A DNA stretch of 64,000 nt from Escherichia coli (GTDB lineage: Bacteria; Pseudomonadota; Gammaproteobacteria; Enterobacterales; Enterobacteriaceae). Positions 1 to 64,000 of the stretch are shown piece after piece. The translations under genes and the position numbers were made by a program. Location: the NCBI RefSeq assembly GCF_003334355.1, contig NZ_QOWP01000002.1. One strand, given 5' to 3'. How positions within the stretch are numbered: the stretch's first letter is position 1; every line of letters begins with the position of its first letter. The notes below the pieces were generated by a model. It searched no databases. It was not told where the DNA came from and saw nothing but the letters and a program-made list of their open reading frames with translations.

Positions 1-10327: not shown

Positions 10328-12265
10328 CTAACCATCATACCAAGCATAGTTAAGATACTGTGTAACTCTATTTCTTGATAGTTCAAATAGCTGAGTGCCA
10401 TTTTGAACTCCAGACAGATCAAACCTGGTATTTTTGGTTAGCATATCCCATCCAGTAGCAGCTGGTGATACATACATTTTAGTGGTGGACATAGGGATTA
10501 TGTTACCCCTCAAGCTAATGTCTGAAATAGAACCTGAACCTGTTACTTCCAGTGAAATTCCTTTGTTGGATGCTGGACATAAAATAGTGTTGCCAGAAGC
10601 AATAAAACCAGTCATGGAACCCGACGTTAGCATGTCTATACCATCTGAAAGGGTATAAGCGTTATTATTAGTGACCTTCACGTTTGACGTGTTTCCAGCG
10701 TCACTAGCCTTGATGAAATTGGTTGTGTTGCTTGACCGGTTGTAGTCAACATTAAGCCCAGCTATTGTTGACGCTCTCAGGAAATAACTATCATTAGAAC
10801 TATTGCCAGAGAATACATTTTCAGAAATATAAACATCTTCAGACATATATACATCTGCAAATGATTTACACGTCCCTTTTGCCCTGTTGCGGTTTATTTT
10901 GATGTGTTTACTACCACTACCATCATATGTCTTGATGAATAATGGGATTACAACAGCACCGCCGATCAGGTCGTTATCCGTAATTTCAATCTCATCCGCA
11001 TGGTTTCCTATATGAAATGCTTCTGTTCCATACTGACCTGCCGACAATATGTTCTTGTACACTTTGCCATACGAGGTATTGGCATGAGTATCTATGCCAA
11101 AGGTTTGACCAACACCAGCGCCTTGAATGAAGTATCGTGCAGCAAATCCGATAATATTGTTATTATATACCTTGAAATTTGAAGCGGTGTGACCTTCGTC
11201 GGGTTCAATATCTATACCAGCTAATAGCGTATCACCTATGTAGTTTCCATGAATCTCAAACTGCCTAGTATCACTTCCGGCTGCAATACCCATCCTATTG
11301 GTTGTAATGATGGTGTTATGCCTTACCTTGAAATTTTTCGCGTTATAAACCAGGATGCCATCACCACGCTGCATCCCTACACCACCAATATTTTTGATAT
11401 TACAATTTTGAATTAACAGCCCATCCGTCTGTACATCGTAGTTTGCATAATCACCGAACCATATTCCTATGCCGCACTCACCGGATAGCATTGAAATTCC
11501 AATATCGTGAACATTCACGCCGTCTATAACGATATTGCTGCCACCGTACCCACGAATTCCTCCATCCAGGGTGCCTGTTATATCAACATCAATCACTTTG
11601 GCGTTGGAGATGTTAGCCATAAGTATCCCGGATTTCTCTTGCTGAGTTCCGCCATCAAATTGAAAGTTTAATGACCCGCTATGCATCACTTTATTACTTT
11701 TGTGGTTAATAGGTGAGCGAAGTTTTGAAACGAATCCGACGCCACCAAGTTTAACGCTAGGAGATTCAGAGTCTAATGCAGCGGATACAGCAGCATCGTT
11801 GAACTCTCCATCAATAGCACCCCATCCGCGAATGTCACCCTCTTCTCTCCACTGCTGAATTTTAATATGCTGATCCATCGATGGGATTAGAAGATATCCA
11901 TTTGGACCCGCTAGCTCTTGTCTTAATTGGTCAGGGTCATACTTCAGCACATTAGGAAAATAGAACTGCTGGGAACCATACGCATCATAAACAGCCATAG
12001 AATGGCCTTGCACAGTTACGAACTTGGCAATCTGTCCGTTATATACCGGGTAACCAGCAGCGTTAATGATGATTGGTTGCGAAACAGGAACGTGAGAACC
12101 GTCTTCGTTCTCCACATAAACCTGAATCTGGTTTTCTGGATTTACCGGATCCGTGTCAATTTTACCGATATAAATTTTACCATTGGCTACGGCTTTAAAA
12201 GAACGAGCCATAGTGAAGAGTTGCGATGGCATTGATACGATCACATTGGCTGTAATGTCTGTCAT
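10328..12265 (-). CDS. Tailspike protein (P22 gp9-like head-binding N-terminus, 645 aa)
   Basis: N-terminus [60 protein letters not shown]... is the conserved P22-family tailspike head-binding domain; long beta-helix-like remainder. Confidence 0.9.
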
Positions 12266-12321
12266 TTAATTTGCTCCAGATACAAGGAATCGCCGCAGCA
12301 TGGCTACGGCAATGCGTCATT

Positions 12322-12336
12322 GAGACCACAGTGGTC
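12322..12336. promoter_or_regulatory. 15-bp palindrome AGACCACaGTGGTCT, Mnt-operator-like, between mnt and tailspike
   Basis: Perfect odd-length inverted repeat in the divergent mnt/tailspike intergenic region; resembles the symmetric P22 Mnt operator as recalled. Confidence 0.5.
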
Positions 12337-12400
12337 TTATTGTGGATATAACCAGTAGATCATATGATGCCGATCCACTTACAAAAGTGAGGCATCAAGA

Positions 12401-12652
12401 ATGGGAAGAGATGACCCGCAATTTAATCTGCGGCTACCTTACGAATTAAAGGAAAAACTAAAACAGCGAGCCAAATCCAATGGCCGCTCTCTTAATTCAG
12501 AATTAGTTCATATAGTGACTGATGCTGTATCAAAGCCATCCAAAATTTCAGGCTATCGAGACGATGCGGAACGCATCGCTGATGAGCAGTCCGACCTTGT
12601 TAAGAAGATGGTGTTTGATACGCTGAAGGATTTGTACAAAAAAACCACCTGA
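12401..12652 (+). CDS. mnt: Mnt-like ribbon-helix-helix repressor (83 aa)
   Basis: Translation MGRDDPQFNLRLPYELKEKLKQRAKSNGRSLNSELVHIVTDAVSKP...MVFDTLKDLYKKTT closely resembles P22 Mnt as recalled. Confidence 0.85.
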   Translation: MGRDDPQFNLRLPYELKEKLKQRAKSNGRSLNSELVHIVTDAVSKPSKISGYRDDAERIADEQSDLVKKMVFDTLKDLYKKTT

Positions 12653-12751
12653 CGGTGAGTTAATTTTTGCATTTACCTGGGCCATATTGACTACTTATAA
12701 AATGAGATCAATATTTAATCGCCCAATAACGGGTGTATGTTGAGGTATATC

Positions 12752-12931
12752 ATGGCGAAAAAACCAGGTGAAAACACAGGGAAAAACGGCGGAATATACC
12801 AAGAAGTTGGCCCACGCGGCGGTAAGAAAGACAATTTTGCCACCGTCAAGGACAACGAAAGGCTTCCACCAACAACAAAGCCAGGTCATGGCTGGGTATT
12901 GGATAAGCGAACTCCAGACAGCAAAAAGTAA
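12752..12931 (+). CDS. Hypothetical small protein (59 aa), unknown function
   Basis: ORF MAKKPGENTGKNGGIYQEVGPRGGKKDNFATVKDNERLPPTTKPGHGWVLDKRTPDSKK with GAGG RBS and a TTGACT -35-like element upstream. Confidence 0.55.
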   Translation: MAKKPGENTGKNGGIYQEVGPRGGKKDNFATVKDNERLPPTTKPGHGWVLDKRTPDSKK

Positions 12932-12944
12932 TAATCAAGCCGGG

Positions 12945-13310
12945 TCACTCCGGCTTTTTGATATGTCGCTCGCAGAACTCAACAAGCCTGCTCATTAAGT
13001 AGCAGTAAGTCTCGTTGGCTCTTCCTGGTTCAACATCAACACCTACCCTTGAGCAGATATCGAATGCCATGTGAGCGCACTCATGGGCAATAGTAGATAG
13101 TTTGCCATTGAACACGCCTATCACATGCAAAACACCATTCTCGCTACTCATTGTATGAGACGCTCCGTTGGCGTCCGAGTCATGCACGTCAACGCCAAGT
13201 TTTTGATGCAGGCGTTGCCATTCTGGAAAGTCTCTACAAAACACAATTGTACCGCTCTCAAAGAGCGGAACGAGCATCTTTGGTACGTTTCCAATGTTAA
13301 CTTTTTTCAT
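12945..13310 (-). CDS. Hypothetical protein with HExxH motif (121 aa), possible small zinc-metallopeptidase-like protein
   Basis: Protein-like [27 protein letters not shown]... containing AHECAHM; occupies a gap not covered by other credible genes; AGGA upstream of ATG. Confidence 0.5.
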
Positions 13311-13340
13311 GGTATCCTGCGTAAAACTAAGGAGGTTGGT

Positions 13341-13835
13341 GTGTCTGATTCTATGAGTTACGCTGTGCTAGTTGCCGCAACTCTATTTCTGGGGATAGGG
13401 TTGCAGATTGCGTGGTTCTTTTTTTCTAGTTTTATTAAACGTAAAAGAATTGAATCAAGGATATCTGAGATTTCTATTGCTATAGGGAAAAATGCTGAAA
13501 ATCCAGAGAATGAGGCCTGCGCACTGAATTACCTTAAAGAAAAGTTTTCCCCTGAAAAATTTGAAAACAGAATTACTGATGCTCTTGGATTGGTAATATC
13601 AGTAATTCATATGCCACTAAGTTTGCTGATAACAGTGTGGTACTTCGCCATGATCGCCGGAAGAATATTTGGTTTCATGAATATAGAGCCTGTAGTTCTT
13701 TGGGTTCCAATGATACTGCAATTGTTGTTAAGCGTTGCTATCTTTATTTTTTCTGTTTTTATAAAAATTGTCTTCGGAAGATACCCCGGAGAAGCGAAGG
13801 GATTTAATAAAGAATTCATAAAAACTATAAAATAA
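13341..13835 (+). CDS. Hypothetical multi-pass membrane protein (~164 aa); candidate superinfection-exclusion protein by position (SieA-like locus)
   Basis: AGGAGG RBS then GTG 13341/ATG 13354; hydrophobic segments ([24 protein letters not shown]..., ...[20 protein letters not shown]..., ...[27 protein letters not shown]). The upstream extension to 13125 in the ORF track is rejected. Confidence 0.6.
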
Positions 13836-13857
13836 ATGCCGTCCTTGGCTTACAGTG

Positions 13858-15732
13858 CTACTGCCGGGTAGCTTCGTTAACTAAGAGCGGGCGCACGGCA
13901 GTAGCCGCCTGATTTAGCGCTCTTTCATAAGCTGGCGTTCCAGCTTTAGTGTTTGCCAGACGTAAGAGCGCATTCCTTGCTGCTTTGGATTCATACAAGC
14001 GCATCATTGCACCGAAACCAGCCTCAAGCCCCATTGATACGCCAAGAGTCGTAGTTGCGCCAATCGTCCTTATCCTGTTGGCTTGCGATTGCCCCGTCTG
14101 AGTTACTACATTTGCGGTGTCTGATCTTGCTGTTTGCTGTAGAACTTCATGAAGAGCATCAAGTTCTTTCATGTGCTTTCCAGAAAAAATAGCGTTGTAA
14201 ATTTCACCGCCTGACTGAGATTTCAGCTTATTAACTTCCGTGATGAACTTGGCTGGAGAGTCACCGGCCTTTTCCGCTATTTTGCTGACGTAAGCTGCAC
14301 GCATAGCATCTTTCCCTTTATCATCCAATGCGCTCCAGATTCGTTTCACGTCAGATGGTTTTCTGCTTAATACAACAGTATTTATAAGTTCAGGACTGGC
14401 TTCACTGCTTGCCTTGTTGAGCTTGTTAGCAATGTTTTTATTAAGCACCTTATTATAAACGTTTGCATAATCGGAATTTGCTTTAAGGTATTTTGCTGCG
14501 TCTGAAGCACCGAGGTTTTTAGCAACTGCGTTACGAAGGTCTTTTGACATTGCATTCTCTACCATATTGGTAGCTGCTTTTGCCTGGTTGGGGAAGACCA
14601 TGGCATCTCCCTGAACATTAGATCTAAATGCTGTTCTGTGCTGGCGCAAGAGATCAAACGTAACATCCAAATCAGTTGCAGGGTTTGCTAATTCTTCACG
14701 TAGGTTACGCAAGGATGTAAGCAGGCTTTGATTGGCAGAAGTCCCAAGCCGTTCCTGTCTTGCGATCGCTGTATTCAGAGCATTCATGGTATTTGTGGTA
14801 TCAACTGCGGCATTACCCATTTTATTGGTGACGTCATTGATAACAGCGCCAGCGGCATCCTTCCGTCCCCTTAACGTGGTGGTCAGAGATTTCACCACAT
14901 CATCAGGGTTGTACTCACCAAAACGGTCAAAATAATTGCTTACCAGCTTACTACGCGTTGCATATTGCTCCGCTCGCTTTGAGCCTGTCCCGAGCAAAGC
15001 CCCCTCAGCATCCTGAGTAAGTCCGCGAGTGAAAGCATTTTTCGGCGGGATAACATCAGATGTCATTGGTGTCACGCCCATCGATTCTGATGTGGCAATT
15101 TTCTTTGCCACTTCTGGCGCAATATCACCTTTTATAGCCGTTATTCCACGCCCTATTCCCTTTGCTGCTGCGGAAAGAACCCCCTGAGCGGCAAGGTTAA
15201 CTCCGGCATTTTTAGTTGCATTTTGTGCGAAATCGCCTTTCTGATTTGCGGCCTCTGCCAGTGATCCAATAGCCATGCTTCCTGCCGTTCCAACTCCTGG
15301 AACTAAATACCCGCCAATTGTTTCACCAGCTTGAGCGTAGGGGTCTGTCGGTCGATCGACTGGACGATAAACATCATCCAAAACCTTGGGGCCACCAAGC
15401 CCCTGGCTGATTGCATTAATCAGGCTTGCGCCGCCCTGTAATACGTCGAATGGTATGTTTACCAGACCACGACCAGCCTGCTCTGCAATTTGCCCTGCAC
15501 TTTGACCACCTGTGAGCCAATCACCAGCTTGTTGCATCAATGATGGTTCTTCTTTCTGCTGCTGAGGCGGAGGGTATGCTGCATAAAACTGATCTCTTGC
15601 TTCAGCCCATTTGTCACCAGCCTTAGGGGCAACAACCTCATCAAAATATTGCGCTTGAGCCTGTGCTTTCTGTTCTTCAGTTAACGCCTGATACTGTGGA
15701 GAGGCGATAACATCTTTCCATGCTTTAGCCAT
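13858..15732 (-). CDS. Ejection (DNA-transfer) protein, P22 gp16-like (624 aa)
   Basis: Size, position at the distal end of the late operon and Ala/Gln-rich sequence typical of P22 gp16. Confidence 0.8.
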
Positions 15733-17126
15733 TAATCACCCCATAGTGAAGAAAAGTTACTGCTGGCTGCTGGCTGTGATACCTGTGTAGGTTGAGATTG
15801 CTGCCGCTGAGATTTACCAACATTAACGTTATATTGTTGGTTGTAATTGTCGGTATATTGCTGAATGTCGCGCATTGATTGTTGCAGTGCTTCAGGGCTT
15901 GAGAAATCAACCTGTGGCATACCTTGAAAATACATCTTTGCTTCTGCAACGGTGTTGATACCGGATGCCCCCATGTCTCTGGCTGCTGCAATGCCCTGAT
16001 TCTGCATCTTTCCTTGGATTCGCTGTGCAGCGTTGTATAGTTTCCTCTGATCACCACCAGATGCACGGCTACGAATATCTGCACCAAGAGCAGGAGAACC
16101 TGAAGAGCCTGTAATGCCAGTCATGAAGCCAAGATCGTCAATTGATGCACCAGAAATTGCATCAAGATCTTTCTTCATTGCGTAATTCTGCGCGCTTGCT
16201 GCCGATGTAGCCGGAGCGGCAATAGAGCCAGCAGGGACGCGAACCATATTCCCCTCGTTGTCGATACCTTCGTAGAACGCATTAGCCCCAGCGCCGTGAA
16301 GCTTCCCGCCTACCGTTACAGTTCTGCCATCTGATAACTGAACTGTACGCTCATCATTCCCAGCGATTCCTCTTATTGACGCTCGCTTCATTGCCAAATC
16401 CTGACCTCGTCGCGCAGTAGAAGCAGATAAGTCCTGACCGCGCATCGTGATGTTCTGGCCTCGTGCTGTTAGTGCTTCTCCTGCCTGATTGCTGCGGATT
16501 GTCTCTGCCAGTCTTCCTCGGTCAATCTCACGACCAGCCATCTTGTCCTGAACATTGAAGTAATCAATTGGACCAAGAGCAGCCATTCCAAGGTGATCAA
16601 CAAACTCACCAAATCCTGAAGGGTTCTGCTGATACATCTGAGCAACGTTATTAGGGTCAACACCGACGCGAGTCAGTTCCTTGGCGTTGTTTTGCAGCCA
16701 TGATTGCATTGCTTCTGGAGACGAGGCCGCAAGGCGTGCGCCAGCCGCTAAGGTGCCGATAGAATTGCGCTGGTCTTCGTCTGCCCACTTCATACCAGAC
16801 TGAATCTTCTCTAATTGACCAGGATATTTGGCCATCAGATCTCGAACCTGCTGTCGATCACCTGATTGAATAGCAGAAGCATAATCCTTTCTGAATGCCG
16901 CCTCTTGCTTCTGCTGATCATATTGCTGCAATCCTTGCATTGTGCTTGTTATTCCCTGCAGAGCCTGCAGACCGATATTGTTGCGACCAAGCCTGGCATC
17001 CTCATTATTCTGACGAATGTAAGCCAGTGTCTCATTTACATCACTCGCCTTTGGCGCATTCTCATTTTGCGCACCAATTCCAGCCAGAAAACCACCGGAG
17101 TTGATGCTCTGTTGCCAAGTTGCCAC
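15732..17126 (-). CDS. Ejection protein, P22 gp20-like (464 aa)
   Basis: Order 7-20-16 and size match the P22 ejection protein set. Confidence 0.8.
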
Positions 17127-17138
17127 TGTTCACCTCCA

Positions 17139-17801
17139 TCAGTAAAGAAGAGAGCCGAGAGCACCTACACCTGCACCAATTGCCGCTCCCCATGGACCAC
17201 CAACACTGCCACCAATAGCAGCACCGGAACCTATTCCACCAATCAATTTCTGACCTGTAGATGGTCGGTTGGCATTTGCTGCGACTGCTGCTGCCTGCTG
17301 TTGATACAACTGACTGGCATTGTTTGCATAGGTCTGCCCGGCGTTTGCCTGACCTGTAAGAGCACCAAGGCCGATATTTGCCAGATTGTTGTAGTTGTTC
17401 ATCTGACCTGACAGCCAGTTTTGACCGAGTGTAGGTGCGATTGCTGCTAACTGGTTTCCTGTTGCTGTAGAGCCTAATCCACCCGTTGCCTCTGCTGCTG
17501 CCAGACTCTGATAGCGCGCCTGCCCTGCAAGGTCTTTATACTGCTGGGAGTTGTAATACTGGTTAAGCGCCTGACCTTGCCCCTGAAGAGAGGAAAGATT
17601 TTGCAACTGTGATACGTACTGCTGAGCGAGTGGCGTGAACGGTGCAAGGTTCTGCATGTTCGTTTGCCACATTTCACGCTGCAATTCGATGCCCTTTTCA
17701 GTTGCGCGTGCCTGGGCTTTAGAGCCGGAGTCGCTGCCGCCTTTCATATACCCATTCATGGGAAGCAATTTATTCTTGAAGCTTTCGCTAAGTACTAACA
17801 T
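17139..17801 (-). CDS. Ejection protein, P22 gp7-like (220 aa)
   Basis: Gly/Ala/Gln-rich 220-aa protein in the gp7 position. Confidence 0.75.
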   Translation of the reverse strand: MLVLSESFKNKLLPMNGYMKGGSDSGSKAQARATEKGIELQREMWQTNMQNLAPFTPLAQQYVSQLQNLSSLQGQGQALNQYYNSQQYKDLAGQARYQSLAAAEATGGLGSTATGNQLAAIAPTLGQNWLSGQMNNYNNLANIGLGALTGQANAGQTYANNASQLYQQQAAAVAANANRPSTGQKLIGGIGSGAAIGGSVGGPWGAAIGAGVGALGSLLY

Positions 17802-18255
17802 TTATTAGCTCCTCATATTTCGAACGAGGTAATTGATAGAGGGTGATTCCTACCGGTTTTCCGTTACTCATGTACGCATCATCAAGGTGACCAACACGGG
17901 TAGCGCCAAGCAAACGGATAATTGCCCGTCCGTATTTGGTGGTGTCAGGAACCATGGTGATGCTGTTAAGGAATGGTGAGTTTTCGAGAAGCCATTTGCA
18001 GAATAATCGATGCCCTTGCAGTGCATATTCTCCACGGAATCCGGGGTCATACACCGCATGGCATTCAACAACGCTATGCCAGAAGTTACGCACTTCATGA
18101 ACTCCAGCCAGCACTAATCCTTCGTAGATGCCGAGATATACCGCATCAGGCTTGATGTAGTATTTGTCTCCACTGTCTACGATATTTCCCGTGTTTGCCG
18201 GGTTGTTGAGGAATTCTGCAAGCTTCACCGGGTTATCGATGAGCTTTATGTGCAT
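17788..18255 (-). CDS. P22 gp14-like virion protein (155 aa)
   Basis: Position between the tail needle and gp7 as in P22. Confidence 0.65.
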   Translation of the reverse strand: MHIKLIDNPVKLAEFLNNPANTGNIVDSGDKYYIKPDAVYLGIYEGLVLAGVHEVRNFWHSVVECHAVYDPGFRGEYALQGHRLFCKWLLENSPFLNSITMVPDTTKYGRAIIRLLGATRVGHLDDAYMSNGKPVGITLYQLPRSKYEELINVST

Positions 18256-18962
18256 TAGTTGATTAATCCATGTGTTCGTAAGGCGTCTTCCAGTGCTTTG
18301 ATGCGCTGCCGCGCCTGCTGTAAACCTGTAGCCATAGCGGAAACTTCAGACTGCGTATACGTGGTACTGACCGTGTATGCCTGGTTAGCGTTGAATGCGC
18401 CGAGAAGTGCCGTTCCGGTTGCTGCTGTCCATCCTGTCTGACGAGCACCGATAACCTTGGTGCCGCCGACTGAATAGGATGTTGTTACGTTGAGGGGGGA
18501 TGCCAGCGATTGTGTTGCTGTGGCTGTTTTCGATACGTAATCGTCCTGCAATGCAGAAATATTTCCTTCAGCCTCCGTCACTCTACCATCGAGAGCACTG
18601 ACATCAGCCTGCAAGGTGACTATTTCACCTTCAGCCGTGGTTAGTCTGACATCCAGCGACGCGATTGCATTGGTATTTGCAGTAATACGGATTTCATGGT
18701 CGTCTACGTCGATGCGGAGCTGACGAATTCTTTCTTCGTGATCGACCAGAATCACATCCTGCTCATCGTTCCTGACCTGTGCATGATAAGCGCCCTGTCC
18801 GGCCTCGTTGGCCTTGTTAGCCACGTTACCAACATCAGCGCCCTGTGCGATAACGTACAGCAGATATGACTGCGAGAAGATATTGCGTGGAAGGATTGAT
18901 GTATCGAGCCGTGTAGCTTGGATGATTACCGGCACATTGAGATTCGAATCAGCCATTAACAT
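18255..18962 (-). CDS. Tail needle protein, P22 gp26-like
   Basis: Translation ...[43 protein letters not shown]... with trimeric coiled-coil heptads; closely resembles P22 gp26. True start probably the Met at 18956. Confidence 0.9.
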
Positions 18963-19494
18963 GCCTCCACGATTTACCAGACTGGATATTGTGAATCACC
19001 GTCTGACTGACACAGTATTTTTTAGCAAGCTCTCTTTGATTAACTCCCTTTGATTTCTTTATTTCTATTACTTGCTCATATGAGAGCTTTGAAATTGGAT
19101 TATTTTCTCCTTTTAAAGCCGGAAACTTCACCCTGCCTTGAGATGAGCAATGCTTCATATTCTCCTTTTGAGTACACCACTCTAAATTAGAAGCATTATT
19201 ATTTTTTCGGTTGTTATCTATGTGATTTATGAACGGCTTGCCTTCTGGATTGGGGACGAAAGCAAGAGCGACAAGCCTATGCACAAGCCATTTTACTTTA
19301 ACTCCATCAACACTAAGTGGCAAATATAGATAACCTTTATTATTCTCGTGTTGTTTTAGCCACCGACCCTTTCTGAGTTGCGTGCTGCCATGCGCAGCCT
19401 TAACAACACGTGAGTGAGAATATACTCGCCCATCCTCTGTTACGGCATATAAACCTTCATATCCAGGAATATCTTTTGCGTTTTCACTCAACAT
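18949..19494 (-). CDS. Free-standing HNH homing endonuclease (181 aa) inserted between gp10 and gp26
   Basis: Motifs [16 protein letters not shown] (NUMOD4-like), [25 protein letters not shown] (HNH) and a C-terminal HTH-like segment. Confidence 0.85.
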
Positions 19495-19515
19495 ATCTAC
19501 TCCTTTAGTTTCGAT

Positions 19516-20934
19516 TTATGTTACACGAATAGAAAGGCCTGATAATGTAACAGGACCTTTTGCAATAACTCTGAATTTAAATCCAATGAGGCGTCTAACT
19601 CGACCAACTTTTCGCCATAAAACGCGATTGTCATATACAAATGGTTTTTGTAATACGACCATTTGCTCACGACCGTAATTAATTCCATCTGTAGTTGCTG
19701 ATATAAATATTCTATCTATTCTATCACACACGCCGCCAGATGTTTCTAATTCAAGGTCATTTATTAAAGCGTTATCTGCCTTTATTAGAGGGGAATATAA
19801 AATATGCTCTTGTTGTTTTTCGTATTGTGAAGATATATCGAACTGCAATTTCCCGGTCACGGATTCCAGCTTATCGCCGCACGTTATCTGATTGCCTTCG
19901 TAAATGAAGTCGATAGCGCGGTACACATCGTCATACAAGCCAGTTTTCAACACACACCATTGCGGACCATTGGCGCTTGAAGATGCGTCGTACACGAGAA
20001 CATGGCGCGCAAGATGGATAATCAGCAACTCATGCGCATCAAATCGTAGAGACTCCATCACGCCATCAGCCAGTTCATCAGCAGTGTAGGAACGGAGGAT
20101 TTTCTCAATGCTCGCGCTGGCGATTGGTGATACCTGACCGGAGCCGATGATGTACACAGACGGCGCACCTGTTGCCGGATTGCTGATGAACGCATACGAA
20201 TCAGCAAACGGCGTTTTGCAGTAAGTTCCGGCGATGCCTTTTTGCACCATCAGTGATGGCTGTGCGACATACAAAGCAGCACCAACGGTGGTTGCGCCAG
20301 TCAGGGAGAAATATTCAATCGTCGATGAACCAAAGCAGACGATGAAGTCTCGCCATGTGCCGATACCGATGATGCCGTCCGGCTGCGACTCGGCACGATA
20401 TTGTGCGCTGTAACGGTCAGGATGCGATTCGTCTTCAAGGTCAGTGATAAACCATGAATCAGTGCCGTCTTTTGACCACGCATAACGCCCACGCAAGCGC
20501 GTAATGTCACGAACCGAACCTAACTCATACTGAGTGAATCCGCTATCTGCAGGCCAGTTTGAGACGGTTTTAACCGTGCCATCATAGCGATACTCGACCA
20601 GCTGACCGTTAACACCTACCGCCTGTGATGTCCGACCATGCGCCATTGATACGCGACCGCTTCCGGCAACATCACCGACTTCACTTTCTCCTTTGTACAG
20701 CTTGCCACCACACACGCGATAAACAGCACCCTGCGCCATGTTGTACTCGACGCCGCGAGATACACCGTTCACATCAGAACGTTTGGCAATGCCCGGGAAT
20801 GAGCGAAGATATCCGCTGCTGTTCAGGATTTCTTTGGGTGTGGCCAGCATATTCACTGGCAGATAGTCGATATAGTCGGCGTTTCGAAAGTCTTTGCCGA
20901 CACCTTTCATAAGCGGAAGTTGCTGAATCGGCAT
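19516..20934 (-). CDS. Tail hub / DNA stabilisation protein, P22 gp10-like (472 aa)
   Basis: 472 aa, gene order 4-10-26 as in P22. Confidence 0.85.
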   Translation of the reverse strand: MPIQQLPLMKGVGKDFRNADYIDYLPVNMLATPKEILNSSGYLRSFPGIAKRSDVNGVSRGVEYNMAQGAVYRVCGGKLYKGESEVGDVAGSGRVSMAHGRTSQAVGVNGQLVEYRYDGTVKTVSNWPADSGFTQYELGSVRDITRLRGRYAWSKDGTDSWFITDLEDESHPDRYSAQYRAESQPDGIIGIGTWRDFIVCFGSSTIEYFSLTGATTVGAALYVAQPSLMVQKGIAGTYCKTPFADSYAFISNPATGAPSVYIIGSGQVSPIASASIEKILRSYTADELADGVMESLRFDAHELLIIHLARHVLVYDASSSANGPQWCVLKTGLYDDVYRAIDFIYEGNQITCGDKLESVTGKLQFDISSQYEKQQEHILYSPLIKADNALINDLELETSGGVCDRIDRIFISATTDGINYGREQMVVLQKPFVYDNRVLWRKVGRVRRLIGFKFRVIAKGPVTLSGLSIRVT

Positions 20935-20943
20935 TTATTCACC

Positions 20944-21405
20944 TCACGTACTCGGATCATCTTTCTCGATGTAAAACCGATTCCACGTAAACGCGCTTTT
21001 GTTACCACTACCGCGAGGCATGTCATTTCGCCGCTCAAGTGGTGGTATTTTGGTTAAAGCGATGCAAATTGTCTGGTATGCACTGTCAGCAGCGGTAAGG
21101 AGAGCGTCTGACGGCTGAATGACGTTATCCATGCACACTTGCACAGCGAGTTTCAAGGCGACGCCATCATTTGCCCATGCAGGGATACCTGAATCATCGT
21201 CAGGTAACGGCATGATGCCGTTTTCTGTATCAGCAAACTGATATCCAAGCTCGATACCTTTAGCCTGCCATGCTGCCATCATGTCTTCGAGGTCATTAAT
21301 GGCATCTTCAATTGCCTGAGGGTCAGCATCTGTCAACGTGGCATTGGAATACAGCCCGGCTTTTCGTAAAGCCTTAAGAACGAGATCACCCTTCGTTTTC
21401 GCCAT
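20944..21405 (-). CDS. Head-to-tail adaptor, P22 gp4-like (153 aa)
   Basis: Translation MAKTKGDLVLKALRKAGLYSNATLTDADPQAIEDAINDLEDMMAAW... resembles P22 gp4. Confidence 0.85.
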   Translation of the reverse strand: MAKTKGDLVLKALRKAGLYSNATLTDADPQAIEDAINDLEDMMAAWQAKGIELGYQFADTENGIMPLPDDDSGIPAWANDGVALKLAVQVCMDNVIQPSDALLTAADSAYQTICIALTKIPPLERRNDMPRGSGNKSAFTWNRFYIEKDDPST

Positions 21406-21574
21406 CTTCTTCCGCCTTAGCCACTTTATGCTTCGTTGCGGTTTCTTCAGGAGTTTTTACCCAGCCTTTTTTCAGGTGAGATTTAACTTCTTCGTCATCA
21501 ACAATGATGTAATCGACAGCAAACTGACCACAGGTGATCATGTTGCCCGGCTTATAGAGCATTGTTCGTGCCAT
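21386..21574 (-). CDS. Small hypothetical protein downstream of the coat gene (62 aa)
   Basis: ORF MARTMLYKPGNMITCGQFAVDYIIVDDEEVKSHLKKGW... with GGGAGAAG RBS; overlaps the gp4 start by 20 nt. Confidence 0.55.
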   Translation of the reverse strand: MARTMLYKPGNMITCGQFAVDYIIVDDEEVKSHLKKGWVKTPEETATKHKVAKAEEDGENEG

Positions 21575-21582
21575 TGTCTTCT

Positions 21583-21609
21583 CCCAATAAAAATGGGGCC
21601 GAAGCCCCA
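21583..21609 (-). terminator. Rho-independent terminator/attenuator just after the coat gene
   Basis: Minus-strand hairpin GGGGCttcgGCCCC followed by ATTTTTATT, directly downstream of the coat stop codon. Confidence 0.7.
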
Positions 21610-21615
21610 CCAAAA

Positions 21616-22869
21616 TTACTGCCCGGCAATAACGATGCCCGTATATTCAGGAACAAGTACAGAGCAACCATACAGAGTGGTGAAACGAGCAGTAGTTACG
21701 CCTTTGATGTGGTCGAAGGCGTAAGACATGATCAGCGTAGCGCCCTGCTCGGTGGTTGCCGTCATTACCTGTGGACCCTGACCAGTTGGGAACGCCAGCT
21801 TGCCGTACATTAGTTCAACAGAACCATCAGCCCAGAACAGGTTAGCCGGTGCGGCATTTTTGTTGAGAATGGTGATTGCTGCGCTACTTGCCGCATTAGC
21901 ATCAACGTTTGCATATGGTCGGCTGGCGACATCCGCGTTGTCAGGCGGCAGAATTTTCGGGGAGATAGTTACTGTCGTTCCGCTTACTGCCAGAACGCGG
22001 AATACCTGCGGCTGCCCGGTGGTATCTTTGGTAATCTGGTGTACAGAATTCACCCCTGCGATGGTAAACGCATCGCCAACCTGCAAACCTTCAGTAGATA
22101 CCGTAATGGTCCCCTGTCGGTTATCCACTGGCATATCGTTAGCATCTTTCGCTTCAACCTTGTGCGCAGGTGCTGCTGCCAGCGTAATGGAAGTTGCTGT
22201 ACCCTTCGGAACACGACCAGAAATATCGGTCTTGTAGCTATCAAAGGAAGCAACCGGAGGGATCTGCGCTTTTTCGTATGCTGTCAGGGTTGCGCCCTGA
22301 GCATAGGCACGGTGACCAAGCTCGCCAGCAAGATCTTTGTAGTTGAAGGGGTTCCAGAAAGAGCGACGGTTGATACCCTGAGGTACACCAATCGCCGTCA
22401 TGGTGGCATCAATGCCTGCCGCACAGTTCCACAAATCACGGCCCTGTGAACCAGTGGTTGAGTCAGCCATTGTGATCACGTTAGTAGCACGCTGCGTGAC
22501 CATGGAAATCAGGTCAGAGTCAATCTGTGCAGCAAGGCGCATACCTGCGGCGCGACCAGCTTCAGTTTTATGTTCCGGGTCACGCATTTCACGCGCATCC
22601 AGAGTGTACAGAATGTTTTTCGGCTCCTTGAATACAGAAGGAACAAGGCGCTGAACCAGTGCTGTAGGCGTTTTTCCGCTGAGGTCGAGGCCTTCCTCAA
22701 TGTTCATGTGGTAATGCTGCGGACGATACAGAACATCACCTGCTCGCTGCATTGCTGTATCACCTGGACGGAATTTTTTAGCGTTACGGGAAACTACGCA
22801 GGCGGCCTCAAAGCCTTCAACGTAGTTTTCGAACATGATTTCAAGGTCTTTTGCTAATTGGTTAGCCAT
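21616..22869 (-). CDS. Major coat protein, P22 gp5-like (417 aa)
   Basis: Size and position after the scaffold gene; MANQLAKDLEIMFENYVEGFEAACVVSRNAKKFRPG... Confidence 0.88.
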   Translation of the reverse strand: MANQLAKDLEIMFENYVEGFEAACVVSRNAKKFRPGDTAMQRAGDVLYRPQHYHMNIEEGLDLSGKTPTALVQRLVPSVFKEPKNILYTLDAREMRDPEHKTEAGRAAGMRLAAQIDSDLISMVTQRATNVITMADSTTGSQGRDLWNCAAGIDATMTAIGVPQGINRRSFWNPFNYKDLAGELGHRAYAQGATLTAYEKAQIPPVASFDSYKTDISGRVPKGTATSITLAAAPAHKVEAKDANDMPVDNRQGTITVSTEGLQVGDAFTIAGVNSVHQITKDTTGQPQVFRVLAVSGTTVTISPKILPPDNADVASRPYANVDANAASSAAITILNKNAAPANLFWADGSVELMYGKLAFPTGQGPQVMTATTEQGATLIMSYAFDHIKGVTTARFTTLYGCSVLVPEYTGIVIAGQ

Positions 22870-22887
22870 GCTTAATGCTCCGATAGG

Positions 22888-23781
22888 TTATTTTTTTGCC
22901 TTTTTAGCGGCGAAATACGGCGTCCAGTCACCAGTTTCCAGCGCCTTGGCTTTCAGTTTGTCGAGGTTATTGATTACTGCGCCGTTGCTCCCCTTAACTG
23001 TCGGGGTTGTGGCTGCCGTGGTTTTTGCTTTTGGCATGATTCTGGCCTTCGATTCGATACGTTCCAGCAGACGACCAATTGCTACGGGGTTGGTAGCTTC
23101 TGCCAGTTGCTTGCGCAGTTCAGCGTTGCGACCGAGTGCGAGAACAACGATTTCCGGCTTCTCTGACTCAAACAGGATCGCGTTTTGTGTCTCGATGGGG
23201 ATTTCCTCGAGTACGGCCTGCTCAGCTTCCTGATAGCCAGGAACTTTGAGAGCCTTAACACGTTGCTGATATTTGGATAATCGCTCTTGATAGGCAGCCT
23301 GAAGCTCCTGCTCCTTCTGCTTGCGAGCCATCTCCTGTTGCTGGTACTTACCGTTATCCTCTGCCCACTTAGCCATGCGTTGCTGGTAGATTTCTTCATC
23401 GAAACCGATGTCATCATCATCCAGTTTTGGCATTCGCGGTGGTTGCGTGATTACCGGCTGCTGCTCGACGGGTTTCTGAGACTGACGCATCAGCTCTTTC
23501 AGCTCGCGGTCTTTCTCTTTAATCGTCTTGCGCAGGTGTTTTACCAGTCCATGCTCTGCGCCATCTTCGCTGGTTGGCGAATCCAGCTTTTCGTCACCAA
23601 AGTAGAATTCCTGTTCTGATTCGTCGTCATCAGTTTCAGTAGCTTCCTCTGCATCATTGCCGGAGGACTCACTGCCATCTTCTGTTTCGACTTCTTCAGC
23701 CAGTTCGACATCATCAGGAATCTGCTCTGACGCGTCGGTTTCGATTTCAACTTCTGGTGTGTTTTCTGCCATCTGGTCCAT
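22888..23781 (-). CDS. Scaffolding protein, P22 gp8-like (297 aa)
   Basis: Highly acidic N-terminus, coiled-coil middle, basic helix-turn-helix-like C-terminus; sits between portal and coat. Confidence 0.85.
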   Translation of the reverse strand: MDQMAENTPEVEIETDASEQIPDDVELAEEVETEDGSESSGNDAEEATETDDDESEQEFYFGDEKLDSPTSEDGAEHGLVKHLRKTIKEKDRELKELMRQSQKPVEQQPVITQPPRMPKLDDDDIGFDEEIYQQRMAKWAEDNGKYQQQEMARKQKEQELQAAYQERLSKYQQRVKALKVPGYQEAEQAVLEEIPIETQNAILFESEKPEIVVLALGRNAELRKQLAEATNPVAIGRLLERIESKARIMPKAKTTAATTPTVKGSNGAVINNLDKLKAKALETGDWTPYFAAKKAKK

Positions 23782-23871
23782 TTGTTACCCCTGTTTACTC
23801 GATGTTCAGCCCATCGGAAGGCAATAGGGTGCCCGGCCTCATAAAGACAGCCATTGCACGTTATGGGTTAA

Positions 23872-26070
23872 TTACTGCTGTGGTTGTTGCTGAGTTGATT
23901 TTTGCAGGATGCTGCTGATGTCCATGCGCTGCGCATGACCCTGTGCCTGACTTTTCAGGACAAGCTCTGCATCAGCACGGGCATTGTCTCCTTGCTGTTG
24001 CTGGAACTGTCCGAGCAGTTTCAGCGCCTCACGGATATCAGATTTTTGCTGGCTATCGGCAGATGCGAGGATTTTCACAACATTTGCCGCAGCAACCTGA
24101 GCATCCGTCTGTGCCTGGAATGCTTTAACCTGAATGGCTGCCTGTTCGTTCTGCGCTTTCTGCAATTCAGCCTGACCAGCAAGAAGCTGACCTTGCGCTG
24201 CAACCATAGCCGGATCTGGCTGACTGGCCTGTTGTTGTTTCGCCTGTTCAACCATCTGCTGTTCTTCAGGCGTTCTCGGCTTGATAACGCCAGACAGAAG
24301 CAACTGATTGCGGTTGTATTCTTTAAGGTCGTCCATCCCTTCGCCGTCCATATTGTCGAGGATCATCGACGATACAAGGTCGTGTTTCGGCGTTCCGGGC
24401 GGGATAAGTGCCAGCATGGAAAGTAACGACTTAACCGTTGCGTCACGGCGAGTAGCGAACGACTGACCGACATCGACAGTCACTTCATAGTTACCCTGCG
24501 AAAGGTCGTTAAGCGCGATAACCTGCCCTGTCTGACGGTCAACCACTTCACCAGTCATCAGCGCCACGTCATCGCTGCCGTCCTCATTAACGATACGCAT
24601 CGGCGTATCACTGCCATAGACCTCACGCGCCATAGAAAGCCACACAACGCCAGCGCGACGCATGGATTTAGCCATGTTGTCCATGTAGATATAGGACTGC
24701 GTGTCCATCCGGTTAAAGATGCTATCAACGGTATCGGTGGCGACGTTGCTCGGCATGTTCTCAAGCTGCGACGCACCTGTAATTTGCTGAATAGCCGTTC
24801 CTGTGTACTGCAATAGCCCGGCAAGAGCAGGAGGCATTTGTGTCGGAGGTGTATAACTACTTACCTGAGCCTGCGCAGTAATATCGCCGTTTTTGTTTTT
24901 CAGACTGACCATCGGCAGGAACGCCGGGCGCTTTTTGTTGCGCTCCGCCCAATGAGTGGCGAGAGGACCAGGAATCATGTCAACATCAACTACAGGAATG
25001 CCATCACCGCCAGCCTGAGTGGCGTTATCTGCAATCATGGAAACCATCAGGTTCTCAAGACGCTGTGCATCCATCGCTTTTGCTGCGTGGCCTTCGATTC
25101 GCTCCTGATTATCAACAAATGAGCGACGACCATATACCGGGATGAGAGGAATATGTTCGCCCGGAATACGCTTCGGTTCTTCCAGCCATTCAGCTCCAGA
25201 CAGAAGACCGCAATAAACTCGGCGTTTCTTCACTGTCCGCTCACCGATCAGTTCGAATGCACCATCGGTTAGCTCGTCGACAACATCTTTGATTTGCTCT
25301 TCATCATAGATTGCCGTTTCTCCGCTAACAGGGTTGCGCCACGCCGTGAGCTTCACCTTCTCTATGCGAACTTCGTAGTAGCGTCCAACATAGATGGCAT
25401 CGGGCGTTGACCAGTCATATTGAGTGCCAGTGTCATCACGAGAAAGGCTTGCCGCGATGGAATCAGGGTATTCAGCCTCGAACGCTTTAGGCGTCATGGA
25501 GAACATTTCCATAGCCCACATAGCATCAGAGCGGTCATATTGCTTGCTGTCCTGATCGAAGAAGACGCATGTCGCTGGGTCGTAAACAGGAAGAAGGCTG
25601 ATGCGTCGCTGCTCGTTACTCGGATCCATTTCATCTTCGTAATCGGCACACATGCGGAAACAACCGAATCCGCCCGTTACAGCATCATCAAATGCGTTAT
25701 CACACGCTTCGCCACCGGATGTTTCCTGGTAGTCAGCGCGGAATTTGCCGTTCATCTTTTCGGCTAACGCTTCCGATGCCTTGTCATCCTTCGGCCTGAA
25801 TTTAACGCTGATGCGATTCTGTCGATACTCGCCAATGATGCGATCACATTCACGGGCAATCTTATTCAGTTCAAAGCGCGGGTAATGCTCAAACCTGCCT
25901 TCATCAAATGAGTAACCAGCGTTTGTGCTGCCTTCCCACTGTGCGCCGGATACCCGGACGAAACGTTGAGCCTCAATAATCTGCTCACGCATATCCTGCG
26001 TTGCTGACCAGGCATTATCAAAGTTGCACAGCACCTTGCGATGCCAGTCAGTCATCTTTTTTTCTGCCAT
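23872..26070 (-). CDS. Portal protein, P22 gp1-like (732 aa)
   Basis: Size; C-terminal Gln/Ala-rich barrel segment; motifs ...GEHIPLIPVYG... and ...KPRTPEEQQMVEQAKQQQ...DPAMVAAQGQLLAGQAELQKAQNEQ... comparable to P22 portal. Confidence 0.9.
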   Translation of the reverse strand: MAEKKMTDWHRKVLCNFDNAWSATQDMREQIIEAQRFVRVSGAQWEGSTNAGYSFDEGRFEHYPRFELNKIARECDRIIGEYRQNRISVKFRPKDDKASEALAEKMNGKFRADYQETSGGEACDNAFDDAVTGGFGCFRMCADYEDEMDPSNEQRRISLLPVYDPATCVFFDQDSKQYDRSDAMWAMEMFSMTPKAFEAEYPDSIAASLSRDDTGTQYDWSTPDAIYVGRYYEVRIEKVKLTAWRNPVSGETAIYDEEQIKDVVDELTDGAFELIGERTVKKRRVYCGLLSGAEWLEEPKRIPGEHIPLIPVYGRRSFVDNQERIEGHAAKAMDAQRLENLMVSMIADNATQAGGDGIPVVDVDMIPGPLATHWAERNKKRPAFLPMVSLKNKNGDITAQAQVSSYTPPTQMPPALAGLLQYTGTAIQQITGASQLENMPSNVATDTVDSIFNRMDTQSYIYMDNMAKSMRRAGVVWLSMAREVYGSDTPMRIVNEDGSDDVALMTGEVVDRQTGQVIALNDLSQGNYEVTVDVGQSFATRRDATVKSLLSMLALIPPGTPKHDLVSSMILDNMDGEGMDDLKEYNRNQLLLSGVIKPRTPEEQQMVEQAKQQQASQPDPAMVAAQGQLLAGQAELQKAQNEQAAIQVKAFQAQTDAQVAAANVVKILASADSQQKSDIREALKLLGQFQQQQGDNARADAELVLKSQAQGHAQRMDISSILQKSTQQQPQQ

Positions 26071-26071
26071 A

Positions 26072-27487
26072 TCAACCTACACCACAAGGAATTGAGTAAC
26101 TGGAATAGTCGGGTTGCGCAGCCGACTCCGGGCAATGCATACACATCATCAGCGCATCAGCCAGGTTAGGAGATGGAATACCGAGCTTCTGCTTCATTTC
26201 GACCTTAGTCATTAGCTCCAGCTTCCCGTTGTTATTGAATTTGCGCTGAATCTGCGTCAGTTCTGCAAACAGCTTCTCCAGCATATTCTCGCCTATCGCT
26301 TCTTTGTCGAAACTCAGCATGTCGTCGGGGTCTGCATACTCACCGTGAACAACCGCCCGATATGTCAGATACAGCCTGTCAGCCAGCGCGTAATAGAATT
26401 GCGCTCGCTTATTGCGGAATACATCGCCAATAGTGCGAACATTGTCGCCCTGTACGACTTCATCAGCCCATGCTCCGGCCTGATATGGCGCATCTTCATC
26501 GAATGGCGATTCGCTGCCCTTGAACATCGTGGCGGTGATTTTCTTGCCGGAGAACGCTTCCGTTGTCTGTCTGCGTAGCCCGGCACCAACACCATCACCA
26601 TCCCACAGGTAATGGTCAGCGCCGTCTTCAATCGCCAGCGAAGTAGCCCAGTCAGCACCCTCGTTGATGTCCATCAGCAGACCTTCGGCAATGCGCTTAA
26701 CTACCGAACCTTGACGCGATGCGTAACCTTTAGCATCTGGCCCTGTATCTGACGGGTCATGTGCAGAAACAACCGCGCCTTTCGCTTTCCATCCGAGTTT
26801 CTTGTGCGCATCGGTTGCGGCTTCAAGCCATTCACGTTTGATGATTGCCATATCACTTGCGCTTACCGGCTCACCAAGCCAGATGTGACGATACAGTGTC
26901 GGATTTCTGCGTTTACACTCTTCCATCTCCAGACGGAGAACTTCAGGAAAGTGCGGGTTGTCGGTGTAGTTCACCGTCAGCAGGCAAATATCATCGGGAG
27001 GATTTACAACGAATCGCTGATAGGTATCGTCGAGGATGTTCTTCGGGTTAAAGCTCACCCATATTTCGGAAAACGGCTTGCGGATGGTTGGGATCAGGAT
27101 ATCCCATGATTCCTTCGTTACCGCTTCCGCTTCTTCCACCCAGCAGATATCAATGCCTTCGAGCGATTTAATCTTCGTCGGGTTGTTTTTGATGCCGTAG
27201 AACATGAATTCAGCATTCGTTCCGAGATGACGGATCATTGAACGCTGAATTTCAAACTCAGCCGAATACCCTTCACGCTCGATGGTGTCTTCAAGCAACC
27301 GGATTACCGAATCGCTGATACTGTTTTGCAGTTCACGAGCACAGAGAATACGCACTGGCTGCCGACGCGCCGCTTCAACAAGCAGTCTCGCAATTGCCCA
27401 TGATTTACCGCTACCTCGACCGCCTTTGGCGACTTTGTAGCGATGCGCCTCAATGAACGGTTCAAAGATAGGATTAATCGAGGTCAT
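26072..27487 (-). CDS. Terminase large subunit (471 aa)
   Basis: Walker A (AKGGRGSGKSWAIARLL), conserved ...CWVEEAEAV... and C-terminal nuclease-type region; directly follows the small subunit. Confidence 0.9.
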   Translation of the reverse strand: MTSINPIFEPFIEAHRYKVAKGGRGSGKSWAIARLLVEAARRQPVRILCARELQNSISDSVIRLLEDTIEREGYSAEFEIQRSMIRHLGTNAEFMFYGIKNNPTKIKSLEGIDICWVEEAEAVTKESWDILIPTIRKPFSEIWVSFNPKNILDDTYQRFVVNPPDDICLLTVNYTDNPHFPEVLRLEMEECKRRNPTLYRHIWLGEPVSASDMAIIKREWLEAATDAHKKLGWKAKGAVVSAHDPSDTGPDAKGYASRQGSVVKRIAEGLLMDINEGADWATSLAIEDGADHYLWDGDGVGAGLRRQTTEAFSGKKITATMFKGSESPFDEDAPYQAGAWADEVVQGDNVRTIGDVFRNKRAQFYYALADRLYLTYRAVVHGEYADPDDMLSFDKEAIGENMLEKLFAELTQIQRKFNNNGKLELMTKVEMKQKLGIPSPNLADALMMCMHCPESAAQPDYSSYSIPCGVG

Positions 27488-27924
27488 TTTCCGAATAGAG
27501 TGCTCATCGGTGATGTTTCAATCTGGATTGCGCCGCCGTCTTTGCCTGTTAGCTCGTGATCAACCTTGTCGCGCCATTTATCCTTCTGTCGGTTCTTAAG
27601 CCAGAAGATGGCAGCGGTTGTATCAGGAGGGTAATACTTCTCAAGCGGAGTTTCGACAATTCTGTTTTCAATAACACGAATATCGATGTCTGGAGCCACG
27701 AAGCCCATAGCTCGTTGATAAAGACGATCACTAACTTCTGCATCAGCGACGGCCTTACCTTTTTTTATGGACTCCGAAAACTTAGGATAATCAAGCTTCC
27801 ACTTGTTAATAGTTGACTCACTGACTTCAAAGAAATCAGCAAGTTCTGCATCGGTGTAGCCCAGCAAGCACAGTTTGCGTGCCTGTTCGGCATACGCCTC
27901 TTGATACTTTGTTGGGCGTGCCAT
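27484..27924 (-). CDS. Terminase small subunit (146 aa)
   Basis: MARPTKYQEAYAEQARKLCLLGYTDAELADFFEVSESTINKWK... (HTH) immediately upstream of the large terminase. Confidence 0.8.
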   Translation of the reverse strand: MARPTKYQEAYAEQARKLCLLGYTDAELADFFEVSESTINKWKLDYPKFSESIKKGKAVADAEVSDRLYQRAMGFVAPDIDIRVIENRIVETPLEKYYPPDTTAAIFWLKNRQKDKWRDKVDHELTGKDGGAIQIETSPMSTLFGK

Positions 27925-27926
27925 GT

Positions 27927-28169
27927 TTATGCTCCGGTAGTGAACAGGTCTAACGCTTCCTTCGATTTACGCACCGCTTCGATAGTGCGGGTCGTGATAT
28001 CTGAGTTAGCGCCACCTGACTGGAAGTGAATTTTGAATAGCTCAAGCTTCAGCTCGTCAGTGCCAATGAATTGAAATGCTTCTTCTGCGGCTGCGTTCTG
28101 GTTCATGACCAGTTTGTAAATCTCTAACTGGAATTTCTGTTCTTCAGTCATGGGAATAATCTCTGCCAT
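27927..28169 (-). CDS. Hypothetical protein (80 aa) upstream of terminase
   Basis: ORF MAEIIPMTEEQKFQLEIYKLVMNQNAAAEEAFQF... tightly packed against the small terminase gene. Confidence 0.5.
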   Translation of the reverse strand: MAEIIPMTEEQKFQLEIYKLVMNQNAAAEEAFQFIGTDELKLELFKIHFQSGGANSDITTRTIEAVRKSKEALDLFTTGA

Positions 28170-28425
28170 TGTTGGCTCCGTTTATCCGTTAAAAGGGATA
28201 TCAGTTAAGTTATCCCGTGTAGGGTATAAGCCATTGTCGAGACCACTCATTGAATGGCCTCTGCAATAACCGATGTCTTTCCATCAGTCCGCCACCACAA
28301 AGAATCTTTTTTGCCATAAGGCAGGAGGTTCATCTTTCAGTGGCTGCCAGTGTTATTTCCCCACTTACTGGCTTGGGTTGTTTCGTGGTACTGCCGTAAT
28401 GCAAAAACTGGATTAACCTGCGAAA

Positions 28426-28956
28426 TCACACCATTCCGGGCAAATACATTTGCACTTCATTTGCCGCTCTCTCACGTGCAACATGAAGCAATCTTTTTCG
28501 CCCACCAACGCCCCACTTAGCCATTTGGCTTGCGCACTGGCTTATCGCTTTGGTTTCAGTATTGATGATGTGATCGATTCTATTCAGACGGGACATTGCG
28601 CCAACGCCGAGACGGACAACCGTTTTGAAAACTTCATAAACTTCGACTTCAAATTCCGGCTTAATCCATGCTGCATATCTGATTGCCAGAAGTTCAACCC
28701 CCCACACACCTGGTTCTGCACCACCTTTGATTATTTTAAGTGGTTGAATTTGTTCCAAAGTGCTTTTTTGCACTTTGGCCTCCAGTGCTTTTATGAAGCG
28801 TTTTATCTGCGCGCTACGCAAAAACTGGCTTGGACGCTGTTGCTCTGTAGCCTCTTCATTTGCAACTGCTGCTGCATGGAGATCGTTTAAGTTGTAGCGT
28901 CCATCCTCATCAACACGAACGGACACACCATTGACAATAACTGTTGGGTACTTCAT
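28426..28956 (-). CDS. KilA-N domain-like protein (176 aa)
   Basis: N-terminus MKYPTVIVNGVSVRVDEDGRYNLNDLHAAA... resembles the KilA-N/APSES DNA-binding fold; assigned from memory, not searched. Confidence 0.5.
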   Translation of the reverse strand: MKYPTVIVNGVSVRVDEDGRYNLNDLHAAAVANEEATEQQRPSQFLRSAQIKRFIKALEAKVQKSTLEQIQPLKIIKGGAEPGVWGVELLAIRYAAWIKPEFEVEVYEVFKTVVRLGVGAMSRLNRIDHIINTETKAISQCASQMAKWGVGGRKRLLHVARERAANEVQMYLPGMV

Positions 28957-29100
28957 CAGTGATTACCTTTTAGTGATGAACCTTGTCACACAGGATTCCG
29001 GCCCACAGAAAGGCACCGATCACCAAACCGGCATCCTCAAGGGTCATCCTGAAAGGTTCTGTGTTCAGAAGTCGCGCGTGTGAAGCGCGTTTGTTGCAGA

Positions 29101-29127
29101 TATAAAAAAGCCCCGCAAATGCGAGGC
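29101..29127 (-). terminator. Rho-independent terminator downstream of the lysis cassette
   Basis: Minus-strand hairpin AGCCTCGCAtttGCGGGGCT followed by TTTTTTAT. Confidence 0.55.
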
Positions 29128-29301
29128 TAAATCCTGGTATTTGTAATGACTGGCTCTTATCTCAACGCAGCCCCTTACCGCGCGCCAGATGCTCAATATC
29201 AAGCATCAGCAATGAGATGTTTAATCTGGATTCACTCCAGAAGTGATCACCACCCTGTCTACAGAGCCAGATGTGAAGGATGATGAGTAAAATTATCGCT
29301 A

Positions 29302-29769
29302 TCATTGAAGGCATTGCGTCCTGATGTATTCCTGAAGCGTTCTCAGTGCTGTTTGGTCGCGGATAATTCCGTCCCGGATATCGAGAACGTTTCGTCCAGC
29401 AACTGGAGAGAGTTCGACGGTGGCATCATTGCCCATGCCGGAGGCGCCGGAGGTTTCGGCTGAGGATGGCTCAGGGCATTTTCCTTTGACGAGCACCCTG
29501 CCACCATTATCAAGCTTGCGCCGAAGAGCATCATTTTCAGCTTTCGCATCAGCTAACTCCTTCGTGTATTTAGCATCGAGTGCATCAGCAGCACGCTGGC
29601 GTTGCTGCATGTCAGTAATGGTGGCGGCCGCCTGCTTCAGCTCACTGACTTTTTTATCGCGCTGCTCTTTGTAGGTCATGGCGTTATCACGGTAATGATT
29701 AACAGCCCATGACAGGCAGACGATGATGCAGATAACCAGAGCGGAGATAATCGCGGTTACTCTGCTCAT
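29302..29769 (-). CDS. Rz: i-spanin Rz (155 aa)
   Basis: [30 protein letters not shown]... is almost identical to lambda Rz as recalled. Confidence 0.92.
29343..29549 (-). CDS. Rz1: o-spanin Rz1 lipoprotein, embedded in Rz in the +1 frame
   Basis: Embedded ORF with signal peptide and lipobox (LIMVAGC) and proline-rich PPAPPAW segment, as in lambda Rz1. Confidence 0.8.
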
Positions 29770-30242
29770 ACCTCAATCTCTCTGACTGTTCCGCCAGCTT
29801 CTTTGAATTTTGCAATCAGGCTGTCAGCCTTATGCTCGAACTGGCCATAACCAGCCCCCGGCAACGAAGCCCAGATATTGCTGCAACGGTCGATTGCCTG
29901 ACGGATATCACCGCGATCAATCATCGGTAAAGCGCCACGCTCTTTAATCTGCTGCAATGCCACAGCGTCCTGACTTTTCGGAGAGAAATCTTTCAGGCCA
30001 AGTTGCTTACGATAGGCATCCCACCAACGGGAAAGAAGCTGGTAACGTCCGGCTGCTGTTGATTTGAGTTTGGGGTTTAGCGTGACAAGTTTGCGAGGGT
30101 GATCGGAGTAATCAGTGAATAGCTCTCCGCCAACAATGACGTCATAACCATGATTTCTGGTTTTCTGACGTCCGTTATCAGTTCCCTCTGACCACGCCAG
30201 CATATCGAGGAACGCCTTACGTTGATTATTGATTTCCACCAT
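29766..30242 (-). CDS. R: Endolysin R (lytic transglycosylase, 158 aa)
   Basis: [42 protein letters not shown]... essentially identical to lambda R as recalled. Confidence 0.95.
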
Positions 30243-30549
30243 CTTCTACTCCGGCTTTTTTAGCAGCGAAGCGTTTGATAAGCGAACCAATCGAGTCAGT
30301 ACCGATGTAGCCGATGAACACGCTCGTTATATAAGCGAGATTGCTACTTAGTCCGGCGAAGTCGAGAAGGTCACGAATGAACCAGGCGATAATGGCGCAC
30401 ATCGTTGCGTCGATTACTGTTTTTGTAAACGCACCGCCATTATATCTGCCGCGAAGGTACGCCATTGCAAACGCAAGGATTGCCCCGATGCCTTGTTCCT
30501 TTGCCGCGAGAATGGCGGCTAACAGGTCATGTTTTTCTGGCATCTTCAT
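30226..30549 (-). CDS. S: Holin S (107 aa, dual-start Met1-Lys2-Met3)
   Basis: [41 protein letters not shown]... essentially identical to lambda S as recalled. Confidence 0.95.
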
Positions 30550-30667
30550 GTCTTACCCCCAATAAGGGGATTTGCTCTATTTATTTAGGAATAAGGTCGA
30601 TTACTGATAGAACAAATCCAGGCTACTGTGTTTAGTAATCAGATTTGTTCGTGACCGATATGCACGG

Positions 30668-30706
30668 GCAAAACGGCAGGAGGTTGTTAGCGCGACCTCC
30701 TGCCAC
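30668..30706 (-). terminator. tR'-like terminator (end of 6S RNA) between Q and S
   Basis: Minus-strand hairpin GGCAGGAGGTcgcgctaacaACCTCCTGCC followed by GTTTTG; matches lambda tR' as recalled. Confidence 0.8.
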
Positions 30707-31146
30707 CCGCTTTCACGAAGATCATGTGTAGAAGGCCGCAGCATAACTATCACTGATGAGTTCAGGATAGCCAGTGGCACGGCTCAGTTTGGGTTGTGCT
30801 GTTGCTGGGCGGCGATGACGCCTGTACGCATTTGGTGATCCGGTTCTGCTTCCGGTATTCGCTTAATTCAGCACAACGGAAAGAGCACTGGCTAACCAGG
30901 CTCGCCGACTCTTCACGATTATCGACTCAATGCTCTTACCTGTTGTGCAGATATAAAAAATCCCGAAACCGTTATGCAGGCTCTAACTATTACCTGCGAA
31001 CTGTTTCTGGATTGCATTTTGCAGACCTCTCTGCCTGCGATGGTTGGAGTTCCAGACGATACGTCGAAGTGACCAACTAGGCGGAATCGGTAGTAAGCGC
31101 CGCCTCTTTTCATCTCACTACCACAACGAGCGAATTAACCCATCGT

Positions 31147-31182
31147 TGAGTCAAATTTACCCAATTTTATTCAAAAAGTCAA
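31147..31182 (-). promoter_or_regulatory. Late promoter pR' (with qut region) downstream of Q
   Basis: Minus-strand TTGACT -17 bp- TAAATT about 45 bp downstream of the Q stop, as in lambda pR'. Confidence 0.75.
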
Positions 31183-31224
31183 TATCATGCCGTAAAGATG
31201 TTGCCATCCGTGGCAATCATGCCG

Positions 31225-31848
31225 CTAACGTGTGACCGCATTCAAAATGTTGTCTGCGATTGACTCTTCTTTGTGGCATTGCACCACCAGAGCGTCATAC
31301 AGTGGCTTAACAGTGCGTGACCAGGTGGGTTGAGTAAGGTTTGGGATTAGCATCGTTACAGCGCGATATGCGGCGCTTGCTGGCATTCTTGAATAGCCGA
31401 CACCTTTGCATCTTCCGCATTCTTTCTCAACAACTCTCCCCCACAGCTCTGTTTTGACAATATCGACCGCACGGCCTGTACCGTGGCAATCTCTGCATCT
31501 TGCACCCGGCGTCGCGGCACTACGGCAATAATCCGCATAAGCGAATGTTGCGAGAACTTGCAGTACCTTTGCCTTAGTATTTCCTTCAAGCTTTGCCACA
31601 CCACGGTATTTCCCCGATACCTTGTGTGCAAATTGCATCAGATAGTTGATAGCCTTTTGTTTGTCGTTCTGGCTGAGTTCGTGCTTACCGCAGAATGCAG
31701 CCATACCGAATCCGGCTTGTGATTGCGCCATCCCCATAGCAGCCATCACATCAGTACCGGAAAGAGAATCAGAAGCCGTGGCCCGTGGTGAGTCGCTCAT
31801 CATCGGGCTTTTTGGCGAATGAAATTTAGCTACGCTTTCGAGTCTCAT
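31225..31848 (-). CDS. Q: Late antiterminator Q (207 aa)
   Basis: MRLESVAKFHSPKSPMMSDSPRATASDSLSGTDVMAAMG... with zinc-binding CRDCHGTG...CGRCKG; near-identical to lambda Q as recalled. Confidence 0.95.
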   Translation of the reverse strand: MRLESVAKFHSPKSPMMSDSPRATASDSLSGTDVMAAMGMAQSQAGFGMAAFCGKHELSQNDKQKAINYLMQFAHKVSGKYRGVAKLEGNTKAKVLQVLATFAYADYCRSAATPGARCRDCHGTGRAVDIVKTELWGRVVEKECGRCKGVGYSRMPASAAYRAVTMLIPNLTQPTWSRTVKPLYDALVVQCHKEESIADNILNAVTR

Positions 31849-49324: not shown

Positions 49325-50863
49325 TCACCCAACGCCTTTCGCTGTAAACGGCGGTTTCGCAAACCAAACCAAAACCGTAAGTAAGATAAAAGCAATAGCC
49401 GCCATACGGAAAATCTCATTTGCAGAAATAGAAAGTGACTGCTGGGTTATTTCATTATTAATTTCATTAAGAACTCCTGAAAGCGAACCATAGTATTTAT
49501 CCATAATTTGTGACGATGAATTAAACACGGGGTTAAATTGATCGATGGTTGCTGTCAACTGACTATGGTGTAACGATTCGCGTCGTCCCCACAGCGTCAT
49601 TGTCAACGACGTACCAACTGATCCTGACAAGGTACGAAAAAAATTACTCATACTCGAGGCATTGGCAAATTTATTATCTGGCAAGCCTGAAAACGAAATC
49701 GTTGTTAAGGGTAAAAAGAAACAGGCAACGGCGAATCCCTGAAAAAACTGCGGCATAATGATACCTGTAAAATCAATCGTTGGCATAAATGTCACAGAAC
49801 GCCAGTAATAGCAAACCGCATACATCAAAAAACTGAATGTCACCAACACCCGCATGTCTATTTTGTTGCCATAACGTCCTATCAAAGGTGAAATTAATAG
49901 TGGCATGATGCCGATGGGCGCATAAGCAAGTCCGGCCCATATCGCATTATACCCCATCGTTTCCTGGAGTAACTGCGGCATAAGGACGATCGCTCCAGAG
50001 TAAAATAAATACGCGAATGTGATACTCACAATACCAATGGTGAAGTTACGGGACTTAAACAAACTGAGATCAAGAATCGGGTTCTCTGAGGTCGACTCCC
50101 AAATGACTAAAGAGATCAGAGAAATAACTGATACTACTGTTAATATTATTATCGTACTCGAGTTGAACCAATCCAGATCGCGCCCTTTATCAAGCATAAT
50201 TTGCAAGCCACCAACACCGAGCACTAACAGGGTCAGTCCTGGTAGATTCATTTTGACCGGTGAAGTCTCAGTTTCTCTTCCTTTAAGTAAGGTTAAGCAT
50301 AATGTCAGGACGACAATCCCCATAGGGACATTGATTAAAAATATCCAACCCCAGCTAAAGTTATCACAAATATAGCCGCCCAATATCGGCCCACATATCG
50401 GAGCGATAATCACGGTCATTGACCATAATGCCAGAGCAAATGTCCTTTTTTCTGGTGGGTAATTCCTTAATAATAAACTCTGTGACAGTGGAATTAACGG
50501 CCCCGCCATTAACCCCTGAACGACTCTAAAAAATATCAGCACATCAAGATTGGTCGATAGGCTACACATTAATGAAGACAGCGAAAAAAAGATTACTGAA
50601 AGTAAAAATAATCTTAATTCGCCTATTCTTTGTGCCAACCTGCCAGTAACAGGGATCGCAATGGCATTTGCTACACCAAACGAGGTGATAACCCAGGTGC
50701 CTTCGTCTGTTGATGCTCCCAGAAAGCCAGATATTGTCGGTATTGCGACGTTAGAAATAGTGGAATCCAACATTTGCATAAATGTCGCTAATGACAATGC
50801 AATAGTGACGCACCATAACGTCCCACCGGTTAATGGTGCCGGAGTTGATTTAGTGATTGCCAT
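49325..50863 (-). CDS. emrY: MFS multidrug efflux pump EmrY (512 aa)
   Basis: 14-TM MFS transporter downstream of emrK. Confidence 0.92.
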   Translation of the reverse strand: MAITKSTPAPLTGGTLWCVTIALSLATFMQMLDSTISNVAIPTISGFLGASTDEGTWVITSFGVANAIAIPVTGRLAQRIGELRLFLLSVIFFSLSSLMCSLSTNLDVLIFFRVVQGLMAGPLIPLSQSLLLRNYPPEKRTFALALWSMTVIIAPICGPILGGYICDNFSWGWIFLINVPMGIVVLTLCLTLLKGRETETSPVKMNLPGLTLLVLGVGGLQIMLDKGRDLDWFNSSTIIILTVVSVISLISLVIWESTSENPILDLSLFKSRNFTIGIVSITFAYLFYSGAIVLMPQLLQETMGYNAIWAGLAYAPIGIMPLLISPLIGRYGNKIDMRVLVTFSFLMYAVCYYWRSVTFMPTIDFTGIIMPQFFQGFAVACFFLPLTTISFSGLPDNKFANASSMSNFFRTLSGSVGTSLTMTLWGRRESLHHSQLTATIDQFNPVFNSSSQIMDKYYGSLSGVLNEINNEITQQSLSISANEIFRMAAIAFILLTVLVWFAKPPFTAKGVG

Positions 50864-52026
50864 TAAAGTTGTCCATTATGCGAAATAATGTTGCTAATTT
50901 CTTTTTCTATCGGACTGGTATCGATAACTAAAGCCTTACTGGTATAAGCCGGCATGGAGGTCACGGTTGAAGCCAGCTCAGGCATCTCGGCAATGTCTTC
51001 GTTCTTCGTATCAATAGTTGCTGTCATCGATAAACCAATACGCAAGGGATGTTCCATGAGTTCTTTTGGATCAAGAGAAACTTCAACCGGTACACGCTGA
51101 ACGATTTTGATCCAGTTCCCTGTCGCATTTTGTGCAGGTAATAAGGAGAACGCATTGCCGGTTCCCATATTGATCCCTGTCACCCGACCATGAAACACAA
51201 CATTTTCACCATAAAGATCGCTGATAATATTGACCGATTGACCAATCCGTACATCCGTGAGTTGTGTTTCTTTAAAGTTGGCATTAACCCACATTTGACG
51301 TGCCGGTACGACAGCCATTAACGATTGTCCGGGGCTCACTGTTTCGCCGACCTGAACACTTCTCTGGGCAATATAGCCGGTAACCGGACTCTTAATATCC
51401 GTACGTTTAAGCGCCAACCAGGCTTCTTTAGTTGCATCCGCCGCTTCAACGACTTGTGGCTGACGGTTTAATGGTGTGTTCATTACTAAAGCTTTATTCG
51501 CTTTATAAGCCTGGATAGCGGCATTCAATGCCGCTTTGCTACTTATTAACGTATCTTTGGTATGCTCCAGCGTTTCTTTTGAAATAACCCCCTGCTTCGC
51601 TAACGGCACTCGACGGTTATAATCTTCTAAAGATTGTTGATACTGAATACGTGCTGAAGCGACTTCGGCACTGTATTGTTTATCCTGTAAGTATAGTTTA
51701 TTCGTTTGCCGAACAATATTTGCCAGATTATTTTTAGCTTTATTGAGTGCGATAGTGGCATCAGTTTTATCCAGTGAAACTAAAATGTCACCTTGTCGAA
51801 CGTAGTTCGTATCTTTATGATTAACGACAGTGACACTACCTGAGACTTGTGCAGAAATTGGATCTGCATTCCCCGTGACATAGGCGTCATCTGTACTAAT
51901 CATGTCTTCTAATTCCATTGACCAATAGGCATAGGCACCTGAAAACGCAATAAATAAAACTACCGCCAATAAAGAAAAGTATTTTCTTCTGTTAGAATGT
52001 TTTTTATTTGAATTAATCTGTTCCAC
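50863..52026 (-). CDS. emrK: Membrane fusion protein EmrK (387 aa)
   Basis: HlyD-family periplasmic adaptor; start overlaps the emrY coding region end. Confidence 0.92.
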   Translation of the reverse strand: MEQINSNKKHSNRRKYFSLLAVVLFIAFSGAYAYWSMELEDMISTDDAYVTGNADPISAQVSGSVTVVNHKDTNYVRQGDILVSLDKTDATIALNKAKNNLANIVRQTNKLYLQDKQYSAEVASARIQYQQSLEDYNRRVPLAKQGVISKETLEHTKDTLISSKAALNAAIQAYKANKALVMNTPLNRQPQVVEAADATKEAWLALKRTDIKSPVTGYIAQRSVQVGETVSPGQSLMAVVPARQMWVNANFKETQLTDVRIGQSVNIISDLYGENVVFHGRVTGINMGTGNAFSLLPAQNATGNWIKIVQRVPVEVSLDPKELMEHPLRIGLSMTATIDTKNEDIAEMPELASTVTSMPAYTSKALVIDTSPIEKEISNIISHNGQL

Positions 52027-52441
52027 TATTATCTCTCATTTCTCATAGATGAAATTTATGAATTGAATGAAAAGAGCATTCATTCTTCATATCAAACACA
52101 GTGCATGTGTTGCACATTATCCCAGGAACGTTGGAGGCCTAATTTAAATGAGGTGCAAAAAAAACAACAGAGGACTAAACCGTGGCTTTTGCAATACAAT
52201 TCTTACGCCTGTAGGATTAGTAAGAAGACTTATAGTGCCAACTTGAAACTATAAATCATCGGTACAATCCCTGATTTTATTGTTGACATTTCATTTATGC
52301 CGACTATTTATATGGTATACTTGTCGAATTATCTTAAAGGAAGCTCAGATTTTCTTATTTTTATTGAGAAAATGAGATGACGCCTTATGTCTGTATTACT
52401 ACAGGGAGAAGGGAGATGCTTCATTGCAAAGGGAATAATCT

Positions 52442-53056
52442 ATGAACGCAATAATTATTGATGACCATCCTCTTGCTATCGCAGCAATTCGTAATTTATT
52501 GATCAAAAACGATATTGAAATCTTAGCAGAGTTGACTGAAGGCGGAAGTGCCGTTCAGCGGGTGGAAACACTTAAGCCTGATATCGTCATCATTGATGTC
52601 GATATCCCCGGAGTTAACGGTATCCAGGTGTTAGAAACGCTGAGGAAGCGCCAATATAGCGGAATTATTATTATCGTCTCCGCTAAAAATGACCATTTTT
52701 ACGGGAAACATTGTGCTGATGCTGGCGCTAATGGTTTCGTGAGTAAAAAAGAAGGCATGAACAATATCATTGCGGCTATTGAAGCTGCAAAAAATGGCTA
52801 CTGCTATTTCCCCTTCTCTCTCAACCGGTTTGTTGGAAGTTTAACGTCCGACCAGCAAAAACTCGACTCCTTATCGAAACAAGAAATTAGTGTCATGCGG
52901 TATATTCTTGATGGCAAGGATAATAATGACATTGCTGAAAAAATGTTCATCAGCAACAAAACTGTCAGCACTTATAAAAGTCGCCTGATGGAAAAATTAG
53001 AATGTAAATCACTGATGGATCTTTACACATTCGCACAACGTAACAAAATCGGCTAA
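52442..53056 (+). CDS. evgA: Response regulator EvgA (204 aa)
   Basis: Receiver domain plus LuxR-type HTH; divergent from emrKY. Confidence 0.95.
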   Translation: MNAIIIDDHPLAIAAIRNLLIKNDIEILAELTEGGSAVQRVETLKPDIVIIDVDIPGVNGIQVLETLRKRQYSGIIIIVSAKNDHFYGKHCADAGANGFVSKKEGMNNIIAAIEAAKNGYCYFPFSLNRFVGSLTSDQQKLDSLSKQEISVMRYILDGKDNNDIAEKMFISNKTVSTYKSRLMEKLECKSLMDLYTFAQRNKIG

Positions 53057-53060
53057 CCAC

Positions 53061-56000
53061 ATGAAGTTTTTACCCTATATTTTTCTTCTCTGTTGTGGTC
53101 TTTGGTCGGCCATAAGTTTCGCAGACGAAGATTACATCGAATATCGTGGCATCAGTAGTAACAACCGTGTCACACTTGATCCACTACGTCTGAGCAACAA
53201 GGAATTACGTTGGTTAGCGAGCAAAAAAAATCTTGTGATTGCAGTACATAAGTCCCAAACGGCTACGTTGTTGCATACCGATTCGCAGCAACGGGTTCGT
53301 GGTATTAATGCTGATTATTTAAATCTTTTAAAAAGAGCGTTAAATATCAAATTAACACTCCGGGAATACGCAGATCATCAAAAAGCAATGGACGCGCTTG
53401 CAGAAGGTGAAGTCGATATAGTGTTATCACATTTAGTTACTTCGCCGCCTCTTAATAATGACATTGCTGCAACCAAACCATTGATAATTACCTTTCCGGC
53501 GCTGGTAACCACCCTTCACGACTCAATGCGACCGCTTACCTCACCAAAACCAGTAAATATTGCTCGGGTAGCAAATTACCCCCCAGACGAGGTAATTCAT
53601 CAATCATTTCCAAAAGCAACAATTATCTCTTTTACAAATTTATATCAGGCATTAGCATCCGTCTCAGCTGGGCACAATGATTACTTTATTGGTAGTAACA
53701 TCATTACCAGCAGTATGATTTCCCGCTATTTCACTCACTCCTTAAATGTAGTGAAATATTATAACTCGCCGCGTCAATATAATTTTTTCTTGACCAGAAA
53801 AGAATCTGTCATTCTTAATGAAGTACTCAATAGATTTGTTGATGCTTTAACAAATGAAGTTCGCTATGAAGTATCACAAAATTGGCTTGATACAGGAAAC
53901 CTGGCCTTTCTGAACAAACCATTAGAACTCACTGAACATGAAAAACAGTGGATTAAGCAGCATCCCAATTTAAAGGTGCTGGAAAATCCTTACTCGCCCC
54001 CCTATTCTATGACGGATGAAAATGGCTCGGTTCGGGGCGTTATGGGAGACATTCTTAATATTATTACCTTGCAAACAGGTTTAAATTTTTCTCCGATCAC
54101 CGTTTCACACAATATCCATGCTGGAACACAGCTTAGCCCCGGAGGATGGGATATAATACCTGGCGCTATTTATAGTGAAGATCGAGAAAATAATGTTTTA
54201 TTTGCTGAAGCCTTCATAACAACGCCTTACGTTTTTGTCATGCAAAAAGCGCCTGACAGTGAACAAACATTAAAAAAAGGAATGAAAGTTGCCATTCCAT
54301 ATTATTATGAGCTGCATTCGCAATTAAAAGAGATGTATCCGGAGGTTGAATGGATACAGGTCGATAATGCCAGCGCTGCATTTCACAAGGTTAAGGAAGG
54401 TGAACTTGATGCTCTGGTCGCGACACAGCTAAATTCGCGTTACATGATCGATCATTACTATCCTAATGAACTTTATCATTTTCTTATTCCTGGCGTTCCG
54501 AATGCATCGCTTTCGTTCGCTTTTCCTCGCGGAGAACCGGAACTTAAGGATATTATTAATAAAGCACTGAATGCAATTCCCCCAAGCGAAGTTCTGCGCC
54601 TGACGGAAAAATGGATTAAAATGCCCAATGTGACCATTGACACATGGGACCTATATAGCGAGCAATTTTATATTGTTACGACATTATCCGTTTTATTAGT
54701 TGGCAGTAGCCTTTTATGGGGATTCTACCTGTTACGCTCAGTTCGTCGTCGTAAAGTCATTCAGGGTGATTTAGAAAACCAAATATCATTCCGAAAAGCA
54801 CTCTCGGATTCCTTACCGAATCCAACTTATGTTGTAAACTGGCAAGGTAATGTCATTAGTCATAATAGTGCTTTTGAACATTATTTCACTGCGGATTACT
54901 ACAAAAATGCAATGTTACCATTAGAAAACAGTGACTCACCCTTTAAAGATGTTTTTTCTAATGCGCATGAAGTCACAGCAGAAACGAAAGAAAATCGAAC
55001 AATATACACACAGGTATTTGAAATTGATAATGGCATCGAGAAAAGATGCATTAATCACTGGCATACATTATGCAATCTTCCTGCAAGTGACAATGCAGTA
55101 TATATTTGTGGTTGGCAAGATATTACTGAAACGCGTGATCTAATTAATGCACTCGAGGTAGAAAAAAATAAAGCGATAAAGGCTACCGTAGCAAAAAGTC
55201 AGTTTCTGGCAACGATGAGTCACGAAATAAGAACACCAATAAGCTCTATTATGGGCTTCCTGGAACTTCTGTCGGGTTCTGGTCTTAGCAAGGAGCAACG
55301 GGTGGAGGCGATTTCACTTGCCTACGCCACCGGACAATCACTCCTCGGCTTAATTGGTGAAATCCTTGATGTCGACAAAATTGAATCGGGTAACTATCAA
55401 CTTCAACCACAATGGGTCGATATCCCTACTTTAGTCCAGAACACTTGTCACTCTTTCGGTGCGATTGCTGCAAGCAAATCGATCGCATTAAGTTGCAGCA
55501 GTACGTTTCCTGAACATTACCTGGTTAAGATCGACCCTCAGGCGTTTAAGCAGGTCTTATCAAATTTACTGAGTAATGCTCTCAAATTTACCACCGAGGG
55601 GGCAGTAAAAATTACGACCTCCCTGGGTCACATTGATGACAACCACGCTGTTATCAAAATGACGATTATGGATTCTGGAAGTGGATTATCGCAGGAAGAA
55701 CAACAACAACTGTTTAAACGCTACAGCCAAACAAGTGCAGGTCGTCAGCAAACAGGTTCTGGTTTAGGCTTAATGATCTGCAAAGAATTAATTAAAAATA
55801 TGCAGGGCGATTTGTCATTAGAAAGTCATCCAGGCATAGGAACAACATTTACGATCACAATCCCGGTAGAAATTAGCCAGCAAGTGGCGACTGTCGAGGC
55901 AAAAGCAGAACAACCCATCACACTACCTGAAAAGTTGAGCATATTAATCGCGGATGATCATCCGACCAACAGGCTATTACTCAAACGCCAGCTAAATCTA

Positions 56001-56654
56001 TTAGGATATGATGTTGATGAAGCCACTGATGGTGTGCAAGCGCTACACAAAGTCAGTATGCAACATTATGATCTGCTTATTACTGACGTTAATATGCCGA
56101 ATATGGATGGTTTTGAGTTGACTCGCAAACTCCGTGAGCAAAATTCTTCCTTACCCATCTGGGGGCTTACAGCCAACGCACAGGCTAACGAACGTGAAAA
56201 AGGGTTAAGTTGCGGCATGAACTTATGTTTGTTCAAACCGTTGACCCTGGATGTACTGAAAACACATTTAAGTCAGTTACTCCAAGTTGCGCATATTGCA
56301 CCTCAGTATCGCCACCTTGATATCGAAGCCCTGAAAAATAATACGGCGAACGATCTACAACTGATGCAGGAGATTCTCATGACTTTCCAGCATGAAACGC
56401 ATAAAGATCTACCCGCTGCGTTTCAAGCACTAGAAGCTGGCGATAACAGAACTTTCCATCAGTGTATTCATCGCATCCACGGTGCGGCTAACATCCTGAA
56501 TTTGCAAAAGTTGATTAATATTAGCCATCAGTTAGAAATAACACCTGTTTCAGATGACAGTAAGCCTGAAATTCTTCAGTTGCTGAACTCTGTAAAAGAA
56601 CACATTGCAGAGCTGGACCAGGAGATTGCTGTTTTCTGTCAGAAAAATGACTAA
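53061..56654 (+). CDS. evgS: Hybrid sensor kinase EvgS (1197 aa)
   Basis: Two periplasmic solute-binding-like domains, HisKA/HATPase, receiver and HPt domains. Confidence 0.95.
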   Translation: MKFLPYIFLLCCGLWSAISFADEDYIEYRGISSNNRVTLDPLRLSNKELRWLASKKNLVIAVHKSQTATLLHTDSQQRVRGINADYLNLLKRALNIKLTLREYADHQKAMDALAEGEVDIVLSHLVTSPPLNNDIAATKPLIITFPALVTTLHDSMRPLTSPKPVNIARVANYPPDEVIHQSFPKATIISFTNLYQALASVSAGHNDYFIGSNIITSSMISRYFTHSLNVVKYYNSPRQYNFFLTRKESVILNEVLNRFVDALTNEVRYEVSQNWLDTGNLAFLNKPLELTEHEKQWIKQHPNLKVLENPYSPPYSMTDENGSVRGVMGDILNIITLQTGLNFSPITVSHNIHAGTQLSPGGWDIIPGAIYSEDRENNVLFAEAFITTPYVFVMQKAPDSEQTLKKGMKVAIPYYYELHSQLKEMYPEVEWIQVDNASAAFHKVKEGELDALVATQLNSRYMIDHYYPNELYHFLIPGVPNASLSFAFPRGEPELKDIINKALNAIPPSEVLRLTEKWIKMPNVTIDTWDLYSEQFYIVTTLSVLLVGSSLLWGFYLLRSVRRRKVIQGDLENQISFRKALSDSLPNPTYVVNWQGNVISHNSAFEHYFTADYYKNAMLPLENSDSPFKDVFSNAHEVTAETKENRTIYTQVFEIDNGIEKRCINHWHTLCNLPASDNAVYICGWQDITETRDLINALEVEKNKAIKATVAKSQFLATMSHEIRTPISSIMGFLELLSGSGLSKEQRVEAISLAYATGQSLLGLIGEILDVDKIESGNYQLQPQWVDIPTLVQNTCHSFGAIAASKSIALSCSSTFPEHYLVKIDPQAFKQVLSNLLSNALKFTTEGAVKITTSLGHIDDNHAVIKMTIMDSGSGLSQEEQQQLFKRYSQTSAGRQQTGSGLGLMICKELIKNMQGDLSLESHPGIGTTFTITIPVEISQQVATVEAKAEQPITLPEKLSILIADDHPTNRLLLKRQLNLLGYDVDEATDGVQALHKVSMQHYDLLITDVNMPNMDGFELTRKLREQNSSLPIWGLTANAQANEREKGLSCGMNLCLFKPLTLDVLKTHLSQLLQVAHIAPQYRHLDIEALKNNTANDLQLMQEILMTFQHETHKDLPAAFQALEAGDNRTFHQCIHRIHGAANILNLQKLINISHQLEITPVSDDSKPEILQLLNSVKEHIAELDQEIAVFCQKND

Positions 56655-56658
56655 ATAG

Positions 56659-56690
56659 CGGCTCCCACAATGTTCAAATGTGGGAGCTAT
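56659..56690. terminator. Bidirectional terminator between convergent evgS and yfdE
   Basis: GCTCCCACAatgttcaaaTGTGGGAGC perfect stem in the convergent gap. Confidence 0.65.
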
Positions 56691-56709
56691 TTACCAGCAC
56701 ATCTTACAT

Positions 56710-57855
56710 TTATGATGAGAACTCCTGGCGAATTTGTTCCCCATGCTGGTCGAGCGTTGCCGCTCCCGGCATAACATGCGGGTCCGCGCAGCCGCTGATT
56801 TTTATCGGATTACCCGGCATCATTATTCCCCCGGCTTCAATCAACATATTTCTCGCCTGAGTTTGTGGCAATTTAATGGCCTCAGCCACACTTAATAACG
56901 GCGCGACGGGTACACCAACTTCATGTATTCTGGCTAACCAAACTTCAGCTGCCTGCGTTTTTAACGTCCGCTCAATATATTGTTTAAGAATAGCCTGGTT
57001 TTGTACGCGTAAAATATTGCTGCTAAATCGGGGATCATTAACCAGTTCCGTAAGCTCCAGTGCCTGGCATAACGCAGAAAAAAGCTTGTCATTACCACAA
57101 CAAATCGTAATCGGCTTATCCTGAGTATTGAAAACATCAAAAGGTGCCATGTAGGGATGGCGATTTCCCAGACGTTGTGGTGACTTCCCAGTTGCGATAT
57201 ATGCCATCAGACCATGCTCCAGAAAACTCAGCGTGGCATCAAACATCGCTATATCGACATGCGCCCCTCTCTGGCTCTTTTCGCGGCCATAAAGTGCACT
57301 CACTATTCCGCTGAATAAATAGACACCGCCGCATAGATCCGCAAGAGATGTACCAACGCGCACTGGCGGAGCATCAGGATATCCTGTTTCCATCATTATC
57401 CCGCTCATTGCCTGAATGATGGTATCGTAGGCAGGAGCATCTTTTAGCGGACCGGTATGTCCGAAACCTGACGATGAAGCATATATGAGGCGCGGGTTGA
57501 TTTCTTGAAGCGTTTCCCATGAAAACCCCAGTTTTTCCATTGTACCTGGGCGAAAATTCTCAGCTAATACATCAGCTTGTTTGAGCATATTTATAAATAT
57601 ACTTTTATCGTGATCATTCTTTAAATCAAGAACCACACTCTCTTTGCCATGATTAATAAAACTGTAATAGAGTGACTGTCCATCCACATAGGGACCAAAT
57701 GTGCGGGTATCATCACCATGACCCGGCGGCTCAACTTTAATTACCCTTGCGCCCATATTACAAAGAAGTTGAGTTCCGAAAGGTCCATTAAGGACATGTG
57801 TCATATCGATAACTAATAAGCCTTCAAACGGCCCTTTGCTTTCATTATTTGTCAT
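56710..57855 (-). CDS. yfdE: CoA-transferase family III protein YfdE (381 aa)
   Basis: MTNNESKGPFEGLLVIDMTHVLNGPFG... (CaiB/BaiF family); start taken at the internal Met of ORF 56710..57894. Confidence 0.88.
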   Translation of the reverse strand: MTNNESKGPFEGLLVIDMTHVLNGPFGTQLLCNMGARVIKVEPPGHGDDTRTFGPYVDGQSLYYSFINHGKESVVLDLKNDHDKSIFINMLKQADVLAENFRPGTMEKLGFSWETLQEINPRLIYASSSGFGHTGPLKDAPAYDTIIQAMSGIMMETGYPDAPPVRVGTSLADLCGGVYLFSGIVSALYGREKSQRGAHVDIAMFDATLSFLEHGLMAYIATGKSPQRLGNRHPYMAPFDVFNTQDKPITICCGNDKLFSALCQALELTELVNDPRFSSNILRVQNQAILKQYIERTLKTQAAEVWLARIHEVGVPVAPLLSVAEAIKLPQTQARNMLIEAGGIMMPGNPIKISGCADPHVMPGAATLDQHGEQIRQEFSS

Positions 57856-57928
57856 TTGCTTATGCCTTGAAAAAAGCCGAAGGTGAAAAGACACTTCGGC
57901 ATTTATGTAAAATCAATAACATGATTAA

Positions 57929-58873
57929 TTATGAAACCAGTCGACTGACATAAATCCACAAGGGAGCCGTGACGACAAAGCCCAGTACGCTCACAGCCAA
58001 TGACGCTGTACCAGTACGGGTGTAGACATTAAACCGGCTGGCAATAATGATTCCGGAGAATGCCGGCGGTAATGCGCCTGCCAGTACCATCATCTGCAGA
58101 TGTTCGCTGTTCAAATGACATGCCATACCAACGAGAAGCAGTGCCAGTGGCATCAGAATCAGCTTCAGGAAGGTGTTATAAGCAATTTCGGCACTGAACT
58201 CGAATTTATGTGCAGCCAGAGTCAACCCCGCAGCGAATACCGCTACCCCTGAGTTAGCCTTCGCAATCAGATTAAAGGTTGGGTCCCATGCTGCCGGAAT
58301 TTTTACCCCAACCAACACCAGGATCGTTGCCAGAACAGGTGCCCATACTACTGGCTCCTTTGCCGCAGAAATTAATGCGCTCAGATTACTATTCTTCTTA
58401 CCATCCGCTCCTGAGGAAGGATTCAGCAAATACAGACCAATAGGAATAGTAATTGCGTTAACAATAATAGAAATAATTGCTACCACTAAACCTGTTGATA
58501 CGGAATCACCATAAATAGGATCGAGAACTGCAAACCCCAGGAATCCAATGGTAGGTGAACCCGCAATTAATGCACATACAGCTGCTTCTGCATGGGTACG
58601 TTTAAAAAATTTGTAGCAACCAAACCAGGAGAAAAAGAAACATCCGACAATAACCACAAGTGATACAAGGGTCAGACGAGTGTCCGCAAAAATCATTTCC
58701 CTGTTTGCCCGGGTAATAGAAACAAATAGAGCCGCAGGAAGCGCGTAGTTTAATACCAGTTTATTAAATGCGCGGGCTTGATCTTCTGAAAAAGTTTCTC
58801 GTCTGCCGCTAAAATAACCCAACAGCATGATTACGATAATAGGCAATAAATCGCCAATAAAAAATGTTAGCAT
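57929..58873 (-). CDS. yfdV: Putative transporter YfdV (auxin-efflux-carrier family, 314 aa)
   Basis: Multi-pass membrane protein in the oxc-frc acid-resistance cluster. Confidence 0.9.
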
Positions 58874-58942
58874 AATAGTATTTCCGATAAGGGTCCCCTC
58901 ACCATCGCATAATGAGTTGGCAAGAGGAGACGATGTCAGTAT

Positions 58943-60637
58943 TTAATTACCAGCGACTTGTTTTGGGTTAAGTTTGGTAATATGGCCACTTTCAGTTCCT
59001 GCTGCAGGGTCGATGACCACATTAATAATGGTCGGTTTGCGCGACTGAATACCGGTGGTTAAAGCATGACGAAGTTCATCTGTCGTGGTGACGTTATAGC
59101 CAACGCCACGAAACGCATCCATTAATTTGTCATACCTTGCATGGTGCATCAGATCCGTTGGTGATGGTGCACCAGCGCCACTGAGATCAACACCGTCTCC
59201 TCTGTAGATGCCGCCATTATTAAAAATAACGATCGTCACCGGCAGGTTATATCGACAAATCGTTTCAATTTCCATCCCACTGAAACCAAAAGCACTATCA
59301 CCTTCAATGGCGACAACCGGAGAACCAGAAGTCACGCTAGCACCGATGGCATAGCCCATACCGATGCCCATGACACCCCAGGTACCACAATCCAGACGAC
59401 GACGTGGTTTATACATATCAATAATATTTCGTGCATTATCCAGGGTATTTGCACCTTCATTAACTAAATAAATATCCTGGTTCTCGCGCAATACGTCGCG
59501 CACAGCACTTAATGCATTAAAGTAATTTAATGGTTGAGTATCTGTACTTAATTTTTCATGCATTTTTTGTGCATTTTGCTGCTTGTGGATATTTAAAATA
59601 TCGCGCCATACCAGTGGAGTCGTAAATGTGTTTTGTTTCAGTTCTGCCAGCATACCTTGCATACTGGATGCAATATCACCAACGACTGGCACAGCAATGG
59701 GGCGGTTGCTGTCAATTTCCTGCGGTTCAATATCCAGTTGAATAAACTGTGTATCTGCCGCCCATCCTTTTTTACCGTGTGCCAATAACCAATTCAGTCG
59801 TGCACCAACAAGCATGACAACGTCAGCATTTGCCAGGGCAAACGAACGCGCAGCTGCCGCAGAAAGTGGATGCGTATCTTCAAGGATCCCTTTCGCCATA
59901 GACATTGGCAGGAATGGAATCTGAGTACTTTCAATAAATTCACGAAGCTGTTCATCAGCTTGTGAATACGCCGCGCCTTTGCCAAGGATAATTAATGGCC
60001 GTTCAGCTTTTGCTAAAAGCGAAATTGCGCTAGTGACTGACTTCGGGCATGGCAATAATGCTGGCGACGGATTTTCAACTTTAACAATCGTGGTTAACGC
60101 TTCGTCTTTTTCCATCGTCGCGGCCAGGACATTTGCTGGCAAATCAAGATAAACTCCGCCAGGGCGACCCGATACAGAGACCCGGATAGCGCGTGCCAAT
60201 GCAATGCCAAGATCCTGCGGCTGATTAACGCGAAATGCTGCTTTGGCATACGGTTTTGCCGCATTCATTTGGTCCAGCTCTTCATAATCACCTTGCTGTA
60301 GGTCGACGATCGCGCGGTCGCTGGAGCCGCTAATCATGATCATCGGAAAACCATTTACCGTTGCGTTGGCCAATGCGGTCAAACCATTGAGGAATCCTGG
60401 CGCAGAAACTGTCAGGCAGATCCCCGGTTTTTGGGTAAGAAAACCGCTTGCCGCAGCGGCATAGCCTGCCGACTGCTCATGACGAAAACCAATATAACGA
60501 ATGCCTTCCGCCTGGGCATGGCGTGCCATATCCGTCACAGGAATACCTACAACACCATAAATAGTGTCAATATTATTCTGTTTTAATGCTTCAACGATGA
60601 TATGCATACCATCTGTCATTTGAAGTTGATCTGACAT
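58943..60637 (-). CDS. oxc: Oxalyl-CoA decarboxylase Oxc (ThDP-dependent, 564 aa)
   Basis: ThDP-enzyme architecture and size; synteny with frc. Confidence 0.95.
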   Translation of the reverse strand: MSDQLQMTDGMHIIVEALKQNNIDTIYGVVGIPVTDMARHAQAEGIRYIGFRHEQSAGYAAAASGFLTQKPGICLTVSAPGFLNGLTALANATVNGFPMIMISGSSDRAIVDLQQGDYEELDQMNAAKPYAKAAFRVNQPQDLGIALARAIRVSVSGRPGGVYLDLPANVLAATMEKDEALTTIVKVENPSPALLPCPKSVTSAISLLAKAERPLIILGKGAAYSQADEQLREFIESTQIPFLPMSMAKGILEDTHPLSAAAARSFALANADVVMLVGARLNWLLAHGKKGWAADTQFIQLDIEPQEIDSNRPIAVPVVGDIASSMQGMLAELKQNTFTTPLVWRDILNIHKQQNAQKMHEKLSTDTQPLNYFNALSAVRDVLRENQDIYLVNEGANTLDNARNIIDMYKPRRRLDCGTWGVMGIGMGYAIGASVTSGSPVVAIEGDSAFGFSGMEIETICRYNLPVTIVIFNNGGIYRGDGVDLSGAGAPSPTDLMHHARYDKLMDAFRGVGYNVTTTDELRHALTTGIQSRKPTIINVVIDPAAGTESGHITKLNPKQVAGN

Positions 60638-60690
60638 GATTAATAACCTCGAAATTTTTATAAATTGGGAGCCAGAAGCCCCCGTTAATA

Positions 60691-64000: not shown

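What the first reader, a model, noticed from the sequence alone, without database searches (positions are those of the whole stretch)
12322..12336. Mnt-type operator retained although the antirepressor it normally controls is missing
A perfect 15-bp palindrome AGACCACaGTGGTCT lies between mnt and the tailspike gene. In P22, Mnt represses Pant; here ant is absent, so Mnt may autoregulate or gate transcription entering the tailspike gene from the immI side. This would be a rewired circuit.
Basis: inference. Interest (0 to 1): 0.42.

Follow-up and report, generated by a model that had tools for sequence, protein, structure and literature searches.

The report
Mnt operator without its antirepressor
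The palindrome is most likely the binding site of the neighbouring phage repressor Mnt, in a common and already described P22-like prophage layout that keeps the repressor but lacks the antirepressor genes it controls in P22, and what the pair does there is untested.

Summary
The palindrome AGACCACaGTGGTCT is real, at 12323-12337, one base right of the reported coordinates. It lies in the 135-bp spacer between the tailspike gene (10328-12265, -) and an mnt orthologue (12401-12652, +).

It occupies the same place as the P22 Mnt operator. Its centre is about 45 bp upstream of the predicted start of the mnt promoter, and its right arm abuts the -35 element. Its half-site is GTGGTCT; P22 has GTGGACC.

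In 84 related loci the pairing is strict. Mnt proteins starting MGRDDPQFNLR go with GACCAC-N-GTGGTC and have no arc or ant (64/64). Proteins starting MARDDPHFNFR have arc plus ant (20/20), and 18 of these 20 carry GGTCCAC-N-GTGGACC.

The solo mnt is under purifying selection (dN/dS 0.14). The P22 Pant hexamers are degenerate here, and there is no sar RNA or arc remnant. So the operator reading is supported; control of a promoter reading into the tailspike gene is not.

The layout is already known from phages ST64T, ST104, L and SE1, and is frequent in E. coli prophages. One result I did not find in the papers read: the same operator and N-terminal arm also occur in complete mnt-arc-ant modules of other phages. 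The resident Mnt could therefore silence their antirepressor in trans. Function remains untested.

The parts
12323..12337 (.). Perfect 15-bp palindrome AGACCAC-A-GTGGTCT. It is the core of the predicted Mnt operator, whose 17-bp frame is 12322-12338 and whose centre is at 12330.
   Evidence: unique in the 64 kb; same place as P22 Omnt. GACCAC-N-GTGGTC is perfect in 58 of 64 loci with this Mnt type, always starting 79 nt before the mnt ATG.
12340..12368 (+). Predicted mnt promoter (Pmnt homologue): -35 TTGTGG (12340-12345), 17-nt spacer, -10 TATGAT (12363-12368). The predicted start is near 12375, which places the operator centre at about -45.
   Evidence: best promoter-like match in the spacer (8/12), at the position homologous to P22 Pmnt (TTGAGA-17-TATCAT); the hexamers are kept as TTGAGG-17-TAAGAT in the second intergenic class, and there are no indels between operator and ATG in 64 loci.
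12345..12373 (-). Remains of the position homologous to P22 Pant: -35 TCGGCA (12373-12368) and -10 TATATC (12350-12345). It is degenerate and lacks the final T of the -10.
   Evidence: P22 Pant scores 11/12, and this position fails the scan; the -10 equivalent is TGCATC in the Gally/E. coli class.
12401..12652 (+). mnt, 83 aa. It has a ribbon-helix-helix domain and the Mnt C-terminal tetramerisation domain. The N-terminal arm is MGRDDPQFNLRLPY, with Gln where P22 has His6.
   Evidence: dN/dS is 0.137 among 24 distinct genes of this type, and 61 of 64 are full length.
12753..12931 (+). orf59a homologue (59 aa), probably co-transcribed with mnt as in P22.
   Evidence: 98% identity to P22 orf59a. 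P22 annotation; present in only 27 of the 64 loci of this type.
12937..12956 (+). Terminator-like hairpin after orf59a, at the position of P22 tmnt.
   Evidence: 8-bp stem followed by TTTGATATGT. P22 tmnt lies in the same place.
10328..12265 (-). Tailspike gene (645 aa), with the conserved P22-type head-binding N-terminus. It diverges from mnt.
12289..12313 (-). 11-bp hairpin in the tailspike 5' leader, shared with the leader of P22 gene 9. It has no U tract, so it is not an intrinsic terminator.

Best explanation
The palindrome is the cognate operator of the resident Mnt repressor. This Mnt is a specificity variant of the P22 immI repressor/operator pair.

Inferred mechanism, by homology with P22 Mnt:
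- A Mnt tetramer binds the two half-sites GTGGTC(T) through its N-terminal beta-ribbon arms.
- The site abuts the -35 element of the only conserved promoter in the spacer, the Pmnt homologue.
- The cis effect is therefore most likely autoregulation of the mnt-orf59a transcript.

The other half of the P22 switch (Pant, arc, sar, ant) is absent. The tailspike gene would then be transcribed by read-through from the late operon rather than from a Mnt-controlled promoter.

Shown:
- the site, its position and its uniqueness;
- strict co-occurrence of the arm RDDPQFNLR with GACCAC-N-GTGGTC in several unrelated contexts;
- purifying selection on mnt;
- loss of Pant, arc and ant.

Inferred: binding, the direction of the effect on Pmnt, and the benefit to the phage.
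For: - Position: the 17-mer starts 79 nt before the ATG (74 in P22). In both phages its right arm is followed by TA-TTG, the -35 of Pmnt.
- Covariation: 64 of 64 Gln6-arm Mnt loci carry the nnGACCAC-N-GTGGTCTT site (core perfect in 58, one mismatch in the other 6) and no arc or ant. The 20 His6-arm loci all have arc plus ant, and 18 of them carry GGTCCAC-N-GTGGACC.
- The same arm and the same palindrome recur where the rest of the protein and the flanks differ. Examples are phage L (different C-terminus), L193 (60% identity) and L110, L126-128 and L136, which have three different C-terminal domains and sit next to arc plus ant.
- The centre base takes all four values while the arms are nearly fixed: pi is 0.75 against 0.025, with 0.071 for the other columns between operator and ATG.
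- There are no indels from operator to mnt ATG in 64 loci, but several on the tailspike side.
- mnt has dN/dS 0.137, against 0.084 for the ant-linked type.
- The protein matches 1MNT and 1QEY and Pfam Arc plus Repressor_Mnt.
- The best half-site of P22 Mnt is GTGGACC (PMC2726951), so the site here is a related but distinct sequence.
Against: - No binding or expression data exist for this allele.
- Lower diversity in the operator arms than in neighbouring non-coding columns is only weakly significant (P = 0.08).
- The loci are closely related, so part of the conservation is shared ancestry.
- A gene that only regulates itself has no obvious selective value, so autoregulation cannot be the whole story.
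- The co-transcribed orf59a is present in only 27 of 64 loci.
- The predicted Pmnt is weak (8/12), and the tool's own promoter scan did not call it.
- Phage Emek has the same predicted base-facing residues (R2, Q6, N8, R10) but a different palindrome, TAGTAC-G-GTACTA. Residue 6 alone therefore does not explain the specificity.
Confidence: 0.62

Rival explanations
1. The main selected role acts in trans. The resident Mnt silences the antirepressor promoter of superinfecting phages that carry the same operator in front of arc-ant, and so protects the prophage from being induced. The operator next to mnt would only set the Mnt level. This complements the autoregulation reading rather than excluding it.
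For: - Complete mnt-arc-ant modules with the identical palindrome and the N-terminal arm MARDDPQFNLRM exist in at least three lineages: L110, L126-128 and L136.
- In these modules the operator lies just downstream of a consensus TTGACA-17-CATCAT promoter that reads into arc-ant.
- L136 lies in an ES18/SPN3UB-like siphovirus, 82% identical in DNA to Salmonella phages.
- L136 comes from the same IMG/VR dataset (3300045988) as many of the solo-mnt contigs.
- Purifying selection on solo mnt calls for some output beyond self-regulation.
- From my own knowledge of P22, not checked here: prophage Mnt represses ant of superinfecting P22.
Against: - No such ant-bearing module was found in 5,426 complete E. 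coli genomes at megablast sensitivity, or among GTDB species representatives.
- The hosts of L110 and L126-128 are unknown.
- There are no superinfection data.
- Under a pure trans role the local operator would be dispensable, yet it is kept.
Confidence: 0.25
2. Mnt bound at the palindrome gates transcription into the tailspike gene. It would do so either by repressing a residual leftward promoter or as a roadblock to polymerases arriving from the late operon or from hkcC.
For: - The site lies 58 bp upstream of the tailspike ATG in every locus of this type, or further where an insert is present.
- A -10-like hexamer on the tailspike strand is kept in both intergenic classes (TATGAT and TATTAT, 7/12 with a poor -35), and it would place the operator at about +18 to +34.
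- PMC2629481, citing Adams et al. 1985, says the P22 'ant moron' may affect how often late transcription reaches the tailspike gene, and that Mnt and Arc may take part.
Against: - The Pant-homologous hexamers are degenerate and not conserved between classes.
- No leftward promoter reaches the thresholds of the scan.
- P22-like phages without any mnt (Sf6, HK620; PMC2629481) still express their tailspike.
- The distance from operator to tailspike varies (58 or 69-71 bp, and about 290 bp more in some loci), whereas the distance from operator to mnt is fixed.
Confidence: 0.13
3. It is an inert relic. After arc-ant was lost, mnt and its operator are simply decaying, and the palindrome is kept only because the loss is recent.
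For: - PMC8022706 raises this possibility for phage L.
- Two of 64 loci have a truncated Mnt (52 aa), and 6 have one mismatch in the core.
- Conservation of the operator arms over their neighbours is only marginally significant.
Against: - dN/dS is 0.137 with pS 0.13 among 24 distinct genes, and 61 of 64 genes are intact.
- The pair is found across Salmonella and E. coli phages with two very different left flanks.
- Matches to the region occur in 881 of 5,426 E. coli genomes.
- The palindrome stays symmetric while the centre base varies freely.
Confidence: 0.08
4. The palindrome acts as an RNA hairpin or terminator rather than as a protein-binding site.
For: In tailspike-sense RNA it can form a 6-bp stem with a 3-nt loop.
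Against: - No T or U tract follows on either strand, and the terminator scan does not call it.
- The arms never show compensatory changes. They are sequence-invariant, as expected for base-specific recognition.
- It is homologous in position to a known operator.
Confidence: 0.02

Closest known systems
Phage P22 immI control region: the Mnt repressor with its operator Omnt, between Pmnt and Pant
   Same: - Orthologous repressor, about 76% identical, with a near-identical tetramerisation domain.
- Operator of 17 bp with two-fold symmetry and the core CCAC-N-GTGG.
- Same placement, flush against the -35 of Pmnt and about 75-80 nt before the mnt ATG.
- Same downstream orf59a, terminator, hkcC and sieA.
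   Different: - The half-site is GTGGTCT, not GTGGACC. In the 17-bp frame there are two symmetric changes per half-site.
- The N-terminal arm has Gln for His6, Leu for Phe9, Leu for Met11 and Tyr for Met13.
- Pant is degenerate.
- arc, sar and ant are absent, so the operator faces the tailspike leader directly.
The 'mnt-only ant moron' of phages ST64T, ST104, L, SE1 and ST160 (PMC2629481, PMC8022706)
   Same: - Same layout: tailspike, then operator and Pmnt, then mnt.
- The intergenic DNA is 85-90% identical.
- Phage L carries AAGACCAC-G-GTGGTCTT at the same spot.
   Different: - The window keeps P22-like orf59a, hkcC and sieA downstream, where L/ST64T have orf62.
- Its Mnt has the P22-like C-terminus, whereas phage L has a divergent one.
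- The host is E. coli.
- The papers I could read do not mention the operator.
Complete mnt-arc-ant modules with the same operator in uncultured phages (IMG/VR contigs L110, L126-128 and L136; L136 is ES18/SPN3UB-like)
   Same: - Identical palindrome AGACCAC-N-GTGGTCT.
- Same arm, RDDPQFNLR.
- Same junction of operator and -35 (GTGGTCTTATTG).
   Different: - They have a strong Pant (TTGACA-17-CATCAT) that reads through the operator into arc and ant.
- Their Mnt-like proteins have unrelated C-terminal domains (104-128 aa).
- They sit in a different virion-gene context.

Membership tests
P22-type immI Mnt/Omnt repressor-operator pair | The adjacent gene encodes an Mnt orthologue, with a ribbon-helix-helix N-domain and the Mnt C-terminal tetramerisation domain. 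| tested here: met
   1MNT at E 3.6e-33 and 1QEY at E 1.5e-12. Pfam Arc at 5.5e-21 and Repressor_Mnt at 4.4e-17.
P22-type immI Mnt/Omnt repressor-operator pair | A single 17-bp operator with two-fold symmetry, just upstream of and abutting the -35 of the mnt promoter. | tested here: met
   same register as P22 (operator, TA, TTGnnn, 17 nt, -10). The site is unique in the window.
P22-type immI Mnt/Omnt repressor-operator pair | The half-site matches the P22 Mnt optimum GTGGACC. | tested here: not met
   The half-site here is GTGGTCT. The optimum is taken from PMC2726951. The difference covaries with the N-terminal arm.
P22-type immI Mnt/Omnt repressor-operator pair | The operator overlaps the start of a strong divergent promoter (Pant). 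| tested here: not met
   P22 Pant scores 11/12. The homologous hexamers here are TCGGCA and TATATC, and they are not conserved in the second class.
P22-type immI Mnt/Omnt repressor-operator pair | arc, sar RNA and ant lie downstream of the operator. | tested here: not met
   tblastn and Rfam.
P22-type immI Mnt/Omnt repressor-operator pair | Mnt protein binds the site and changes transcription. | not testable with these tools
   This needs EMSA or footprinting and reporter fusions.
Solo-mnt 'ant moron' (ST64T/ST104/L type) | mnt is the only immI gene between the gene 16 homologue and the tailspike gene, with its promoter region facing the tailspike start. | tested here: met
   All 64 loci with this Mnt type have this layout.
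Intrinsic terminator | A G+C-rich stem followed by a T run. | tested here: not met
   One search does not call it. The tail is TATTGTGG on one strand and CAATGACG on the other.

The most novel reading that the evidence does not exclude
Solo Mnt with its operator is a selected, self-regulating 'anti-antirepressor' immunity gene. By keeping only the repressor half of immI, the prophage would silence in trans the ant promoter of any incoming phage that uses the GACCAC-N-GTGGTC operator, and so avoid being induced by foreign Ant. Mnt/operator specificities would then form immunity groups that cut across phage families, podoviruses and ES18-like siphoviruses alike.
Probability: 0.22. Interest if true: 0.55.

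Novelty: new member of a known kind. Interest (0 to 1): 0.3.

Why it matters
The phage L genome paper left open whether the lone mnt of ST64T/L-type phages is a remnant or has a new role.

The evidence here argues against a remnant:
- the gene is under purifying selection;
- it keeps a matched, symmetric operator and its own promoter;
- the same arm/operator specificity also controls real antirepressor modules in other phages.

This makes a simple experiment possible: binding, reporter and superinfection assays with two natural Mnt/operator specificities. It also offers a natural altered-specificity pair for the well-studied Mnt-DNA recognition system.

It does not reveal a new kind of regulatory element.

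Tried and rejected
- Palindromy as evidence in itself. Rejected: the window holds 6 such palindromes against 4.2 expected.
- Terminator or RNA hairpin. There is no T tract and no covariation in the arms.
- A hidden arc or ant remnant, or sar RNA, in the spacer. None found.
- A second operator elsewhere in the prophage or the flanking host DNA. None within 2 mismatches.
- An antirepressor elsewhere in the prophage under the same control. ORF 32679-33404 belongs to the Rha plus KilAC (ANT) family but lies in the nin region with no operator nearby.
- hkcC-like ORF 12945-13310 as a hidden antirepressor or protease. It has no Pfam or NCBIfam match, only an HECAH motif.
- A one-residue recognition code (His6 to Gln explains the operator change). 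Weakened by phage Emek, which has the same predicted base-facing residues and a different palindrome.
- Hosts of the ant-bearing modules with this operator. Two scans of GTDB representative genomes gave 0 hits and 3 chance hits. The E. coli genomes matched only the ant C-terminus.
- Primary papers on Mnt contacts and on Pmnt activation (Knight & Sauer, Berggrun & Sauer, Man/Stormo, Silbaq). They are not in the held library. Statements about His6 as the specificity residue, and about Mnt stimulating Pmnt in vitro, therefore rest on my memory only.

Full report
**1. Observation**

The sequence AGACCACAGTGGTCT occurs once in the window, at 12323-12337. This is one base to the right of the coordinates given. 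It is a perfect 7+1+7 palindrome.

It lies in the 135-bp spacer between two genes:
- the tailspike gene (10328-12265, minus strand), whose product starts MTDITANV;
- an 83-codon gene at 12401-12652 (plus strand).

Palindromy alone means little. The window contains six perfect 7+1+7 palindromes against 4.2 in shuffled sequence. Only about 0.009 would be expected inside this spacer. No second site within two mismatches of the 13-bp core GACCAC-N-GTGGTC exists in the 64 kb.

**2. The neighbours**

- The 83-aa protein is an Mnt orthologue. It matches PDB 1MNT (E 3.6e-33) and the Mnt tetramerisation domain 1QEY (E 1.5e-12). It also matches Pfam Arc and Repressor_Mnt.
- Downstream follow an orf59a homologue (12753-12931), a terminator-like hairpin (12937-12956), an hkcC-like ORF (12945-13310, minus) and sieA (13341-13835). 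This is the P22 order.
- P22 Arc finds only mnt itself, and P22 Ant finds nothing below E 0.19 in the whole window.
- Rfam finds no sar RNA.
- The flanking host DNA is E. coli: dsdXA at 99.9% identity.

**3. Comparison with P22**

In P22 the annotated Mnt operator is AGGTCCAC-C-GTGGACCT. It is followed directly by TA-TTGAGA (the -35 of Pmnt), 17 nt, and TATCAT. The strong divergent Pant (TTGACA-17-TATATT) fires through the operator into arc-ant.

In the window the register is the same: GAGACCAC-A-GTGGTCTT, then A-TTGTGG (12340-12345), 17 nt, and TATGAT (12363-12368). The operator centre therefore falls about 45 bp before the predicted mnt start.

This Pmnt homologue is the best promoter-like match in the spacer, at 8/12. 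The hexamers homologous to Pant have decayed to TCGGCA and TATATC.

The operator differs from that of P22 at two symmetric positions per half-site. The half-site is GTGGTCT, against the measured P22 optimum GTGGACC (PMC2726951).

**4. Related loci**

I collected 83 loci from IMG/VR and GenBank phages and analysed them together with the window. Two Mnt types separate cleanly.

| N-terminal arm | Operator | arc and ant | Count |
|---|---|---|---|
| MGRDDPQFNLRLPY (Gln at P22 His6) | nnGACCAC-N-GTGGTCTT, starting 79 nt before the ATG | absent; tailspike start adjacent | 64 of 64 |
| MARDDPHFNFRMPM | GGTCCAC-N-GTGGACC in 18 of 20 | both present | 20 of 20 |

The two His-type loci without that operator are the CUS-3-like loci L082 and L083, noted in section 8.

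For the Gln type:
- The 13-bp core is perfect in 58 of the 64 loci. The other six have one mismatch each. Two loci carry a truncated Mnt.
- The centre base takes all four values (T 21, C 21, A 14, G 8). The arms are nearly fixed: pi is 0.75 against 0.025, with 0.071 for the other columns between operator and ATG. The difference between arms and other columns is weak (P = 0.08).
- There are two intergenic classes: window/L/ST64T/SE1, and Gally with most E. coli prophages. They are unalignable to the left of the operator. Both keep the operator, the TTATTG junction, a usable -10 (TATGAT or TAAGAT) and an indel-free stretch to the ATG. The Pant -10 equivalent is TGCATC in the second class.
- Solo mnt evolves under purifying selection: dN/dS is 0.137 at pS 0.13 over 24 distinct genes, against 0.084 for the ant-linked type.

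The layout is common. At least 19 named phages match across the tailspike start and mnt. Matches occur in 881 of 5,426 complete E. coli genomes, and in 106 of them a single match covers at least 80% of the 501-bp query that runs from the tailspike start through mnt.

**5. The same operator elsewhere**

I scanned IMG/VR for AGACCAC-N-GTGGTCT. Many are chance hits.

Five contigs (L110, L126-128, L136) stand out. They carry the palindrome between two elements:
- a gene that starts MARDDPQFNLRM;
- an arc homologue (60-64% identity) followed by an ant homologue.

The operator lies just downstream of a TTGACA-17-CATCAT promoter reading into arc. On the other side it is followed by the same TTATTG -35 junction. 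Their Mnt-like proteins have three unrelated C-terminal domains of 104, 111 and 128 aa. L136 lies in an ES18/SPN3UB-like siphovirus.

Two further loci are relevant:
- L193 has a 60%-identical Mnt (MGRNDPQFNLRM), the same operator and a tailspike gene, with no ant.
- L203 has a more distant 165-aa ribbon-helix-helix protein with TAGACCAC-C-GTGGTCTA, next to an arc-like and a Rha-type gene.

The recurrence of arm plus palindrome in otherwise unrelated settings is the strongest evidence here that they are a cognate pair.

The code is not a single residue. Phage Emek has the same predicted base-facing residues but the palindrome TAGTAC-G-GTACTA.

**6. What it most likely does**

Three points are shown:
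- a matched repressor/operator pair is kept;
- its own promoter is kept;
- the antirepressor half is gone.

The following is inferred. Mnt binds the site as a tetramer, by homology with P22 Mnt. Because the site abuts the -35 of Pmnt, it regulates mnt-orf59a transcription. I recall, but could not check, that P22 Mnt stimulates Pmnt in vitro mainly by shutting off the competing Pant. Without Pant the direct effect could go either way.

Autoregulation alone gives no benefit, so purifying selection implies an output. Three candidates:
- Trans-repression of ant on incoming phages with the same operator. Such phages exist, but I could not place them in E. coli.
- Modulation of transcription reaching the tailspike gene. 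This idea is already in PMC2629481, citing Adams et al. 1985. The promoter evidence here is weak.
- Control of the variable gene that follows mnt. orf59a is present in only 27 of the 64 loci.

An inert relic is unlikely, and a terminator is excluded.

**7. Known or new**

The 'mnt-only ant moron' of ST64T, ST104 and Para1 is described in PMC2629481. The phage L paper (PMC8022706) states that L lacks ant, arc and sieA but has a mnt-like gene that 'could have acquired another function ... or be a remnant'.

Three points are not in the papers I could read:
- the conserved operator with altered half-sites;
- its strict pairing with the Gln-type arm;
- its presence in full arc-ant modules elsewhere.

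I class the finding as a new member of a known kind, of modest interest.

**8. Other things seen along the way**

- A Rha plus KilAC protein in the nin region.
- The hypervariable centre base of the operator.
- A roughly 290-bp insert after the fifth tailspike codon in some related loci.
- A 17-bp direct repeat in P22 whose first 9 nt mark the junction in the window.
- CUS-3-type loci with two tandem ribbon-helix-helix genes.

Noticed in passing
window 32679-33404 (-): A 241-aa ORF in the nin region has Phage_pRha and KilAC (Pfam ANT, E 1.4e-32) domains and matches phrog_63 'anti-repressor Ant' (E 2.5e-91). It is not of the P22 Ant type, and no Mnt-operator-like site lies near it. The prophage therefore does carry a protein of an antirepressor-named family, outside immI.
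   Followed up: partly
window 12330, and the same column in loci L001-L083: The centre base of the operator is by far the most variable column of the region: pi is 0.75, with T 21, C 21, A 14 and G 8 in 64 loci. In two cases it differs between otherwise identical haplotypes. This could be neutral, because the base is not contacted, or the centre of the palindrome could be a mutational hot spot.
   Followed up: partly
L004, L005, L014, L035, L047, L049-L051, L053, L061 (about 150-430 nt upstream of mnt); L030 (about 930 nt): In these relatives the operator-proximal ATG encodes only MTDII... before stop codons. The real tailspike N-terminus lies about 290 bp further (about 800 bp in L030). The insert duplicates the first tailspike codons.
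   Followed up: no
L002 (P22) 1596-1615 and 1711-1727; window 12303-12311: P22 has a 17-bp direct repeat, TGGCTACGGTGAATTTT, once after ant and once before gene 9. Homology of the window with the gene 9 leader ends after the first 9 nt of this repeat (TGGCTACGG). This looks like the recombination joint that defines the ant-less layout.
   Followed up: no
window 12289-12313 (-): An 11-bp hairpin with no U tract lies in the tailspike 5' leader. It is shared with P22 gene 9 but replaced by other sequence in the Gally/E. coli class. Its role is unknown (mRNA stability or processing?).
   Followed up: partly
window 12945-13310 (-): The hkcC homologue (121 aa, phrog_1365) carries an HECAH (HExxH-like) motif but has no Pfam or NCBIfam match. 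It is transcribed towards mnt and the tailspike gene.
   Followed up: partly
L082, L083, L206 (phage CUS-3): These show a third immI layout. A second ribbon-helix-helix gene (MSDRKYKNPQVNLRLP...) sits directly upstream of a His6-type mnt on the same strand. The control region holds different repeats (GGTACGCATAC / GGTACGCATTG), and there is no P22-type operator before mnt.
   Followed up: no
window 9505-10287 (+): A truncated-looking O-acetyltransferase ORF (phrog_3333, matching profile positions 111-366 of 372, with a TTG start) lies just beyond the tailspike gene. It is a probable serotype-conversion gene or a remnant of one.
   Followed up: no

Follow-up and report, generated by a model that had tools for sequence, protein, structure and literature searches.

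An HNH homing endonuclease-like gene inserted between the tail hub and tail needle genes of P22-like prophages of Escherichia coli

Nearly all work on free-standing homing endonucleases has dealt with virulent phages, T4, SPO1, T5 and ICP1 among them. In the T-even phages, the mobA-E and segA-G genes are stand-alone, intergenic genes that lie beside essential genes and are embedded in the operons of the host phage. Their products cleave the endonuclease-free genome, often away from the site of insertion, after which repair templated by the carrier co-converts the flanking DNA and markers of the competitor are excluded (PMC2988022). Carriers have a diverged allele of the neighbouring gene, and one endonuclease gene can be replaced by another at the same T-even locus (PMC2988022). 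A comparable arrangement was described by Barth, Dunham and Seed in 2023 for HNH_3 genes, in which nuclease genes are found at recombination boundaries beside essential structural genes, at the exact edge between a near-identical segment and its diverged flanks, and with signs of domain shuffling (PMC10448857). At the level of the protein, the reference is I-HmuI of the Bacillus phage SPO1, which nicks one strand, resides inside a group I intron of the DNA polymerase gene, and is built of an N-terminal beta-rich DNA-binding module, a beta-beta-alpha-metal HNH core and a C-terminal helix-turn-helix.

Here we describe an HNH gene that lies between gp10, the tail hub gene, and gp26, the tail needle gene, in a P22-like prophage of E. 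coli. Like the mob and seg genes, it is a stand-alone intergenic gene embedded in an operon beside essential genes, with a diverged allele of its neighbour in the carriers, apparent co-conversion of a flank, and different endonuclease genes at the one locus. It differs from them in residing in a temperate P22-like podovirus, where it is known from sequence, instead of in virulent T4-like hosts, and in encoding a NUMOD4/HNH_3 protein with a helix-turn-helix instead of a Mob-type HNH or GIY-YIG enzyme. Its position beside a structural gene, at the boundary of a near-identical segment and with signs of shuffling, is that of the HNH_3 genes of PMC10448857, a paper in which P22-like phages are not mentioned; the shared segment, however, is under 1 kb here as against a "HEG island" of more than 10 kb there, and the IPA-HNH class of that study has a C-terminal AP2 domain where the present protein has NUMOD4 and a helix-turn-helix. 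With I-HmuI it shares the three-part architecture, the general-base His and the metal-binding Asn at about 28% identity, although it is free-standing between structural genes and has Asn90 in place of Asp74.

With the cassette, temperate P22-like phages offer a clean natural example, and the genetics of P22, Sf6 and HK620 are very tractable. Given a defined 557-bp insert, a sharply bounded and highly diverged piece of gp10 that accompanies it, several variants and an isolated carrier, phage HZ41, it could become a simple system for homing, co-conversion and marker exclusion. Full-text searches of the literature gave no description of an HNH insertion at the gp10-gp26 junction. An account of P22-like virion gene clusters by Casjens and Thuman-Commike from 2011 reportedly may mention extra endonuclease genes.

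The insertion and its protein product

The window, by which we mean the whole 64,000-nucleotide stretch of E. coli DNA that was analysed, contains a P22-like prophage of ~35 kb beside tRNA-Arg(CCT), with the host genes dsdXA and emrKY on its far side. In addition to the genes in Table 1, the prophage encodes the tailspike, ejection proteins, coat and portal.

Table 1. Coordinates of the HNH locus and of other prophage features in the window
Feature	Position	Strand	Remarks
Integrase gene	7976-9166		
gp26, tail needle	18255-18956	-	phrog_1219, 6e-126; from the conserved ATG; downstream of the HNH gene
HNH homing-endonuclease-like ORF	18949-19494	-	ATG start, 181 aa
557-bp insertion proper	18959-19515	-	Missing from insert-free P22-like phages (alignment, blastn)
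GGAGG	18964-18968	-	In the last HNH codons (W-R-H-V-N-G), 7 nt upstream of the conserved gp26 ATG
C-terminal helix-turn-helix, HTH_3	18973-19065	-	aa 144-174; Pfam, weak, 0.008
HNH_3 domain (PF13392)	19156-19287	-	aa 70-113; Pfam 1.7e-10
Codon of putative catalytic Asn112	19159-19161	-	
Codon of putative catalytic His91	19222-19224	-	
NUMOD4 domain	19315-19476	-	aa 7-60; Pfam 5.6e-11
21-nt spacer, ATCGAAACTAAAGGAGTAGAT	19495-19515	-	Between the gp10 stop and the HNH ORF
AAGGAG, HNH Shine-Dalgarno	19500-19505	-	Inside the 21-nt spacer
gp10, tail hub	19516-20934	-	phrog_578, 8e-216; PHROGs label "head closure Hc3"; upstream of the HNH gene
gp10, diverged AT-rich 3' end	19516-19834	-	About codons 367-472
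gp10, backbone (5') part	19835-20934	-	Ordinary E. coli/Shigella-type sequence
Terminase genes	26072-27924		
Rha + ANT/KilAC antirepressor	32682-33404	-	
ORF with short Rha N-terminus	33439-33903	-	Marginal nuclease-like matches
cI-like repressor gene	38631-39500		
Second HNH_3 gene	39746-40276	+	4.4e-15; phrog_99, 5e-66; downstream of the repressor gene

A first-pass annotation, made from the letters of the sequence, had placed a 181-aa NUMOD4/HNH ORF between the hub and needle genes, and both Pfam and PHROGs (phrog_59, HNH endonuclease, 3e-58) bore this out. The product is identical to the RefSeq protein WP_021514124.1, which already has the label "NUMOD4 domain-containing protein", and the gene is an uncharacterised example of a well-known phage parasite. 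It matches the "homing endonuclease" model of PADLOC (8e-27); no curated NCBIfam family was found for the 181-aa protein. A chance ORF is excluded by the occurrence of the identical protein in at least seven E. coli prophages and by the size of its family, which comprises 79,029 cluster representatives at E <= 1e-10 and 165,383 at E <= 0.001. Matches to the family were also found in 1,895 phage records, among them Enterococcus, Lactococcus, Bacillus, Staphylococcus and T5-like phages.

By sequence, I-HmuI (1U3E) alone among solved structures was a significant relative (E 2.3e-12, aa 7-152). An AlphaFold model built with 36 homologues had a mean pLDDT of 94.7 and predicts beta strands in the N-terminal 70 residues, followed by a beta-beta-alpha core and, at the C-terminus, three helices; when this model was compared with the PDB by Foldseek, 1U3E alone fell below E 0.001, with a full-length match at 1.8e-8 over 183 aligned columns. 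His91, Asn112, His72, Asn103 and His115 are invariant in an alignment of 36 sequences, and the first two pair with His75 and Asn96 of I-HmuI in the sequence alignment. The replacement of the metal ligand Asp74 by Asn90 is the norm of the family, Asn90 being nearly invariant. Together these comparisons support the view that the ORF is an I-HmuI-like free-standing homing endonuclease gene of the NUMOD4/HNH_3/helix-turn-helix type, with a predicted nuclease activity. Where such prophages are annotated with a "NUMOD4 domain-containing protein", the label would accordingly refer to a mobile endonuclease gene, as opposed to a structural one.

The insertion is bordered by the gp10 stop codon and by the conserved TAATG in which, in insert-free relatives, the gp10 stop and the gp26 start overlap. 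Despite the insertion gp10 is not shortened (472 aa), and 21 nt separate its end from the HNH ORF. At the other border, the HNH reading frame continues across the former TAATG to a TGA (18949-18951) 8 nt into gp26, so that its final 8 nt are at once the first 8 of gp26. The overlap with gp26 had earlier been put at 14 nt, a value that is correct for the first in-frame ATG, at 18962; from the ATG two codons downstream, at 18956, which is conserved in all relatives (MADSNLN...), it is 8 nt, as in the RefSeq annotation of related prophages. The GGAGG within the last HNH codons is likely to be a ribosome-binding site that the cassette provides for gp26.

Within the cassette, a promoter scan returned fewer promoter-like sites than shuffled sequence and none that was convincing, and a terminator scan returned none. 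A candidate RNA hairpin that would mask the HNH ribosome-binding site was rejected, as the fold was no better than that of shuffled sequences (z -0.9). A group I intron or other structured RNA was likewise discarded, the Rfam scan of 18200-21000 at E <= 1 giving a single chance snoRNA match. The ends of the insert have no terminal inverted or direct repeats and no target-site duplication, and no transposase domain is present, which rules out a transposon.

Distribution, HNH variants and the linked gp10 allele

The junction is free of an insert in P22, ST104, Sf6, HK620, Dewey and most other P22-like phages. In Sf6, HK620, Dewey and UPF_BP1, the last of which has an HNH gene elsewhere, the gp10 TAA overlaps the gp26 ATG, and in ST104, a relative of P22, it lies three bases before that ATG. 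Exactly at this junction, 557 additional bases are present in the window and in Escherichia phage HZ41, and HZ41 was the only phage record with an insert at the site among those matching the region. The insert-free relatives with overlapping gp10 and gp26 support the earlier proposal that a free-standing HNH homing-endonuclease gene had been inserted here, and the comparison of the junction that the first-pass annotation had called for yielded a precise 557-bp indel together with an apparently co-transferred, diverged gp10 3' end.

Among 5,426 complete E. coli genomes, the 5' part of a P22-like gp10 was present in 919, and 56 of these had the HNH-linked allele of the gp10 3' end, leaving about 94% of the E. 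coli P22-like gp10 loci without it; the exact cassette of the window was found in 16 complete genomes. The ORF is therefore not a universal, syntenic component of P22-like phages with a structural role, since P22, Sf6, HK620 and most other members lack it.

The gp10 allele associated with the HNH gene is strongly set apart from all others. Across 18950-19850 the GC content falls from about 0.52 to 0.35-0.40, and the gp10 3' segment itself has a GC of 0.35 and a GC3 of 0.19, the GC3 of the canonical allele being 0.57. Over its final ~290-320 nt, gp10 of the window and HZ41 is strongly unlike that of every insert-free phage (about 65% aa and about 50-58% nt identity), whereas the insert-free phages are mutually close in this region, even when E. 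coli phages are compared with Salmonella phages. The 5' part of gp10, in contrast, is 93-97% identical to HNH-free and HNH-bearing relatives alike. Over the first 1080 nt of gp10, window and HK620 differ by a dS of 0.22 and a dN of 0.006; in the 3' segment pS reaches 0.96, which is saturated, and dN is 0.32. The corresponding values for HK620 and ST104 are a dS of 1.41 and a dN of 0.056 in the first 1080 nt, and a dN of 0.066 in the 3' segment. Saturation at synonymous sites, a dN of 0.32 and a GC3 of 0.19 point to an old, foreign segment from a much more AT-rich background. A search for this home lineage found no phage record except HZ41 with a gp10 C-terminus more than 68% identical, and in all IMG/VR loci inspected for GC content the cassette is an AT-rich island in a backbone of 50% GC. 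Targeted over-recoding of the gp10 end as an escape from cleavage or recombination was considered and rejected: where the amino acid is the same, the codons differ at a rate (0.66-0.72) no different from that of codons drawn independently from the two codon usages (z -0.8 to 0.5), so the divergence of the gp10 end is old and compositional and not targeted.

The linkage between this allele and the HNH gene was complete wherever it could be read. IMG/VR contained 28 loci with the diverged gp10 end, 26 of them readable past gp10, and all 26 had the 21-nt spacer and an HNH ORF; the same held for all inspected E. coli carriers and for contigs of three further variants. Neither the 26 IMG/VR loci nor the inspected E. 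coli genomes included a diverged end without an HNH gene. The sole candidate for such an allele, locus L031, proved to have an IS1 insertion in its HNH gene. The diverged gp10 end is likely, on these alignments, to be a co-conversion tract, a cleavage-resistant allele, or both, and the cassette accounts for one mosaic boundary inside gp10.

The gp10/gp26 junction harbours six HNH variants in all, at 50-58% identity to the one of the window. WP_021514124.1 (v1) is the variant of the window, WP_000947776.1 and WP_042048397.1 are v2 and v3, and the other three are the cluster representatives P0004, P0006 and P0020. All six are full length and share the 21-nt spacer, the N-terminus (MLSE...) and a VNG-type C-terminus followed by a stop inside the gp26 start; the longer WRHVNG ending is kept in v1-v3 and P0006, and P0004 and P0020 keep only the VNG-type end. 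The spacer, together with the same N-terminal 46 aa, recurs in the HNH gene that UPF_BP1 carries at a different site, gp4|gp10, and this common segment gives signs of domain shuffling among related HNH genes. All six variants are linked to one class of diverged gp10 end, 84-99% identical in amino acids within the class and 62-67% identical to the canonical form in the six-variant comparison.

The HNH types in IMG/VR comprised 14 v1-like loci (one interrupted by IS1), 10 v2 and 3 v3-like. Variant 2 is present there on both HK620-type and ST104-type gp10 backbones, and one v3-like locus has a gp10 backbone that is only 74% identical in protein. In a similar way, the gp10 5' part of the P0006 locus is of the P22/ST104 type (dS 0.33 to ST104, 1.08 to the window), and its 3' end is near that of the window (dS 0.14).

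Footprint of movement among carriers

Nine carriers of the v1 gene were aligned, namely the window, HZ41 and seven E. coli prophages. Mean pairwise nucleotide distance fell from 5.9% in the 5' part of gp10 to 1.5% in its 3' part and 0.5% in the HNH gene, and rose to 13.4% in the first 170 nt of gp26. Seven of eight E. coli carriers encode exactly the HNH protein of the window, with 0-5 nt differences, and the eighth has a single amino acid change.

The edges of this shared tract differ between its two sides. On the left, the edge lies at about gp10 nt 1100 (~codon 367) in the window, MMC-J-0105 and both variant-2 loci, and at about nt 1131 (~codon 377) in HZ41 and five other carriers, and AH19B041 has a mosaic edge. 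On the right, polymorphism returns within about 25 nt of the HNH stop, and the tract on the gp26 side is 25 nt or less in some carriers. The tract is long towards gp10 and very short towards gp26, an asymmetry suggesting that cleavage falls in the 3' region of canonical gp10 or at the junction; the shortness towards gp26 is in keeping with a cut on the gp10 side, and is not proof of one. As judged from these alignments, a low-diversity island whose left breakpoint varies is what intron-less homing, accompanied by co-conversion, leaves behind.

The carriers are otherwise heterogeneous. Their needle genes are of 702, 849 or 954 nt, they have several gp4 and coat types, and the cassette type occurs on the HK620-type gp10 backbone of E. 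coli phages as well as the ST104-type backbone of Salmonella phages. P22-like phages are highly mosaic anyway, and ordinary recombination could yield some of the pattern.

Additionally, IS1 interrupts the HNH gene in two genomes. Since the gene can be broken in this way, it is dispensable, with some copies decaying.

Proposed mechanism and alternatives

Homing, either current or recent, is in our judgement quite probably the explanation of the cassette, the activity of the enzyme being a prediction. Judging from the layout, the HNH gene would be transcribed together with the late structural genes, the cassette containing neither a convincing promoter nor a terminator, and its AAGGAG would serve for translation. 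When an HNH-free relative is present in the same cell, whether by co-infection or by infection or induction in a lysogen, the predicted enzyme would nick or cut the canonical sequence in or near the gp10 3' end or the gp10/gp26 junction. Recombinational repair from the HNH-bearing genome would then bring in the HNH gene and, along with it, the neighbouring gp10 3' end. The diverged gp10 end would be both the co-converted tract and the protection of the carrier, which would itself escape cutting because its gp10 segment is so diverged. The essential neighbours would meanwhile be kept working: gp10 retains its 472 aa, and the end of the HNH ORF would supply GGAGG ahead of gp26 in place of the original stop/start coupling with gp10.

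One alternative is that the HNH protein is inactive or non-specific and that its gene is a passive passenger, spread by the ordinary homologous recombination that makes P22-like structural clusters mosaic, perhaps in the company of a selected C-terminal module of gp10. The differing needle, gp4 and coat types of the carriers would fit this account, as would the persistence of copies disrupted by IS1, and a gp10 end that is ~35% different in protein could itself be the selected unit. A useless load of 557 bp, however, should at times have been lost from a selected gp10 module, and none of the 26 IMG/VR loci or inspected E. coli genomes has the diverged end without the HNH gene. Nor would a passenger be expected to be identical in protein in seven of eight E. 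coli carriers with all catalytic positions intact, or to persist as six diverged variants that are all full length. We therefore regard the passenger explanation as unlikely. Another idea is that the gene has been domesticated as a weapon, whose main role would be to cut competing P22-like phages, by marker exclusion or interference with superinfection, and not to spread itself. Marker exclusion by free-standing endonucleases is documented in T-even phages (PMC2988022), the target is probably the essential and highly conserved tail-hub gene of the relatives, and the prophage has a second HNH_3 gene in its early-left region. But a gene in the late operon without its own promoter is unlikely to be expressed in the lysogen, and in the comparison with the PADLOC defence-system models nothing beyond the generic "homing endonuclease" model was matched. 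Exclusion of competitors would moreover be a consequence of the activity that drives homing, and is compatible with it, so that it does not form a true alternative; as the main role of the gene we consider it improbable.

It is more improbable still, to the point of being hardly credible, that the protein assists the terminase or the completion of the virion. The gene does lie inside the virion assembly cluster, and in HK97-like cos phages HNH proteins of the HK97 gp74 type adjoin the terminase genes. P22-like phages, on the other hand, package by a headful mechanism. The HNH ORF is about 6.5 kb away from the terminase ORFs and does not adjoin them, and its architecture, with two DNA-binding modules, is that of site-specific enzymes of the I-HmuI type. 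A role in packaging or assembly is excluded in practice by the sporadic distribution of the gene: P22, Sf6 and HK620 assemble normally without it, and so do without it about 94% of the E. coli loci.

Homing thus remains our preferred reading, and it can be extended, speculatively, to a long-lived two-part module in which the HNH gene provides the drive and the recoded last ~100 codons of gp10 the resistant target allele, with at least six variants and mobility between E. coli-type and Salmonella-type P22-like phages. We hold this extension to be possible though doubtful. UPF_BP1, in which a related HNH gene accompanies a recoded gp10 5' end, would exemplify such a strategy a second time. If the extension is correct, endonucleases specialised on a single virion gene would steer which gp10 alleles circulate among temperate enterobacterial phages and their prophages, and resident prophages might turn the HNH protein against incoming relatives.

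The first-pass annotation had also counted three putative stand-alone nuclease genes in this prophage, of which two are clear HNH genes and the third is doubtful. The doubtful one had been read as a Rha-nuclease fusion. The ORF at 32682-33404 is a Rha + ANT/KilAC antirepressor, and the ORF at 33439-33903, with a short Rha N-terminus, has nuclease-like matches that are only marginal, to DUF559 and REase_MTES_1575 at E about 0.006-0.007 and to the PADLOC model mREase_II at 9e-9 over 50 residues. The gene described as an HNH-AP2 gene at pL is a real HNH_3 gene, in which the AP2 domain was not found by Pfam; it is only distantly related to the HNH gene at the gp10-gp26 junction.

A related HNH gene at the gp4|gp10 junction

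Salmonella phage UPF_BP1 carries an HNH gene related to that of the window (Table), at the gp4|gp10 junction rather than between gp10 and the needle gene gp26. The first 46 aa of the two proteins are nearly identical, and both genes are preceded by the same spacer and ribosome-binding site. Upstream of the UPF_BP1 gene, 31 codons of the gp10 5' end survive as a remnant terminated by stops. Downstream, overlapping the HNH 3' end, is the recoded start of the full-length gp10 (MAIQQLPLMKGLGKSAV...); the start of gp10 in the RefSeq annotation appears to have been placed 36 codons too late. In UPF_BP1, too, an HNH gene seems to be accompanied by a diverged gp10 segment of its own, which would make it the second such case.

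Related NUMOD4/HNH genes, 38-50% identical, are also found at other positions in the P22-like phages ST-35, N7, 29485, Louie and Dewey; endonuclease genes have thus inserted at several sites within this group of phages.

Table. Coordinates of the genes and tRNA discussed
Feature	Sequence	Position	Strand	Remarks
tRNA-Arg(CCT)	window	7776-7850		adjoins prophage
Integrase	window	7976-9166
O-acetyltransferase-like gene	window	9505-10284
SieA-like superinfection exclusion gene	window	13125-13832
Rha + ANT/KilAC antirepressor	window	32682-33404	-	larger of adjacent pair
Smaller Rha-type ORF, 155 aa	window	33439-33903	-	Rha fragment, 24 residues only
Second HNH_3 endonuclease gene, 177 aa	window	39746-40276	+	Pfam 4.4e-15; phrog_99 5e-66
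HNH gene related to window's	UPF_BP1, NC_047875.1	4463-5244 (locus)	-	54% aa
NUMOD4/HNH gene	Escherichia phage Dewey	6711-7071		beside major head protein gene

Interrupted genes and degraded prophages

In IMGVR_UViG_2861079508_000003 (2506-3273), the HNH gene is split after codon 5 by a 768-bp insertion, accompanied by an 8-bp duplication; the end of the insertion resembles the IS1 inverted repeat. In E. coli M160133 (NZ_CP022164.1), RefSeq annotates an IS1A transposase inside the HNH match. These IS1-type interruptions indicate that the endonuclease gene is dispensable and at times inactivated.

The prophages of E. coli 2017.18.04CC and EC556 are degraded, with gp10 fused to a portal fragment, or with the needle, gp4 and terminase genes truncated. 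Both retain the HNH gene, intact in EC556 and with one amino-acid change in 2017.18.04CC, together with the AT-rich, diverged end of gp10.

Other nuclease-like genes and cargo of the prophage

The second HNH_3 gene of the window is part of the early-left region, where it is found downstream of a cI-like repressor gene (38631-39500). Its product, called HNH-AP2 in the first-pass annotation, has no AP2 domain by Pfam. Rha-type N-termini open both members of an adjacent pair of ORFs; the C-terminus of the smaller gives marginal matches to DUF559/REase_MTES_1575 and to the PADLOC methyl-directed restriction enzyme model, and this ORF could have arisen by gene fusion or be a remnant. The O-acetyltransferase-like and SieA-like genes are of the kind that P22-like prophages typically carry for lysogenic conversion and exclusion.

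Follow-up and report, generated by a model that had tools for sequence, protein, structure and literature searches.

The late leader of lambda runs pR'-6S RNA-tR', and the small RNA StxS of Stx phages derives from it. In the phages L, Sf6 and BTP1 the late leader contains tRNA genes (PMC8022706). The put sites of HK022 encode a two-stem RNA of ~70 nt just downstream of an early promoter (PMC9378689). A fourth group is Proteo-phage-1 (Rfam RF03044), a candidate structured RNA attributed to Weinberg et al. 2017 (PMC5737381); the main text of that paper does not mention it. A literature search returned no paper with that name or with the core sequence. Proteo-phage-1 is an 'orphan' structured RNA, known from comparative genomics alone.

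The element described here lies in a P22-like prophage of Escherichia coli; the window is the whole stretch of 64,000 nucleotides that was analysed. Like putL and putR it would be a structured phage RNA acting without a dedicated ORF, with at least two stem-loops in the sense strand of a long operon, and full-length Proteo-phage-1 shares with put RNA the arrangement of two hairpins one base apart. The put sites are, however, promoter-proximal in early operons, whereas the element lies 2.8 kb into a late operon, and HK022 has both the element and its own put sites. When HK022 26000-40751, a range expected to include both put sites, was scanned with Rfam at a permissive cut-off (E up to 10), Proteo-phage-1 was not matched. 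Pseudomonas phages such as phiAH14a resemble lambda in that the family RNA occupies exactly the slot of the lambda late leader, between the Q-position gene and the holin gene, and is flanked by a promoter and terminators; the window has its pR' leader at another place (31182-31154 onward), and the element stands 3' of the lysis genes and has no sequence relation to the lambda leader. With the tRNA genes of late leaders the element shares that it is non-coding, has no known promoter of its own and is embedded in the late transcript, but it is not a tRNA: neither ARAGORN nor the Rfam tRNA model found a tRNA or tmRNA in the gap that contains it.

Organisation of the lysis-to-packaging junction

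All genes of the junction are on the minus strand, and the ORF list confirmed the coordinates given in the sequence-only reading. In order of transcription the features are:

29769-29302, minus strand: Rz (ORF list and PHROG match)
29314-29162, minus strand: candidate ORF of 50 aa with a hydrophobic N-terminus (phrog_11822 over its full length, 3.9e-38)
29128-29101, minus strand: intrinsic terminator AGCCTCGCATTTGCGGGGCT followed by TTTTTT (stem 29128-29109; terminator scan)
29047-28970, minus strand: hydrophobic ORF of 25 aa, MTLEDAGLVIGAFLWAGILCDKVHH (translation; comparison with UPF_BP1)
28956-28426, minus strand: KilA-N gene, 176 aa (Pfam PF04383, 2e-17; phrog_129, 1e-60)
28425-28170, minus strand: gap of 256 bp (the only minus-strand ORFs have 35 aa and about 30 aa)
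28169-27927, minus strand: DUF2560 gene, 80 aa, the counterpart of P22 ORF80 and HK620 hkbM (phrog_571, 2e-41)
27924-27484, minus strand: terS (ORF list and PHROG match)

The domain and family matches and the ORF lengths in this list bear out the earlier description of a KilA-N-like gene and an 80-aa ORF separated by a gap without any credible ORF. The interval had also been called variable among related phages, and it is indeed mosaic, since no phage record spans at least 80% of the 2.4-kb junction. In relatives the slot holds Rha, HNH, GIY-YIG, hkbL, Gp49 or pid; a KilA-N homologue is annotated in UPF_BP1, and hkbK of HK620 is the KilA-N gene of the same slot. The KilA-N gene is cargo of this variable slot. 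What had been singled out as a variable junction is ordinary mosaic cargo, and its value lies entirely in 128 nt of the gap.

The second stretch that had been regarded as non-coding, 28957-29301, is mostly filled by the 50-aa ORF, the terminator and the 25-aa ORF. The 50-aa ORF overlaps the stop codon of Rz and covers the first third of the stretch; its counterpart in phage mEp460 is annotated as gp58. The terminator has a stem of 8 pairs, 6 of them G-C, and a 4-nt loop. There is thus a good intrinsic terminator downstream of Rz, as had been proposed, but the unit that it ends is Rz plus the 50-aa ORF. A weaker plus-strand hairpin with a T-rich tail adjoins it at 29073-29089. The 25-aa ORF sits just upstream of the KilA-N gene; a version of 54 aa is annotated in UPF_BP1, and the part common to both is conserved at the protein level. 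An Rfam scan, proposed for this stretch as well as for the gap, returned here only sub-threshold matches, all of them over the terminator hairpin: asX2, RcsR1, PrrF, AbsR28 and anti-hemB (29050-29223) scored far below their gathering scores and were rejected. At gathering thresholds a scan of the whole window reported tRNA-Arg only.

A predicted folded RNA element in the gap

Judged by sequence comparison, the gap holds a conserved element predicted to fold as RNA, and not a promoter or a packaging site. We call its main part module 1:

28399-28272, minus strand: module 1, structured RNA of ~128 nt (limits of homology, fold, covariance model R1)
28384-28342, minus strand: pseudoknot domain (R1, RF03044, covariation)
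28344-28291, minus strand: hairpin H3 in three tiers (predicted with the same architecture for the window and for the divergent locus L158)
28293-28272, minus strand: 3' domain of the motif GGCGGAC (28293-28287) and hairpin H4 (motif counts, variety of stems)

Module 1 begins with an H-type pseudoknot, CCCA-AGCCAGUAAG-UGGG ... CUGGCAGCC. The H2 stem pairs CCCA (28377-28374) with UGGG (28363-28360) and encloses the loop AGCCAGUAAG; within this loop GCCAG (28372-28368) pairs with CUGGC (28350-28346) across an A-rich linker, and the domain ends in AGCC at its 3' side. The tiers of H3 are GCCACU/GGUGGC, AAAGA/UCUUU and UGCC/GGCA. An internal loop of H3 presents ACCUCC (28329-28324), identical to the 3' end of 16S rRNA, opposite a run of A. 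GGCGGAC and then H4 (GAUG-GAAAGA-CAUC, 28285-28272) complete the module. Compared with shuffled sequences the sense strand folds with z = -3.1 for the whole gap and -3.4 (-3.41) for module 1, and the antisense strand with -1.6. The earlier suggestion that the gap might hold a small RNA is supported, as far as a structured RNA goes, by this folding beyond shuffles, by helices that keep their pairing through compensatory change and by kinship with RF03044.

Relationship to Proteo-phage-1

Module 1 is, by its sequence and predicted fold, a short form of Proteo-phage-1 that lacks the first hairpin of the family. In both, hairpin 2 carries a loop of the form A-AGCCNG-NN-AGUG (AGCCGG-NN-AGUG in the family; CCCA/AGCCAGUAAG/UGGG in the window), followed by an A-rich linker and a 3' tail AAC-N-CNGGCAGCC, and in both the sequence is in sense orientation in phages or prophages of Proteobacteria. 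The invariant tail of the family is AAC-N-CCGGCAGCC and that of the window is AAAUAACACUGGCAGCC at 28358-28342; its single difference, C to U, complements a change from G to A in the loop, so that one pseudoknot pair is A-U and not G-C. The window differs further in a hairpin-2 stem of only 4 bp that abuts the loop directly. Hairpin 1 (GCCaGG...CCuGG), which in the family precedes hairpin 2 by a single base, is missing in the window: the bases 5' of 28377 change from one enteric context to another, and no conserved helix is formed there. It is likewise missing in the loci L158, L133, L143/144, L157 and L193.

An Rfam scan of the gap did recognise the relative, with a score of 21.7 bits (E = 1.2; 28413-28342, minus strand) that is below the gathering threshold of 42 bits because the first hairpin is missing. 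The scores are 72-84 bits for full-length members and 28-35 bits for those that lack hairpin 1. No match at gathering level was obtained in P22, HK022, ES18 and two other enteric loci, and Rfam-based annotation misses all P22, HK022 and HK620 copies tested. A covariance model built from 16 non-enteric phage sequences only (R1) gave 29.5 bits for the window site (E ~8e-7, by a rough calibration) when both strands of the 64 kb were searched. The next best match scored 12.6 bits, and the site was the only one below E = 0.05.

The Rfam model covers 82 nt, whereas the conserved unit found here runs ~90 nt further, through H3, GGCNGAC and the GAAAGA hairpin, and the loop-tail pseudoknot is absent from the Rfam structure line. 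The known motif would thereby gain a probable pseudoknot and a conserved 3' domain. There is also an annotation gap: the enteric form falls under the Rfam threshold, and small ORFs have been placed on the element.

Covariation of the helices

Comparison of related sequences supports every helix by compensatory changes. H2 occurs as 28 different complementary stems among 83 distinct sequences. A MAFFT alignment of all subtypes placed the hairpin-2 stems in the wrong register; the alignment was rebuilt from one register, with the remaining sequences added by covariance model, and is to that extent fitted to the model. On this alignment five H2 pairs have changed on both sides, and the covariation of 0.251 (0.074 for shuffled alignments) was reached in 0 of 500 shuffles and exceeds that of all slid controls too.

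The search pattern itself prescribed four of the five pseudoknot pairs, and these are uninformative on pairing. Degenerate scans were expected to give ~50 chance matches, which would swamp the signal, and the pseudoknot was therefore judged by contrasting matches with and without an H2 stem. The one variable pair is G-C or A-U in 90% of the members with the stem, as against 38% of the matches without it, and it switches from G-C to A-U with six different H2 stems. An A.C mismatch occurs in the pseudoknot of ~7 enteric variants.

H3 and H4 together show eight compensatory pairs between the window and L158, with all three tiers of H3 included. At least nine different complementary H4 stems occur under a constant GAAAGA loop. 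GGCNGAC followed by a hairpin with a G(A/G)(A/G)AGA loop was found 3' of the pseudoknot in 135 of 187 distinct loci and in 2 of the 187 upstream controls; this 3' domain is common to the window, the Pseudomonas phages and the Pseudomonas chromosomal copies. Nearly all covariation stems from a few outgroups (L158, Pseudomonas, Acidithiobacillus and others), and the enteric block is uniform.

Distribution and genomic context

In ~200 phage records 228 of the 256 gap bases are 93-99% identical, and 1064 of 5426 complete E. coli genomes (~20%) contain at least 80% of the gap. None of the records examined carries an RNA or regulatory annotation for the element. The block occurs in podoviruses (P22, BTP1, L, HK620, CUS-3, epsilon34, Sf101) and siphoviruses (HK022, HK97, HK446, mEp235, mEpX1/2) whose flanking genes differ. 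Its limits are sharp: homology starts at 28399/28397 and in 36 of 114 loci ends exactly at 28272, the last base of H4. ES18 has kept only the first 50 nt and lambda was absent from every match list for the block, so the element is dispensable for a lambdoid phage. High enteric identity alone could reflect recent spread.

More distant relatives are found in genomes of Pseudomonas, Stutzerimonas, Shimwellia, Tahibacter, Acidithiobacillus and Burkholderia and in viral contigs, on the sense strand of phages or prophages of Proteobacteria. In every case the block has the orientation of the late or upstream genes. The gene that follows is DUF2560 in the window, and elsewhere Gp49, pid (on the other strand, in P22 and BTP1), a holin gene in Pseudomonas phages, terS in others and recombination genes in another subgroup. 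In Pseudomonas phages the RNA lies in the late leader, from the Q-position gene to the holin gene, bracketed by two intrinsic terminators. tRNA genes sometimes adjoin it there, and it is adjacent to tRNA genes in the loci L010 and L156. On Pseudomonas chromosomes it forms a discrete unit 3' of a metallothionein-like gene, in a non-phage cluster of stress genes, and ends in H4 and a U-run. The phage copies are thus tied to a non-phage Pseudomonas copy, which argues for a general RNA function that phages have borrowed and not for a phage-specific DNA site.

Possible function of module 1

The best explanation, to which we assign a probability of about 0.6, is that 28399-28272 encodes a self-contained RNA of ~128 nt that is an autonomous module of the late transcript. 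Module 1 would have no promoter of its own and would be transcribed as an internal part of the late message; gene order and the biology of lambda and P22 suggest that this message starts at the pR'-like promoter after Q and that Q antitermination carries it past the Rz-proximal terminator. The RNA should then fold into the H-type pseudoknot, the long hairpin showing ACCUCC and finally GGCGGAC with the GAAAGA-loop hairpin. The pseudoknot loop and the 3' tail are almost invariant from Pseudomonas to the E. coli phages, and module 1 most likely acts as an RNA in its own right. It is probably trimmed from the late transcript, as the tRNA genes at that position elsewhere presumably are, and would bind a conserved host component late in infection. 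Control of a particular adjoining gene is probably not its role. The window contains no strong terminator 3' of module 1, whereas the Pseudomonas copies do end in a terminator. In a BTP1 lysogen dRNA-seq mapped eight prophage sRNAs, none of them in the rha-pid interval that bears the block (PMC6333337, S2 table), which speaks against a stand-alone sRNA of the lysogen and not against a product of the late transcript.

If module 1 is a functional RNA, a trans-acting or stable RNA has about an even chance; a cis-acting element for processing or stability of the downstream packaging genes would be the less probable form, and something else less probable again. The trans reading would have the RNA released from the late transcript and directed at polymerase, the ribosome or an RNA-binding global regulator, favouring virion production. 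Only tentatively, then, do we suggest that one autonomous RNA family occurs in lambdoid late operons, in Pseudomonas phage late leaders and at the Pseudomonas chromosomal stress locus and acts in trans on a host machine in the phages. Should this be true, phages would encode regulatory RNA of a new class, overlooked even in the temperate phages that have been studied best. The trimmed form is present in P22, BTP1, L, HK97, HK022 and HK620, and some 20% of E. coli genomes have it; this makes for a tractable experimental system, as deletions, compensatory mutants, induction time-courses and pull-downs are routine work with these phages.

Of the other explanations, a cis-acting site for processing or stability, or for translational control of the downstream gene, for instance by ACCUCC sequestering a Shine-Dalgarno sequence, survives best, although we consider it unlikely. 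The element is always intercistronic and on the sense strand, the anti-Shine-Dalgarno-like ACCUCC is displayed by H3, a long hairpin with interruptions, and modules 2 and 3 (see below) form the leader of the DUF2560 gene. Yet there is wide variation in which gene follows and at what distance, pairing with the DUF2560 ribosome-binding site could involve no more than 4 nt (CUCC with GGAG), and simple stabiliser hairpins need no invariant pseudoknot loops kept across bacterial classes.

There is little probability that the block has no function and is a recombination 'linker', a remnant of an orf118-like gene (its N-terminus) or the target of a homing endonuclease. Sharp mosaic breakpoints flank it, the slot beside it contains HNH and GIY-YIG nuclease genes in some phages, ORFs have been annotated on it (P22 orf25, ST64T orf118), and at such high enteric identity purifying selection is inseparable from recent spread. 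Against this, the primary sequence has diverged in L158, in Pseudomonas (phages and chromosomes) and in Acidithiobacillus, yet compensatory changes preserve the helices there, and the ORF is broken, fused or frame-shifted among relatives. Nor is the block a remnant of the 3' end of rha: in P22 it begins at the rha stop codon and not within the gene, and in phage L it lies directly 3' of Rz without a cargo gene.

It seems more doubtful still that the element is a put-like leader of the packaging or morphogenesis genes that acts in cis on elongating polymerase and carries it past the terminators of cargo genes. Family members do head long operons, as in the Pseudomonas phages, where the RNA lies between the Q-position gene and the holin gene directly before a terminator, and in several lineages they stand directly upstream of terS-terL. 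In P22 and BTP1 the pid terminator comes after the block, the invariance of the loops suggests that they bind a conserved machine, and the roles of the intra-operon terminators of P22-like late operons are unknown (PMC8022706). These enteric phages, however, already have antitermination by Q or gp23, and the element is 2.8 kb from the promoter here. In the Pseudomonas phages it is downstream of the first terminator and cannot help there; on the Pseudomonas chromosome the copy has a terminator of its own at its end and no operon follows, and HK022 putL and putR have no similarity to the family.

A late promoter or packaging element (pac or cos), as the sequence-only reading had considered for the gap, is very improbable, even though the gap is just upstream of the terminase genes and family members are often less than 1 kb from terS, in view of the absence of a promoter-like site, the occurrence of one block with unrelated terminases and the copies at a non-phage chromosomal locus. 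A sigma-70 scan (-35 and -10 hexamers at 16-18 bp spacing) found no site in 28170-28425 on either strand. Over 4 kb it gave five sites, the number expected from shuffled sequence, and the only good promoter on the late strand was the pR'-like site at 31182-31154 just after Q. No sigma-70 promoter was found in the short spacer between terminator and RNA in the Pseudomonas phages either. For P22-like phages a single late promoter has been described, and pac is inside gene 3 (PMC8022706). The same block is shared by headful phages (P22, L, HK620) and cos phages (HK022, HK97 and one phage of the lambda-Nu1 type), and it lies ~780 bp from the end of the HK022 genome.

Modules 2 and 3 and annotated reading frames

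Between module 1 and the DUF2560 gene, and partly on the block itself, are:

28261-28239, minus strand: module 2, a hairpin GAGGCCA-UUCAAUGAG-UGGUCUC with no U-tract (fold)
28248-28181, minus strand: module 3, leader of the DUF2560 gene (stand-alone occurrence)
28317-28210, minus strand: ORF of 35 aa in the RNA block (P22 'orf25'; N-terminal part of ST64T/L 'orf118'; ORF list)

Module 2 accompanies module 1 in only some of the phages; in P22 a change from U to C turns a G.U into a G-C pair. Module 3 contains a hairpin GGGAUA...UAUCCC followed by UUUU (28216-28191). It occurs alone in Stx2 prophages, directly 3' of an hkbL-like gene, and in more than 1000 further E. coli genomes. The DUF2560 gene has the Shine-Dalgarno sequence GGAG (28179-28176) and is 96-98% identical in DNA sequence to HK620 hkbM and P22 ORF80; the family is annotated in the RefSeq records of HK620 and UPF_BP1. 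The BTP1 homologue STMMW_03761 has been detected by proteomics (PMC6333337, supplement).

The 35-aa and about 30-aa ORFs of the gap were rejected as genes, as neither has a PHROG family or a ribosome-binding site; the sequence upstream of the 35-aa ORF is CCUCCUGCCUU, with no Shine-Dalgarno. P22 orf25, orf118 of ST64T and L, and the epsilon34 ORF 'similar to N-terminus of orf118' are all the same bases, with the ATG at 28317, and the ORFs annotated on the block have 27, 35, 45 and 118 aa in different phages. The 35-aa frame meets a premature stop in P22, is fused in frame to DUF2560 in L and has a different C-terminus in the locus L039; in L158 it is lost and the bases and helices are kept. 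From these comparisons, the annotated small ORFs are best explained as artefacts of annotation on top of an RNA element. In phiAH14a a reverse-strand ORF has been annotated over the Pseudomonas relative of the element.

Layout of the lysis-to-packaging junction

The 256-bp gap between the KilA-N gene and the 80-aa DUF2560 gene of this P22-like prophage (28425-28170, minus strand) most likely holds a functional RNA, which on sequence comparison would be a trimmed enteric form of Proteo-phage-1, a candidate structured RNA family of Rfam (RF03044). The late region around it is arranged as follows:

31848-31225, minus: Q gene (our reading, from its likeness to lambda Q)
31182-31154, minus: pR'-like promoter after Q, TTGACT-17-TAAATT (promoter scan)
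30549-30226, minus: holin
30242-29766, minus: endolysin
29769-29302, minus: Rz, with Rz1 embedded within it
29301-27927, minus: interval under study
27924-27484, minus: terS
27487-26072, minus: terL
26070-23872, minus: portal

The Q gene was recognised by eye and we take it to be essentially identical to that of lambda. Together with the pR'-like promoter it forms a lambda-type late switch joined to a podovirus morphogenesis module, in a late region that is otherwise P22-like. The phages nearest to the junction were the P22-like podoviruses phiv205-1, HK620, CUS-3 and UPF_BP1. Since no phage record spanned 80% of the 2.4-kb junction the interval is mosaic, in keeping with the variability that the sequence-only reading had expected of related phages. 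Its KilA-N-like gene (176 aa) was confirmed by Pfam (2e-17). The 80-aa ORF is also there, but it is no mere hypothetical: it belongs to the DUF2560 family (P22 ORF80, HK620 hkbM), and its BTP1 homologue has been detected by proteomics. Both genes are ordinary cargo of the lysis-to-packaging slot, which in other phages contains Rha, hkbL, HNH or GIY-YIG nucleases, Gp49, a NucA-like nuclease or pid on the opposite strand.

Conservation and modules of the gap

From 28399/28397 to 28170 the gap showed 93-99% identity in about 200 phage records. Carriers include podoviruses (P22, BTP1, L, HK620, CUS-3, epsilon34 and Sf101 among them) as well as siphoviruses (such as HK022, HK97, HK446, mEp235 and mEpX1/2). 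At least 80% of the gap was found in 1064 of 5426 complete E. coli genomes, and PGAP annotated nothing over it in these genomes. ES18 has a fragment only and lambda was absent from every match list of the junction and block searches, so the element is accessory. As the similarity to other phages is interrupted at constant positions, the gap was split into three modules:

28399-28272, minus: module 1, in all carriers; similarity ends exactly at 28272 in 36 of 114 loci
28261-28239, minus: module 2, a hairpin, in some phages only
28248-28181, minus: module 3, the DUF2560 leader, also alone in Stx prophages

Module 3 occurs alone in Stx2 and O157 prophages, right after an hkbL-like gene and with no DUF2560 gene downstream (e.g. 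Stx2a_WGPS6, L239, 2501-2586), and in more than 1000 further E. coli genomes; it appears to be a separately mobile conserved non-coding segment. Five MAG contigs labelled Cellvibrionaceae, Collinsella, Bacillota and Nanosynbacter (L243, L260, L286, L311 and L317) had a motif core identical to the enteric block over the approximately 45 nt compared, which is probably due to E. coli phage contamination or mis-binning and does not indicate true hosts.

We agree with the sequence-only reading that the gap lacks a credible ORF. P22 'orf25' and the N-terminal part of ST64T/L 'orf118' both derive from a 35-aa ORF starting at 28317 (minus strand), which has neither a ribosome-binding site nor a protein family. 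In P22 this ORF is cut short by an early stop, in L it runs on in frame into DUF2560 and in locus L039 its C-terminus differs, and a diverged relative (L158) has a different reading frame across the conserved GGCGGAC. It was therefore rejected as a gene. Three roles had been suggested for the gap. A late promoter is contradicted by the promoter scan, which found none in the gap, and by the single promoter described for P22-like late operons (PMC8022706). Packaging-site elements are hard to reconcile with the position of pac inside gene 3 of P22-like phages (PMC8022706) and with the fact that cos phages and headful phages, whose terminases are unrelated, share the block. The third suggestion, a small RNA, fared better, as conservation and covariation support a structured RNA.

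Relationship to Proteo-phage-1

The covariance-model scan proposed for 28170-28425 did yield a match of module 1 to RF03044 on the sense strand, but only in a permissive scan and at 21.7 bits, below the threshold of 42. When the viral collection was searched with a pattern of two conserved strings, AAGCCNGNNAGTG ... AACACNGGCAGCC, the enteric block was retrieved together with GC-rich phage contigs scoring 72-84 bits against RF03044. Many further members turned up in a second scan and in species-representative genomes; among their hosts are numerous Pseudomonas species as well as Stutzerimonas, Shimwellia, Tahibacter, Acidithiobacillus and Burkholderia. Members without the first hairpin of the family (L158, L133, L193, L203 and L157) reached only 28-35 bits, so the Rfam threshold systematically misses the short form. 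When the whole window was searched with R1, a covariance model of 16 non-enteric sequences only, covering hairpin 2 and the tail, just one site was significant: 28384-28342 (minus strand), at 29.5 bits (E ~8e-7 by a rough shortened calibration). The next best match scored 12.6 bits. The gap appears to hold a form of this known RNA family that is new and scores below the Rfam threshold, sited in genetically tractable model phages.

Predicted structure

The stem of hairpin 2 occurred in 28 different complementary versions across 83 distinct sequences, with changes on both sides in five of its eight pairs. Its covariation, contributed by a small set of outgroup lineages because the enteric copies are nearly identical, was 0.251 as compared to 0.074 for shuffled alignments (0 of 500 reached 0.251) and at most 0.071 for slid controls, in an alignment that was model-fitted and is thus biased towards the structure. 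GCCNG in the loop is complementary to CNGGC in the tail, which gives a predicted H-type pseudoknot. Four of its pairs were fixed by the search pattern and hence are uninformative. At the one free position most members pair G-C and the enteric phages A-U, and A-U was also found with five other, unrelated hairpin-2 stems. The free pair was Watson-Crick in 90% of matches with a hairpin-2 stem of at least 5 bp versus 38% of those without a stem, which presumably are chance matches. The pseudoknot of a few enteric variants contains an A.C mismatch.

L158 shares the genetic context of the block (Rz, a Bro/KilA-like gene, a nuclease, the RNA, a 78-aa ORF, terS, terL). Compared with this relative, the three tiers of hairpin H3 and the stem of H4 keep pairing via eight compensatory pairs, and the ACCUCC internal loop, the A-run, GGCGGAC and the GARAGA loop are constant. 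GGCNGAC and, after it, a hairpin whose loop reads G(A/G)(A/G)AGA lay 3' of the pseudoknot in 135 of the 187 distinct loci versus 2 of 187 upstream controls, the hairpin having at least nine different stems. The conserved unit exceeds the 82-nt Rfam motif, and module 1 (approximately 128 nt, fold z = -3.4) represents its minimal version, consisting of pseudoknot, H3, GGCGGAC and H4. Folding of the antisense strand of the gap was not outstanding.

Genomic settings and possible function

The order in Pseudomonas phage phiAH14a is NinG, a gene at the position of Q, a promoter (TTGACA/AATTAT), a first terminator, a small ORF, the RNA (approximately 200 nt), a second terminator, holin, terS and terL. 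A reverse-strand 'hypothetical protein' (gp55) annotated over promoter, terminators and RNA (L241, NC_074659.1, 4271-4801) is probably a spurious ORF call. Most Pseudomonas-type contigs possess a terminator-RNA-terminator unit, sometimes beside tRNA genes. Two tRNA genes lie less than about 120 nt from the RNA in the late leader (L010, 2862-3008, and L156); L010 also has a weak second partial R1 match on the opposite strand (2120-2154). The RNA is located directly 5' of terS-terL in L133, L143/144, L193 and L158, and upstream of recombination genes in one subgroup (L091, L136, L139 and L147). In P22 (L003, AF217253, 1690-2320) and BTP1 (389225-389539), pid ('P22 instigator of dgo expression') on the reverse strand and a bidirectional terminator separate the block from ORF80, so that late transcription has to pass through a gene of opposite orientation immediately beyond the RNA.

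Several fluorescens-group Pseudomonas chromosomes carry a non-prophage copy of 41-54 bits, 15-45 nt past a Cys-rich metallothionein-like gene (L264, 3160-3360; also L265, L289, L306, L315 and L328). It ends in H4 (GAAAGA hairpin) and a U-run, followed by REP-like repeats, and the locus is syntenic across species. The metallothionein-like gene and its surroundings were judged from ORF translations; the surrounding genes look like stress genes (ferritin-like, KGG-repeat, Mn-catalase-like). Throughout the family the RNA is co-oriented with the preceding gene, shows no obvious promoter for itself and does not depend on which gene follows.

While conservation and covariation are the basis of the structured-RNA identity, its mechanism is what we infer. 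The element would be transcribed as part of the Q-antiterminated late transcript and might act as an autonomous RNA on a conserved host component. No sRNA appears at the site of the block in the annotated transcriptome of the BTP1 lysogen, which fits production from the late message only. Autonomous action is favoured by the modularity of the element, the terminator-bounded copies, the nearby tRNA genes and the near-invariant loops kept across bacterial classes. The next best explanation is a role in cis, in processing or stabilising the packaging-gene message. Antitermination of the put type ranks third and is disfavoured, because these phages already have Q, a long distance separates the element from the promoter, and the put RNAs of HK022 show no similarity to the family.

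The stretch upstream of the KilA-N gene

A second supposedly non-coding stretch, 28957-29301, turned out to be occupied:

29162-29314, minus: 50-aa ORF with a hydrophobic N-terminus, overlapping the Rz stop codon; full-length match to phrog_11822
29128-29109, minus: strong intrinsic terminator after the 50-aa ORF (terminator scan)
28970-29047, minus: 25-aa hydrophobic ORF (MTLEDAGLVIGAFLWAGILCDKVHH), just 5' of the KilA-N gene

The Rfam scan proposed here as well gave weak matches only, all over the terminator hairpin, and the stretch is ordinary. Given its place between Rz and the terminator, the 50-aa ORF may be a lysis-cassette gene for a small membrane protein that has gone unrecognised. 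The protein sequence of the 25-aa ORF is conserved in UPF_BP1, whose annotation has a 54-aa version. Elsewhere, the sole match in the window by Rfam at gathering threshold or by ARAGORN was a tRNA-Arg gene (anticodon CCT; 7776-7850, plus strand), which may mark the prophage attachment site.

Follow-up and report, generated by a model that had tools for sequence, protein, structure and literature searches.

The late genes of an apparently intact P22-like prophage in Escherichia coli read, over much of their length, like those of phage lambda, which raises the questions of how far the lambda sequence extends and how it came to stand beside P22-like head genes. In the window, by which we mean the entire 64,000-nucleotide stretch of DNA analysed here, the block in question lies on the minus strand at 31858..29302. 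An earlier note had read it as a lambda late-control and lysis block, Rz and Rz1 included, grafted onto P22-like head genes. Our analysis indicates that the block is almost certainly a late switch and lysis cassette assembled as a mosaic of lambda and HK620/SPN9CC alleles within a Lederbergvirus prophage.

Judged by its gene content, the host element resembles CUS-3, HK620 and Kapi1: it is a P22-like prophage (Lederbergvirus) at argW of E. coli and appears to be intact. Its att repeats lie at 7831-7851 and 45266-45286 with argW and dsdC as flanks, the early region is HK97/CUS-3-like, and an integrase ORF is present together with complete replication and morphogenesis gene sets. The gene order is of the P22 type and the best nucleotide matches are Lederbergviruses. 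Searches with tblastn against P22 yielded collinear matches for portal (35%), coat (29%), gp4 (41%), gp10 (87%), gp26 (76%), gp7 (73%), gp20 (62%), gp16 (77%) and the tailspike N terminus (75%). The flanking morphogenesis genes are therefore P22-like, as had been claimed, being syntenic with P22 at 29-87% amino acid identity. A search of 5,426 complete E. coli genomes matched the chromosomal flank at 100%, but in none of them did the prophage block exceed 97.7%.

Five ORFs occupy the minus strand of the block: Q (31848..31225), S (30549..30226), R (30242..29766), Rz (29769..29302) and Rz1 (29549..29343). A local blastn comparison aligns window 31858..29522 with lambda (NC_001416) 43875..46213 at 96.49% identity (2339 columns, 80 mismatches, 2 gaps), and the lambda match in the collection search is 96.6% over query positions 1-2324 (E = 0). 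An identity above 95% had been anticipated for the whole of 29300-31850; it is attained over the aligned segment, but homology to lambda is lost after 29522. Q, the Q-S leader, S and R share 96-100% nucleotide identity with lambda, bearing out this part of the earlier note, and sliding identity reaches 99-100% over 31846..31547, 31146..30797 and 30697..30248. Third codon positions take 13 of the 14 substitutions in Q and 19 of the 22 in R. This bias, along with protein identities to lambda of 206/207 (Q), 106/107 (S) and 156/158 (R), indicates purifying selection on intact genes.

The left joint falls where it had been predicted, near 31850 between Q and ninH. The blastn end point at 31858 (lambda 43875) places it at 31849..31858, where lambda homology starts roughly 10 nucleotides 5′ of the Q ATG and a cluster of mismatches and indels lies upstream of 31849. 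Homology to P22 starts exactly at the Q ATG (31848). On the far side of the joint is ninH (31845..32033, minus strand; phrog_268, E = 7e-26), the last gene of the nin region, which abuts Q, the stop codon of ninH overlapping the start codon of Q (ATGA). Lambda carries ninI where the window has ninH, which is thus not lambda-like at that position, whereas Kapi1, HK620 and phiv205-1 have the same annotated ninH-Q arrangement as the window.

The product of the first gene of the switch, Q (31225..31848, minus strand, 207 amino acids), is a late antiterminator of the lambda family (phrog_127, E = 2.7e-82), with homology to lambda Q and with the CRDC...CGRC zinc-ribbon cysteines visible in its translation. 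PHROGs and Pfam were used for Q, R, Rz and Rz1, for none of which an NCBIfam model scored above cutoff. Downstream of Q, the late promoter pR′ at 31182..31154 consists of TTGACT, a 17-nucleotide spacer with the Q-binding element, and TAAATT, an arrangement that the earlier note had recognized along with the tR′ hairpin. The spacer differs from that of lambda at a single position (31175, T for A), and this difference is common to HK620 and Kapi1, both functional phages. Beyond the start site is AACGAT (31142..31147, minus strand), the -10-like sigma-dependent pause element of qut (PMC9388147 and established knowledge), located within 31146..31047, which is 100% identical to lambda.

The intrinsic terminator tR′, which defines the 3′ end of the 6S transcript, is a long hairpin with a U-tract at 31013..30953. 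It folds at -20.7 kcal/mol (z = -4.3) versus -26.9 kcal/mol in lambda, and is thus about 6 kcal/mol weaker because a private C-to-A change at 31008 gives an A·G mismatch in the lower stem. Late transcription in the window prophage could be leakier as a result.

The Q-S leader is 677 nucleotides long, as in lambda, and beyond tR′ it contains two portions of different distribution. The first (30952..30790, minus strand) is lambda-specific, with 100% identity to lambda over 30996..30797, and Kapi1 and SPN9CC instead have tRNA-Asn and tRNA-Thr in place of window 30953..30790. ARAGORN detected no tRNA genes or remnants in this interval, and the matches from an Rfam search at E <= 5 were all below threshold and due to chance, none of them within it. 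The second portion, a 236-nucleotide pre-holin leader (30789..30554, minus strand), is common to lambda, SPN9CC, ST104 and Kapi1, and is carried by P22-group phages with unrelated holins (SPN9CC, ST104, Kapi1). A patch of it at 30779..30721 is nearer to SPN9CC than to lambda. It also contains a strong hairpin at 30704..30675, followed by GUUUUGCCC; covariation support for this hairpin was absent, and single-sided changes in Kapi1 and ST104 break pairs. A 19-nucleotide repeat occurs both in the tail of tR′ and in that of the post-Rz terminator; a duplication was considered as its origin and rejected, since a rough chance expectation of about 0.2 per 40 kb gives the repeat too little significance.

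The lysis genes that follow begin with S (30226..30549, minus strand), a class I holin/antiholin gene of the lambda family (S107/S105) whose product scores 127.3 bits against TIGR01594 (holin_lambda; curated cutoff 55.05), is also assigned as a holin by PHROGs, and differs from lambda S only by R105G. The dual start Met1-Lys2-Met3 is present as ATGAAGATG at 30549..30541, and the stem-loop upstream of S is identical to lambda over 40 nucleotides. R (29766..30242, minus strand, 158 amino acids; phrog_90, E = 1.6e-63) encodes a lambda-type endolysin, predicted to be a lytic transglycosylase, in which the catalytic residue Glu19 is kept (...LAWSEGT...). Rz (29302..29769, minus strand, 155 amino acids) has the features of an i-spanin, namely a hydrophobic N terminus and a match to Pfam Phage_lysis (PF03245, E = 3.2e-29, residues 29-153; also phrog_13). 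Rz1 (29343..29549, minus strand, 68 amino acids; phrog_3198, E = 7e-26) lies wholly within Rz in the +1 frame and carries a lipobox VAGC (VAG-C19) and a Pro-rich stretch, as expected for an o-spanin.

By virtue of this near-identity, the cassette is expected to operate as it does in lambda. Q would recognize its binding site within the pR′ spacer and load onto RNA polymerase paused at AACGAT, and the Q-modified polymerase would read past tR′ and the terminators that follow, transcribing S, R, Rz/Rz1 and the head genes. The inner membrane would then be permeabilized by the S105 holin with timing set by the S107 antiholin, the murein would be cleaved by R, and the outer membrane would be disrupted by the Rz/Rz1 spanin complex.

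Such close resemblance could reflect a recent, direct import from lambda into a P22-like genome whose earlier late control and lysis genes were of the P22 type, and both the 99-100% stretches noted above and the lambda-type 164-nucleotide leader segment at 30953..30790, where Kapi1 and SPN9CC have tRNAs, point in this direction. However, the first 724 nucleotides from the Q ATG show 18 mismatches to lambda and likewise 18 to Kapi1, which makes lambda no nearer to the window than its Lederbergvirus relatives are, and the window S and R proteins differ from those of lambda while being the same as those of Kapi1, Dewey and E. coli isolate 602 (the R protein is also identical in HK620). Moreover, a lambda-type Q/pR′ already exists in P22 (PMC2629481), and Dewey, itself a Lederbergvirus, has the whole Q-leader-S-R at 97.8%. 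The direction of transfer is unreadable from the present data, and we regard a direct import from lambda as very unlikely. The Q-S-R allele had previously been recognized in HK620, Kapi1, phiv205-1 and Dewey, and the combination of alleles is common in the lambdoid pool, has been described previously, and is no peculiarity of the window genome. The picture of a lambda block 'grafted onto P22-like head genes' was therefore overstated, since P22 shares Q/pR′ with lambda and S and R are identical in Kapi1 and Dewey.

Three variants in the cassette fall at functionally meaningful positions and could alter or impair function: A131V in Q, the C-to-A change in the tR′ stem and Cys27Ser in Rz1. Residue 131 of Q falls in the zinc-ribbon 'arm', which in lambda Q comprises residues 114-152 (PMC9388147). 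Kapi1, phiv205-1 and Dewey have A131 and Q135 in Q where the window has V131 and L135, and V131 is absent from all six relatives compared. The exact tR′ 61-mer occurs in none of the 391 complete E. coli genomes holding that region. Rz1 has Ser at position 27 where relatives, including Kapi1, have Cys, and among 346 genomes holding the region the only exact 61-mer match, one other E. coli genome, carries the Ser27 allele. Such rarity might suggest that these are the first inactivating changes in a decaying, domesticated prophage, but all ORFs are intact, the substitutions are mostly synonymous, and A131V is conservative. The element also retains both att sites, its integrase ORF, and its replication and morphogenesis genes, and Rz keeps Cys98 and Cys153; a 2013 study by Berry et al. 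reportedly found that the distal Rz cysteine of lambda can replace the Rz1 disulfide. We therefore see very little chance that the cassette belongs to a decaying prophage.

The mosaic reading is decided at the right-hand end of the block. From 29677 onwards, identity to lambda is down to about 84%, and past 29522 it disappears; in sliding comparisons it stands at 79-83% over 29697..29498 and at 40-58% beyond. The earlier note had called Rz and Rz1 essentially lambda sequence, but the two proteins match their lambda counterparts at only 95 of 156 (61%) and 26 of 69 (38%) positions, respectively, and are instead of the HK620/SPN9CC type. Divided by segment, Rz agrees with lambda at 30/30 positions for residues 1-30, 41/53 for residues 31-83 and 24/73 for residues 84-155. 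The first 30 residues are equally 30/30 identical to SPN9CC and HK620, and residues 84-155 are identical to both at 67 of 72 positions. The Rz gene is 96.6% identical in nucleotides to SPN9CC Rz, and Rz1 matches HK620 at 65/68 positions and SPN9CC and Kapi1 at 66/68; overall, Rz/Rz1 are 94-97% identical to SPN9CC, HK620 and Kapi1. The o-spanins of HK620, ST104 and SPN9CC constitute a separate 'HK620' family, apart from the 'Lambda' o-spanin family (PMC6139136), and with 26/69 identity to lambda Rz1 the window protein falls outside the 'Lambda' o-spanin family (Kongari et al. 2018). At the sequence level, then, Rz is a hybrid relative to lambda, in which the distal two thirds, like all of Rz1, are the HK620/SPN9CC/PS119 allele.

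A six-way alignment narrows the exchange to 29771..29678 on the minus strand, the 5′ part of Rz with transmembrane-domain codons 1-30. This interval is near-identical in lambda, SPN9CC, ST104, HK620 and Kapi1; SPN9CC and ST104 diverge directly upstream of it and lambda directly downstream. The loss of lambda identity past 29677, along with the match of Rz/Rz1 to the other allele, therefore places the right-hand lambda boundary within 29771..29678, or at the latest at 29522, and a finer placement is impossible because all references compared are near-identical there. The right joint had been put near 29300, and a break does exist at about 29301 (the Rz stop), though it is seen only against SPN9CC and ST104, whereas the homology to lambda ends inside 5′ Rz. 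That the whole block, Rz and Rz1 included, is lambda sequence with joints at about 29300 and 31850 is accordingly close to untenable, since this view has the left joint, Q through R, the first 30 Rz codons and the break relative to SPN9CC and ST104 in its favour, but fails on the identities to lambda given above for the remainder of Rz and for Rz1.

In the mosaic that we favour, Q through R and Rz codons 1-30 are the lambda allele, and the rest of Rz together with Rz1 the HK620/SPN9CC allele. Because the exchange is located within the conserved beginning of the Rz gene, the periplasmic domain of Rz remains paired with its own Rz1. Two conserved stretches with little or no coding role, the pre-holin leader (30789..30554) and the first 90 nucleotides of Rz, might have been kept by selection and not merely left over, although we consider this unlikely. 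The former could be a functional RNA or a terminator signal controlling holin expression across unrelated holins, and both could be preferred linkers for homologous recombination. If they are such linkers, the Q/pR′, holin-endolysin and Rz-distal/Rz1 cassettes would reassort independently, with the Rz periplasmic domain kept with its cognate Rz1.

That lambdoid phages exchange mosaic segments at gene boundaries is textbook knowledge, and a lambda-type Q-S-R in P22-like coliphages has been on record since the HK620 genome, so that the findings have little importance beyond correct annotation. For annotation, the spanin pair should be given as an HK620-family Rz1 with a hybrid Rz, not as lambda-type, and the lambda boundary should be placed inside Rz. 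The tR′ stem, Rz1 Cys27Ser and Q A131V become relevant if induction of the prophage or lysis is studied.

Compared with known systems, the window agrees with the lambda late region in gene order, promoter, pause element, terminator and the dual start of S, but lambda has bor downstream of the lysis genes where the window has P22-group genes, and the window tR′ has its stem mismatch. HK620 (NC_002730, Lederbergvirus) has, like the window, the order ninH-Q...S-R-Rz/Rz1, with a KilA-N gene next and then packaging and head genes of the P22 kind, and in its record Q, S and R are labelled lambda-like and Rz is labelled PS119-like. The HK620 leader is shared with the window only to about 22 nucleotides past the transcription start (window 31125), beyond which it is different and longer (1022 versus 677 nucleotides) and has its own terminator, 'tQ'.

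The best matches to the block overall, at 97-98%, are the Lederbergviruses Kapi1 (MT813197), phiv205-1 (MN340231) and Dewey (PQ850600). Kapi1 integrates at argW, as does the window prophage. Dewey has the complete lambda-type leader, with its Q-leader-S-R in one piece, but encodes a 145-amino-acid Rz (a 438-nucleotide gene as annotated), and its match to the window stops at query position 2195 (about 29654). In P22, gene 23, Plate and qut have 93.6% nucleotide identity to their homologues in the window; with lambda, P22 shares Q, pR′ and qut at about 94.6%, and its holin is S-like (PMC2629481 and our own comparison). This holin, the product of gene 13, is 83% identical in nucleotides and 96/108 in amino acids, whereas gene 19 encodes a lysozyme of the T4 e type, which is unrelated and does not match the window in nucleotides, gene 15 and Rz1 are other spanin alleles (Rz1 20/75), and the leader differs beyond about +22. 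Finally, SPN9CC and ST104 (PS119) have Q, holin and endolysin genes of other families, but they share with the window the pre-holin leader, an Rz/Rz1 pair that is 96.6% and 88% identical in nucleotides, respectively, and the terminator and KilA-N region, with homology breaking exactly at the Rz ATG and the Rz stop.

The whole block lies on the minus strand, as established from an ORF listing and by direct reading. Downstream of ninH (32033..31845) come Q (31848..31225) and, after 675 nt of non-coding leader, S (30549..30226), then R (30242..29766) and Rz (29769..29302), with Rz1 (29549..29343) embedded in the +1 frame of Rz. Beyond Rz, an ORF of 50 codons (29314..29162) precedes a hairpin that resembles a terminator (29128..29109), after which lie a KilA-N gene (28956..28426) and the terminase genes (27924..26072).

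The match of this block to lambda is far beyond chance. A megablast search with 29302-31848 against 50,697 phage records returned lambda at 96.6% identity over query positions 1-2324 (E = 0), and local blastn against lambda 41586-48502 paired 31858..29522 with lambda 43875..46213 in an alignment of 2339 columns with 96.49% identity. The identity above 95% that had been expected is present over this span as a whole and lost at the distal end. We located the change with a 100-nt sliding comparison and a listing of every difference from lambda. Identity is 99-100% over 31846..31547, 31146..30797 and 30697..30248, 93-96% over the 3′ half of the Q gene and the greater part of R, and 79-83% over 29697..29498, downstream of which the sequences are unalignable (40-58%). 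A 59-nt patch at 30779..30721 carries nine differences.

The earlier note had read all of Q, the leader, S, R, Rz and Rz1 as essentially lambda, a reading that is right for the first four and wrong for Rz1 and the larger part of Rz. Third codon positions hold 13 of the 14 differences in Q and 19 of the 22 in R, and the proteins are identical to those of lambda at 206/207 (Q, A131V), 106/107 (S, R105G) and 156/158 (R, G63A and D157E) residues. Rz matches at 95/156 residues, declining from 30/30 in residues 1-30 through 41/53 in 31-83 to 24/73 in 84-155, and Rz1 at 26/69.

When compared with lambda, P22, HK620, Kapi1, SPN9CC and ST104 by blastn and alignment, the region falls into segments. HK620/Kapi1-type nin genes (33212..31859) give way to a lambda-type segment with Q, pR′, qut and tR′ (31858..30954), so that a joint proposed near 31850, between Q and ninH, is correctly placed; P22 and HK620 share this segment only up to 31125, which takes in roughly the first 22 nt of the transcript. 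The next leader segment (30953..30790) matches only lambda among these references, Kapi1 and SPN9CC having tRNA-Asn and tRNA-Thr instead, and the pre-holin leader (30789..30554) is common to lambda and P22-group phages with unrelated holins. Lambda-type S and R (30553..29772) are followed by Rz codons 1-30 (29771..29678), near-identical in all references, and by distal Rz and Rz1 of HK620/SPN9CC type (29677..29302); the whole Rz gene is 96.6% identical to that of SPN9CC without gaps and 88% to that of ST104. The window parts from SPN9CC and ST104 directly 5′ of the Rz ATG and from lambda from 29677 onward, which places the exchange that joined lambda-type Q-S-R to another allele of the spanins within 29771..29678. 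Further on lie an HK620/Kapi1-type segment with the 50-aa ORF (29301..29128) and an ST104-type segment (94%) with the terminator and KilA-N gene (29127..28218). A second joint, proposed near 29300, is a real break with respect to the Salmonella phages only and is not the lambda boundary.

Several neighbouring features were also recorded. The slot between tR′ and the pre-holin leader accepts alternative cassettes of nearly equal length, with a 164-nt non-coding segment in lambda and the window prophage (30790..30953) and tRNA-Asn plus tRNA-Thr in the Kapi1 sequence L002 (4899..5054) and the SPN9CC sequence L005 (1355..1508); no tRNA remnant is detectable in 30790..30953. Within the pre-holin leader, a strong hairpin (30704..30675, −28 kcal/mol, z = −3.9) precedes GUUUUGCCC; the few natural changes in it disrupt pairs and do not compensate. 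The hydrophobic 50-codon ORF, which overlaps the final Rz codons, matches PHROG 11822 (E = 4e-38). Phages of the HK620 type and prophages of E. coli keep it 3′ of Rz; SPN9CC, ST104 and lambda lack it, and Kapi1 has at this position a shorter annotated ORF (Kapi1_042, 144 nt) with a predicted signal peptide. The sole other lambda-homologous DNA near the block is ninD-ninE-ninF (33901..34387, minus strand; 92% to lambda 41948..42434), which has non-lambda nin genes on either side, among them a 155-aa ORF (33436..33903) and an ORF with a DPPW motif (34382..34972) that is possibly a DNA methyltransferase.

The spanins follow a known family division. Window Rz1 is identical to that of Kapi1 and SPN9CC at 66/68 residues, to that of HK620 at 65/68 and to that of P22 at 20/75. 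This pattern matches the assignment of HK620, ST104, SPN9CC and mEp460 to an ‘HK620’ o-spanin family, separate from the ‘Lambda’ and ‘HK97’ families although the Rz partners of all three belong to one i-spanin family (Kongari et al. 2018, PMC6139136). Since the Rz1 gene is nested within Rz, a crossover at the 5′ end of Rz would leave the periplasmic domain of Rz paired with its own Rz1. Base 29471 makes Rz1 codon 27, which aligns with lambda Rz1 Cys29, Ser rather than the Cys of HK620, Kapi1, ST104 and SPN9CC, and also gives Glu100 rather than Val in Rz. Among 346 complete E. coli genomes holding the region, the Rz1 61-mer is matched exactly in one, isolate 602 (NZ_OW968111), with Ser27; the one-mismatch genome examined has Cys27. 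Rz retains Cys98 and Cys153. In lambda the distal Rz disulfide can reportedly suffice, a result ascribed to Berry et al. in 2013, and by that precedent it could suffice here.

The control elements named in the earlier note are present. A consensus scan places pR′ (TTGACT-17-TAAATT) at 31182..31154, with one spacer difference from lambda (31175) that HK620 and Kapi1 share, and the −10-like pause element AACGAT (31147..31142) is part of a segment with 100% identity to lambda. The tR′ terminator (31013..30953, minus strand) has the lambda hairpin and then U6, with a folding energy of −20.7 kcal/mol versus −26.9 for lambda. Its lower stem contains an A.G mismatch owing to a private C-to-A change at 31008, and this A allele occurs in 0 of 391 complete E. 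coli genomes carrying the 61-mer. Kapi1 tR′ is mismatched at a different single position, on the 3′ arm. Neither the S dual start ATGAAGATG nor the stem-loop upstream of it differs from lambda. Q A131V (31457) falls within residues 114-152, which make up the zinc-ribbon arm (PMC9388147). It is three residues away from E134 at the arm tip and is absent from the six sequences compared (lambda, Kapi1, HK620, Dewey, phiv205-1 and isolate 602). A 19-nt direct repeat with one mismatch, TTTTTTATATCTGCA, at 29095..29113 and 30946..30964 supplies the U-tract and tail of tR′ and of the post-Rz hairpin alike, which could be chance or reflect two related terminators.

These elements are read directly, and near-identity to lambda suggests their function. 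Q would bind its own site in pR′, load onto sigma-paused polymerase and then suppress tR′ and the terminators downstream. The S105/S107 holin-antiholin pair would set the timing, R would degrade murein, and Rz/Rz1 would fuse or disrupt the outer membrane.

The block resides in a prophage of about 37.4 kb between argW and dsdC, bounded by a 21-nt att repeat (7831-7851 and 45266-45286) whose first copy is the 3′ end of tRNA-Arg CCT (argW, 7776..7850); the right chromosomal flank is 100% identical to sequenced strains. The argW site is that of Kapi1, HK620 and Sf6 (PMC8787464), and an integrase ORF (7976..9169) adjoins attL. The late genes are about 96% identical to those of phiv205-1, Kapi1, CUS-3, Sf101 and HK620, and are P22-like, as had been claimed, in being collinear with P22 at the protein level (portal 35%, coat 29%, gp10 87%, gp16 77%, tailspike N-terminus 75%); the early region is HK97/HK022/CUS-3-like. 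The tailspike ORF (10328..12265), at the prophage end marked by a low-GC stretch (8000..14000, 0.40-0.43), has a match to P22 gp9 over the N-terminal 117 residues only, which makes its receptor-binding part probably of a different type. In the collection searched, the block reaches at most 97.7% identity in any complete E. coli genome.

The earlier observation is therefore partly confirmed, and its interpretation, a lambda block grafted onto P22-like head genes, is partly supported: the finding is real but ordinary, and the arrangement is already known. In the HK620 record of 2001, Q, S and R bear lambda-like annotations and Rz is labelled PS119-like. P22 has gene 23, Plate and qut in common with lambda (94.6% nucleotide identity) and an S-like holin. 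The Q proteins of P22, epsilon34 and Para1 are 99% identical to that of lambda, and lysis cassettes mix freely among P22-like phages (PMC2629481). Dewey, a Lederbergvirus (PMC11990801), carries the entire lambda-type Q-leader-S-R as one piece (97.8%), and Kapi1, Dewey and isolate 602 have S and R proteins identical to those of the window. The Q region of the window has 18 mismatches in 724 nt to lambda and the same number to Kapi1. Taken together, the earlier lambda-like annotation, the near-identical Lederbergvirus copies and the equal Q distances show the block to be an allele that is widespread in the lambdoid pool, and no special graft from lambda.
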